Shown: piece by piece, positions 1-64,000 of the stretch
Numbering within the stretch: the first letter of the stretch is position 1
Layout: every line of letters begins with the position of its first letter
NCBI RefSeq assembly: GCF_037042905.1
Contig: NC_087255.1
Coordinates: 32,922,001-32,986,000, forward strand
Source: Lytechinus pictus
Taxonomy: Eukaryota
Direction of reading: 5' to 3'
Length of the DNA stretch: 64,000 nucleotides
The notes under the pieces: model-generated
Told to the model about the DNA's origin: nothing
The model's input: only the letters and a program-made list of their open reading frames with translations
Database searches by the model: none
Translations under genes and position numbers: made by a program

Positions 1-241
1 TGTTAGTTACACTATAGAAACCAACGTCATGAGCACGTTTTCAATCAACGTAATCTTTTTCATTTTACAGATATTAAATGGGTGAATACTAAACGGTGAA
101 AGGACTTAAATTCCCAACTGCAGTGATCGATTTGGATTCAACACACAACACTACTCCTCACCAGTTTTGCATGCACTACTACGTGTGATCTCTCACCAAT
201 CGTTACCTAGCAACAGAACGCTCCCATCATCCATAGACACA

Positions 242-339
242 ATGAGGGGTCGTCATAGCAACCAGACTACGAATAACTGGCTTATCCCCTGTTTCTTTCT
301 ATTCGATTGTATTCTACTGGCAGCCCTAGTGGTATTATG
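242..339 (+). CDS. PLPPR-like coding exon 1 (MRGRHSNQTTNNWLIPCFFLFDCILLAALVVL)
   Basis: ATG at 242, hydrophobic TM1 with IPCFFLFD, donor GTGAGC at 340, phase 2. Confidence 0.82.
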
Positions 340-3300
340 GTGAGCGCTTTATGATATTAATTTGTATGCAATTCGTTGGCTCGTTGGCCCTGCATAACTG
401 CATTACAAACAAATCTAGAGGGTGTTCTCTCCCCATTCCATCCTCCCCTCTCTGTCCGATCCTTAAAAAAAAAAAATCCGTTTAGATTATTTCCACGATG
501 CCATTTTTGGTTATGAAGAAAACAGATCTATTTTGGTCTGATGAACAAAAAAACAAAACATAGCGTTTCATAATTTCAAATTATTTTCAAAACATAGTAA
601 TTTGATTTTCCAACGAGAATGAAAAAAAATGGCCCTGAAGTTGAACTCTGAACAACAACAAAACATTAACAGATTAAGTAGTTTGGTTGATACCTGCTAC
701 TGACCGATCAAGGCAAATAGGTTAGTTCGAATGGAATATCGTCGTTCCGTTTGGAGTCGGTTTTGTAAGTGTGAATAAAGCGTTAGAAAAGGATATCCAC
801 CCCAATCCCGGGATCATCTTGTTTAATTCCATCATGATTTCGTTTTGTTCAAAATATAGGTATTTCATGCAATGGCAGACGGCGACATTCACATTACACG
901 ATGCCACGATACCGTGTATCGATATCGCCTACTACAGCTATCCCGAGAAGGTCGATATCATACCCGAAACTATCGTTTTTGTCCTCGTATTCGTTCTCCC
1001 GCCAATTGTGGTAAGTTTGATTGTTTAAATTGATTTGATTATTTGACTGGTTAATCGATTGGTTAATAGCCTAGATTTATTTAAATGATTTGAAAACTTG
1101 GACCGAGCCCCCATTGCTCAGTGTCCCGGAAAACAACCAAAGTTGCCAACTTTATCTGTTTGATGCTTTTTACCCTTATAAAGATAAGTAACTCCACTTA
1201 ATTAATTTCTCAAGATATAGGTATTTTGATTGGTAAATTATAATCTATATTGAGATGTTGATGAAACAATTATGAAACTAGAATTATACAATCACAATTA
1301 TACATGTATACTAACAAACTTACCGTCTAATAATAACATACATAAACTGTGAATCATTCAAACAATATTTAATTAAAGCAATGGATTATCTGTGCTACTA
1401 CTATTATGTATAACTTCGAAATGTCAACCAGGATAAACAACTTGAACTAGATAAGGCTAACTTATAATGTTACTGTTATGTACTCCTAATTAATCTACAG
1501 TAATTAGTAATTAAGACACATAAATAAGCACACGTCTGATACTCTTGGTATATGATTCCAAAGCAAGTTTATTCCGCATTGCGCCTGCGCAGCTACAATT
1601 GTGAGTCATGGTATGACATCATGTATGACATCATTATCAATATATAACAGTTACATTACAGTTTTCACATTTATTAGTTCGCCATATTTTAAAATATCAT
1701 AATTGCACTTGTTAACATAATGGAAATATCTCTCATAACAAGATTCTATGAATATGAATAACTATATAATACGTTACAAACACTCTTTTTGTTGTGGCAG
1801 TTATTGTATTTGCTGTTATGCAGAACGCAAGCGATACGTCTGATGTGGCATAGACTACGAATTGTAGATGCTTTTTTTTTAATTCGTAGTCTTTGCCACA
1901 TCAGACATATCGCTTGCGTTCTGCATAACAGCAAATACAATAACTGCAGCCTCCGCTTAGATTATAGGCTAGACTTGGCGTATTTATTTGTTTTGCCAAT
2001 GGCATGATGGCAGGGATCGTCTAAGAAATTCACCATCAATATGTCAATCATAATTAGTTATAAAAATGAATGTATTTTCTGAGAAGCCTTGCTGGATCGT
2101 GATGCGAGAATTTGTCTAAAAATGTACCACCTATTGGTCATTTATAATTCTGTTTATTAAAATGTACGTATATTTATAGAACCTGGCTGGATCATGATAC
2201 GAGGGGCCATCTAAAATTTCACCCACACTATTTTTTTTTTTAAAGATGTTTTATTGTTTTTCTCTCAAATCAAATTTCATATACAATGCAGTTTACAAAG
2301 TAATAATTGTAAATAATAATTCGAACAAAATAATCTCTTAATCTCTTCTATTGTAACAATATATCGATATTCATGTGAAGAATCGTCATGTGAATTTACC
2401 AACCAATTACTATAACTGGTGTAATATTTAACAATACAGAACGCAGGATTTTGTGTTAGGAATCGTCTAATAAATCTATCACAATTGTTCTTTCTTATTT
2501 TGATGAATGAACAAGATGACAAGCTTTTATGGATCATCATGTGCGGGATCATCTAAGAAATTTGCCAATTAAATTGTCATTTTAGTAAAAACACTGCATG
2601 AACAAGATTGAAATGTTCGCTGGATAATGGTGTGTGGTATTTTTGTCATGGAGATTTACCAACAAATTATTTTCATTCACATGTACGAAGACGATAAGAA
2701 GCTTTTATGGATTTTCATGCGAGGGATCGTCTGATAAATTCAAAACTGTCGCTTGTATTTAATGATATATAAAGAGACGAGATACTGGATGACGTGAGTA
2801 ATGGGATAGGCATCTCCCAGATGTCATTCATATTCTAGCATATAATGATGTGAGTGATCTACAAGATACTCATCAAGCAATATTTATTAAGCTTACTCTA
2901 TTATAAATTCCATAGCGATATTACCAAATTGAACAAGAGAAAGATCAATGTTTTTTGTATTGCCATTGTCTGTCTAATTAAACATTGTCCTTGGATGTAG
3001 AAATGAACTGAATTCCACCAACAGTAGCCCTACTCCTTCGACAATTATGAATCAAATCTCAGTCTCACTCCCCCTCTTTTTATCGCTCTCTCTCCCCCTC
3101 TCTCTTTTTTCTCTCTCGCTCTCCATATCACCCCCTTTCTCACCCCTCTCCCTCGCACTCTTTCTTTTTCTCTCTCTTTAACTATCCATATTCTCTAATA
3201 ATTCTCACTTCGCCCCGCTCTCCTCTTATTTCTCCTCTCCTCACTATCTCTCTTTTCTCTATTATGTTCTATCACTCTTTTCTCTATCTCTCCCCCTCGC

Positions 3301-6300
3301 TCTCTCCCTCTGTCTTGTTGTCTCTATTTCTAATACTCTCTCTCCCCCTCTCTCTTTCTCTCCCTCCTCTTTGTAGGTGTTATTCGGTGAGGCAGCGGTG
3401 GGTTTATACAACCTTCAAGGCGGTAAGAAGCAACTCTTCATGGAAAAATCGGTCTCGACTTTTGGCATGAAGCTCCACGCTCTCCTTAGGAGAACTGTCC
3501 GTTTTACAGGTAAGGCATAAGAGGGGGTGGGTGGTATTGGTATTGTCGAAAGGGATGCTAGAATAATTCATAAAGCTTGTCAGCACCTACAAGTTGTTAT
3601 TCTCTCACCAAAGTAACAATCAGAGGCCAGTACGTGATTCCACGGAAAGAGTTTAACTCATCACTGAAAGATTTTAAAATTGAGATTTAAAAATCAATCT
3701 ACCGTATAGGATTAAAATTAAATCCATCAACCACAACCGATGTGAATTTTACTTGAAATCACTGTGGTGATCAACAATTTTTTTCTGTCTCGAAATATGC
3801 CGAAATCGGTGGAAATGTTTACACTTTAGAGGTGATTGTTTAAGGATTGATATGTTTCACTCTTTTTAGAATGACTACAGTCATCAATCAGGGATACTGA
3901 AAGTATTTGCATAAACTACGAACTCTGAATTCACTCTAAATTCAACCATTTTTTATCCAGGTATCTTCTTGCTTGGTGCGTTCATCACCTGGATTCTTAC
4001 TCGTGCGGGTCAGCTCATCCTGAGCCACCCTGCTCCGGATTTCTTCACCCGATCAAGCTGCACACCGTGTTCGGACCCCACGGCTCTGACATTCACACTC
4101 AGTGAATGCCCCGCACCAGTGGATGCCTTCAGGTATATGGTGTGGGTGGGTGTATGTGCGCGCGTGTGAGTTATGGACGAGTTGGTGAGTTAGCGTGTGT
4201 GTGTGTGTGAGGATGTGAAGGGGTGTATGTATATGGAGGTGATGTGTGTACGCGTGTGTGGGTTTGTGGAAGGGTACGTGGTTGAGGGTGGGTGTGTGGG
4301 TGAGTGAAGGAAGGTGTGCATAAATGCGGCGTTGTGTGTTTGTGTAGTGGTGGTGAGAGTGAGAGTGTTGGTAGAGGTGGTGGTGGTGATGATGACGATG
4401 GTTATGATTATGGTCGTGGTGAAAGTGCTAATGATGGTGATGAAATGGACGTACTAGAGATCCATGGTGATGATAAAGATGGTTTCTTTGTGGTGATATT
4501 GAATACGGTGGTAGTGATGATGATATTGATGATGATGGTGATTTTGTTCTGGGAGATGAGGAATCGGTGGAGGTCAGGGGCGACACCGACGGGCTTTTTT
4601 ATAGGGGCAAGATGACCTAAAATTGACATTTTTCCTTAATTGACTTATTGGGTCTCACATAGTCCAGGCCTCTTTTTAATTTTTTTTACATGTTTGCTAG
4701 CCTTTGTTGTCCTTTCTTCATGACTTTTTTTTTCTGTTTTTCCCCCTCTCCTTTAACAACTTTGAAAATCATATTAATGGTGGTGATGCTGAAGTTGATG
4801 ATTTTGATACCGATGGAAGTTATGATGATAATCGTTACGGTGTTACAGCTGATGTGGTTTTCATTCCCATCAGCATCATTTATTAGGCAACTAGATATTC
4901 TCCAAATATCCCACAAGTATATACAGGTTGCAAATAGGTTAGCATATCAATTGTTACAGCATTATGTAATATAATCAAATTATCATTATAGATAACAATT
5001 ATATGTATGTTTTTCTTTTATTGCAGGCAATCTTTCCCGTCCCTCTATGCTTCACTCAGCACCTATGCCTCAATCTATGTTGCTGTGAGTATCATTTATT
5101 CATCCTCTGTTTCTCTCTTCAATAAATTCCCCAAAAGTAATATTATATTTGAACTGAATATTATTATTTTTATATTACTTTGTTTTATTTACCTTTAAAA
5201 TATTTTGTGGCCATTTATGGAAAAGTAATAATAAATTATGTTTAGTAAATGTTTTGTTTTTCCTTTTTTTTTCTTGATAAACCCGTGTCCCCCCTTTTTT
5301 TGCTCTTTAGATTTTCTTAGAGGAAAATTTCGTTTTTGTACTAGTGGTAACTGTAATATGTTTACTTGTCACATTTCGTGGGTGGGAAATATCGACCTAT
5401 TCTACTTCCAAGATCGAAATTTTTGTCGACAAGAACCCAATTTGTGACGAGGTGAACCTCCCTCCCCCAAAATTTTGACTGCTATTATTCATCATAGTAT
5501 CGTGCAATAACATACTCATTACAGTAATTCATTCATATCCACTATCTTTCAATAAAAATAACAAAGGGCTTGCAAAGTTATATAATTTAACCTACACTGT
5601 AAAAAACCCCGTGATTTTACAGAAAAAAGAAGATTTTGCAGAAAGCAATAACAGAATCATTCTGTAAATTCATAAAACAGGAATTTTTCTGCAATTTAAC
5701 AGAACAGGCCTGTTTAAAAAGGGAAAAAGGGTGTTTTATTTAGGGAAATTTGTAAGCTTCCATACACCAAATACCAATTTCCTGTAAGATTACGCAATCT
5801 GGTAAGATTACAGGTGTTCTCGAGACTCTGTTGCAGGAACTTCTTTTATTTTAAGGATACATTTTCTAACAGTGTAGAGAGGAGACTGCAAGAAACAAAG
5901 AAGAGCTTTGTACCTAACAGGCTTCACCACATCCCAACCTCTGTGATTATCATGCAGGTTTTTTTTAGCACAGTGCTATCATATTATAATTGTAATTGTA
6001 CCCTAATTAATCCACTCATTAAACAGGTATACGTCACAAATTTGATGAAGCTGAACTCGGCCCACACCCTTCGCCCTTTCGCTGGTCTCTGTTTCATCGC
6101 CGTACCGTACTTACTGGGAATGCAGCAGATCGCAGCGCACAGAGCACATTGGAGTGACGTCATTGGAGGATGGATCCTAGGGGCCGTCGTGGCTTTCTAT
6201 CTGGTAGGTGCATGGTGTTTGATTTGACCCTTGACCCTTGACCAGGCCTGACCTGACTTGATTTAATTTGACCTGTCAAGCGCACTATACTGCACTCAAG

Positions 6301-7129
6301 AAACCAACCGTCCGTCAATATCATAGCCTGAAAACGGATTCCGAAAATGATTATGAAACTTTCAGTTTTAGATCTTGAATACTAGATAACGTTACGTCAT
6401 GAATGGGAGATTTGTAGTATTTTACAGAGGAAGGCAGATGGACTACGATTAAAAAATAGCTAAATACAAAATGCAATGAACTAATTTAGGAAGAAAAAAT
6501 GATAGGGCACTGAAAAGGAATAGCCTTTGAAAGAGGGAGGGAGAAGGTATAAGCATGGAAAATAAAAAAATCAGCTGCCAGTGGTAGCTCCATAGGCCTA
6601 CCTTTATCTCAACTTAGATCATCTCATCATTTTTTAAATTTTAATCATATCTATGTGGTAGCAACAACTATCTCATATTGCCTTCGACTTTCATTTAATG
6701 AAAATGACAAACTTTTGAGACAGAATTAAATTCAAAGCCCGAATCAAAGCTAGATCAATTGCTGTCATATAGGTGGATCATAGTTATTTAAATAAGGATT
6801 GTATCTCTGTTTATCTTTGAAAGATCTACGGAGTCCTCGATGCCTTCCTCGGCCCTCTCATGTCCACCACGAGCCCGGGGTTGGACAGTGACGTCGACGC
6901 TAACGAGGATTACGTCATCGAACACGACCACGCCCTTCGAAACGGCACCACCCTTGACAAGCCTATGCAGATGAACGGCCTGCGACACAGCCAGCGGGAA
7001 CGTGACGGGTACATGGATCGAGGAATGGAGGTAAATGGAAGCTTGTATGGCCCTAGGGATGCTAACGCTATCAGTGGCAAACGGGTTCCTGACGGGAAAA
7101 GCAGGGGTGTAGATCATTACGTTTACTAA
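242..7129 (+). CDS. Phospholipid phosphatase-related (PLPPR/PRG-like, PAP2 fold) pseudo-phosphatase, 7 coding exons, ~364 aa (short/read-through isoform)
   Basis: Exons 242-339, 860-1010, 3377-3509, 3961-4132, 5027-5084, 6027-6203, 6824-7129. All introns are GT-AG, phases are consistent, and the total is 1095 nt. The product has multiple TM helices, PLPPR-like LRRTVRFTG, and degenerate PAP2 motifs C1 (GQLILSHPAPDF), C2 (SFPSLY) and C3 (QQIAAHRAHWSDV). The acceptor at 69-70 implies a 5'UTR exon upstream of the window. Confidence 0.88.
860..1010 (+). CDS. PLPPR-like coding exon 2
   Basis: TAG acceptor ending at 859, YFMQWQ...VLPPIV, donor GTAAGT at 1011. Confidence 0.88.
1797..1947. repeat. 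Near-perfect inverted repeat (67-bp arms, 17-nt loop)
   Basis: 1797-1863 versus 1881-1947, 2 mismatches. Confidence 0.92.
3058..3372. repeat. CT-rich low-complexity tract
   Basis: Degenerate (CT)n directly upstream of the exon 3 acceptor. Confidence 0.85.
3377..3509 (+). CDS. PLPPR-like coding exon 3
   Basis: Long pyrimidine tract plus TAG; VLFGEAAVG...LRRTVRFT; donor GTAAGG at 3510. Confidence 0.9.
3961..4132 (+). CDS. PLPPR-like coding exon 4 (degenerate C1 motif)
   Basis: CAG acceptor; IFLLGAFITWILTRAGQLILSHPAPDFF; donor GTATAT at 4133. Confidence 0.9.
4138..4545. repeat. (GT)n / (GAT,GGT)n low-complexity tract
   Basis: Simple repeats. Confidence 0.8.
5027..5084 (+). CDS. PLPPR-like coding exon 5 (degenerate C2 motif)
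   Basis: TTGCAG acceptor; QSFPSLYASLSTYASIYVA; donor GTGAGT at 5085. Confidence 0.9.
5595..5874. mobile_element. MITE with CACTG termini
   Basis: TA|CACTGTAAAAAA...TTCTAACAGTG|TA. Confidence 0.65.
6027..6203 (+). CDS. PLPPR-like coding exon 6 (degenerate C3 motif)
   Basis: CAG acceptor; ...HWSDVIGGWILGAVVAFYL; donor GTAGGT at 6204. Confidence 0.92.
6824..7129 (+). CDS. PLPPR-like coding exon 7, cytoplasmic tail (internal donor at 7031)
   Basis: AAG acceptor in frame with ORF 6860-7129; GC-rich coding-like composition; stop TAA ending 7129. Confidence 0.82.
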   Translation: MYGVLDAFLGPLMSTTSPGLDSDVDANEDYVIEHDHALRNGTTLDKPMQMNGLRHSQRERDGYMDRGMEVNGSLYGPRDANAISGKRVPDGKSRGVDHYVY

Positions 7130-9483
7130 CAAAAACATTGAGCATAAAACCATCTTGCTTTACTGTCCTAATTCTGGCATAGAGGGCGCCGAGTTTCACT
7201 CGCTTCGGACAAGCATTCAGATATTGGAACTTGACACTCCCCCTTTTCTGCTTATTAAAAAAAAATGATTAGCACATTGGAATATTTAAATTAAAAAAGA
7301 TCCTCTTTGATTCATTAAATGATTTCCACACCTGAACGCTCAAAGTCGAATATAATTTTAAAGTAACAGTGTTTCTTTTTATATACAGAATGACCAAATC
7401 TGAATTCTCGATTCTCACTTTGCATATAGCATTGTATTTTGTTGAATGTTGTCGAGTTTGTAATTTTAATGTATTCAACCAAGGAATGGTCCAATGTTTT
7501 TCCTCAGTGTTTCTTATTCAAGAAATTGAATCTGTCCGATGTGTATTAGAAGCCGGTCGCAATAATATTGTTTTCTAGGAACACTTTTCATGCAATGGAA
7601 AATGTTTATAATCTCATGGTAACACAAATAGAAATGTCTTTAATTATTATATATCATCATGTTTTCAAAAATCTAACTACACATCATCATCGGAAAAATG
7701 GTGTATATACTACTAAATGAATGCTATATAATTCTCATATCAAAATAATTTATTAATAATTTATTTTTGATTCATATTGTGCAATTTCTAATTCTTTAAA
7801 ACAAAATGACAAAAGTTCGCTTTATCAACGAGAAAACGAAAATTTGTCAAAAGAGCTTCCAAATCGGTTTATTCACATTATTTTCCTTGCTTCATATCCA
7901 AAAAAAGGGAAATGAGTAATTAATGAAAACAGTACTTTATTTTGCAAGAGAATGACAATATATATATTTTCATTGATTGAATAATTCCAAATATTGTTTC
8001 TTTATTGTTAACTGAAAATTCTTGTTTTTATTAGAATGAATCATAAACAAAATGTGATGAAGAAGCTATGATCCCGTCTATTTGTTATATATATTGGGGA
8101 AAGGACTTGTTTGTTTGTTTTCATTTCCATATAAAAAGCATAAATAAAATACATGAAAATCAAGAAAACATTTACGATGGAGGATAGCCCATTTCAGTGA
8201 TATTTACTATCAATGTTCTTCCATGGGGTCCTAATTAAAAAACACTGATTTCGTTCAATAACTAAACATGTATTCGACCAAAATACCTTCTTAAATGAAT
8301 AAATTACTGTTTACCCTATATTTTATCGTGATATATTGTTAAAAATTGGTGTCTTCCGAAATGTTCCATTAATGTTTTTATATTATCTGCTATGGGTTGT
8401 CTGGAAATATTAACTGCGGTCGACATGGTCGATCTTATGTCTTCTTTGTTATTGTCTTTTAATATCTTTGCTGTATGCTTCTAAATTGCTTTTGTGTGAT
8501 CATTTCTGCCCTGTAAAATTCTTCAATTGGGAGTGGTGACTTAAAGATGTTCGTAAAGTAACTCAAAACATAAGTACGAATGGCAAGCTTGTGATGTGTC
8601 TACGGCATCAATTTAAATCACATCATGTAAAAGTTGACGAATGGTTCGTTCAAGAAACTTACGTTTAATTCAAAATTTAGTGTATTTGTTTTTTATATTT
8701 GTTCAATTAGTACTTGACTTTCTTGAACATCTCATACGCTTGGATTCGGGACTTACGCTTAATGCAGAAAATAATATGCCCTAACAACTTACATACTCTC
8801 TTTAATAAAAGCCCTGAGGTCATTAATTTTGTGGTACTTCATATTCCAGTCGGTCGTTAATTTATTCATAAATTTATGTACAGCTTTAATGAAACCGCCC
8901 CATGGTTAGATAATGCACTTGTCAATATATTTTGTATATGATTTTTTTTCATTTAATTATCTCTGTTGCATGACTGTAAATTTTCTTTCTTTTGTAAAAC
9001 ACCCTTTACTTTTTCTTTTCCTTGCTAATTGTATACACGCTTAAAATGATTGGCAAAAATAACCAATTGTGTTGCTGAATTGTGCCCGACTCCCAAAACT
9101 GTCCAAATAAATCAAATCATTGGTTCGAATCTACCTTATTTTCATTAATTTTGAGCATTATTTTTGGATGGATACAATTTATATTTACGAACAGATTGGT
9201 TATTTGAAACATTCCTTTTTAAAAGTGTGTTGTTTATGTTTCAAAATGTTTATATCGCAAATATTATATATTTTTATATCACTGCAAAAGATTGAAAGAT
9301 CTCAAACACAAAGAAATAATTTTGATTTATTTTTAGCATAATGATAGTCCAAGGAAGGCTAATGCGAAATTTTGGATGCAATGTAGCTATAACACTTCCA
9401 TAGATTATTATATCAGTTTGTATATCTTGTTGCTTATGAATATTTCTGTTTGTACCTAACTGCTTCCATTGTGATTAAATCAG

Positions 9484-9493
9484 CTGAATTCAG
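9484..9493 (+). CDS. Candidate 10-nt microexon (CTGAATTCAG) of the PLPPR-like gene
   Basis: Branch-like CTAAC 9456-9460, TGC 9461-9463, CAG acceptor 9481-9483, CAG|GTAAAA donor. It converts phase 0 (donor 7031) to the phase 1 needed by exon 10450. Confidence 0.55.
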
Positions 9494-10449
9494 GTAAAAT
9501 TTGACGTGTCATTTTCTACCTTTTGGTGGTGTTCTTTGATTTATTTCATTTAATTTGTCGGGTCTATAATATTCTGTAATTTTCTACAGTTTGCAGTTTG
9601 CATGATTTGATTTGTGTCTATCAAGCTACTTTAGTAACTGTTGTTATTCATATTCCATTCTAAATCGTCTATCGAACACATTAATTTGTATTGATATTAT
9701 CTAAAGATGGAGGTTTTTGTTATATAAATCTAATAATCTACCTTCAAAAGTTGAAACTGCTTTTTTTAACTTTGAAAATACAAGAAGAAGAAGAAAATAA
9801 GCCTTTATGATTGTAGCTTCGATATAAACCAACACGTGACTTTTATCGCATAGGCTAAATCTCGATGAAAATATTATTTGAATATAAGGTTGTTGGTTTA
9901 CTACTCTACGAGGTCTATATGGAAATCGGCATAATGAATTGATGGTCTTCATGTAAGGGTGTGTGTGTGTGTGTGTGTGTGGGAGGGGGGGGTGGGGTGA
10001 GAGTAGGTGATTAAAATGATTTGCTAGTGTGTGCTGGGGAATGTGCTTGTGTGTGGAATTATTTGAGTGGTAGAAGAGCACAGAACGCAGGCCTATTTAA
10101 AAAAAGAATCTACGAAACAAAAGATGAATGTGGTCGAGGTAAAATGGAAACTGTTCACTGATATAGGTTGAGTGTACATATTCGTACATTCATTCACGAG
10201 CTTACATGATTGTCAATGATCGCCTTTAAAAAGGTACTTTTCATTCAACAATATTATAGGTCAAATGATCATACCTACCTTTAATTTAAGATGTTGAGTA
10301 AACGAAAACGATCTGCGGTATCCAGACCTGTTGGACGGTGACTGTGATCACTAATTTCATATCTAACGCTGATAACACCTTGATCAATCACTAACTCTAT
10401 ACTGGTTTGTTTTATTCATTTCTTTCCATGCACCCCATTCTAACATCAG

Positions 10450-10706
10450 CATCTACAGTAACCGGGGCAACGGGGAGGACTTCTTCTAACCAATCACAAT
10501 CCTCCTACCACATACCCCGACCGCTCACGAAAAAGGGCGTCTACTCGTACCTCTACGACGGTCGTAGGGGGCGTCCCGTTTTCAAACCCTTACGGACGCC
10601 ACCGTCGCCGCCGCCCGTAATTCCACGAACCCGAAACGCCCACCCTGATCGGCCCATACAAGTCGTCAATACTGTGAACAGGACTGCTAATTCGGAATAC
10701 TTCTGA
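10450..10706 (+). CDS. Candidate alternative terminal coding exon of the PLPPR-like gene (Pro-rich tail ending SEYF)
   Basis: GC/CpG-rich open frame inside AT-rich DNA; AG-free pyrimidine tract from 10391 to the CAG at 10447-10449; stop TGA ending 10706; AATAAA at ~10720. Confidence 0.68.
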
Positions 10707-13700
10707 AACATATCGTCATAATAAAGACTTTTCGACATCTTTAACGGAAATATACCTCACTGGAAAATACATAATTATTTCACTGAGAGACCTGCAGACC
10801 TGGGCCTGCAGAATGATTGTTAAACTTCTGCACAATATCTGCGACTTTTAAGCCACTTTTCTATTTGGAAATTTAAGCAAAATACACTTCTGTGGAATGT
10901 GGGCGATCGGCTTTTTTATGCAGTGTTACTGTGTGAGCTTTCATCGTCATCTTGTCACCTTTTTATATATCAATTTATTTTCCATGTTATCAATACTAAT
11001 ACTTTTCATTCGCCGTGGGATTCAATATTATTGTGCTATAGGCCCTATAAGTGGGTGAACGTGAACTGTTTATCATTTTCGGTCTTTATTATATATTACT
11101 CTTTAAATGTATTTTATATTAAAAAGATTTAATGATGGTAAGTGCCAACTTATAGTTTCCTATATTAGCCTATGATATAATCTGCCAATAATCTATAAGT
11201 AAGATGAAATATTTGGATTTTATAAAATGAGATCAGTTTATTTTACTATTGAAGACATTTGCAAACAGACTCTCCAAAATTATAATGAGTCTATATTGTA
11301 ATTGAACGGATTAATTTATGTGCATCCTTGGGGACCTTATACTAGTATTTCATAATGCAAAAAAAAAAAAAAAACATTAACGGGAATAGATATTTGTCCG
11401 TATGCTTAAACATATACATTCTCTTTTTTTCCAGCATTTAATTCATATAAAATACATGCTCTCTTGCTACGTACTCTCGTGATTTCACCGTAAGAATACG
11501 GTTAAACAGCATTGGATCACACCAATTATTTTACATCGGTGTAAGTTCAACAGTGTTATCTCAACACCTTTGGTGATAACTTTTCAACGCTTTGGTGTTA
11601 TATTCAATCTCTATAGGGTGTATATTTTAACATCTCAATGTGTGGTCCTCTCGGGACAACTTGTGTGTAAATCTTAACATCTTATTTCATTGTATAATGA
11701 GATCTTAAACCGTAAGTTTTGATAACACTTTATATCTTACTTCCCCAGAGTCACCGCTGAGACGCCCTCAACGCAGTTACGCTCAAGAGTACATGGATCA
11801 GTACAACCTTTGAAGCTAAAAATAGCGATTATAATTATAAAACATTATCTAGTCCCCTTCTCTTTTCTGAAATGCATGAATAAATCAAAATGCGAAAAAG
11901 TTCAATCTTCATGAATTAGAGTAAATCAATTATTTCATATAAAGTCGAACTGTATTTTCAGTAAATTTGATGTCATTTCATGATCACTCTTCTGGTGATC
12001 ATTGAGATAACTCCCACACGAGTAAACAAAAAAAAAAAATCACATTTCACTCATAGTTTACTCTAATTACACCCCTTAGAGAGAGAAAAACTATATATCT
12101 ATCTATCTATCCTGGCAAAGGGTTATTTTAAGAGGCAGTTACTTAAGGCAATGCAAAACTAAAATTGGATATTACATAATCGAATAGCTTGTAACATGAG
12201 GACCATAAGTTATTTAGATTAGATATCCCGTTGATCAATAATTATCATTAAGAAAACAAAAATAGGATTTAAGATCCATTATAGGTTATTAGAAGGTTCA
12301 ATTTGGTGTATGTCTATGGTGTATCAACATGAAGACATATATATTCGTTCATCTATTAATGATAATGCTTACCTTTTGGCCAAATATTATAATTTCATGT
12401 ATTTGTTTTTTTTCAACAACGGTTGTGCTTGACCTACACGTAAATCAATTCCAGCACAGTTGGTAAAAATATAAACGTGTAAACGGCGGTGTCTTAACGT
12501 AGTAACAATGTTTTATATAACAAAAAGATGTCTTTCAAATGAAACAAGTGGAATCTAGATTCATATTAATTTATCGATATATAAAACAAATCGATATAAA
12601 AAATATTCGCCAAGAATGTAGGCTACGTCTAATATTAAATGTCCGGAAGTTGGTGGTTCATTGTTAAGACTTGTATTGTGTTTCATAATAGCAAATACTA
12701 TATTTCCAAGTGCTTTCAACTAACTCCATTTCTATGAAAAACAAACACATTGTTAGCTTATGTGAGTAAGATTGTATATTTATCAACCAATTTCAAATGC
12801 ACGGGATGTATTCTCGTCGATAGTGTATGAAAGGTAAATGCTTATTAATACAATTCATGTAAAGTATATGTATGGATTAAAAACTGTGTTACGTATATTC
12901 ATAAGTGACCCGGAAGTGACCTTATAATCGTAAAACCATATTTTGTGAATGATTCTGTTTTAGAACCAGTGCTGAGGTTTATTTTTTTAAATCAAAGTAG
13001 GCCTACAAGCCATTGCCAATTTGCTGCCACAGCTTTTGTAATGATATTGACTGAACGCTCGGTATCAATTGAGAATTATTTTTATATAAGCTAATATTTT
13101 TGTGTCCAATCAAAGATTTACAATAAATTTAATCATATAATCATCAAATAATGTTAAAGTAAAAACATAAATACATCTAAACATGCTGTATGTGCAAGTG
13201 TGAGCACTGGCATGACTGGTGTAAAGGATAACAAGTTTGTGGAGCTAATGTTTTGAATTTGCTCATTAAACTGTTAGAAATTGTACACTGCATCAAGAAA
13301 TAGGCCTACATCAGTGTCTACATACTGTACATGTAGCTATATTATAAAGGAAACCCATTTTAACCCATCTTAAAGTTGATATCACTTAAACGGCACTTTA
13401 AGTCACATACGGGTGTTTAGAATAAAATTTAAATATTAGCTTATATCTTGCATCATTATCCCGACATATTAGGGTAAATATGGATGCACTAAAATGAGAT
13501 TTATAGGTTTATATTAGTGAATTTGTATGGCGTGGAAAAAGTGGGACAAGGCGGGGTGGGGGTGGGGGCTACCCAGCCAGGGAAACTTGATATTATGAGA
13601 TAGAGGAGCAAGAGATTAGTATCAATTATTATACGCTCTCAGAATTTTTTAAAACCAAATCCAGAGTTGGTTAAGTTATCAACCAACCAACGGTTGATAA

Positions 13701-14569
13701 AAAAAAAATCCCAATACATTTTGCATACAGCTTTGTTTACAACCGTTTATATGTTCATACTTGTAGGTTGATTAAACCTTTCTGAGAATGTAAGTATGCC
13801 TGCATTTATTCCATTTTGAAAATGTGAAAACGTAGCTTTTGTACTTTTTGTAATGTTCTTGTACAAATTGATTTGTTGTGATATTCGTATTATCAGTGGT
13901 GCATTTGTAATTTTGTTGAGACTTCATTAGTACATACAATAATATTTTGTACAGTTAATGGTTTAAAATACCGATCTTTTTAAATTGATAACATAAAAAT
14001 AAATCATTTTGCCAAATACCGCAAATATATCATCACAATTGTTAAATCAATTTGATGCTTCAAAAAGAAACATCTCCGTTATAACAGAGGTAATAGAATA
14101 TATTAGTGTGCTTGACGATAGTGGTACGTACAAATACCCATACTACATTCAAGAAAGAACTATGTTATCAGAAAAATATAAGAGGAAATATCAGAGGAAT
14201 ATCATGTCCATGATATTCCACTCAATGTGATATGTTTTCCCATTTAATGTTTCTCAAATTATATTTTGTTTGTGTTCATATTGGTGGGATAGATATATTA
14301 GCATTTGTATGTTAAGTGGGATATATATTTTTATCTCAGTCTTTCAGTTATCAATAGCCATGGTGATTTATCATATAAATTAAGAATGAAATTAAACCAC
14401 ATTATGTAAAAAGTAAAGTCAATGTGTTGTTCATATTGGAATTACATTTTGGAATTGTCATGTAAGAGGGGGGGGGGGGGGTGGGGGAGGGGGTGGAGAG
14501 GGAGGGGAGATAGAGCAAAGAAATAAGGAAAATATAGAGAGAGGGGAATTCAAATGCAGAGATTCTCTT

Positions 14570-15667
14570 TCTTTACTTCCCCTCTCTCCCCCACCTTCAA
14601 CATTTCTCTTCCCCTCTCTCCTCCACCTTCCGCATCTCTCTTCCCCTCTCTCCCCAACCTTTCAAATTTCTCTTCCCCTCTATCTCCTCCACCTTCCGCA
14701 TCTCTCTCCCCCACTTTCCACATTTCTCTTCCCCTCTCTCCCCCACCTTCCGCATCTCTTTCTCTCTCTCCCCCACTTTCCACATTTCTCTTCCCCTCTC
14801 TCTCCCCCTTCCACATTTCTCTTCCCCTCTCTTCCCCACCTTCCACATTTATCTTCCCCTTTCTCCACCACCTTCTTCATCTCCCTTTCCCTCTCTCCCC
14901 CACCTTCCACATTTCTCTTCCCCTCTCTCCCCCACCTTCCACATTTCTCTTCCCCTCTCTCCACCACCTTCCACATCTCTCTCCCCCACCTTCCACCTTT
15001 CTCTTCCCCTCTCTCCCCCACCTTCCGCATCTCTTTCTCTCTCTCCCCCACTTTCCACATTTCTCTTCCCCTCTCTCTCCCCCTTCCACATTTCTCTTCC
15101 CCACCTTCCACATTTATCTTCCCCTTTCTCCACCACCTTCTGCATCTCCCTTTCCCTCTCTCCCCCACCTTCCACATTTCTCTTCCCCTCTCTCCACCAC
15201 CTTCTGCATCTCCCTTTCCCTCTCTCCCCCACCTTCCACATTTCTCTTCCCCTCTCTCCCCCACCTTCCACCTTTCTCTTCCCCTCTCTCCACCACCTTC
15301 TGCATCTCTCTTCCCCACTTTCCACATTTCTCTTCCCCTCTCTCTCCCCCTTCCACATTTCTCTTCCCCACCTTCCACATTTATCTTCCCCTTTCTCCAC
15401 CACCTTCTGCATCTCCCTTTCCCTCTCTCCCCCACCTTCCACATTTCTCTTCCCCTCTCTCCACCACCTTCTGCATCTCCCTTTCCCTCTCTCCCCCACC
15501 TTCCACATTTCTCTTCCCCTCTCTCCCCCACCTTCCACCTTTCTCTTCCCCTCTCTCCACCACCTTCTGCATCTCTCTTCCCCACCTTCCTCATTTCTCT
15601 TCCCCTCTCTCCCCCACCTTCCACATTTCACATCCCCTCTCTCCCCCACCTTTCACATCTCTTCCCC
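14570..15667. repeat. Polypyrimidine minisatellite (~31-bp CCCCACCTTCCACATTTCTCTTCCCCTCTCT)
   Basis: Tandem C/T-rich units with higher-order duplication; explains the spurious ORFs in several frames on both strands. Confidence 0.95.
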
Positions 15668-18375
15668 GCCCAACCATCTGTCTTTGCCCCTCTACCTCCT
15701 ATATACTCATCATCTCCAGCAGGTTTGATAAGACAATCTCCAAATGATATTTTCTTCACAACTGATGTTATACTCCTTTTATCAAAATAATGCAAAAACC
15801 ATATTCATACAGATATAGAATGCTTTTTATTAAAGCTTCAATCACATTTTCATAACGGATAACATACATGTACATGAATATCTAAATGGACGAGACAATT
15901 TATAGGGAAGAATTTGTGTCATTTCTCGCAATTTACACATTTATATTGCAATTTCCCTTTCTCAGCTTATTCATTACCTACTACAGAGAAACAATGGCTA
16001 AAGTAAAAATTACCTTGTTACTTTGTTCGCCTATCAATAAATCTATGCAAGTCTCCTTATGATAAAATAATTACTCAATTTGAATATACAATAAAATCAT
16101 GTCATTGAGAAACTTAAAGAATTCATATTGGAGTTTAAATGTAAATGGGCTGCAACACCATGACGATTTAGCCATCATATTCCAACATACTGTACTCGTG
16201 ACCTCCTATACGCACATTTACTATCAAGAATCCCATACTTTATATCAAGAATTGTGATTTGTTACCAGCCAAAATTCTAAGAATTAAATTCTTTACAAGA
16301 AGATTCACTTGTGTTAAGACAAGGCAATTCTTGATATAAAGAAAAGGGATGAACATCTTGACATAGCCTAGGTATATCGGCTCAGGTGTATCAGCACTTT
16401 AAATGACAAAATTTATACATGATTTTGTCAACATTCATCAAATACACTTATAAATTAATAGAAATAAGGAAGTTAACTTGGACAATGGCAATTGTTATTT
16501 GCCACATTCCTAGCCTTACATTGTAATTTGGTGATCCATTATCTTTTTTTTTATTCAAAAACTATTTCACTACCCAAAATAATCTTACTTATGGAATGAA
16601 AACTTTAACATTTGTATAAAAAAAATTACAGAAAGCATAGGAAATAAATGAATAATCCATCTTTCTCAGTTCCAACCAGGCAGTGGTATGTCGATTTTTT
16701 TGTGGAAAGAGTACTCCCGCCTGAAATCAGAATGAATTGCATTAACAGAATAAAATTTTGAAAGCAAAATACTGAATATTAAATTCAAACCAGATTAAAA
16801 AAATGGTTATTTTCATGTTTGTATTATTGTGGTTAACATATTATGAGTGTGAAATGAGTGAGGTGATTTTTTTCATTCCTGTTTTTGCATGATATTATTT
16901 TTCCACTATGATTACAAACGAATAGTAGGTAAATAGTTCTGTCCAAATACTCATAACCTAAAATCCATTACATGCGATACCACATCACATTCATCATAAT
17001 TGATAACCCGTCAATCCATTGACAAGTATACACAAAATGTATCCTAACCAAATCATAATGCAAAAAACCTAATGTCTCTCTAATTCAAATACAAGTTACA
17101 TATTTTAATCCTTATCATTCCAAGATATAAATATCTATTACATAAACATCCAACGAAACATGAAATATAATCTTATATAAACTGTCTACCTTTCCCGAAC
17201 AACAAATCCATTGGCATTAGCAAAAAGTCATCACGATAGGGATTTGTGACAAACACCAAATGCATTACTCATATATTTCTTGTGTTGAGTACTGAGTTAC
17301 CTCACATATGTACACTAATTTTTTATGACTATACAACAATCACCTGTATCTCAACTATTTTGGCTAAATTTCATATACGCTATTAAAGGGTTCTAAGGAT
17401 CGTATCAAGAAACATGCTATTTCTATAAACAAATGAAAGGTTATGCCACATTATACATGGAATGATTTGTTATTACACAAGCAAGAATGAAAGATTACCT
17501 CTCCTGAGAGAGTAGCTCGAACAACTAAAAATCATCACGTCCAAGTTTATAAAAGGGCTTCAAAACCAGGGTTTGAAAATGATTAATGCAAATTTTCTGC
17601 ATTAATTATGATTAATTTTCTGCACACATTGAGAAAGGGTACAATAACGTATAGGCGTTTTTGTCAAATGGGACTGAAGTTAGGTTTGTTGCTATGGTGT
17701 GAGCATAAAACAGCTCATAATTTAGAATTAGTGTGTCCACTCTCTATTTAAATCAACTGAAATACAAAGTAGGCTCAAACTATAGTGACATGAAGCTTGA
17801 ACCTAAAAACCTCTTAATACAATTAGCACGATCTATTAGACATTTGCCCAATGCACATGGTGATATTAGCATAAACCACGGTCTTAAACCAAAGCTTCAA
17901 AATCAATTATTATGAATGATGGGCCAAAGAGTCAAATATGATGTAGTATGGTGGCAGAGGTTAAAGATCGAGCTGAATTCTTTGGATATACTATTGGTGC
18001 ATCATTAAATCACATATTTGAGAACTTGTAAGCGTTTTTGGATTTCACAAAAAATGGCTGTGTTACCTTACTTATAAGAAACACCTGGATTCAGAATGGA
18101 CAGCTAAATGTTTGAACAAAAAAAAAAAAAAATCAAGAAGGCTGTCCAACAACTTTTCCTTCTTATCCTCTTCAATATATGTTATTAAAAAAAATCAGAA
18201 ATGATTGTGATATATTTTAAACCCAAATGCACCGTGAAATTAGCCAATTATATTTTATGTCAGAAACCATTTACAATGTTGATGAAAATAAGGATGATCA
18301 CATAGCTGAGCCTTGAGATAATGAAATATCATTTTAGTATAAATAAGATGATTTGCTGCAATCTCTGTTTGTTGT

Positions 18376-18414
18376 TCAGGCTATATCCTCACTCTTAAAG
18401 GAATATTTGCTGGC
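18376..18414 (-). CDS. ATP6V0B: ATP6V0B exon 7 ([12 protein letters not shown])
   Basis: Long pyrimidine tract plus TACAG acceptor, phase 0, short C-terminal peptide as expected for the family; low sequence conservation. Confidence 0.7.
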   Translation of the reverse strand, partial: ASKYSFKSEDIA

Positions 18415-21400
18415 CTGTACAGAGATAGGAAGAGAAAGAAATAGGGAGATACAAAGAGAGAAAGAGGGGGGGGGGGGTAGAGAGAGAGAGAGAGAGATGG
18501 AGCAACAGATAAAGGGAGGGGGAGATAGAGAGATAATCAGGTTGAAGAAACAGGGAAAAAAAATTGATAATAAAATTGATAATAAAAATATGACAATTCT
18601 TCAAATGTAGTAATATTTTATAGAATAGGCATTGAATTGTTTGATATGTCCCTTCGGACTGAACCACTTGCCACTATCAAGTATAGTATCAATTAATCTT
18701 ACATGTACTCCTTGTGAACTCAATGGAAAAAATGTGCTGGGATGGGGGGTTATTCACACCAAAGTACTTTTCAAGATAAACAGTAGGCCTTTGGGTAAAA
18801 AATTAACTACACCTAGGTATTCAAAAAAAAAATTCACTAGCCATAATCATTAAGTCTTCATATATAATCATTAGCATTAGGTAGTAAAAAATGACTCTTC
18901 ATGCCAACATAAAACAATAGTTGATTGTGTCGGTCAGGCTTTAACACATCCCTGGAAAATCTGACATAAAATCTTTCAATCTCCTATTCTAACATATACA
19001 CTTTTATCACATGAAAAAGATTAACCTGTTGCATGCTACAAATACTCATGTACATGAAACTGTTAAGTTCAGTAGAATACAGGCGAAGTTTGGTTAAAAA
19101 TTACAGTTTTACTTATTTTCACCAATTCCTATAAGTAGCAAACAGAGAATATGCCCAACCCCCCTCCCCCGTGCTTCGCTGTCCCCACTACATCCTGCCG
19201 AGAAAAAAGGGATTATATTCAATTGGTCTACAAGCAATTGGTCCCCTTGTCAGACAGTCTAATTCCACCTGGGTGATATCAATTCAGTCTAATTCTCATT
19301 TAGTCCAATGTCCAGTTGGTCTAATTACTGTAATTTCAACTTGGTCTACTTCATATTCTTTTATTTTGTTAAATTAAAATTTGATTCAAATTCAGTTCAT
19401 CTATTCATACAGAATCAGTTGTGGTAGACCAGGCAAATATAAGATGAAATGTGTATAGCCCAATGGGCATTAGACAAACTGGTTAAGTTGCTAAGTCTAA
19501 GTGGCAATTTGACCAAAATGATTAGAAGACAAACCAGTGGATGTTTCATAAAGCTGTTCGAAAGTTATGAGCGATTTTACGAATGACTGGTGATCCTTTC
19601 TTAGGACCTACATCAACACCAATAAAAATATGGTGTGTATCATTTACCACAAGATCTCCAGTCATTCATAAAGTCAATCCCAACTTATGAACAGCTTTAT
19701 GAAACTCTGACCTAGTTCGAGATGAAGTCAGATTATACTACGTGGGATGAAACCAAATGGAAAAGTAGACAAAGTGGGTGTAGACTACTAGGCAATGTAC
19801 AGAAGTAAATACACATTTCACTTTGGAATGAAAGGCAATGGTACTCACTTGCAAGATACCGACAATGACACCGAATAGTCCGATAGCGCTTCCGAAGATC
19901 TCGACGATGAGGACCTTGACGAATAGACTGGCATCTTGGGCGTCGGCTAGGGCGGCTCCGCTACCCACAATGCCCACACAGATCCCACAGGCTAGATTGG
20001 TAAAACCCACAGTCAAACCAGCACCAAAGATGGCATAACCTGGGAAGAAAAACAAATTTGAATATTGCAATGATCTTAAAATGGATCAAATTAAATTATC
20101 ACCCAGGTGTTTGTATGTATTTATAAAAAGGATGTGCTACATGATTGTAGAAGAAAATGAATTGTTGTTGAGATATGAGCATTTGTTTTTCTTCTTGTGC
20201 TTTCATAATTATGTTACTGTGTTCTGTCGCATTCTGTTGATGCATTGATGAAAGAGTTGCAAAGTTACAAAGAGTTGCGATTGATCCGATCGATCACAAC
20301 TATGGACGGCAAGCAATCTCAACATCTATTATGCATGTTTTTCAAAATATTTTCTAGCTATGATGTATATTCATGCATTCATTGTTTTCTTGAAAATTCA
20401 CTATGCTTCTCTTTATTTACAAAGCAAATAACTTTCCTGGAGGAGAAATTATGACACTGATGGATTTCCAGAGTTACGATTGATTGGATCAATCGTAACT
20501 CTTTGTAAGACGGGGCCCAGGTTACGTACTGCATCGTCTAGAGCTTATCAATTACAAACTAAATTCACGGCTTAAACTTCCATATTTTAGTTCAAGTCCA
20601 CTGTTCAATAGGGCACATTCCTATACATGTATTACAATGCACATGGGGGGGGGGGGGGGGAGGGAAGGCACAAGAAATGTACAACGCCAGAGAAAGTCAC
20701 ATTGATGCACTGAAAAGAGAATCCATGGTCTTAGATGGAGTCAGATTAACATCCAATTATCCTTACCTGCAAGATAATTATTTGCCATTGTCTTTTCTGA
20801 AAGCTCATTTGTTCCAAAATCCTTCACTTGACCCGAGAGAACAATTGCCATGATGATACCGTAAATGGCCACTGCTTCACAGAAAATAATGCTGCAAGGG
20901 TGATATAAAAGGAGCAAGTTATAAACACGATTTCATTTTAAAAAGATCGTCAATCTATGCAGTCAATTTTCAGAGCACAATACCTTTTCAATGAAATAAA
21001 CATGAGCACATTGATTCCTAAACATCATCAGTATCAATTTTCAAATCATTTTAATTGAAAAGGTATTTTGCAATAAAGTTTACTGCAACTCCTGTAGAAT
21101 TATGACTTCATGGATATCTGGATTCATTCATTGTAGTCAAACAGTTCTGGTACAAATCTGATTTTAAAACAATGACTTCTTTACAAATTGAAACAGCAAG
21201 TTTTATATGTGCTAGTCTTGTGTGAACTTGTTGATTTAAGTTTCAATCAGGGTCTAGCCTGCAGACTAGACATGCTCATCTACATGTAAACATGTATTGC
21301 GAAATGACCCCGTCCTCTCTAATTTTTAAAAAAATGTTTCTTTAACCAAAATACATGTAGCAGAGATATTCTTCACACGAGATGATACTTTTAATAGGCT

Positions 21401-24400
21401 CTGTATTATTATTAAATTGCCCATTCGTATACATGTCATTGAGACAACATAAATAAATATACAGTACACAGGTTAATAAATCCAAAATTTGAAAACATAA
21501 TATAATTAGGATCATTTATTATTTCAGTTTCAAATATTGTACTATTAATGACACAACTAAGATCCCAATACACTTTTGATTGTTATCAGTTATCAATGTT
21601 GTTTCTGAATGAGCAATCACTATACCTAGTCCTTCCTGTGTCGGTGAGGTATTACTTCCTGTTTCAAGTTGGGTTATCTGTAATGTCCTTCCCTTGCTAC
21701 ACAGATGAGCCTTACAACTATGCATGTTTAGCTATACATGTATGTTTATATTACAGGTAGTACAATAATTGGGCTTGTTACATGAATTTCATTCATTTCC
21801 TAATACCAAATTGATGCATTTCCCATAATTAATTATTGAAGTGGGTATCAAAGCTACTGGTACTATTGCCTTTGATGCATACCCAAAAATTTGGGGTGAA
21901 TGTTGTCAATTGAAAATTAACAAAAGGAAAGACATTATATGATCTTCAGATATCAATCAGACAATAAAAAAATAAATGCCCAATACATGTTGCATAGCAA
22001 TCCACATGATCTGCAACATATAACCACTATGTCCCATCTAAAATTTAATTTACCATGTATTAATTAAGAAGTCCGTGTATGTTTTGATTTCTTAATAAAA
22101 CACACAATTAAAAAAAAAAAAAATGTGAATAGCTGAATAGCTATGCAAAATTATTTGAGTGAAATTAAGTTTCCTCAAAGTACCCATTCCCCTGGGACAG
22201 TAATCAAAATATAAAACAGGTAGCACATTATTTTGTGTTCTCATGAAAGAAAAATAAAATTTGAAGTAAACCCTTAGAAATTTTTTATTTTATTTTATGT
22301 ACTCGATCACCAAAACATTCCCAATGCGGTAAATTTGAAATATCCAGGGTATAGGTTTTGTGCATACCAGTTTGTATAACTTTTAAAAATCCGTAATTTT
22401 CTTGTTTGTCCAATAATGTTAAAAGTTTTACCCATCTACTCAATCTTATTTTCTTTCCCCCCTGTAAAAAATAACCTTTTATTTGGGTTGGATTCCCCTT
22501 AAATGTTTGATGTTGTGGCATGAAATTTTGTAGGTAGAATTTTATGAACCTACCTGATGAGATTTTTGGTTCTGATACGGGGAGCTTTTACACCTCCTCC
22601 TACAATACTTGTTCCTGTTGTGAAAATACCCCTGCATTGGGAGAAAACATTAAGATCATTAGTCACTTTAACAGTTAACATGCAAATAGAATCCTCATAA
22701 AGCCCAAGTCTACCCCAAAAACATGCACAAAACTGAAAATATTGATTAATCAGACATTAAGTAAATAAAAATACATTAAAGTTTGCTTGATTAAAAAAAA
22801 ACATAACCCTTTATTATAAGAAGTCAACAGTTACATGTATGCAAATCCTGGTTGGTATGAGAGATCCAACATTGACACCACCCACTCATTATTTATTTTG
22901 AATTTTATCAGAAAGTGTTAATTTTCCATCATAATAATGTAAATAATAGCTTAATTCCACTGTATAATGATGGACTTGCCACTCTTGCAACTTATTATGA
23001 TTAAACAAAGAGCCTCCTCACTATTACATCTGCAAATATGAATATTCCACATTTCATATAGTAAAATACAAAGGAAATATTAATTTTTAAGAAATTATTA
23101 AAAATCTTTTCTGTAAACAAAGGAAATAGTGAGCGAGTAACGTCGTCGACTCCTAAATTGTCTGTTTTCTGCATATATATGCTTTTATGAAAAATTATCA
23201 AAACTTATTCTACATCTGATCTTGAGGAAATTTTCCGCTTTATTATGGTTGCTTGATTCTTCTCTATTTATTCATGAATGGGGGTGGGCAATCTTCAATT
23301 GGAAATTCAAATAATTATCTGGGGTTCATTAAAACACCCATCAGCAATAGATACATGTAGGATTTCTACTCACCATGCTGCCCCTACAACAGATAGTGCT
23401 ATTGATAAACCCACACCCACATCAGCCCACATGTAGGGCTCTATCGCTAATAGGAACCTGGTGTGTAAAAAACAAAGAAAGAAGATATATTAATTCTAAC
23501 AGTGATTTTAGAATGTGAAAGAAACTGTCCATGATCTGGAAATGTTTACAATAAATGAAAACAATTACTCTATTTACCGAAGAACGTTGTCACTTCAGCT
23601 ATTTTAGCTGATCTCCGAGCAGGCTTCTCATACCTCAAGTGCCTGACAAGAAGGCAGAAGATTCATTTTAAAATTATTTGGTTATGACTCGGCTGGGGAT
23701 CAAATCAACGGCCTCTCTTTCATAAGACGGGCGCTCTACCAGTAAGCCATCATGCCCAGTAGATTAAGCAGCTGTATAATTCTTCCAAGCAATGGGGTTT
23801 GCCGTTAAAGCTAATGAAATTACCAAAATGATGATAACTTGATGTAGTTTTGCCAACAGTCAAATGCACTGTCCAAAGAAATAATTGCATGGGTCTGTGC
23901 ACAAATTGTTGGCCCGACCATTTCGAACATCACTTTTTTTCCCTTCAAAGTATTAATCAATTGCTACATGTTATAGTGAGATGAATAATGGATTTATAAA
24001 CCACATACTTTTTTTGCATTACCAGTATTCTGGCCATAATTGTAAATTGCATGCGTCATCCATCATAACATTATTATTTAATAAAAAAAAACCTTCTTCA
24101 TATTATAACATTTCATCTATAATGTACATCAATATCGGTTTATTTTTCCTTTTTTTGTCAAACTTAATACATTTATCAAACAAATACAATTGATGCACAT
24201 TCAAAATACGAGTACCTGTTTCCTAAACATGCAATATTATAGATATTAATTATTTCATTCTTTGATAAAATTGTTGAATTCAAGGACATTTTAACACTTT
24301 TTTTTCAGTTTGTAATATAGATAAACCAAACATGGCAGGGGTGGGTTAAGTTTTACTTACCATCCAAAATCTAGTCTGTACAGCTGATCAGTCAACAGAT

Positions 24401-27400
24401 ACCACAGTACTGCAAAATTGACATACAAAAACATGTCTTTTTAGTCTTTAAGAAGAAAAAAATCTTAAATTTCATTACTTTCACCTGTATACTGGAAATA
24501 GTCTTCCATTTTGTACTTAAGCAGACATGGAAGAGATAACAAAATATAAACTCAAAGTAACTCTCTTCTTACTTATATCGGTTTTAGCTATTAAAGAAAC
24601 ATATTCAGACCTCAAGCTGTATTCTACGATAAAATGTATACAGAAGATGCAAAAAAAAAAAAAAAAAAAACCCAAAACCAAAACCAAAAAGTGAAACACA
24701 TGCATGTACATCTCACAATAACTAGTATTAACATAATGAAAAACAATGGTTCATGTTGGTTAAGTATAATTGAAAAAAAAAAAAAAATTTTATTACTTGA
24801 AATTTACCTGTAATTACATTCATCCCATTTCCTATACTTGTGTAAGTGTTATGAAATAGAGGCATATAGAAATGATTTTTTTTTTCGGTTGGCGACAGCA
24901 CACAAATTGCGCGGTTTGCAAACAAGCTGTCGCCAAGCGAAAGACAATGAAATCAAGATGGCGACACAAGGTGGCAAGTTTTCCCCGTCTTTTCATAACA
25001 TTTTCCTAATTTTTTAAAAGAATTCTTGTTTAAAAATGAAATCAATATCGTAGAAATGAAGTTGTATCCCATGTACATGATTTAGGGCTAGATCTTTTAG
25101 AAGGAAAGTGGAAATCTCGGTGGGCGAAAATTTCAGGTTTTTTGGCGGTACATGCAGATAAATGGGAAGCAATTCCTGGCTCCGTTGAGAGAAAGCATAC
25201 GTTAGTAAATGATTTTTACTCTCTAGGAGCCTCCTGGCTAGTCAGCCATGAAATAAAAATTTAAATCAATGCAAGAATATTCTTTAGTACTGACTTAGCA
25301 AGGTAAATTTATTGATCATCTAGACCACAAAGTCATCAAAAACCTTTATCCGTCCGAGAATTGCCAGGAATACGGTAACAAACAGAGAACAAGGTCAAGG
25401 TTATATCATAACCTGCCTTGTTCATTGAATGAGTGTCATCCATATTATCAAATTTTATGACGTTTACGGTGCAAAAACAGAGTGGAAAGCATGTTGCGAT
25501 TTGCTTTTTTTAAAACAGAACCACATAACTGACATGGCTGAATTCTGTTTTTCCCTTTTCATGACTGAAACAGAGACTCCAACCCCAAGCACCTTCTGAT
25601 CTGGAGATTCTCCCACCTGGATCCCCTAGCAAACTGGAGACTCTAATTTGATGTGCGCGAAGCGAACATCACGAGCGCGAAGTCCCTTGCAGCCGGGGTC
25701 CTGGGCCCACTAAAAGGGTCCAGGAAGCTCTAGGGTTCTAGATGCTCTCTTATGCCATCTCAGGCTAATTTTTGAATACGATGGCACCAGTGGCGTAATG
25801 AGCTCAAAAATTCGAAGGGGCTAGATATAGAATATCGCGAAAACTTGGAGAGTTGCGAGCGAGCGAAAATTTTGATGTTTTATTTCAGAAATCCAATTTT
25901 GTTATAGATTTCGACATTTTAATAAAATGATAACATCACATTTCACCCTACTGTCTTTCCTTTTCTCTCTTTCTTTTCTTAGTCGTGACCCCCCCTTACC
26001 CATCTGTATAACTTAGGAGGGTACCAAGTAATTAACAATTGAATGAATCAAATCATACATTTTGGCTTGATACAACTTAATATTGTAGGAAGTCACCCCC
26101 ATCCCCATACAGGTCTGCTACCGGTAGAGGGCGGAAGTCCACTTAAGACGCCGGAGCACGTTAAACGATTGTACTTGAAGCTGATCTTGAATGGAAAACA
26201 CCGGAACTGAGGAATCTCTCCAGGAAAACACTGGTAGGTGCCTTGTTTTCTATTCTATAGTTCTTGTACCACAACCTAGTGGTCAATCTAGGGGTGCGAC
26301 CGCTACATTAATAAAAACTTTTCATATATCATTATTAATGCATGCATGTAAAATTGATAAGCATCTATAGACGGGTCAATATATGGTTTGACCCGGAACA
26401 AATTGCAACAAATGATTTCTCAACTGTTTCTGGCAGTATTTGACCTCAGGAATAACATACTAAAAATCTACCAAAATCCGCACATGGGAAACTAGTTATT
26501 TTCAAGATGGCGTCCAAGATGGCCGCCATTCACTGAAAATGGATATAACTCACTCATTATCCACCCTAGAATCCTATTTGGATTCATATTCCATGGTCCA
26601 GTGGGTAAACAAATTTATTGATACAAGTTAGAGTGAATATTAGCACTCCAGGGTACCAGGAAAATCCAAGATGGCGCCCATAATAGCTGCCGTAGGCTAA
26701 AAAAAAATCAAAAATTCATCTATTACTTACTTAAAAGGCTTTAATTTGGTTTTTATTCAATGGTTTTAACGGTGAAGTAGTGCATCAGGACAAGTTACAA
26801 GGACGGCCAGTGGTCTGGTGTGTCAAAAAATCCAAGATTTCTTCAAAAAATTGAGTTTAAAATGGCCTTTAATACTTAAAATTGACATAGCTCATATCAT
26901 ATCCACCTGGGATATATGATTTTGGTGTTCAGACCATGGTTTCAATGGTCGAATAATACATTGGGACAAGTTACAAGGACAGTCAGTGGTCCAATATGTT
27001 CAAAAATCCAAGATGGCTTCCAAAAATGGAGTAAAAAAAAAATGCTGTTGCTACTTAAAAAAACAACAACCTAGGTTGTTCAATATCCGGGTATATGATT
27101 TTTGTGCCTATTCCAAGGTTAAATGGGTCAAATAATACATTGGGATAAGTTACAAGGACGATGGGTTGTCAATTATGTCCAAAGTCCACAGTGGCTTTAA
27201 AAGAATAGTATAAGATAGCCGCTGGTATTTACAAATTGGCATAGTTCATGTGATATCCATCAAGGGAATATGATTTTGATGTCTGTACCATGGTATTAAA
27301 AGTCAGAAAGTCAGTTACAAGGACAGTCAGTTGTCCAGTATGTCGAAAATCCAAGATGGCTTCCAAAAGATCGGAGTCTAAAATGACTGCTGTTACTTTA

Positions 27401-30400
27401 AAAATGGACATAGTTCATTTAAAATCCACCAAGGAGATATGATTTCGGTGTCCACACTATGGTTCATGGTTAAAAGAATACGTTTGGACTGGTTACATTT
27501 ATATGCAGTTGTCCATTTTGCCTAAAAATCCAAGAGGGTTTTCAAAAAAGGCATCTAAAACGACTCATATCACTCAATAATGGTCAGAGTTCTACAACGT
27601 CTATCTGTAAGAAATAATGTTGGTGACTAGATTGTGGTATGAAGGGTCAAATAATACATTCGGACAAGTAACAAAGATGGTTAGTATTCCACTTTGTCAA
27701 AAAAAATCCATGGCGGATTCTAAAATTTCACCAAAATGGGTGCTGTTACCAGCTCATGAAACAATATGATAACTTATCCCCATGCATTTAAGTGTAGGCA
27801 CCAAGATTATTTCTCACAGGTGGATATTGTATGAACTATGTCAATTTTTAAGTAAAAGCAGTCACTTTAGAACCCCTTTTTTTTAAAGCCAACTTGGATT
27901 TTAAGGCAAAATGGATAACTGCATATCATGGTAATCAGTCCCAAAGTGTTTTTTACCCTTGAAGCCCTAGTGTACATACCAAAATAATATCCCAAGGTGT
28001 ATTTGTAATGTTCTATATCCACTTTTAAGTTACAGCAGTCATTTAAGACCCCTATTTTTAAAGCCATCTTCGATTTTTTGACATAAATGACACCTGACTG
28101 TCCTTTCAACTTAACCCAATGTGTTACTTAACCCTTTAAACTCTAGTGTAGACAGCAAAATCATACCTTCAATGTATATTTCTAATAAACAATGTACATG
28201 TATACTTTTAAGTAACAAAAGTCAATTTACACCCCATTTTTGAAGTCATCTTGAATTTTTTTAACATACAGACAACTGGCTGGTCTTGTAACTTAGCTTA
28301 GTGTATTACTTGACTCTTTAAACCATGATTCAGACACCAAACTCATATTCACCAGACAGATATTGAACAAACTATGTCCTATTATAAGTAACATCAAACA
28401 TTTTTTTACTCCATGTTTGGAAGCCATCTTGGAATTTTGGACATACTAGATAACTGACTCTCATTGTAACTTGTCCTAATATATAATTTGACCCTTGAAA
28501 CCATAGTTCAGACCCCAAAATCATATCTCACAGGTGGATATGAGCTTTGCCACTTTTAAGTATCAGCAGCAATTTTAGAATCAATTTTTGGAAGCCATAT
28601 TGCATTTTTGGTCATACCAGACCACTGACTGTCCTTAAAACTTGTCCTAATGTATTATTTTTACCCTTGAAACCAGCGGTTTAGACACCAAAATCGTATC
28701 TCCCAGGCCGATATGAAATAAGCTATGTCCGTTTTAAGTAACATCAGTCAATTTAGAATCAATTTTTGGAAGCCAACTTAGACTTTTTGAGAATCAATTT
28801 TTGGAAGCCAACTTAGACTTTTTGACAAACCAGGCCACAGACTGTCCTAATGTATTAATTAACACTTGAAACCAGAGGTGTAGATACCAAATCACATCTC
28901 CCAGACCGATATGAAATGAGCTATGTCCGCTTTAGGTATCAGCAGTCTATTTTTAAGATCATTTTTTTGGAAGCCATCTTCGATTTTTTGACATATCAGA
29001 TCACTGCACTGTCCTTGTAACTTATCCTAATATATTATTTGACCCTTGAAACCAGTGGTTTAGACATCAAAATCACTTCTACCAGGCCAAAATGGAATGA
29101 GCTATGTCCGCTTTAAGTATTAGCAGCCATTTCAGAATCTATTTTTGGAATCCATCGCGGATTTTCGCACATACCAGACCACTGGCTTTCCTTGTAATTT
29201 GTCCCAAATTATTATTTGACCCATTTAACCATGGTGTAGACACAGAAATCATATTTCTGGATATTGAGCAAACTATGTCGTTTTTTTTTTAAGTAGCAGC
29301 AGCAATTTTAGACTCCATTTTGGAAGCCATCTTGGATTTTTTAACATATTGGTCCACTGACTGTCCTTGTAACTTGTCCCAATGTCTTATTTAACCATTG
29401 AAAACATGGTCTTGACACCAAAATAATTATGTCCCAGGCAATATGAAATGAAAAATGTCCCTTTTAATTATCAACAGCCATTTTAAACTCCATTTTTGGA
29501 AGCCATCTTGGAATCTTGGACACCATCTTGGATTTTTGGACACACCATGGACCACTGGCTGTCCTTGTAACTTGTTCCAATGTACATGTACTACTTCACC
29601 ATTAAAAGTAAGATTAGTTAAAAGCATTGAATAAAAACCAAATTAAAGCCAAAGAATTGTGGATTTTCAGCCTACGGCAGCCATTTTGGGCGCCATCTTG
29701 GATTTGCTAGGTACACTGGAGGGCTTATAATTCACTCTAGCCTGTATCAACAATTGTTACCCCCTAGACCATTGGATATGATCCGAAATAGGATTCAAGG
29801 GTAGATAATGAGTCAGTTGTATCCATTTTCAGTGAATGGCAGCCATCTTGGACGCCATCTTGAAAATAAACACTTTCCCGGATGCGGATTTTGGTAGATT
29901 TTTAGTATGTTGTTCCTGAGGTCAAATAGTACAAAAAAACATTGAAAAATCATTTGTTGCAATTTGTTCCGGGTGAAGGTATTTTTGGTCGTATATTGAC
30001 CCGTCTACTACAAAATCATACGTTTTTGTGAGACCTTTATCCATATCAACCAGTGAAGACATACTACCTCACGGGCTTAAAATTGACATTTCCATCCATC
30101 TTGTCTCAATACTTGATGATCTCTGGAGTAAGATTGCTCCAAACGCCATAGCGGGGCGCGCCAATGGGCGAGATCGCGCGCAGCGTTGACGCGCTAATTA
30201 AGTCTTAAACTTGAATATCGGCTTGGATATGGAAATTTAATTCGGGTTTTCAAAAAGGAGTTCGGGCGGGAGAAAATACATCTTATGCGGGAGACACAGG
30301 GCCTGGGCAGCGCAGGAGATGTAAAATCTCAAGCGGGAGAACGGGAGATTTTGCGAAAAAGGGCTTTCGATGGGAGATCTCCCGCCAAAAGCGGGAGTGT

Positions 30401-31245
30401 TGGAGTCTCTGCTGAAACAGAAAAGTGGCACTTATCAAACCTTGTCCTTGATTCACACGGACATGCAGTCACTGTATGGCAAGTTTCGCCAAGTCTGCGC
30501 AGTCCCCCTTGTCTGCACACACGCGTATCTGCGCGATTCTAATAAAAGATATGCAACGAGCACGAACTTTAAACGTGCAATACATAGACAGGTATTCATA
30601 AAAAATCCGACTCAAAATGGTGGAAAAATAATGAATTTAGGTCATTTCATGTGACGGCCTCAAAATGCAGCCTTTCTCATCAAAATCCCCGAATCGTGTG
30701 CAAAGTGAATGCGTGCGCAGACATGGGGTATCAATATCATTTTTTTTTCAATCTGAAAATGACTGCCCGAGGTTTTTTCAAGAAAATCCTATAGGGCCTA
30801 TTTTCTTTCATTTTTTAATGAGAAATTTGGTACACTTACCGGTACTCTTATTCTTAATAATGTAACTTTGTAAGGAACATTATTAATTGAAAGATTTTTT
30901 GAAATAAGAAGAAATTCATGTTAAATCTTAACTCAAATTGTTAGGTGCGCAGACTTGGGGCCCACCCGTTCGTATATATATACGAACCTCGTATTACTAG
31001 TGTGAGTGGGGCCCACCATCATTCATACTAAAGTAAAATTCAGCAGACAAGGCCGATGCAGTTCTGAGCTCCGATGGGCCAGGCCAGGGGAAAGACTGCG
31101 GCGCTGAGCGATCAATCCATGCAGAGGCAACGAACAGCTCAGAGCTGGGTGGTGGAGATACGACTAATAAGACAGAAAAAAACTTACCAATACCAGTAGC
31201 TACGGCACTCAGAATGCCTAAAATCGAATATAATCTGACACTCAT
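18376..31245 (-). CDS. ATP6V0B: V-type proton ATPase 21 kDa proteolipid subunit c'' (7 exons, 207 aa)
   Basis: Exons 31188-31245, 24361-24409, 23374-23457, 22554-22631, 20767-20891, 19849-20039, 18376-18414 (624 nt, GT-AG, phases consistent). Hallmark [27 protein letters not shown] (essential Glu) and [19 protein letters not shown]. Confidence 0.96.
19537..19705. mobile_element. Diverged copy of the same hairpin MITE, ATP6V0B intron 6
   Basis: GTTTCATAAAGCTGTTC...GAACAGCTTTATGAAAC. Confidence 0.75.
19849..20039 (-). CDS. ATP6V0B: ATP6V0B exon 6
   Basis: [34 protein letters not shown]...GILQ. Confidence 0.97.
20265..20518. mobile_element. MITE with GGGCCCCGTCTTACAAAG-type TIR
   Basis: TTACAAAAGAGTTGCGATTGATCC versus GGATCAATCGTAACTCTTTGTAA. 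Confidence 0.65.
20767..20891 (-). CDS. ATP6V0B: ATP6V0B exon 5
   Basis: [19 protein letters not shown]...NYLA. Confidence 0.97.
22554..22631 (-). CDS. ATP6V0B: ATP6V0B exon 4
   Basis: [25 protein letters not shown]. Confidence 0.97.
23374..23457 (-). CDS. ATP6V0B: ATP6V0B exon 3
   Basis: [27 protein letters not shown]. Confidence 0.95.
23570..23757 (-). mobile_element. tRNA-derived SINE fragment
   Basis: Minus strand begins GGCATGATGGCTTACTGGTAGAGCGCCCG (A box) with a degenerate B box. Confidence 0.55.
24361..24409 (-). CDS. ATP6V0B: ATP6V0B exon 2
   Basis: [15 protein letters not shown]; TGCAG/GTAAGT. Confidence 0.9.
25571..30411. mobile_element. TIR element (CAGAGACTCCAAC) with 6-bp TSD CTGAAA, hosting the foldback element
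   Basis: 13-bp TIRs at 25571 and 30399-30411; CTGAAA at 25565-25570 and 30412-30417. Confidence 0.65.
26368..30007. mobile_element. Non-autonomous foldback DNA transposon (possibly Academ-like) with ~178-bp internal subrepeats
   Basis: Termini TAGACGGGTCAATATA...TATATTGACCCGTCTA, flanking CTA/CTA 3-bp direct repeat, several hundred bp of terminal inverted homology, inverted arrays of ~178-bp units, no ORF. Confidence 0.85.
30487..30960. mobile_element. ~475-bp MITE (TIR CCAAGTCTGCGCA), uninterrupted copy, ATP6V0B intron 1
   Basis: Terminal inverted repeats; reverse-complement match to 52684-52828 plus 59240-59544. Confidence 0.8.
31188..31245 (-). CDS. ATP6V0B: ATP6V0B exon 1
   Basis: [19 protein letters not shown], donor GTAAGT, next to a CpG-rich promoter. 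Confidence 0.85.
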
Positions 31246-31249
31246 CTTT

Positions 31250-31500
31250 AGCTGCTATAAGTTCGAATAAATATATACTTCGGCTAGTGTCTACAATGTC
31301 AACAAATCAGAAAAACATGACACTTTTCGGGACAGGTCGCTGAAGATATGTCTTGATGCGATGACATATGACCCAATGGCGCATGACTTCCGGCCGCGCC
31401 GGGTCGATCCGCCGCGCCGCGCGCGATGACGATCAGCGTACCGTGCGCTAGCCATAGAGATATTAGTATACATCTCTATGGCGCTAGCCTAGTATTGCTG
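31250..31500 (-). promoter_or_regulatory. ATP6V0B CpG-rich promoter
   Basis: CpG cluster, ETS-like CCGGAAGT on the - strand (~31385-31392), palindrome CCATAGAGAT...ATCTCTATGG. Confidence 0.6.
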
Positions 31501-31644
31501 CACAGATTCTTGGTCTACGGTAGCTTTATACTGAGACCAAAGTTTCACTATAAAAGTCATCTTCGCATATTTCAACCACTGATCTGCATATTTAACATTA
31601 ATATAGAGATCACTCGTTACAAACCAAGGGTCAGTGGCATTTAT

Positions 31645-32199
31645 AGTTCAAGTCCAACCCAGAAGAATGTTGATTTCAATAAATAGAAAAAAATCAAACT
31701 TGATCGCACAACGCTGAAAATTTCACTCAAAATCGGATATAAACTATGAAAGTTATGATATTCTAAAGTTTCACTGATTTTTCACAAAACAGCTATGATA
31801 TGCACAACTCAGTAACATGCTAATGAGACAGATGATGATGTCCTTCACTCACATTTTTTTTTTTTTTTTTTTTTTTTTTTGAAATATACAATATTTCATT
31901 TTTTTGACAGATTAAGGACCAACTTGACTGAACCATATGAAAATTCCACATGTTCAGGGAGGGATTAATCATTGTTTCATATAATGAAATATAGAGAAAT
32001 AGTGAGTGGATGACGTCATCAGGCTCCTCATTTGCAGAACGACCAGGATGTGCATACTGTTTTGTGAAATTAAGCAAAACTTTAAATTGTATAAAACTTT
32101 CTTATTTTACATCTGATTTTGATGAAATTTTCAGTGTAATGATTGTTGGATTTTTCTCTTTTTATTAATATCAACTTTTTGTTGGGGTTGACTTGTCCT
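31645..32199. mobile_element. Diverged copy of the same TTAA MITE upstream of ATP6V0B
   Basis: Colinear similarity to 60819-61406; right end GACTTGTCCT|TTAA. Confidence 0.8.
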
Positions 32200-32845
32200 T
32201 TAACAATTTTTTCAGTTTGGGAGAGGCGGCTGCGATGATGGAAATGATAAGGGAATTAAAAAAAGTAATTTATATTCATATTGACAATGTGTATATTCAA
32301 TAGCGTTCCAAAATAAACTTTATTTCATGATCTTATGCCACAAGAGAGAAATAAAAATAATAAAAAATCTTCTGTTTGGAAGTGGTTATTTCATTGAAAA
32401 AGAGTCACGTACTACTAGTATATATTTGAAACGCTACACATGCACATTAGAAATATCAAGTACAATATTCTAATAAGGCTCGTTTACTAATTTTGTATAT
32501 TTCATGTCATGGGGGCGGATCTCTTTGTGTGTATGATGGGTGGATGGGGGGGGGGGGTGGGGGTCATGTCTTCCTGCCCAGGCCCCTCCCCTGGATACCA
32601 TACAAAGGATGTGCTATATTTAGGTACAATGAACTGACCAGTGATGGAAATCACTGGTCTAACACTATATACTCCCATAAGTACCTAGGGAGTATAAGTA
32701 CAACCAGCTAGGCCGGACTGACAACAGGTGCATATGGATCAGATAAAAAGAGTCAGAGATGGGTAAAGATGGGATTATTACAGGTAAACTGCTAATTGGT
32801 CTAATTACCATCTATGCCCATTTGCCATTTTGTCTAATTTGTAGT

Positions 32846-34096
32846 AAGGCTATATCCATTTTCCCATTCAGACATAGGGCCTGTAGCTACCCATTTTCCC
32901 ATTGAGGCATATTCATTTTCCTCTGAGGCATACCCATTTTTATATCGAGGCTATCCTTTTCCAATCGAGACAAACCCATTTTCCCATCGAGGCATATATC
33001 AATTTCCCCCCGGGGGGGCCACTTACATTGACGAGTGGATACCATGCGCGACCAAAAAAACACGTAAAAGGGACGTCGTCTTTTTCGAGATAGGGCACGT
33101 TACGTACGTAATGTGATAAGGGTGTCAAAAACACTAAAATAATGAAAAAAGGGTATCTATTTTCGCTAGGAAAGCTACGTGTTTAGGGTCATATTTGCGA
33201 GGGTGTAAAAATTAAGACTAAAATGTTTTATAAAGGATGTACTTTTGCCCCAAGAGTCAACACTACGTGTTTAGAGTACGATTTGAGCGAGATGTGGGAG
33301 GAGGGGCTGTACTAAACCCAGTGATGTAGGTGAAGGTAAAACCGACGACCGTGACATAACAATAAAAATATTGCTGTACTTGTTTAGGGGGTCAATTCAG
33401 GGAACTTGCCAAGAGTATCGTTTTGTTTCCAATACTTGTTAAGGGGTGCATTTTCAGAAAATGGAACATATGTGTTTAGGGTGCTTTTCGAGACCCGTCA
33501 CCCCATGGTCGCGCATGGTATCCACTCGTCAATGGAAGTGGCCGCCCCGGGCCATTTTCCCATTGAGGCAAACCAATTTTCCCATTGAGGCATACCCATT
33601 TTCCCATTGGGGAATACCCATTTTCATGTCGAGGCATGTCCATTTTCCCATTGAGGCATACCCAGTTTCCCATTGAGGCATACCCATTTCTCACTAAGGC
33701 ATATATTTTCCCATTGAGATATCCATACATTTTCCAATTAAGGCAAACACATTTTTTTATTGAGGTATACCCATTTTCACATGAAGGCATACCCATTTTT
33801 CAATTGAGGTATATCCATTTTGCCATTGAGGTATACCCATTTTCCCATTGAGGCAGATCCAGTTTCCCATTGAGGCATACCCATTTTCCCATTGAGGCAT
33901 AGGTCTACCCATTTCACCATTGAGGCATACCCATTTTTCCAATGAGGCATGTCCATTTTACCATTGAGGTTAACCAATATTCCCATTGAGGCAAAGCCAT
34001 TTTCCCATTGAGGCATACCCATTTTGCCATTGAGGCATATTTATTTTTCCATTAAGGTGTATCCATTTTCCTAATGGGGCATAAATATTTTCCCAT
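32846..34096. repeat. 22-bp minisatellite (CCCATTTTCCCATTGAGGCATA)n
   Basis: About 30 degenerate tandem units, interrupted by the MITE. Confidence 0.92.
33009..33551. mobile_element. MITE with CCCGGGG termini inserted into the 22-bp minisatellite
   Basis: ~45-bp TIR (GGCCACTT.CATTGACGAGTGGATACCATGCGCGACCA and its reverse complement). Confidence 0.82.
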
Positions 34097-36690
34097 AAAA
34101 GTTTTGAACAATGGACTGAATAAAATAGCATACTCAACCAAGGCAACAGGTGTCAATTTGGAGCACTGTGACAAAACTTTGCATTAGTATTGGACACTTT
34201 TCAGTAAATTAAGCATAATTTATACAGGAAATCTGCATATACCATGGGTTCAACCGATGGATTTCAGAACCACCTTTGTGAATTCAGGCCAATGACAAAA
34301 GTATCAAACTGATAGATCAAATGCATTTAGTCCAACTGAGAAGTACACCAAGCAAGTGAATTCATGTAAACGGTATATTCCAGAGAAAGGTACAGTGAGA
34401 GAAGAGGTTTGTGTTCAACCAAGACTAAGAACCGATATACTGCAGTCAAGCGGGGGGGGGGAATTACATCAAACAGACAAAAGCATACGTGATATCACCA
34501 ACAAGTTCTATGAACACTCTTAACAATGAAGAAACCAAATGCAAATATGTCACATTGATCTATAATATATTTAAGGTACATAATCCTCAAAATGAGCTTC
34601 CACACAGGAGAAATCTAGGTGTTGTTAATCAAAATCTTAATACTCCACATTAGAATCCAAATCAAATTACACATACACCATGATATAATTTTCGATTGAT
34701 TATTACACAGCCAATAATTTCAAAATGCATTTTCAACTATCAATATATGTTTCTGTTAAAATGTTTTCCTAAAATTTAGATAGCTTTAAAACTTTTGCCG
34801 TACACAGAATTTGTATTTGATTCATTTGTTGGTAGTAATAATAATAATGACAAATCATACATTTTATTTTAAAAGCCTTTATGAATATAAGACCCAATGA
34901 ATGAATGATTCATTCAGCAAATCACAGATTACTAAAATTATGTTGTTTCATAGGTACTTTGTTGGTTAACAAAATAAGACCATCATGAAGAATTCGGTGA
35001 TAAAAGAATCTTATCAATTCACCAGCCTCCTGCACTACAGGAAAATGCTAAATCTAGTATAAGAAAAATACTAGTAATAGAGTACAGAATGATTAATATG
35101 CTCCTTTAAAAGGTAATTAATAAAATATATTCAAAATGTATCATGTAAAGACATGTAAATAATATATCATTACTAAAAATAATAAAATATGTTCATCATG
35201 TTTATGCAAATACTAGTATATCAAAGAAAGGCAAATTAAAATCATTCAAAAATATCCTGATTGAGCTGAATAAAAATCTCTCTCAAGTTTAAAAGACAGA
35301 ACTTCGAAAAATCCGGAGGTAGATTAAAAGTTTTGTTAATAATTTTGTTCAAGTAAATATGAACACTTCAAAATAAAAACTAAAATATTTCTAGTGAGTG
35401 TGTAGTGAATAATTTCCATACGAAACAGATCATTGGTTGTTGATTGTAGTATAAACATGAAAATGAAAGAGCCATCCAGTGCAAGTTCCCATCGCGTGAT
35501 TGGTTCAAATTGATTTCAACTATGGAAAGCCAGCTGTGTAATATTTTTGTTACCTGAAACCTATGGCCAGAATTCACAAAGGGGATTTTGAGTCCTTGGT
35601 ATGCAACCATAGTGTATGCACATTTTCATTGTTGGATTAGTGTCTCATTATACCATTGATTAAGCATGGCTGATGCATTGAATCTGTATAAATCGGTTTC
35701 AGACCACATATTTAAAATCACCCCTGTATGAAATTCAGGCCTATGGTTAAAACACCATGCTTCCGAGAGATAATATCCCTCCTCCTGTGCATGTGCCATG
35801 GCTTTGACTTGTCACTCTACTCCTAATACTCACAAGGGGGCACTTTAGATGACAAATGAAAGAGCTAGTAGGCTTTCCATAGTTAAAATTGATTTTTTTT
35901 TTCAAACATCAATCACATTCTAGAACAAAAGACAACTGTGATGGTCCATTGTGATTAAAGTTCCACCATATTGATTCCCATTTCTGCTCCATAATTTTTG
36001 ATTAGCAGCCTAGAACATACATGTGTGGAAAACAGATGCACAGGTCTCCAAAATGGGACAGATTACATCTAATTCAAATGAGAAAGAGGAACAAGATATT
36101 GACAGATAATCCACAATTCATGATAAAAATGGATAGCACTTTTTTACACAGTGATCCTACAATGTACAATACCATGACGCCTTTCTCTCTGAGTGTTGAA
36201 ATCTTTTATATATGTCACCAAATTCAGCAAAATAGGGAAGGGTCTATTACTTTGACAATATCATATACACACAAATGATAAATTACAATTATTGAACAAG
36301 AAAGGGCCATTAATCTAGTCTCAATGAAATAGCTTCATTTGTATAAAGTCACTAAATAACTTGATATAATGGCTTATATTCAGATTTCGTTGCTTTCTTC
36401 AGTTACTGTATGGCTACATGAAACTACATGTAAATTCAAGTATGATGTTTTAATAACACGTATAAATGTGCATTCATTATCTTCAATTAAAAATTCTAAA
36501 ATGACCTTCTGAAATATCTATCCATTATTTGCATACAATCCTGATTGAAATATAAGATCTCCCAATGTCATATAATAAATAGGATAAAACAATATAATTT
36601 GTATCAAATAGTTAAACTATTAAAATTCACAGCAAATCAGTAGGGCCTACAGACTCATTCCGTGCTACCAGTAGGTAAAAATCAAGCTTT

Positions 36691-36770
36691 AGTCCTGTTA
36701 ACATGCTAAAACAAGCCTCAATCCTGTTAACATGCTAAAACAAGCCTCAGTCCTGTTAACATGCTAGAAC
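36691..36770. repeat. 29-bp tandem repeat, ~2.7 copies
   Basis: AGTCCTGTTAACATGCTAAAACAAGCCTC. Confidence 0.85.
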
Positions 36771-37706
36771 ATGAATGCCAGTTATGGTAACAATCTCAAA
36801 AAAAAATTGAACGGAATCTAATAAAATGACCAACAAAAAAAAGTAAAAATTAAAAAATATGAGACAAACGATTCTAGTAGAAATTGTGTAATTGCTGAGA
36901 ATACAGAAATATGATCATCAAAATTGAACATAAGCTAAATATATGTAAATACTTTCTAGTTTTTTTGTGTGAATTAATAGAAATTTGAATTGAAAAAAAA
37001 ATGAATGTCTTTCCAATAAAAAATGACTAAATTTGAGGGATAAATGTAAGAAGGACCAATATTGAAAAAAGTTGTTAACATTAAGTCATAATTCAATGAC
37101 TTTATCGTAAGTGTGTCCCCTGTACATTGTATGGATAATGTCGTGATGATCTATATTGCATGGAACTAGGAATTTATGCATCAATAAAAATGAAAACTTG
37201 CAACTAGTTCTGGAAAAATTCCCAGATTCTGAGGTGACATGTACATAATGACTGATACAAACTTTTTATAGCATTTCACATCCACCGATACAAGATATTA
37301 ATAACTCACATCCAATTACTTGACATTATTCCACAATCTCTCTCTTCTAGGAAACTTACTTTAGATTACATATACACTTCAAGTTATGAACCTATAAATA
37401 GTACACAGTACTAGACAATGCCACAAACCTCTATCCTGTCATAATTCAAAAATTGTCTTAAGCACAACCAACGATCTACATGTAGCAAACTTTTAGAGCA
37501 CACAGCTAATAGTTGAATATACCTTCAAACTTGTACATGGTACATAATACATATACACATAAAGCTATTCACTTAGAAAGAGTAACAATTTGCAAGGTAG
37601 TCGTTTACGATACAGCGATGTCATGCGCAGTCATTATCCCTATTTCTTTTTCAAGAGAAATGACATATTTGACAGTGATTTTTACAAAGAATATTTGCCT
37701 ATAAGA

Positions 37707-37881
37707 CAGTAGCGGATCCAGGCCAGGGGAGGAAGGGGTGTGCACCCCCTTTATGTTTTTGTTAATCACTCATTGAATAAACCTTTATCTGTAGCTCTAA
37801 TCAAATAGTCTCTGCCGCTACCTCTATTATTCAAGTTGCTCTTTGCTCCCCCTCTATTTTGAAATCCTGGATCCGCCACTG
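37707..37881. mobile_element. Short MITE with CAGTGGCGGATCCAGG-type TIR
   Basis: CAGTAGCGGATCCAGG...CCTGGATCCGCCACTG. Confidence 0.7.
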
Positions 37882-38779
37882 TATGCTAACATGATTGAAG
37901 AGATCTATCTCACTATGCAAATATATATATATCTGTATGCCATTATGAAGACAGAATTCAATGATTATGACTACATGTACATGTATGTAATATCAACAGT
38001 CTTCCAATGGACCAAATATTGCTCCACTTACACCTGTGAAACCAACCCCAGACTGACCAGGGTCTAAAACACAAACGTTAGCAATCAATCGTACACTTGA
38101 TTTTCACGATTGATTGTACATTGCAGTCAATGGAATCGATCGTAGAAAAATGTTCTATGATCATTGCTAAGTTTAGTGTTACGGGCTACAGATCTATTAT
38201 GTTATTTCCAATGACATGCCATCCATCCATTTGGAGTTAGATCAACTGATGTGACTTTTGGCATCCCCCCCCCCCAAAAAAAAAAAAAAAAAACTCTCCT
38301 ATCATAACCTGTCCTGTTTTACAATACATGTATGCATTTCAAATTTAAATGCAAAGTGACAAAGCTACTTTGAATAGCATCAACTCAAGTCCAAACTGTA
38401 CCCAATTGGTTCCTGGTCCCATTCCCAGAATGCACCATTTTACTCATGTATTCTGATTACGATTTTGTTGAACTTTGGTTCACCAACACAGATGAACTTT
38501 CATGATCGTATGTATTCTGATTGTTAAGGCTACATAGAGACCCTTAAATTGTAATTATCATTACTATTATAATATCAAAATCACATTGTGAAATTTCAAG
38601 ATGAATTTATATCACCAAACATTTGATTTTGTGAACTGATATAATTTTGTATCATGATTATACATGTAATGAAGCACCTCCAAAGATTGTATCATCATAA
38701 CATTTATCCAATTCATATGTGTGTATGTGTGTGTGTGCTTGCCGACTAGAAGAATAATGTGGGAAGTGGTTATAACCTG

Positions 38780-38950
38780 GTGGGTGTTTCATAAAGCTGT
38801 TCGTAAGTTAAGAGCGACTTTAAGAACGACTGGTGATCCTTTCTTGTGGTAAATGGTATATTCATTGGCGATGGGTTAGCGCGTAAGAAAGGTTCACCAG
38901 TCGTTCTTAAAGTCGCACTTAACTTACGAACAGCTTTATGAAACGGCCCC
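38780..38950. mobile_element. Hairpin MITE (Harbinger-like CWG flanks) in the R3HDM4 3'UTR
   Basis: 60-bp arms (38786-38845 and 38885-38944) with 2 mismatches. Confidence 0.82.
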
Positions 38951-38991
38951 CAGGACTATCCCTGTGGTAGATTTTCCTCAGAAGCTTTTCA

Positions 38992-39095
38992 TTATCTCAA
39001 TGAATCCAGGTAGCTTGAGAGGAGAACAGCCGGAGGATGGAACGATTCGTTGTTGTTCTCCACACGGGTTTGCCGTTGTCCGTCACAGTCAAAAC
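38992..39095 (-). CDS. R3HDM4: R3HDM4 exon 7
   Basis: FDCDGQRQTRVENNNESFHPPAVLLSSYLDSLR*. Confidence 0.92.
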
Positions 39096-42000
39096 CTACG
39101 AAGGAAACATACATGAAAGAGAGTTAGACTGGAATACAGACCTGCTTAAAAACACCAGAGATAGGACTTTTTACATCTGCATACATCTCTGCTTTTGATT
39201 TCTTGTTTATCAGCAATGAAGATATCATTCTTTAAGAGAAGATTATGACAGATTGAAGGGGTGGAGATGGGTTGCCAGGAGTATTCCTAGCTGTGGGACT
39301 GCAAACAATTTTTCATCCGGATAAAAACTAGTGATTTTCACAGAGTGACTGTTCACACACTGAATAATTATTGAAAATAGTCAGAGAAGCTCAGCAAAAC
39401 TTTCATAGTGTTTCTGACATCATGAGATAACCCGTCTCATGATGATTAATACAATTAAATTGCTCAAGTCTTAAAACTAGCCCAAAATCATCATTTTGAC
39501 AGGACCTGTCGCACAAGAGACGCGATCAAACACAACTTAAAAGATAAATTGCAACTTGACTTTATATCAATGGAATGCACATATTAGAATTGCACTTAAC
39601 ATTTTGAGTAACATTTACATGCTACTCGTTCTGCAATGGTCCCAGATAAGACGATTTCATTATCACATCACATAACATTTATTATTTCATTAACTGATGA
39701 ACTTTATTGAAGTAACATTAAAAATATGAGCTAACACCAAGAGGTAAAAAAAAAGACAAGCATAGACATTTAACACAAGGAAAAATTTCAAATAACAAGG
39801 ATCAAATTATGGATCTTAGCACTTGATCGTACAACAGCATTTTATACTTGATGACACTGTCATTATGCACCATCAAGCATTCCAATCAACTATGCAATCA
39901 AATTGCTAAGCTTTGTGTTACGTGCCGGAGGCGAGTCATTATTTATTTTCTTAATACCAATCGCTGTCTGATGTGAAAGAGGTCTTACTTTCTGAGCTGA
40001 GGCCTAGGTACTGGCAAACAGCATGGAGAAGGAGCCGATCAAAGCTACTATGTAAACTGGAGATGAACACTGATCCAGGATCCTCCGTAAACCACATCAG
40101 GAGCTCTTCTTCATGGAGCTCAATGGCTCCCTGTGGAGAAAGTAAAACAAATAATGCACTGAAAAATAAAAAAAAAGAACAATCAGCAGGAAATTCAAGC
40201 ATTATGGAAAGAAACAGAACTTTGTTATTCCTTGATCATTTTCTCCGAATGAGGCATCATACTAAAGAGAAAATATTGAACTTTTAAGACATTATTTCCT
40301 TTTTGAAGATCACATTTTTTTTTCTTTTTGAAGATCAATGAAAGAGGAGAAGAGGAGAAATTAAGCTTTACAAAGGTATGTCATTTGTCTATTATATTTG
40401 TGATTAAGTTCTGATAAAGCATAGATAATTCTTGGTCTTGTTTTTCTTTTTCTGGGACACACTGTACAGTCTTTTACCTTTGGGAGGTGCCTTCTTCGGA
40501 GCATGGTTTGAAGACGAGTACTGATCCTACTGAAGCAGTCCTTGGGTGAGTGAGCTGGATGCTCTGATAAATTCAAAGATCAAAATTCAAAAAAATACCA
40601 TAACATCAGCATAAACAACATTATTCTACTTCCCAAACACTGAAACAGGTAAAATAGATTATAAGTCTGCTGTGTAAACCCTTCACTCAAGTTAAGTGGT
40701 CTGAATGCAAAGTCTACAATGACTTGGCCCCCTTGTTTGAAACAGCAAGTTTTATTTGTGCTAGTCTTTGTGTGAAGACCCACTTCTTGTCAAAGTTACA
40801 ATCAAGGTCTTGCAGACTAGTAGACTATTTAGGCAATTATCATATCTAACAAATAAATAAATCCCAATTTATACATTTTAAAAATATCATGATACTTCAT
40901 AAAATTTTAGCATAGCCAGGTTATATAGTATAAAATACATGTACTTGTGCAAAGTTATTCTATAAATCATAAATCTAGATGCAATGAGGTTTTTTCCGAG
41001 GATTTTCTTCATGAACTTGAATCATACGTGATATTCCTCCAATTTTCAGCATTGTATTCTCGATTTTATTTGTGAAACGAGAGACCGGTGATTCTACTTC
41101 GAGAAGCTTATGTGTCTTATCGAGACTTGCCAGTGAGTTTACAATCATGACACGGTCCCGTATTTCAGCGGAAGAATTGACGAAGGAAATCAGAAGTGAG
41201 GTGAGAAATGCCATTGAATCTAGCAATGATATCATCGATAAACTTGTAAAGAGGATAAAGGAGGCATTGGTAGAGGAAAACGTTGCTGGAAATATTAAAG
41301 AAACTCTTGACTTCGAGCTTAACGAGAGGGACAACAAGATAGACCAGATGCGAAAGGAAATTGATAGCCTAAGTTTTTTTTTTTTTTTTTTTTTTTAAGG
41401 GTGGGTAGTGATTTTTCTTTCTATTTCATGCATTAAATTAAGTTTTGTGTATATTTTTGTATATTTGCTTTATATGCATGTATTTATGTTTTAAAGGGCC
41501 CCATGGAAGAACAGCGGTATTTTATTAATACCGCTGAAATGGGCCATCCTCCATATGATCTGTATGTTATGTTAAATTGAGCATGTATATATTTTATCTT
41601 TTTTTTTTAATGGAAATAAATACAAACAAACAAACAAACAATGCATGCAATTTTCATGATAGACCCATCCCCCTTTTGTTCATCCATATGTAACTATCAG
41701 AGTTCACGGTTTTATATGTCATCACCATTGTATAAAGCTTATACAATTAATTCTATTAAAAAATCAAATACTGGTTGAACAACAATATATAATCATACTA
41801 CCCTATTTAATCTGGTAATTCAATGCCTCGTTCAACTTGAACTGAACATAAATCAATTGAGTTTATGAATACGTAAGAACAACCCTCGTCCTTTTTTTTG
41901 GCAAAATTGAATCAAACATGGGAAATCATTGCATAAACACGAGTCTATTTTGTGTGTAATTCAAATGCTTGAATTCTAACGAGGGGCCCATAACACAAAG

Positions 42001-45000
42001 CTTAGCAATGATCGTAGAACAGTCTTCTACGATTGATTCCATTGACTATAATGTACAATCAATTGTGAAAATCGAGTGTATGATTAATTGCTAACCATTG
42101 TGTTACGTGACCCAAAGTGTCTAAAATGAATGAAAAACTGACCCAAACCTTCATTGTACAAACAAAAAATCATTTCAATTCTCTTGGACAACTTGAAATG
42201 AACTGTCATTGACTTGGGTCAGTCTTATGTCTCAATTACCTAAATCAGTTTGAAATTTATTCTTTGCAAGAAATGTTCATGTTAGGGGTGCATGTGAATT
42301 TTGTATTCTAATGCATTATGGCAATTCCATTGAGGTAATTGCCATAAAACAGGGCTGTACAATCTTCAGGCATTAGTCAGAGAAAAAAATATCACTGCTT
42401 GTGGGACAGTGTAACGACTATCAAACCAACCAGGAATTGGGTGTTTTGCAATTAAACGTACTGAAAATTTAGGTTTTAATGCATGTTAAATAATTTAGAA
42501 TAACCCACAGGATATAATAGTTACCCACTCTGCCTTCTTCACAAGATACATGTGTGTATGCCCCCCCCCCCAAAAAAAAAAATCTGTTTTATTTTCTTCA
42601 GGATTTCAAAATCCCCAGAAATCTGCGGATCCGCAGAGGAAATTCATGCTTGAATCTTACCACTTCTCTTGTCCTGGACCTCCACTGGAGCCTCCTCTAC
42701 TTTAGCTGGGACCTCTGGCTTGGTAAAACTGTTAACATTCTTGTCCTGATCAAGGGATGCTTTCTTGGCAACCCGGATCATCCCTTCTTCTACTTCCTGT
42801 AGGAAACGATCCTGTTCCTCTCCTGATCGGTTCATGAACTCACTCCAGATCTGGGATAAATTCAGCCAAAGTATAAATTGAGCCAAAGATAAAAACATTA
42901 ATATCAATACTATTCCAATTTTACAGCAAAAAAACATAATTAATATGTAAGACTGTGGTCTGCATCAATCTTTGTCAGGGTGTCAAATGTTCTGTTGATC
43001 TCAAATTATTCAAACATATCTCTATGTACTGATTTGCCAGCCATCATAGCACCAATTCCTTTGGCAAGACATATAAGCTTTTGTCACTCTTGACCCAGGT
43101 GAAGTAAATGGATAGTGGATACCCAGTAGATAGTAATTCCTTGAATTACTGTATGCCTATTCACAGAAGTCATGCTTTATAAAGAAAGGATAAAATCATA
43201 GTACCACTTAGAATTATATAAAGATTATTTGCATCTTCCTCATCAACATCAACATCATCGTCATCATATTTATTATCATTGCTATGATTTTTTACATTAT
43301 CATCGGTAGTATTATATTATCATTCAAATTATGATTGAACTTTATAGGACAAAGTTACTTTATACCTCCATATTTTTCTCCTGCAAGAAGAGTTGTTCAA
43401 ATGCACTGGAATGCGAGGAGATAAAGTCACTGATATCTGGCTCTCCAACTTGGTAGTCTTCATCAAGCAATGTCTTCAAAAAATTGTCTGAAATAATAAA
43501 ATCCAAGCCAAATATCATTTGGAATTTGAAAAGAATACCATAAGGGGCAAGTTGGAGAAAGAGCAGCATTAAGTAGAAAACAAATGTGGTCATCACAAAA
43601 TCATCTAAAATTAAATCTAAGAAAAACTAAAGTTGTTGCATATCAGACCATGTTGTAAAATGTCATCATCATTGTAATTTACTGTTTCTGATATTCCTAT
43701 TCTGTCATTTTCTATTATGTCCATAATGGACTGCTTCTAGGAGTACCAGATATCCAGCTTTCTAAACTCCAGCGTATACAAAATTCAGCCGCAAGGCTCT
43801 TAGTTCACGAAAAGAAATTTGAACATGTAACACCGATCCTACATAGTCTCGACTGGCTCCCATAAAGGATCGCATTTTGTTTAAAGTCCTCACTCCCTGC
43901 TTACCTCAGTGATTTAATTCAGAAATATCAACCCAGCCGAAATTTTGTTCACTATCAAAGGATCTTCTCTCAGAAATACGAGTACAGTCAAAGGCTTTTG
44001 GTGATAGAGCTTTTGGGAAAATGGCACCAAAATTGTGGAACAATCTGCCTCATAACATAAGATCAACAACAGATTTCAACAGATTCATATCTGTGTTCAA
44101 AACATACCTTTTTAAGAGGCACATTATAAGCCCAATAGAAAACAATAATTTTTCTTACACGCATAGAGACTATTTATATGGTATTATGCGTCTCTAAGAA
44201 CTGCTGATTATTTTTATTACTATTATTACATGTACATCAGAGAAATTGAAAGTGATTGAATTACCCATTGGACATAATCTCTTTAATTTTCCAAAGAGGA
44301 TATATTTTGTATTACACCCAGTCACAGGGTATCTTATGTCTCATAGCATTCTTACATTACACAGCATGAAGTCTCTCATTTACTCAAAATATTCAGTTTA
44401 TGCCTGATTTGTCTGCATATCAAAGAAAGGTGATAAGGCACACAGAGGAACTAATGCCACAATATGTGGATATTATCAGGAGGGGGGGGGGGGGGGGGTG
44501 GCACTGGTATTACATGGACTTTCAAAATGGAACCAAAACAATAGACCAGTTCGTAGTTACTTCATGGACAATTTTGGTCAAATTACCTTTCATTTCTTTC
44601 ATTTTGATAGGCAGATTTGAAAGCAAGATATTACATACCGGTAAACATGCCTTACATCGTACATAGCAGGATGAAGGAATTGAATAGACCAGGTGACTAG
44701 AATGGCACACCAATGAACACTCCATAAAGGCATTTGTTGCATTTCTGGTTTGAATGCATATTAGAGCATGTTGTACAATGTACTTGGCAAACTGTGAAAT
44801 ACATGTACCAGTCGTTCGTGGACGCATTGTTTTTTGTGGATGTAAATGCATATATGGAAGTGCTTATCTCATTAAATTTTAAACCACCATGTCACTTTTG
44901 TACTACCAATGACCTTCCTCTGATCATGGGCAGAATCTTCTGATCATGTGAAGTGGAACTACGAACTGGCTTATTACTGTACGTTATCCATCCACCTCAA

Positions 45001-48000
45001 AGTATTTTGTCATGATTTCCTAACCCTAACGGGTGAAAAGCGTACCTTTTTACCTGATTAAGGCAATTTGGGTATCTTCTCGTTGTATAATGTACACCCT
45101 CCGTCTGTAAAATACAACTCTTTTCAAACTTTTGCTTTCCTGTACGAGTGCATAGTGTCCACCTAGTATTGGCAGTGGCCCCTCTGTCACCTGACAATAC
45201 TATTCCTATTAATAAAGGAGAAGTAAACTGAACCACTGTGACTAGCGGGTCTTTCCTCCCGTTATAACTGAATTTGAAGGTGTGCAAGTTGGCCACTACA
45301 TCAGGAGGTGACTCTCCTTCACATGGGACCTCCATTTAACATCCTATCTGAGGAACAGTGTTTTCCACTGTAACATAGTCTGCGACGATGAAACAGGGAG
45401 TGGCGCGTAAGCACGGAATGCAGGCTTCAGCCATCCTTAAGGGGTGGACTTGAACCCTCTTTCTTTGTCTGGCAGACATATCCTGAACTGACTATAAAGC
45501 CAACTAGGTCCCTAAGTTGTAAATTAACAAGAACAGACTTACTGTTATCAATCCTCCTTGCTTGCCTGACTCCCGTCTTCTTCTTACGCCGAGGAGAATT
45601 AGAGAACGAGCTGGAGGGAAGATTCTTCTTTGGGGAAAGTCCCTTTGGCTCGGTCTTCATAACTGAAGGCTGTAAGCTAACCGGTGTCTCAATCAACCTG
45701 TATATGGATGAGAAGACACAAAGGGAGATTGATTTAAAGAGTATTTCTTCATTTACAGCACTATTTTGGTGAGTCTCTTTCATATTACAGTATGGTAGTG
45801 GATTGTATAGAGTACTTACTGTACCGGAGTCATGATGTCACAATTTTTTATAATTTTTTTGAATGTTGCCAAATGCCATTTTCACGAGTAGATAAAGACA
45901 ATTTATAGTGAGATTTATTTCATCAGAATCATCACTGTTGAAATAAATCTTATTGGCAATCTCTCTTTATATCTACTCTTCAAAATAGGAACCACCTATG
46001 GAAATTCTCCTGAATTACATGCTGGTTCCCATTTTCACGAGTAGATAAAGACAGTTTACCAGTGAGATTTATTTCGTCAGAATCATCACTGACAAAATAA
46101 ATCTCATTGGCATTCTCTTTATATCTACTCTTCAAAATGGGAACCACCTATGGAAATTCTCCTGAATTACATGCTGGTTCCCATTTTCACGAGTAGATAG
46201 AGACATTTAGTAATATCAACTGCAAAGCAAATACCACCCTTGCCTTCCTATGCAGAACCTCCGCATCAACCTGCCTGAACTTAAAGCTACTGCCTCCAAA
46301 GTACTAGCACAGCCTCTTGTTGAAGACTGTTCTTCAATATGGGATCCATCAACCAGTTGTCTTATCCACCAGATTGAGATGATCCAAAGGCGGGCAGCTA
46401 GATTCGTGCTAAACAGATACCACAACACCTCTAGCGTTACATCTAAGCTTGAAGAACTGGGATGGCCCCAGCCCCACACTACAGAAACGAAGGGAAGAAT
46501 ACTGGTCCTTACGTACAAGCTGCACCACAATCTTGTCAGCTTCCCAGTGGAAGAATACATCACCCCAATAACTGGATCAACAAGAACTCGATCACAGCAG
46601 CAAGGAAATGGCTACCAGCTACCACACTGCAGGACTGAGCACCATCATCAATCCTTCTTTCCAAGGTATGGAATGCTCTCCCTCCCAACAAAATCAATGC
46701 CTCTTCTCCGAAAGCCTTCCTCCTGAGACTGGCGGAAGGCTAGAGCTAAACCAGATGGGACTTTTACTCGCACCTGTGTATATATTTGCACAGCACACCT
46801 AAACCTGGCCATACACACATGCCAAACCATCTACAAGAATATTCAATCCTGAAGGAGGCAGATGTAACCTGAAGAAGGAGAAGTTTACAAGTGAGATTTA
46901 TTTCGTCAGAATCATATCACAGACGAATTAAATCGCATTAGTAATCTGTCTTTATCTACTCTTCAAAATGGGAACATTGTACATGCTGGTTTTTATTTTC
47001 ATGAGTACCGGGTAGATTGTAAGATTTTATTGACTCTATCAACCCCCTCTCTGGGTATGAGAGTACGAACATATTTACAATACATGAATACAAAAATATA
47101 AGTCATAATATATACATGTACAATATGTGAAACTAAAAGATTATATAAACAAGTCCTGCCATTCAGTGGCGGCCGCACAGAAGCGTTGTGAGCGTAACAG
47201 AACACTAACAGTAGGGCCAGTCACATCTTTCACGGTTGACACCGCCTAGACGCATTGTTTTCACTAACAGAGCGCTAACAGGAGGCCTATCGGTATCAAT
47301 AAACTCACAGAAGCTTAGCCAAATTCATAATCTAACAATAAAAGGCCCAGCAGAAGCTAACAGTGGCGTTAATGTTAATCTTTGAAGCAATATTCTGGGT
47401 GGACAAAATTTAAATAAACCTAATTTTGTATGATACAATAGACCCTCATTGCATATTCCTGAAGATATGAATATATATTTCACCGAAATAGGGCCTAATG
47501 CAAAATTTTAAGATAGCATAATTTTTTGTATTCATTTTCAATTTTTATAAATTTATAAGTGTTTTGTTTTTCTCACTTTACTGTTCAAACCGTATTATTT
47601 TCTTCAGCCTGGAGTACCCCTTTAAGAATGGGTATAGCGGGGGATGTTGATTAGTGCCAAGATATGATCCTTTTCATCAAGATTTTTTTCTTCCTAAGAT
47701 ATATCATTGTTTTAAGTCTTTGAAGACATTTTTAAGAATAGAAAGAAGGACAATAGCTGATGAAATTCATCGCATTATAATCTTCATTGGCAAATACTCT
47801 ATCATGAGCATGATGAGTGAAGTCTGTGAAGAGCATTTTCAAACAAAAGAAACTGATGAAAAATGGGATTGCATTTTCTTTTGGTACAGAATCTCCATCG
47901 TAATATCATGATACGCTAATTTTCTTGATCTTTTTAAAGCTTATTTGATATTTTTTAAAATCAAATTAGTATGTATATTTACTACTTACTGTCATTTCAT

Positions 48001-51000
48001 GTTTAAAATGTAATAAGGAAATTTTTGTAGGCCTATACAGTGCGTCCCAAAAAAAAAACGAAACCGAGATTTAGAGATGATTTATCATAACTTAATCATA
48101 AATACAATAGACAAATGACCTACCAATGTAAAGCTTAGAATCTCCTCTTTCATCTGATATTACTTAGATTATTCCTCATTCACGCATGAGTGAGCAAAAA
48201 CAATTCGAAGAAAGGATGCCAAAAAAACATTTGGCGGGGGTATCTGAATTTCAAAAAGAAAATCACATGACTAAAAAGTTCAATATCTGCTCTTTTGTTT
48301 GATACCTTAATCACATAAAATGGTCAAGAAGTAAAAAAGTTATGATCCCTCGAAACAATGCTTGTATTTCAATAATTTCATTAAATAAACGTGTTTTCAC
48401 TGGTTTCCCACAGAAGTAAACTCACGGTAACAAAAGACTTAATGCATGGTTGATCGTCAACAAAACGGAGTGTCGAGTGAGTTTGAACGCTAACCTGTAA
48501 AACCTAAAGCCTTATTTCAAATAACCAGAACTTTGTTATTTCTTGACCATATTCTGTAATTGAGGTATCAAATTAAAAAGCAGATATTGAACTTTTTAAA
48601 AATTTGGTTTTCTTTTTAAAACCCAGATACGGCCCGCCAAGTGACTTTTTGGTATCCCCTTTTTAGATTGTTTTTGCTCACTCATGCGTGAATGAGAAAT
48701 AATTTAAGTAATTTCAGATGAAAGAGGAGATTCTAAGCTTTAAAATGGTAGGTCGTTTGTCTATTGTATTTGTGATTAAGTTATGATAAATCATCGATAA
48801 ATCTCGGTTTCGTTTTTTGTGGGACGCACTGTATAATAATAAATTACATTCCTTTACCCTTTCCTAGACAAGATTTTAAACTTGTAGGATGTGCAATAAT
48901 CATAACTAAATCTTAAGTTAAAGGTAAATGCTAGTTTTGGTAACGATATCAAAATGAGTTCGTACAGAATCCAATGAAATGACCACCAAAGTGTCAAATT
49001 GTATAAATAAAACGCATGTGCCAAAGGATTCTGGAAGAAATTGTGTAATTGCTGAGAAATCAGCACATAAGCACAGGATTCGGGTAGAGCGTCGGGCCCG
49101 ACGCTCAAAGCAATAATTATACACTGTCCCACGTGCGCTTATCTGTGTTGGGGAAGTTCAGTCTGAACATTTTTCAGCGTAGATTTCAAGATTTCACAAA
49201 GTTCAGTTTATGTAACTGTACCAGATCTAGATCCTCGATGATATACTGACAATTAAGCATGGTTTTACAGACTTTCTCATGAAATCAGTGTTTACTGCAA
49301 CTACTGGAATTTCTCTTTAAGTCTAGATCACTACGCACAAATTATAGATTTTGCCTAACTCAAATCCCCTAAAAACACTCGCGCCATAACGGCGCCCTAA
49401 CAGAGCTTTCTGCGCCTTCTGTGCGATCATTCTACCCATGTTGTTAGTAGCTGATTAGTTAAAGAATAATGATATACAGATTGTGATGTCAAGCGTTGAC
49501 CCCAGATGTAAACAATGCATCAATAGCTCCATGCTTTGACATTAGCCATCACGGCGAGATTACCGGTTGTAACAGGGCCCTTTGTTAGCGCAATGTTAAG
49601 CTACATGTAACAGCGTTTCTGTGCGGCCGATACAGGACATTTGACTAATCTACCACTACATGTTTGATTTCCAAAACTTATTTTCTTTTAGGATGAAAGC
49701 AAAGGGATACAGAAAAAGGGGTAGGAAAGATGGAAATCGAAGCAAAAGGATAAGTTTCTGCGCCTTCTGTGCGATCATTCTACCCATGTTGTTAGTAGCT
49801 GATTAGTTAAAGAATAATGATATACAGATTGTGATGTCAAGCGTTGACCCCAGATGTAAACAATGCATCAATAGCTCCATGCTTTGACATTAGCCATCAC
49901 GGCGAGATTACCGGTTGTAACAGGGCCCTTTGTTAGCGCAATGTTAAGCTACATGTAACAGCGTTTCTGTGCGGCCGATACAGGACATTTGACTAATCTA
50001 CCACTACATGTTTGATTTCCAAAACTTATTTTCTTTTAGGATGAAAGCAAAGGGATACAGAAAAAGGGGTAGGAAAGATGGAAATCGAAGCAAAAGGATA
50101 AGTTTCTGCGCCTTCTGTGCGATCATTCTACCCATGTTGTTAGTAGCTGATTAGTTAAAGAATAATGATATACAGATTGTGATGTCAAGCGTTGACCCCA
50201 GATGTAAACAATGCATGAATAGCTCCATGCTTTGACATTAGCCATCACGGCGAGATTACCGGTTGTAACAGGGCCCTTTGTTAGCGCAATGTTAAGCTAC
50301 ATGTAACAGCGTTTCTGTGCGGCCGATACAGGACATTTGACTAATCTACCACTACATGTTTGATTCCCAAAACTTATTTTCTTTTAGGATGAAAGCAAAG
50401 GGATACAGAAAAAGGGGTAGAAAAGATGGAAATCGAAGCAAAAGGATAAGTTTCTGCGTTTGGTATCTCATAATGTTAAGGTAATTAAGGTAAGGTATCT
50501 CATGGAAGTGGCACCATATAAAGATAATCTTTGATTTTAAAGCATTCAGCACTTTAAAATTTGATAATTGTGAAGGTATAAACCACACTCCTCAGCTAAT
50601 CTTTATGTCACTTATAGGTAAGCACCTTAAATTTCTTAATGGTTCAATGATTACTTAAATATAACACTTACCTTGTGTTTCCTTTCATAATGCACATCGC
50701 TTTCTTCTATTTTTCTTTACTCTCCACTTTTATTTTCATAATTGCTTGATTTTGCTTCTATATATTTTTTGCTTTAAGCACATCATTATCTTGCATATAC
50801 CGTGTTCTGCTATTTCTTTCTTCCTCATTCTCTTATGGTTTGGAGCATACTGGAAATGGTTCTAAGAAGAGATGGAGGAAGCATACAATGATGTCAAGAT
50901 ACCAAGTGTCCCTAAAGCAACTGTTGCATGTGACCATGGAGGACCATGGAGTTCCCTGGAGATCATTTTGGAAGATGATATGTTGAGACTTTTGGTTCAC

Positions 51001-54000
51001 TCACTTCCTGTTTCACCTTTCTTTGGCCATTGTCAAAAGATGAAATGTCAAGAATTTGCTTGCTTTTCAATGAATATTAATTGAATGATTAATTTGTGCA
51101 ACTTGAGCATCTATTACGAGATGGATATGGTACCTAATCAATTGCATTTATTTTTTTTTTTAAACTGAAAAAAGCCTAAAAGATATAATTGTATTGTATT
51201 GGATTCTGCCGTTTGATAGACCTTCATCCATATAATTGAGGTGGGTGCATAATTTTTATTTTTTTAATTTGGGGTGTTTTTGCCACCCCAACATCGAGAA
51301 TACCGATATTTGTTAATGTACATGTATAGTGTGGGAGCCTATGGTAGCGCTCTGGGGCCCGTTTCATGAAATGGTCTTTGGTAGAACTGCTCTCTGTAAG
51401 AACAAGATATCGCTCAACTGTTTCACAAAGTCGATACGAAGAATGGTCCTTGGAAAGACACCTCAAGACAACCCGAAAACGGATGTCATTTTAACTTCTC
51501 CGGGTCCTAATCTAGGCCAAAATAATTTTTGTAATGTTTTCTTTTATTTTCTCACATTTTCTCCCTCTTTTCCCTTTTTTCAACCAAACTTGAAATATCG
51601 AAATAGGCGGCAATCTCTCTGACCCCTCATGCTTTATCATGAGATAAACAACATGAAAAAAGAAAGAAATTATGTATGTTAAAGACATACTGTTTATAAC
51701 GTTCAGCAAAAAAAAAATAAGAAAAGGAAAAAAAAACCACGGCCTCAATACAAATCTAAGATGTTACTAAACATGCTAAATCATTTATTTATTTTCATTT
51801 CATTATCATTATTATTATTTTTGCTGAGATTAATTTGAATCAATAAAAATTGTTGGATTTGTGTTAACTTGAGATGAATGAAACAAAAAAATCTGCGGTA
51901 ACAAAATGGCTAATTGAATTTGAAATATAGATTAGGCCTATACCTCACAATCATTACAAATGAAGTTCATTGTAGGCCTACCTATTAAAGAAAAGGTTAT
52001 GGAAAGTCCATACAAAAAGGCGCATTTTAAATCAGATAGGGTAGGCCCTATGTCATGTTAAAGCAATAATGTACGTCTAGATGGTACTCTTAACTATGAA
52101 ATGTCATGAATGTTGAACATATATATTTTTTATATTCTTGAAGCTTATGTTCTTATATAAACTTCCATAGTTATCAACTTTAAATATGACCAACGTTTAG
52201 GATCATTATTGTCATTTTTAGCATTGTTTCTGTACATAGAGTATGATTTCACACATTTTTCTGTTTTATTATTGCAAAAGCCAAAGCACTACTTTACTCA
52301 CATTTGTATTTCTTGCGTTATATCTGACAAATAAAATAAAAAAATAAAAATTGATTTTTCACACGCAGCCTCTCATATTTTCCATTTTAGTCTCATATGG
52401 TAGGGGGTCCTAGAGCTACGCACCACTCATCGCGCATGCAGTTTTCAATGGCAAATGCACACTCTCTATGTGAAACTGTGACTGCAGAGTGACGAACATT
52501 TCATATTCAATTTTTTTATACAGAGGCTGCAGTTAATCTCTAAATGTAGAGAAAACCCACAACTCTTTGGAATTTTGGAGTTGCATTCACTTTAATTTCA
52601 TTTTTTTCTTTAATAATATGAAATTACTTTAGTTTTAGAGTACTTTACTTTAGTATTAGAGGCACAGGAAATATGATGGTGGACCCCAAGTCTGCGCACC
52701 TTACAATTTGAGTTAAGATTTAACATGAATTTCTTCTTATTTCACAAAATCTTTCAATTTTTTCAATTAATAATTTTTCTTACATCATTAAAAGTGTACC
52801 AAATTTCTCATTAAAAAATGAAAGAAAATGTAGTAATATGTATCATTTGCATACTTGATGCGCGATGATGTAACTGACGTCACATTGGATACGCGTTGCT
52901 ATGTGTTGTGGTTACGATATGGCGGTCCCGGCCCAGCCTACCTTGTTGCCGGTGTTGCGACTAAACTGAACAATAAACATTATATTATGATGTTGGATCA
53001 TATAAAGCTAGTACAGGATTCTTTATTGACTATAGCTTGACATGGTGGCAGCTAGATGCGGACCTGTGCTATGAGTTTGGATATTGAACTGGATCAAGTT
53101 TGGACAGTATGGAACATTGTTTGCTCCTGAGTATCGGTACGTACAGCGCAGTGTACCGTATACCGGTACCGTACGGTACGGTACGTTATGAATTTGTGCA
53201 CAAGTTGACTTATCGTCTGCGCCGAGATGATGCTGATGTGTGTGTGTACCGTAACTGATCCATGATTTTGAGTCTCGCGGAGTCGCCGGGCCGCCGTGAA
53301 TGTGATTTTGAGATGGACTGGAAATAATTCTAACGTCGTGAAGTGGACTTCCGAATGTTAATTGTGCAAGATGGATGCCGTTTATTATAGATTTCCAGTG
53401 ACTGATTTAATGAGACTTAATCAGGAGGCATGATCGATGATGACGCCGACGGTAGAATCTATAACTATATCTACGCTAATCTGGAACGATTTGCCTGGCA
53501 ACGAATTAAGTTAGGCAGAGATAGGCCTAGCCCTAGCCTATATGGAACTGATTTCATGCATTTTAAATGTTCGCCTCGATGACTGAGTGTACGCCGTAGG
53601 CTGAACAGATGGTTAAGTTCCCATGATTATGAAGCTGTGTGTGAACATTAACAAGAGCGCTAGAGCGCGAGCCCCAGCCTAGAGGCTGATCCCAAGAAAG
53701 ATGAAGATTTGGACCTATCCTGGACCTGGATCGAGTTCAAGGCCAACTTATGAACGCTATGCTGAACATGTGTTTACCCAGTGGATTTTGAGACTTCTGC
53801 AGTCTGGATGATCAGAGGGAAAGCTCATGAGAAATAAGTTGAATTGTGAACATGAACGCTAAATTGAAAACTGTGTCTGTGAACTGGAAGACTCATTTTA
53901 CTGTAGCTTGTAGGCCTATCTGTAATTTTTCCTGGAAAGTTAGACTTATTTTGCATGCAGGTCTAAATTAATTCAGTTGATTTAGAGGACTCTAAGTAAC

Positions 54001-57000
54001 TGTTTTACATCGACATGCTATAATGTTATAATATTGCACTCAATCAATGTTATTGTTGCATGGTGTAGTAGGAAAAATCGAGTCTATTGGTGTGCAAGGT
54101 TCCATTCACATATGGTGGATAAATTCAACATATTTTGTGCACACTATTATGCTGACAGTTCTGTTCACATATGCTTGCAAAAATGTTATATACGATGTAT
54201 ATGTATGCAGAGTTCCGTTCACATATGATTGCAAAATTGTGATTAATGCTGTATTGTATACAGAGAGTTCCGTTCACATATTGCTCAAATATGAATATTG
54301 TAATTGTGTACAATTGGAGTTCCGTTCACATATGATAGATATTTCTGCTTGTTTATATGCATTTTGAATATGAAATAAGTCATTATTTTTTCTCTCAGTG
54401 CATTTATTTCATGCAGAGGATTTGATCACAGGTATCATCATGGCTAGTGCATCTATTCCAAGTCCCAGAATGGACTGGTCCAACCCGGACCGTTCGCAAG
54501 CATTGCGAGAGTTTAGACAAGTTGCTGACTTGTGGTTCAAGATTAAGAAGACTCCAGCAGAGGAGCAGCACACTTATGTGATACTGTGGTCGGGGGTTGA
54601 AGGTTTGAGGATGTTCAACACTTGGAAGTTGACAGATGAGCAACTAACCGACCCCAAGAACGTTTGGGATGCATTCGCAACCCAGCTGGAACCCCAGGAG
54701 AACTTCCGGATTCATCGTCTAGAGTTCCAGAGATACAGGCAAGGATCATCAGAGACTATTGATGATTTTATTCTCCGGTGTCGCACAAAGGCAGCGAAGT
54801 GCAAGTTCAAGACTGATGACACTGTTGAGGAGAGAATCATAGAAGTATTAATCGCCGGAATTAGACACCCAGAGGTGCAGAAAGCCTTACTGAGCAAAGA
54901 TGAAAATCTCAAGTTAGATGAGGCTGCTTCATTGGCTAGGACGCATGAGGCCAGTGACTCTCATATGAGCCAGCTGAACAGCTTAGACAGAGCCTCAGTA
55001 CATGATTTGCACCAGTCCAGTTCTTGTAGGAATTGTGGTCTGCAGCACCCACCAAAGAAGTGCCCAGCGTTCAAGTCACAGTGCCATAAGTGTGGCATGA
55101 AAGGCCACTGGAAGAAACTGTGCAAGTCTTCAGGAGACGGAAGTAAACATAGGTCTCGGTCTCAGACAAGACAGGCTGGACGTGAGAAAGGAAGCTGGAA
55201 GAATCGAAGTAAGAGCAGATCTCGTAACCATGGAAAGAATCTGCATCCAATTGCCAGCAAGAATGTCGACGACGACCTACCGAGAGACTTTGAAGACATC
55301 TCCATAGAATCAATCTATGTTGGACATGTTCATGTTGATGGTGTACCCATTGATGACAGCGATGACAAAGACGAGCTTTTTGCTACTCTGAAGTTTAGCA
55401 TCAGGGATAAGCCAGGTAACCACACCTTGAGGGTTAAGGTTGACACAGGAGCACAGGGGAATGTGTTGCCTCTTCGATGCTTCAGGAAGGCTTTTCCAGA
55501 GCTTTTAGATGATGAGGGATATCCTCTTGAGTCAGCTGTCAGACTGAGACATGTCAGGTTGTATGCCTACAACGAGACACCGATACAGCAGTACGGATGT
55601 TTTGATTTTCCCTGCCAGTACAAAGATGGGAAATGGTTCAGAAACAGCTTCTTCATCGTGGATACACGTGGACCAGCTATCCTAGGATTGCAAAGTTCAG
55701 TTAAGATGCGCCTAGTTATAGTGAACTGTGAGATGCATCAGAGAAGCAGTCCAGGCATGATAAAGAGTACACAGGATCTGGTAGCTGCATACCCAGATCA
55801 GTTCCAGGGTATTGGGAGGTTCCCAGGTGAATACCACATCACTCTTGAAGAGAATGCTGAACCGGTTGTCCACCCACCAAGGAAGTTTCCTATCCATCTT
55901 CGAGACGAGTTGAAAGAGGAACTAGACAGGATGGAATCCATTGATGTCATCAAGAAAGTGTCCAAGCCTACAGATTGGGTTTCCTCGCTAGCCTTCAGCA
56001 GGAAGAGCAACGGGAAGTTACGAGTGTGCCTCGACCCAAAGGATCTCAACAAGGCATGTAAGAGGACATATCACAAAGCTCCAACACTTGAGGAAATCAC
56101 CCATAAGCTACATGGTGCTCAAGTTTTCTCAAAGCTAGATGCAAGGCATGGATATTGGAGCGTCGCCCTAGATGACGAATCGAGCTACTTGACAACCTTC
56201 AATTCACCTTTTGGAAGGTACAGATTTAAGCGTTTGCCCTTTGGCATCAGAGTAGCTCAAGACATTTTCCAAGAGAAGATGGACATGATTCTCGAGCAGT
56301 GCCCAGGCACAATTGGCATTGCTGATGATATTGTGGTCTATGGAAAGACTGAAGCAGAGCATGACAAAGCATTGCACAATCTCATGACTGTGGGACAAGA
56401 GTATGGACTAGTCTTCAATCCAGACAAATGTGATGTGAAGCTTCCACAGGTCAAGTTTTTTGGCTGTCTTTATGACAAAGAAGGTGTGCATCCTGATCCT
56501 TCAAAGATTGCTGATATTACCAGTCTTCCAACACCAAGCTCTTTGAAAGAGTTACAGCAGTTCCTTGGGATGGTACAGTACATGTCTCCATTCATCCCAA
56601 AGTTAGCAGAGAATGCAGAGACTCTGCGGGCACTGACAAGGAAAGACAGCGTATGGCAATGGACGCCATCGCATCAGAAGTCTTTTGAGCATTTGAAGTC
56701 ATTGGTATCGTCCATGTGCACCCTTACCTACTTCGACCCTTCAAAGCCCACAACAATCCAGGTAGATGCGTCTACGAGAGGACTAGGGGCAGCTTTACTG
56801 CAAGAGGGGAAGCCAGTGGCATTCGCAAGCAAGGCCTTGACAGACACAGAGAGCCGATACGCGAATATTGAGAGAGAAATGTTGGCAGTAGTGTTTGGTT
56901 GTACCAGATTTCACACCTACGTGTATGGAGCCAAATTCACTGTGGAATCGGACCACAAGCCGTTGGAGAGCATTCATCGGAAGAATTTAGCCAACGCTCC

Positions 57001-60000
57001 ACCCAGATTGCAGCGGATGCTCCTCCGTTTGCAACCGTATGACTTCAACCTCGTTTACAAGCCAGGAAGAGAAGTTGCCCTGGCAGATGGTTTGTCAAGG
57101 ATCAACCCAGAGAAGCAACCGACAATGGAATTTGACAAAACCATCCACGGAATCTACATATCTCCAAGCAAGCTAAAACAGATGCAAGATGACACAGAAG
57201 CCAACAGGAGTCTAAAGGTGCTCAAGGACATAATCCTAACTGGTTGGCCTGATGACGTAAAGAAAGTTCCCAAAGAAGTACGTCACTACTGGTCTTGCAG
57301 AGATACACTTTCGGTAGAAGATGGTCTCATCATGAAGGGAGAGAGAATCTTCATACCAGAGACGATGCAGCAAGAAGTGCTACAAAGTCTTCATGCTGGT
57401 CATCAAGGAACGACAAAGACCCAACTCAAGGCAAGAAGTTGTGTCTATTGGGATGGCTTGTCTAAAACAATTGAACAGATGGTGCAATCTTGCCAAGCAT
57501 GTAATGAGTTGCAGAAAGCTCAGCAGAAAGAGCCACTTCTTCAGCATGAAGTACCCAATTACCCATGGGAAACAGTCGGAACTGACTTGTTTCATTTCGA
57601 AGGCGATGAATATCTTGTCATCGTAGACTATTGGTCTAAGTTTCCTGTCGTGAGGAAGATCAGAGGAAGTTGTACCAGCTCAACTGTTGTCCGGATCACC
57701 AAGAACATCTTTAGTGAGCAGGGCATACCCTTGAAGATCGTTAGCGACAATGGACCACAATTCTCTAGTCGAGAATACAAGAGTTTCACAGATCAGTGGA
57801 ACATCCAGCATGTGACATCAAGTCCTCATTATCCGCAGAGCAACGGACTTGTGGAAAGGGCAATACAGACAATCAAATCAACACTCAAGAAGGTGAAGAT
57901 GACTGGAGGTGATCCTGACCTAGCCCTATTGTGTCTGAGGACAACACCAATTGACAGTAGTTTACCTTCACCAGCGGAACTACTACAAGGCAGAAAGTAT
58001 AGGAGCAATCTTCCCATGAAAATGCACTCTGACCATCAAAGTGAGATTAAGGAGAAGCTCCGACAACGCCAAGAAAGGCAAAAGGACGATTTTGACAGAA
58101 GAGGAGTTAGAGAACTACCCCCTCTGGTGCCAGATCAGAAAGTAACGGTGTTCGACCATGTTTCTGAAACATGGGCCCCGGCTACAGTAATCCAGAAGTG
58201 CCAATTAGAACCAAGATCGTACATGATTCAAACTCCAAATGGTAGTGTGCTACGTCGTAACAGAAGAGACCTGCGTAGCCTTGAAAATCCACAGAGAAAG
58301 CAAGTACGGTTCAACATCCCACAAAACTGTGCAGACAGAACACCCTCACTTCCTAAAGACTATACCCAACAGAACCCGAGTGATGATCATCATCAATCCA
58401 GTACTAATGGGTACCACACTAGGTCTGGACGATTAGTCAAGAAGCCCGATCGACTAATTGAAAATTAATGTTTTGTTTTGTTTTCCAACAGCTAACAAAT
58501 TGAAAACGTTTTAATTTATGTCTTGTTGTACATTGCCATACACCAATTAGTAAATATGATTGTTGTATGTATCTATAATAATTTGTTGGAAGTTGATCAT
58601 ACATGTTGTCTGTTATTGATGATATAATTGTATTACGAGTTATTTATAACTGGTCACTTGGATTAATTACTTTCAAAAAATTGATAAAAATAAGAGAAAT
58701 TTGGAAATGGCACAACAAAATCATATTGTTGTATCAGGAGTGTTTTACGGATACATGTACGAAAAAACATGCGTGTTACTAATTTTTGCCTTTTATGACA
58801 ATTGAAGGGTGTAATTGAGTTATGATACAATTGATACAAATAATATACATATTATTGATACATGTTGAAATGTGTATATAACAACACAGTGATAATACTA
58901 GACTGTTCTGCATGGAGTTACCCAATGGTTTTATATTCCAAAAAATGTTTTGCTCGAAGTGTTACAGTGATATTGTATGGATTCAGAAAACATTTTTTTT
59001 TTTATATATGAAAGGGGGGATGTAGTAATATGTATCATTTGCATACTTGATGCGCGATGATGTAACTGACGTCACATTGGATACGCGTTGCTATGTGTTG
59101 TGGTTACGATATGGCGGTCCCGGCCCAGCCTACCTTGTTGCCGGTGTTGCGACTAAACTGAACAATAAACATTATATTATGATGTTGGATCATATAAAGC
59201 TAGTACAGGATTCTTTATTGACTATAGCTTGACAGAAAATATAGGATTTTCTTGAAAAAACCTCAGGCAGTCATTTTCAGATTGAAAAAAAAAAGATACC
59301 CCATGTCTGCGCACGCATTCACTTTGCACACGATTCGGGGATTTTGATGAGAAAGGCTGCATTTTGAGGCCGTCACATGAAATGCCCTAAATTCATTGTT
59401 TTTCCACCATTTTGAGTCAGATTTTTTTATGAATACCTGTCTATGTATTGCATGCTTTAAGTTTGTGCTCGTTGCGTATCTTCTTTTATTAGAATCGCGC
59501 AGATATGCATGTGCGCAGACAAGGGGGACTGCGCAGACTTGGGGGAACTTGACATATACCCAGTTGTTGTGTGTCCGGACAGGTTGTGTGTCCGGACGAT
59601 CAATTTTAGAAAGTCATTTGGAAAAATTTGAAAGCGAAGTTTCATAAATTTTTAGTACAAAATGTTAGGAAATATTATAAAGAACAAAATAGAAGATGAT
59701 TACAAGTATTGAATTCATATTTTTAGTGTAATCCAAAGACAAAAAAGAAGGCTTCAAAAATATAAAGTGTACGGATACCCGATCCCCCATCCTACAATTT
59801 TTTTCGCATGACATATCGAGTGCATAGCTTTTTTAGGACCCCTTCTACATCGGGCGGCAAAATTAAGAGGTGTTCGGAAAATACGGCGGGATTTTCGTAT
59901 TTGTGAGTTTTGTGGTATTTTCTTCTTGGTTTATTATGATCTCAGACCTTAGAATGTTTGCCACAAATTAGTGAAATATAATTTGTTCAAATATTAAAAT

Positions 60001-60428
60001 TGGCACAGTTTTTATCGTTTGTAAACAAAGTGCGTAGCTTTGCCTTTGGCTTTACTTTATTTAGCCTAACTTAAGTTTAGCCTTAGGTCCTCCCCATCAT
60101 ACAATCAGACACATTGTCATTGATTTTGTTTACTCCATTCAAAGTTCATTCCCTATTTTACCTCAACAAAATAGACCAGACCTAACTGTTAATTTACTTC
60201 CCGCGAGGCGGGCCGCTCCCTGCCCCTGGCCCTGGGAGCTCTGCTCTGGCCAGGCCCAGGGTTGGGTGATGATGTCATTGATATTTGCAATCACTCATCG
60301 TCACTGACTCAGTCAAATTTTGCCTCGATTTGGGGCGGGTTTTTGTCTTACACTTACTTTAGTGAAAATACTCACCCCAAAGCGTTCCTGTTATCTTTAA
60401 TTTGTTCTTCATCCTTGCGTAGACCCAT
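38992..60428 (-). CDS. R3HDM4: R3H domain-containing protein 4 (7 exons, 283 aa)
   Basis: Exons 60376-60428, 45543-45697, 43366-43487, 42661-42850, 40478-40563, 39989-40130, 38992-39095 (852 nt, phases consistent). Motifs IWSEFMNRSGEEQDRFL, CFSRISTRLQTMLRRRHLP and R3H core SSFDRLLLHAVCQYLGL. Confidence 0.92.
39989..40130 (-). CDS. R3HDM4: R3HDM4 exon 6 (R3H motif)
   Basis: GAIELHEEELLMWF...SSFDRLLLHAVCQYLGLSSE. Confidence 0.95.
40478..40563 (-). CDS. R3HDM4: R3HDM4 exon 5
   Basis: HPAHSPKDCFSRISTRLQTMLRRRHLPK. Confidence 0.93.
40986..41640 (+). mobile_element. Internally deleted (bipartite) CR1/L2-like element: ORF1 start fused to a 3' end
   Basis: Coiled-coil-like MTRSRISAEELTKEIR...EIDSL cut by poly-T, then a 3' end with AATAAA and (CAAA)n tail; the same 3' end is on the - strand at ~8107-8235. 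Confidence 0.6.
41983..42113. mobile_element. Short MITE (further copies at ~38060-38187 and ~39810-39925)
   Basis: GGGGCCCATAACACAAAGCTTAGCAAT...ATTGCTAACCATTGTGTTACG; three related copies in the window. Confidence 0.65.
42661..42850 (-). CDS. R3HDM4: R3HDM4 exon 4
   Basis: IWSEFMNRSGEEQDRFLQ...QDKRS. Confidence 0.92.
43366..43487 (-). CDS. R3HDM4: R3HDM4 exon 3
   Basis: NFLKTLLDEDY...SAFEQLFLQEKNME. Confidence 0.9.
43708..44228 (+). mobile_element. Degraded L2-clade LINE 3' fragment
   Basis: Frameshifted KLQRIQNSAARL...HVTPIL...DRAF...APKLWNNLP; (TAT)n tail. Confidence 0.8.
45000..45505 (-). mobile_element. Probable tRNA-derived SINE
   Basis: B-box-like GGTTCAAGTCC on the - strand followed by a SINE-core-like GATGTTAAATGGAGGTCC. 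Confidence 0.4.
45543..45697 (-). CDS. R3HDM4: R3HDM4 exon 2
   Basis: LIETPV...RRKKKTGVRQARRIDN; TACAG/GTAAGT. Confidence 0.85.
45876..47003. repeat. ~152-bp tandem repeat (3 copies, third interrupted by the LINE fragment)
   Basis: CCATTTTCACGAGTAG at 45876, 46029 and 46181; the third copy resumes at ~46881. Confidence 0.85.
46215..46882 (+). mobile_element. 5'-truncated non-LTR retrotransposon fragment (RTEX/CR1-group ORF2 C-terminus)
   Basis: CSSIWDP...IEMIQRRAARFV...SVTSKLEELGW...SFFPR; GAA-type tail. Confidence 0.8.
48038..48831. mobile_element. Tc1/mariner-type MITE with long TIRs
   Basis: TA|CAGTGCGTCCCA...TGGGACGCACTG|TA; ~300-bp inverted arms; a terminal fragment of the same family lies at ~40360-40464. 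Confidence 0.85.
48922..49316. mobile_element. Probable TTAA-flanked non-autonomous DNA element
   Basis: TTAA at both flanks with imperfect AG-starting TIRs. Confidence 0.45.
49407..50458. repeat. Tandem triplication, 3 x 348 bp
   Basis: Units start at 49407, 49755 and 50103; TTTCTGCG recurs at 50451; units nearly identical. Confidence 0.95.
52829..53042 (+). repeat. 5' LTR
   Basis: TGTAGT...TTGACA, 214 bp, identical by eye to the 3' LTR, contains AATAAA. Confidence 0.97.
53043..53052 (+). other. Primer-binding site, probably tRNA-Leu
   Basis: TGGTGGCAGC immediately after the 5' LTR, complementary to the ...GCTGCCACCA 3' end of tRNA-Leu(AAG/TAG). Confidence 0.75.
54440..58468 (+). CDS. Single-ORF Gag-Pol polyprotein (1342 aa from the first ATG)
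   Basis: Gag with zinc knuckles (CRNCGLQHPPKKC; CHKCGMKGHWKKLC), protease VDTGA, RT (LPFG, IADD), RNase H (DAS, E, DH), integrase (HAGH...CQAC, DLF/SDNG/GLVE); Gypsy order PR-RT-RH-IN. Confidence 0.97.
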   Translation: MASASIPSPRMDWSNPDRSQALREFRQVADLWFKIKKTPAEEQHTYVILWSGVEGLRMFNTWKLTDEQLTDPKNVWDAFATQLEPQENFRIHRLEFQRYRQGSSETIDDFILRCRTKAAKCKFKTDDTVEERIIEVLIAGIRHPEVQKALLSKDENLKLDEAASLARTHEASDSHMSQLNSLDRASVHDLHQSSSCRNCGLQHPPKKCPAFKSQCHKCGMKGHWKKLCKSSGDGSKHRSRSQTRQAGREKGSWKNRSKSRSRNHGKNLHPIASKNVDDDLPRDFEDISIESIYVGHVHVDGVPIDDSDDKDELFATLKFSIRDKPGNHTLRVKVDTGAQGNVLPLRCFRKAFPELLDDEGYPLESAVRLRHVRLYAYNETPIQQYGCFDFPCQYKDGKWFRNSFFIVDTRGPAILGLQSSVKMRLVIVNCEMHQRSSPGMIKSTQDLVAAYPDQFQGIGRFPGEYHITLEENAEPVVHPPRKFPIHLRDELKEELDRMESIDVIKKVSKPTDWVSSLAFSRKSNGKLRVCLDPKDLNKACKRTYHKAPTLEEITHKLHGAQVFSKLDARHGYWSVALDDESSYLTTFNSPFGRYRFKRLPFGIRVAQDIFQEKMDMILEQCPGTIGIADDIVVYGKTEAEHDKALHNLMTVGQEYGLVFNPDKCDVKLPQVKFFGCLYDKEGVHPDPSKIADITSLPTPSSLKELQQFLGMVQYMSPFIPKLAENAETLRALTRKDSVWQWTPSHQKSFEHLKSLVSSMCTLTYFDPSKPTTIQVDASTRGLGAALLQEGKPVAFASKALTDTESRYANIEREMLAVVFGCTRFHTYVYGAKFTVESDHKPLESIHRKNLANAPPRLQRMLLRLQPYDFNLVYKPGREVALADGLSRINPEKQPTMEFDKTIHGIYISPSKLKQMQDDTEANRSLKVLKDIILTGWPDDVKKVPKEVRHYWSCRDTLSVEDGLIMKGERIFIPETMQQEVLQSLHAGHQGTTKTQLKARSCVYWDGLSKTIEQMVQSCQACNELQKAQQKEPLLQHEVPNYPWETVGTDLFHFEGDEYLVIVDYWSKFPVVRKIRGSCTSSTVVRITKNIFSEQGIPLKIVSDNGPQFSSREYKSFTDQWNIQHVTSSPHYPQSNGLVERAIQTIKSTLKKVKMTGGDPDLALLCLRTTPIDSSLPSPAELLQGRKYRSNLPMKMHSDHQSEIKEKLRQRQERQKDDFDRRGVRELPPLVPDQKVTVFDHVSETWAPATVIQKCQLEPRSYMIQTPNGSVLRRNRRDLRSLENPQRKQVRFNIPQNCADRTPSLPKDYTQQNPSDDHHQSSTNGYHTRSGRLVKKPDRLIEN
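59021..59234 (+). repeat. 3' LTR
   Basis: Preceded by polypurine tract GAAAGGGGGGA (59010-59020). Confidence 0.97.
60376..60428 (-). CDS. R3HDM4: R3HDM4 exon 1
   Basis: MGLRKDEEQIKDNRNAL, GTGAGT donor in phase 2 matching exon 2, CpG-rich promoter upstream. Confidence 0.72.
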
Positions 60429-60429
60429 A

Positions 60430-60700
60430 TTCTCGTTGCGGTTGACGTTCTGTGATTTCTGTCTGTAAAATATTGCGGTAACTCGTTAGCGCAAAATGCC
60501 GGTTGTATTGTTTACATATTATCTACAGCCGGTTCGCAATTCGATCGGCGCATAACGCAATACGTAAACGGGCCGGACGGACAGCCGATCGGTCTCGATT
60601 ATATGCCGTGTGTTCGACGTACATGGCCGAATGGTCTCGGCCGGGCGACAGGCCGGCCGGCGCGAGACATAGTCTGCAGGCACAGACCCGATTGAAAATT
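60430..60700 (-). promoter_or_regulatory. R3HDM4 CpG-rich promoter/5'UTR
   Basis: Dense CpG cluster directly upstream of the predicted ATG. Confidence 0.55.
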
Positions 60701-60818
60701 TTGATCAAAACCTGTGTGTCTCCACGGTGTCTCACCACGCAAAGACTAGCACATACAAAACTTAATTGCCGTTTCAGAGGGCCTTCAGTACACAAGGCAT
60801 GAGTAGGCTGCACATTAA

Positions 60819-61406
60819 AGGACAAGTCCACCCCAACAAAAAGCTGATTTGAATATCAAACATGAATAACGCTGAAAACTTCATCAAAATCGGATGTAAA
60901 ATAAGAAAGTTATGACATTTTAAAGTTCCGCTTATTTTTCACAAAATAGTTATGCTCAACTCAGTGATATGCAAATGAGAGAGTCGATGAAGTCACTCAC
61001 TCACTATTTCTTTTGTTTTTATTGTTTGAATTATACAATATTTCAATTTTTACGAATTAGACAATTAGGACCCCCTTGCTTGAACCACAGAATGTTAAAA
61101 TAATGGAATTCCATGTGTTCAGGGAGGAATTAAACTTTGTTTCACATGACAGTGACGAGAAAATCAAAATATTTCATATTTCATATTATAAAATACAAAA
61201 GAAATAGTGAGTGGGTGATGTCATCGGTTCCCTCATTTGCATACCGAACAGGGTGTGCATATAACTGTTTTGTGAAATTAAGCGAAACTTTAAAATGTCA
61301 TAACTTTCTTATTTTACATCCGATTTTGATGAAATTTTCAGTGTTATGCTTGTTTGATTTTTCTCTTTCTATTCAAATCAGCTTTTTGTTGGGGTGGACT
61401 TGTCCT
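60819..61406. mobile_element. TTAA-flanked MITE (Kolobok/piggyBac-type target)
   Basis: TTAA|AGGACAAGTCCACCCCAACAAAAAGC...GCTTTTTGTTGGGGTGGACTTGTCCT|TTAA, long TIRs. Confidence 0.88.
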
Positions 61407-61726
61407 TTAACATAGGCGGATCCAGCTTTTGGCGAAAGGGGGGGGGGGGCGCACTGCCGAGCGGCGCACATATTTTTGCACTTCACCGACACCGGCGCCA
61501 TAAAAGAAAATGTTGAAAAAGTGGTAAAGTCTGACCCTGTCAAATGCTCTTTTCAAAATGTAGGATTTCCAGTCATGCCATTTTGCATGACCACACGCAA
61601 CGCAGATAATATTTCCGGGGGGGGGGGGGCAAGACTCGATCGAACATATTTTTGAAAAAAAAATAAAAACGATAGAGTAAACGGACCGAGCTGCTCAATG
61701 GGGCGATTATTTTTTTTACAAGTGTA

Positions 61727-61922
61727 CACTCTTAAAAATGTTGGGCAACATACGGTCCACACAACAATTGGTTAAAACTTTATCCAATTCTGGGTAGTTT
61801 TCAACCAATACTGTGTAGTTTTCACCCAAAGCACACATTATTGGTGTAAAACTACCCAGAATTGGATAAAGTTTTAACCAATTGTTGTGTGGACCGTATG
61901 TTGCCCAACATTTTTAAGAGTG
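61727..61922. mobile_element. Palindromic MITE with CACT termini
   Basis: TA|CACTCTTAAAAATG...CATTTTTAAGAGTG|TA, ~80-bp arms. Confidence 0.85.
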
Positions 61923-62314
61923 TAATAAAAGTATTTGGTGCACATCTCACATTTGCACATTTTTCATAGTTTTCATGAAATGTTAAGGAAATAAAATGTG
62001 TTTTCACAACAGCTGATCGGGAATTTGCCCCCCCCCCTTTCCCCTTGCTGTGTACGACAATTCCATGAAGTCCACTTAAACATATCTCATTATGACAGAA
62101 AATATACATCAATTTAAACATATAATCTTTCTAAAACATATAGAGAGAGATTAAAAAACTTATTAAAAAAGAAACAAGCAAAAAGTAACACAAATTATGC
62201 ATGTTATGTGCGATTTCAAAATCTCGTGTACTAACCCTTTTATTGCGATGAGGCCAATACTTTTGTATAGTAATTGAGATACAAGTTTTTTTTTACTATA
62301 TATATATATATACA

Positions 62315-63182
62315 CAGGGGCGTCGATCCTTTTTTAAGATTGGGGGGGGGGGGGCAAAATCATGAATCAACTTTCCAAAGGCGCTCGATNNNNNNNNNNN
62401 NNNNNNNNNNNNNNNNNNNNNNNNNNNNNNNNNNNNNNNNNNNNNNNNNNNNNNNNNNNNNNNNNNNNNNNNNNNNNNNNNNNNNNNNNNNNNNNNNNNN
62501 NNNNNNNNNNNNNNNNNATAGAGACACATATCTCACCAACAAATTAATGCGAGCGCGAAGCGTGAGCTGAAATTTTTTAGTGTACTGACCTGAAAACAGG
62601 AAAAAGACCTGTGCCTATTTAGGACTGTTTGTAGAAACTCATAAGGAGGATACATATCTCACTACACAGATAATGCGAGTGCCGAGGGTGAGCTGAAATT
62701 TCTTTACATTCTGACCAGAAAGCTTGATATTTGGTACCAATTTTGATATTTCGATCTGGAAAAAAATGACAGTTTTATGGACGTTTTTAACAAAGAACAA
62801 GATTATATCCAGCAAAAGATTATCGCAAATCGAAGCGGGAGTTCTTTTGAGGTTTAGAACTGAAAACGGGACATTCTATTCACCTATTTAATCATGAAAA
62901 GTATGGGGTTTTGCTACAGAAATGATGCGAGCGCGAAGCGCGAGCTGAAAATTTTTATATTCCAATCTGAAAAGCGGACAATTTGGGCAGGATTTTAAAT
63001 GAAGAACGAGTTGGGTAGCTCAATCTCGCTTGTTGATTTCTCTGTAACATTACCATCTTATTTTATTTTTGCACATGCGGAATTATTTGGGGGGGGGGGC
63101 AAATCGATATGTTTGCCCCCCCCAAATATTTTCATTGGTGGGGCGATCGCCCACCTGCCCCCCCCCAGGATCGACGCCTCTG
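62315..63182. mobile_element. hAT-type non-autonomous element spanning the assembly gap
   Basis: TIR CAGGGGCGTCGATCC/GGATCGACGCCTCTG with 8-bp TSD TATATACA on both sides. Confidence 0.82.
62390..62517. other. Assembly gap (128 N)
   Basis: Run of N. Confidence 1.
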
Positions 63183-64000
63183 TATATACAATGATACTAC
63201 ATCATGAATCATTCGGAATACATCACCAATCCAGGTTTATATATTATCATTCAATTTTCATGTACATGATGTATAGGCCTATATACAGAATTTGGTATAT
63301 ATTGTGATGCTTTTCACTAAATCTACTGCAATTTGTAATGATGAGTAATTTTTATCTAATTACTTTGATGAAACTGGATATGATGCTTATGACCTGAATT
63401 CAGAAAGAGATCCTTCAAGACAGAGCTTTGGAAATAGTTCTCCAGTTTTACAGGTATCGTTATCTTTGTTTTTAACTTCTTCCTGAGTGATCAGATGAAT
63501 AATATTTAACTTAATGGAAGATGAAAATAAATCAAATTTTGTGGCGTAAACATTTAAACGTTAAAACAAAGCTATTGACAAACTGTATACATTGAAAATG
63601 ATATTTAGTGGTTTAAGGTCTAACGAATATACACATGGTTGCGTAATTATACACTCCCAGTATTAGCAACGGGTTTTAGCAAAGTTTTGGACTAAAATAT
63701 CGAATCATCTTCATAAAACACTATAGTAGCCGTCTTACACTAAAGGCCATAGAGGTGGCACAATGAGGAATGTGTAAAAAAAAAAAGTGACTGACCTTTT
63801 TCTTATTAAAGCATTGGAAAATAAGATCAAAATTAAATTTACGCTTTTGTATGATTCTGGAATTTTTTAAATAACAAATTAAAGATTTCATGACATCTGT
63901 GGGCAACTGCCCCGCCCCAGTCCACTCTGTAAGGGCATGCGATAAGCTTTGTTATGACCATTCAACAATAAAATGTATAACCAGGTGCCGCTGATCATTC

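Follow-up and report, generated by a model that had tools for sequence, protein, structure and literature searches.

A conserved 10-nt microexon as the probable selector of C-terminal tails in a PLPPR1/5-like gene of Lytechinus pictus

A 10-nt microexon near the 3' end of a PLPPR1/5-like gene of the sea urchin Lytechinus pictus very probably selects which C-terminal tail the protein carries, acting through two alternative terminal exons that we call A and B. This is the best full explanation we have for the 3' end of the gene, which lies in the window that we analyzed (64,000 nucleotides of contig NC_087255.1; all positions are those of the window, and all features are on the + strand). By its conservation, which decides the matter, the microexon is genuine and very old; it is probably optional. 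Alignment between species shows conservation of an extension of exon 7, of the microexon and of both terminal exons, with reading frames that bear the signature of purifying selection. An earlier note on this DNA had proposed that such a microexon chooses among three tails. The donor at 7031, the cassette at 9484-9493 and the acceptor at 10450 with its phase-1 ORF are all present in the window, and recomputing the three products of that note gave them exactly; the set nevertheless proved incomplete, as there are five tails in all, the note having missed exon B (11749..11813), which adds SHR-stop and LNSESPLRRPQRSYAQEYMDQYNL-stop.

The gene belongs to the PAP2 superfamily. Pfam detected a PAP2 domain (PF01569) in L. 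pictus RefSeq isoform X1 at 33.4 bits (cut-off 27.2), and the best named homologues carry the RefSeq names PLPPR1/5-like. Read by eye, the motif SFPSLY presumably occupies the place of the S-G-H of LPPs, making it a candidate loss of catalytic residues. Exon order and an ATP-synt_C neighbour are identical at four of the other echinoderm loci (L004-L007). Coding exon 7 (6824..7030), which encodes IYGVLDAF...DRGME and matches the RefSeq L. pictus isoforms at 100%, gave no domain in a single-exon Pfam search, nor did exon A. Exon 7 ends ...GGA ATG GAG and is followed by GTAAAT from 7031, a phase-0 donor (GAG/GTAAAT) that is kept in L. variegatus, S. purpuratus, Diadema and sea stars. If the donor is unused, translation would continue into the exon-7 extension (7031..7129), a composite terminal exon that encodes VNGSLYGPRDANAISGKRVPDGKSRGVDHYVY and corresponds to RefSeq X1; the read-through product (..VNGS..VDHYVY) stops at 7127-7129, and polyA-like ATTAAA hexamers lie 3' of the extension at 7254, 7290 and 7314. 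Between L. pictus and S. purpuratus the extension has a dN/dS of 0.085. It carries in-frame indels in S. purpuratus, Diadema and a Tara scaffold, is conserved in Tara scaffold protein P0001, and is absent from sea stars.

The microexon itself (9484..9493, CTGAATTCAG) codes for L, N and S plus 1 nt and sits in the context tcag/CTGAATTCAG/gtaaaa, with a donor (CAG/GTAAAA) that agrees with the consensus at 7/9 positions. Immediately 5' of it lies an intronic element (9456..9483) containing CTAAC at 9456-9460 and TGC at 9461-9463, then GCTTCCATTGTGATTAAATCAG, and including GCTTCCATTGTGATTAAATC; this element has a weak pyrimidine tract and is likely a branch point together with a splicing-regulatory region. 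Within the 3.4-kb intron there are 333 AG..GT cassettes of 3-51 nt, of which 59 are stop-free and frame-fixing. Because these other cassettes would also fix the frame, evidence from a single sequence is weak, and in one genome the 9484-9493 cassette looks no better than chance; on a crude splice score it tops the 59, by a margin too small to serve as evidence.

The 10-mer is shared by four urchins, with C or A as its first base and invariant flanks, being identical in L. variegatus and L. pictus and reading ATGAATTCAG in S. purpuratus and Diadema setosum. In the alignment of the four, the element at 9456..9483 is near-invariant. The 10-mer and ~28 nt upstream of it form the sole non-repeat intronic BLAST match between L. 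pictus and Diadema, and the microexon block is the largest of three non-repeat intronic BLAST matches with S. purpuratus. The intronic blocks 7683-7718 and 8454-8500, also shared with S. purpuratus, were considered as hidden exons and rejected, having no AG upstream. In three sea stars a 13-nt microexon occupies the same position; length went from 10 nt (in each of the four urchins) to 13 nt (in each of the three sea stars) between the classes and is therefore still 3n+1 in all seven.

RefSeq models exist both with and without the microexon for L. variegatus, S. purpuratus and sea stars, the RefSeq isoforms cited here being computational (automatic) gene models. The microexon appears in L. variegatus X2 (..GME-LNS-ESPLRRPQRSYTQEYMDQYNL, where ESPLRR.. 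follows LNS), in S. purpuratus X2 (..GME-MNS-ESTMRRQYRGY) and, as the 13-nt version, in P. miniata X2 (..E-THNS-ESSLKRP..); in L. pictus it is in none of the RefSeq set X1-X3. The proposal that the 10-nt cassette is a frame-shifting, tail-selecting microexon is thus borne out by its conservation in urchins and its presence in RefSeq models, and the 10-mer and the 10450-10706 frame are both kept in related genomes, a check that the earlier note had suggested. No papers came up in literature searches on sea-urchin PLPPR or on PLPPR5 splice variants.

Exon A (10450..10706) begins at the acceptor atcag/CATCTACAG/TAACC at 10450, with an alternative acceptor at 10459. Its frame 0 gives HLQ-stop, as in RefSeq X3, and its frame +1 runs to a TGA at 10704-10706, with AATAAA at 10720, encoding an 85-residue tail (ASTVTG...YDGRRGR...PPSPPP...SEYF). 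In four urchins only this SEYF frame is open, the other two containing 2-4 stops. The frame shows 32 synonymous versus 8 non-synonymous differences with S. purpuratus and, with L. pictus as reference, a dN/dS of 0.06 against S. purpuratus and 0.09 against Diadema; judged by these substitutions, it is under strong purifying selection. Aligned with the tails of the sea-star isoforms, the urchin tail keeps YDGxRGR and the final YF without change (BLASTP E = 0.006 in one comparison), and by this alignment it is homologous to them. Asterias rubens X3 consists of exon 7, AACACTTATTCAG and exon A (NTYS/AVQIPS..TNYF), and A. rubens X1 is the microexon-skipped, out-of-frame reading of exon A; Acanthaster X1 and X3 repeat the pattern of A. 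rubens X3 and X1. The P. miniata X4 model leaves out the microexon and enters the exon A frame via a non-AG acceptor. Either this model is wrong or another route into the frame exists, and the non-canonical splice site probably offsets a missed microexon.

Exon B (11749..11813) was located by tblastn of L. variegatus X2, and RefSeq L. pictus X2 ends in SHR. Frame 0 of the exon gives SHR-stop (stop at 11758-11760), and frame +1 is an intact ORF, ESPLRRPQRSYAQEYMDQYNL-stop (stop at 11811-11813), with AATAAA at 11879. Both frames are kept down to sea stars, as SRR-stop or NRR-stop and as ESSLKRP.... A regex search matched exon B in A. rubens, with a diverged shifted frame, and gave no match in Diadema. 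The microexon-skipped form joined to exon B is present as a real spliced transcript in another urchin (Logan contig L001), which reads ..GMEMHR-stop, with DASLRRHYRDY-stop in the shifted frame.

In the model that we favor, three transcript ends would be available beyond exon 7 (..DRGME), the last common exon: the exon-7 extension, exon A and exon B. With the microexon skipped, exons A and B would both stop after three codons (HLQ, SHR), leaving a practically tail-less protein; with the microexon included, a one-base shift would bring A or B into its conserved frame. The microexon would work as a frame selector because its length is 3n+1, and both outcomes would be productive because the stops sit in terminal exons. 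The five computed tails are the read-through ..VDHYVY, HLQ, SHR, a microexon-plus-B tail of 24 residues (LNS-ESPLRR..QYNL; LNSESPLRRPQRSYAQEYMDQYNL) and a microexon-plus-A tail of 88 residues (LNS-ASTVTG..YDGRRGR..PPSPPP..SEYF), whose junction peptide is GMELNSASTVTG. Two of the products predicted earlier, read-through and microexon-skipped, equal RefSeq L. pictus X1 (..VDHYVY) and X3 (..GMEHLQ) exactly.

The junctions from exon 7 to A, from exon 7 to B and from exon 7 through the microexon to B are found in Lytechinus or Strongylocentrotus RefSeq models, and that from exon 7 through the microexon to A in sea-star models; we infer that the microexon-to-A junction is used in urchins as well. 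The third product of the earlier note, which contains this junction, therefore stands in part: its exon A frame is constrained (dN/dS 0.06) and its sea-star counterparts are annotated, but the splice from 9493 to 10450 has no urchin transcript or gene-model support in the collections searched. No urchin protein or transcript with the microexon and exon A was found in those collections, urchin protein clusters had no ~420-aa member, the exon A peptide had no match among proteins of 46-147 aa, and a search for the S. purpuratus exon A ORF at 90-285 aa returned only an unspliced genomic ORF (Logan contig).

It is conceivable, though in our view unlikely, that in urchins the microexon pairs only with exon B and that the exon A frame is reached otherwise, by a weak phase-1 donor or an unseen cassette. 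Exon B is the microexon's sole annotated urchin partner (L. variegatus X2, S. purpuratus X2), no urchin product joining the microexon to exon A was found in databases, and exon 7 and its extension contain phase-1 GT sites at 6888, 7002 (C/GTGACG), 7074 and 7107 (G/GTGTAG). All of these sites, however, match only 3-6/9 consensus positions, and use of 7002 or 6888 would remove the conserved ..Y(M/I)DR(G/N)ME block. Moreover, the intron holds no other conserved AG..GT block, and sea stars, without the exon-7 extension, still splice the microexon to exon A. A far more skeptical reading takes the cassette as an AG..GT pair that arose by chance, and the ORF in exon A as non-coding 3'UTR kept for RNA-level reasons. 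The 59 frame-fixing cassettes in the intron would allow for chance alone, and RefSeq annotates L. pictus exon A beyond HLQ-stop as UTR; the cassette is nonetheless kept over the full euechinoid depth and is part of RefSeq models for two urchins and for sea stars. In exon A, synonymous substitutions outnumber non-synonymous ones 4:1 in a single frame, a pattern not expected from constraint on the RNA. We regard this reading as extremely improbable and, to the extent that comparison can decide, as refuted.

To the tail-selector model might be added neuron-specific inclusion, mediated by the eMIC domain of urchin Srrm234 via the upstream UGC, an addition that we put forward only tentatively. Vertebrate PLPPRs are neuronal. 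The splicing signals around the microexon resemble those described for SRRM3/4-dependent microexons (bioRxiv 10.1101/2024.09.17.613571): a branch-point-like CTAAC stands ~24 nt before the AG, with a UGC between the two, a weak pyrimidine tract borders the AG, and the 5' splice site is good. The position of the TGC is -23..-21 in L. pictus, L. variegatus and S. purpuratus alike. On the other hand, we estimate that a TGC would occur by chance in about a quarter of ~30-nt AT-rich stretches, the motif is shifted in Diadema (to -32..-30), no TGC occurs within 45 nt in the three sea stars, and the length of the microexon is not a multiple of three, in contrast with most neural microexons. Somewhat more doubtful still is the wider proposal of an ancestral echinoderm selector that pre-dates the urchin-sea star split, is neuron-only under Srrm234/eMIC control and gives YDGxRGR...YF tails.

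The closest known counterparts are the RefSeq orthologues. L. variegatus X2 (XP_041475036.1, XP_041475019.1), S. purpuratus X2 (XP_030851841.1, XP_011681480.2) and P. miniata X2 (XP_038049536.1) combine the microexon, of 10 nt in the urchins and 13 nt in P. miniata, with exon B in the shifted frame, and their skipped forms end in SHR-stop, SQR-stop or NRR-stop; among the papers found, none describes the microexon-containing isoforms. The sea-star isoforms A. rubens X3 (XP_033637039.1), A. amurensis X2 (XP_071800314.1) and Acanthaster planci X1 (XP_022087320.1) join exon 7, a 13-nt microexon and exon A (..YDGxRGR..NYF-stop), with a shorter tail that lacks the urchin PPSPPP; with the microexon skipped, their exon A is out of frame and reads 24 residues, versus 3 in the urchin. 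The neural microexons that depend on SRRM3/4 or Srrm234 in vertebrates and insects are, like the urchin microexon, very short, with a weak 3' splice-site context and deep conservation that includes the flanking intron. The UGC between branch point and AG may be a further likeness in three urchins, although it is not conserved in sea stars; and whereas SRRM3/4 microexons insert 1-9 residues, the urchin one switches whole tails and is not a multiple of 3. An exon of MPC1, at 4 nt, is likewise non-3n, and is constitutive (PMC9929638). Its length sets the downstream frame, as would be the case here, but here the exon would be optional and coupled to a choice of 3' ends, as found in composite and alternative terminal exons generally.

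The gene provides a clean example, conserved to great depth, of a microexon that changes the reading frame instead of inserting residues, with each alternative last exon holding one frame that stops at once and another that encodes a conserved tail. Within the C-terminal region the SEYF tail shows the strongest conservation, and the longest tail is absent from every urchin annotation: that of L. pictus is without the microexon, and no urchin annotation has the ~420-aa isoform. In the vertebrate PLPPR family, signalling interactions are carried by the tail, and the microexon would simply turn the cytoplasmic tail of a PLPPR-type protein on or off. If the wider proposal of an ancestral, neuron-only selector is true, inclusion would give a practically tail-less PLPPR-like protein the conserved YDGxRGR...YF tail and, in urchins, a proline-rich, SH3-ligand-like stretch as well. 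The ancient bilaterian programme of neural microexons would then have a frame-shifting member that serves two dual-frame terminal exons at once. The case also offers a ready test of echinoderm Srrm234 control over non-3n microexons.

Direct reading of the region placed each sequence feature listed in the earlier note at its given coordinate, all on the forward strand. Exon 7, the last common coding exon (6824-7030), ends ...ATG GAG and is followed by GTAAAT from 7031. The 10-nt microexon lies at 9484-9493 (tcag/CTGAATTCAG/gtaaaa), with CTAAC (9456-9460, branch-point-like) and TGC (9461-9463) upstream; its codons are CTG or ATG, AAT and TCA, plus G, giving LNS or MNS. The acceptor of terminal exon A is at 10450 or 10459 (atcag/CATCTACAG/TAACC), and the frame one base off it is open to the TGA at 10704-10706. 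Terminal exon B (11749-11813; ccccag/AGT CAC CGC TGA...) is downstream of exon A. Recomputing the products matched exactly the three that had been predicted (read-through, microexon skipped, microexon included); using 10459 in place of 10450 would shorten the product by 3 residues or, with the microexon skipped, leave E followed by a stop. With the microexon joined to it, exon B reads ESPLRRPQRSYAQEYMDQYNL and a stop.

We propose that the 3' end is chosen in three ways, through a composite exon-7 extension, exon A or exon B, in combination with a microexon of 3n+1 length. Skipping the microexon would give three codons and then a stop in both terminal exons (HLQ in A, SHR in B), and including it would bring into use their conserved frames, an 88-residue tail ending SEYF and a 24-residue tail ending QYNL. 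Because every stop sits in a terminal exon, the exon-junction rule predicts no nonsense-mediated decay.

Exhaustive searching with HMMER from the exon-7 ORF recovered, on a Tara scaffold, an ORF of 100 aa that retains the entire read-through tail and, from a Logan contig of 1307 nt, a full-length protein of 354 aa; the contig is therefore a spliced transcript. Used as a query, the 354-aa protein matched RefSeq PLPPR1/5-like proteins of S. purpuratus, L. variegatus, Diadema, several sea stars, a brittle star and hemichordates. The PLPPR-like protein has a PAP2 domain, L. pictus isoforms X1-X3 are present in the cluster lists, and X2 matches exons in the window at 100%. Exon order and an ATP-synt_C neighbour are shared with the echinoderm loci L004-L007. 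L. variegatus has two complete, near-identical isoform sets on one chromosome record (XP_041475017-21 and XP_041475035-38, differing for example in SSTGPGMD vs SATSPGMD); either the gene was duplicated recently or a haplotype was left uncollapsed.

Annotated urchin isoforms diverge after DRGME. In L. pictus, X1 reads through (VNGS..VDHYVY), X3 splices directly from 7030 to 10450 (HLQ) and X2 uses exon B (SHR). Both L. variegatus X2 (LNS-ESPLRRPQRSYTQEYMDQYNL) and S. purpuratus X2 (MNS-ESTMRRQYRGY) join the microexon to exon B, the residues past LNS/MNS being encoded by the SHR/SQR exon when its reading starts one base later; S. purpuratus X3 ends SQR. The Logan transcript, L001, is an actual form, in another urchin, skipping to exon B (ending GMEMHR), with DASLRRHYRDY in the shifted frame.

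The intron between exon 7 and exon A holds 333 AG..GT pairs 3-51 nt apart; of these pairs, 101 are of 3n+1 length, and 59 are free of stops and would bring the exon at 10450 into frame. The microexon ranks top on a crude score with a small lead, and the single sequence alone gives it no significance. The 10-mer is, as the earlier note had asked to see, present in related genomes: L. variegatus is identical to L. pictus over the microexon and flanks, and S. purpuratus and Diadema setosum carry ATGAATTCAG between invariant flanks (GCTTCC(A/T)TTGTGA(T/A)TAAA..TCAG upstream, GTAAA downstream). BLAST of 6700-12300 aligned just three intronic blocks with S. purpuratus, the largest (9395-9525) around the microexon, and gave one non-repeat intronic match with Diadema (9456-9498). 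Repeats similar to an intronic (GT)n microsatellite with a G-rich run (9958-10006) gave spurious Diadema matches. The smaller S. purpuratus blocks, 7683-7718 (AATGGTGTATATACTACTAAAT) and 8454-8500 (TTCTAAATTGCTTTTGTGTGAT), have no exon-like boundaries and were rejected as exons because no AG lies upstream; they may be splicing-regulatory, and the latter has TTGTGTGAT-like sequence in common with an element upstream of the microexon. Elsewhere in the window, 14001-16000 is of unusual composition (GC 0.447 against a background of about 0.35; GC skew -0.62), and all 128 positions of 62390-62517 are N, from an assembly gap or masking.

The 10450-10706 frame is likewise conserved. In the SEYF frame, the only one open in all four urchins, exon A shows 32 synonymous and 8 non-synonymous changes against S. 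purpuratus (dN/dS 0.06) and a dN/dS of 0.09 against Diadema; that of exon 7 is higher (0.20). The urchin tail aligns with sea-star tails (pairwise BLASTP E = 0.006), YDGxRGR and the terminal YF being invariant. The exon-7 extension (7031-7129) has a dN/dS of 0.085, with in-frame indels in S. purpuratus, Diadema and the Tara scaffold, and by these marks is coding as well.

No protein or transcript joining the microexon to exon A was found for any urchin in the sequence collections searched, but exactly this architecture, that of the predicted product with the microexon included, is annotated in sea stars, where A. rubens X3 and Acanthaster X1 are built that way. At its genomic locus, A. rubens X3 comprises exon 7, a 13-nt microexon (ctcag/AACACTTATTCAG/gtaaca) and exon A (gaag/CCGTCCAG..), which X1 reads without the microexon (PSRFLLHS..); Acanthaster (cacag/AACCCCTATGCAG/gtaaaa) likewise has X3 skipping to exon A, and the P. 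miniata locus carries cacag/ACCCATAACTCAG/gtaaaa. A long tail ending YDG(I/V)RGR..TNYF occurs in four sea-star species, P. miniata X2 reads E-THNS-ESSLKRP.., and every sea star compared has a form skipping to exon B that ends SRR or NRR. We infer that the microexon-to-exon A junction is used in urchins: the frame is under selection, sea stars provide a precedent and no other phase-1 donor is a good one.

Several further features were seen in sea stars. P. miniata X4 (E-NPGTAVVQ..; L003:15200-15300) is colinear with genomic sequence that lies before the canonical acceptor (GCAG/TTGTCC) and would require a non-AG acceptor (tttact/AACCCC); the 13-nt microexon with the canonical acceptor gives the identical frame (THNS-VVQAQ..), and X4 probably makes up for a missed microexon. 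Between exon 7 and the microexon lies a second, longer 3n+1 cassette, of 52 nt in P. miniata (L003:~13006-13057; WKKKWLANSVPNDKNTS+1) and 55 nt at L007:~12334-12388 (WTKANWSSNSAPSGKRKP+1). In P. miniata X1 and Acanthaster X2 this cassette likewise brings exon B to its conserved frame; nothing equivalent was seen in urchins. In A. rubens, which has no annotated isoform joining microexon and exon B, exon B has a diverged shifted frame (ESTLIGESGALV and a stop; L006:18516) and keeps the frame-0 stop after SRR.

The L. pictus layout, CTAAC, UGC, about 18 nt of weak tract and AG, resembles that of SRRM3/4-dependent exons (bioRxiv 10.1101/2024.09.17.613571), although the UGC is at another position in Diadema and sea stars lack one within 45 nt. 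The microexon belongs with known alternative microexons and frame-switching alternative exons. Automatic RefSeq models already contain it in sister species, and sea-star models join it to exon A; our literature search found no paper on it. What is new is its recognition in L. pictus, the action of one microexon on two terminal exons, the conservation of 3n+1 length across classes and a predicted, unannotated urchin isoform of roughly 420 aa. Microexon length differs between urchins and sea stars by exactly 3 nt (10 vs 13), a change that keeps the frame-shifting property and thus argues that the frame shift is the selected function of the microexon.
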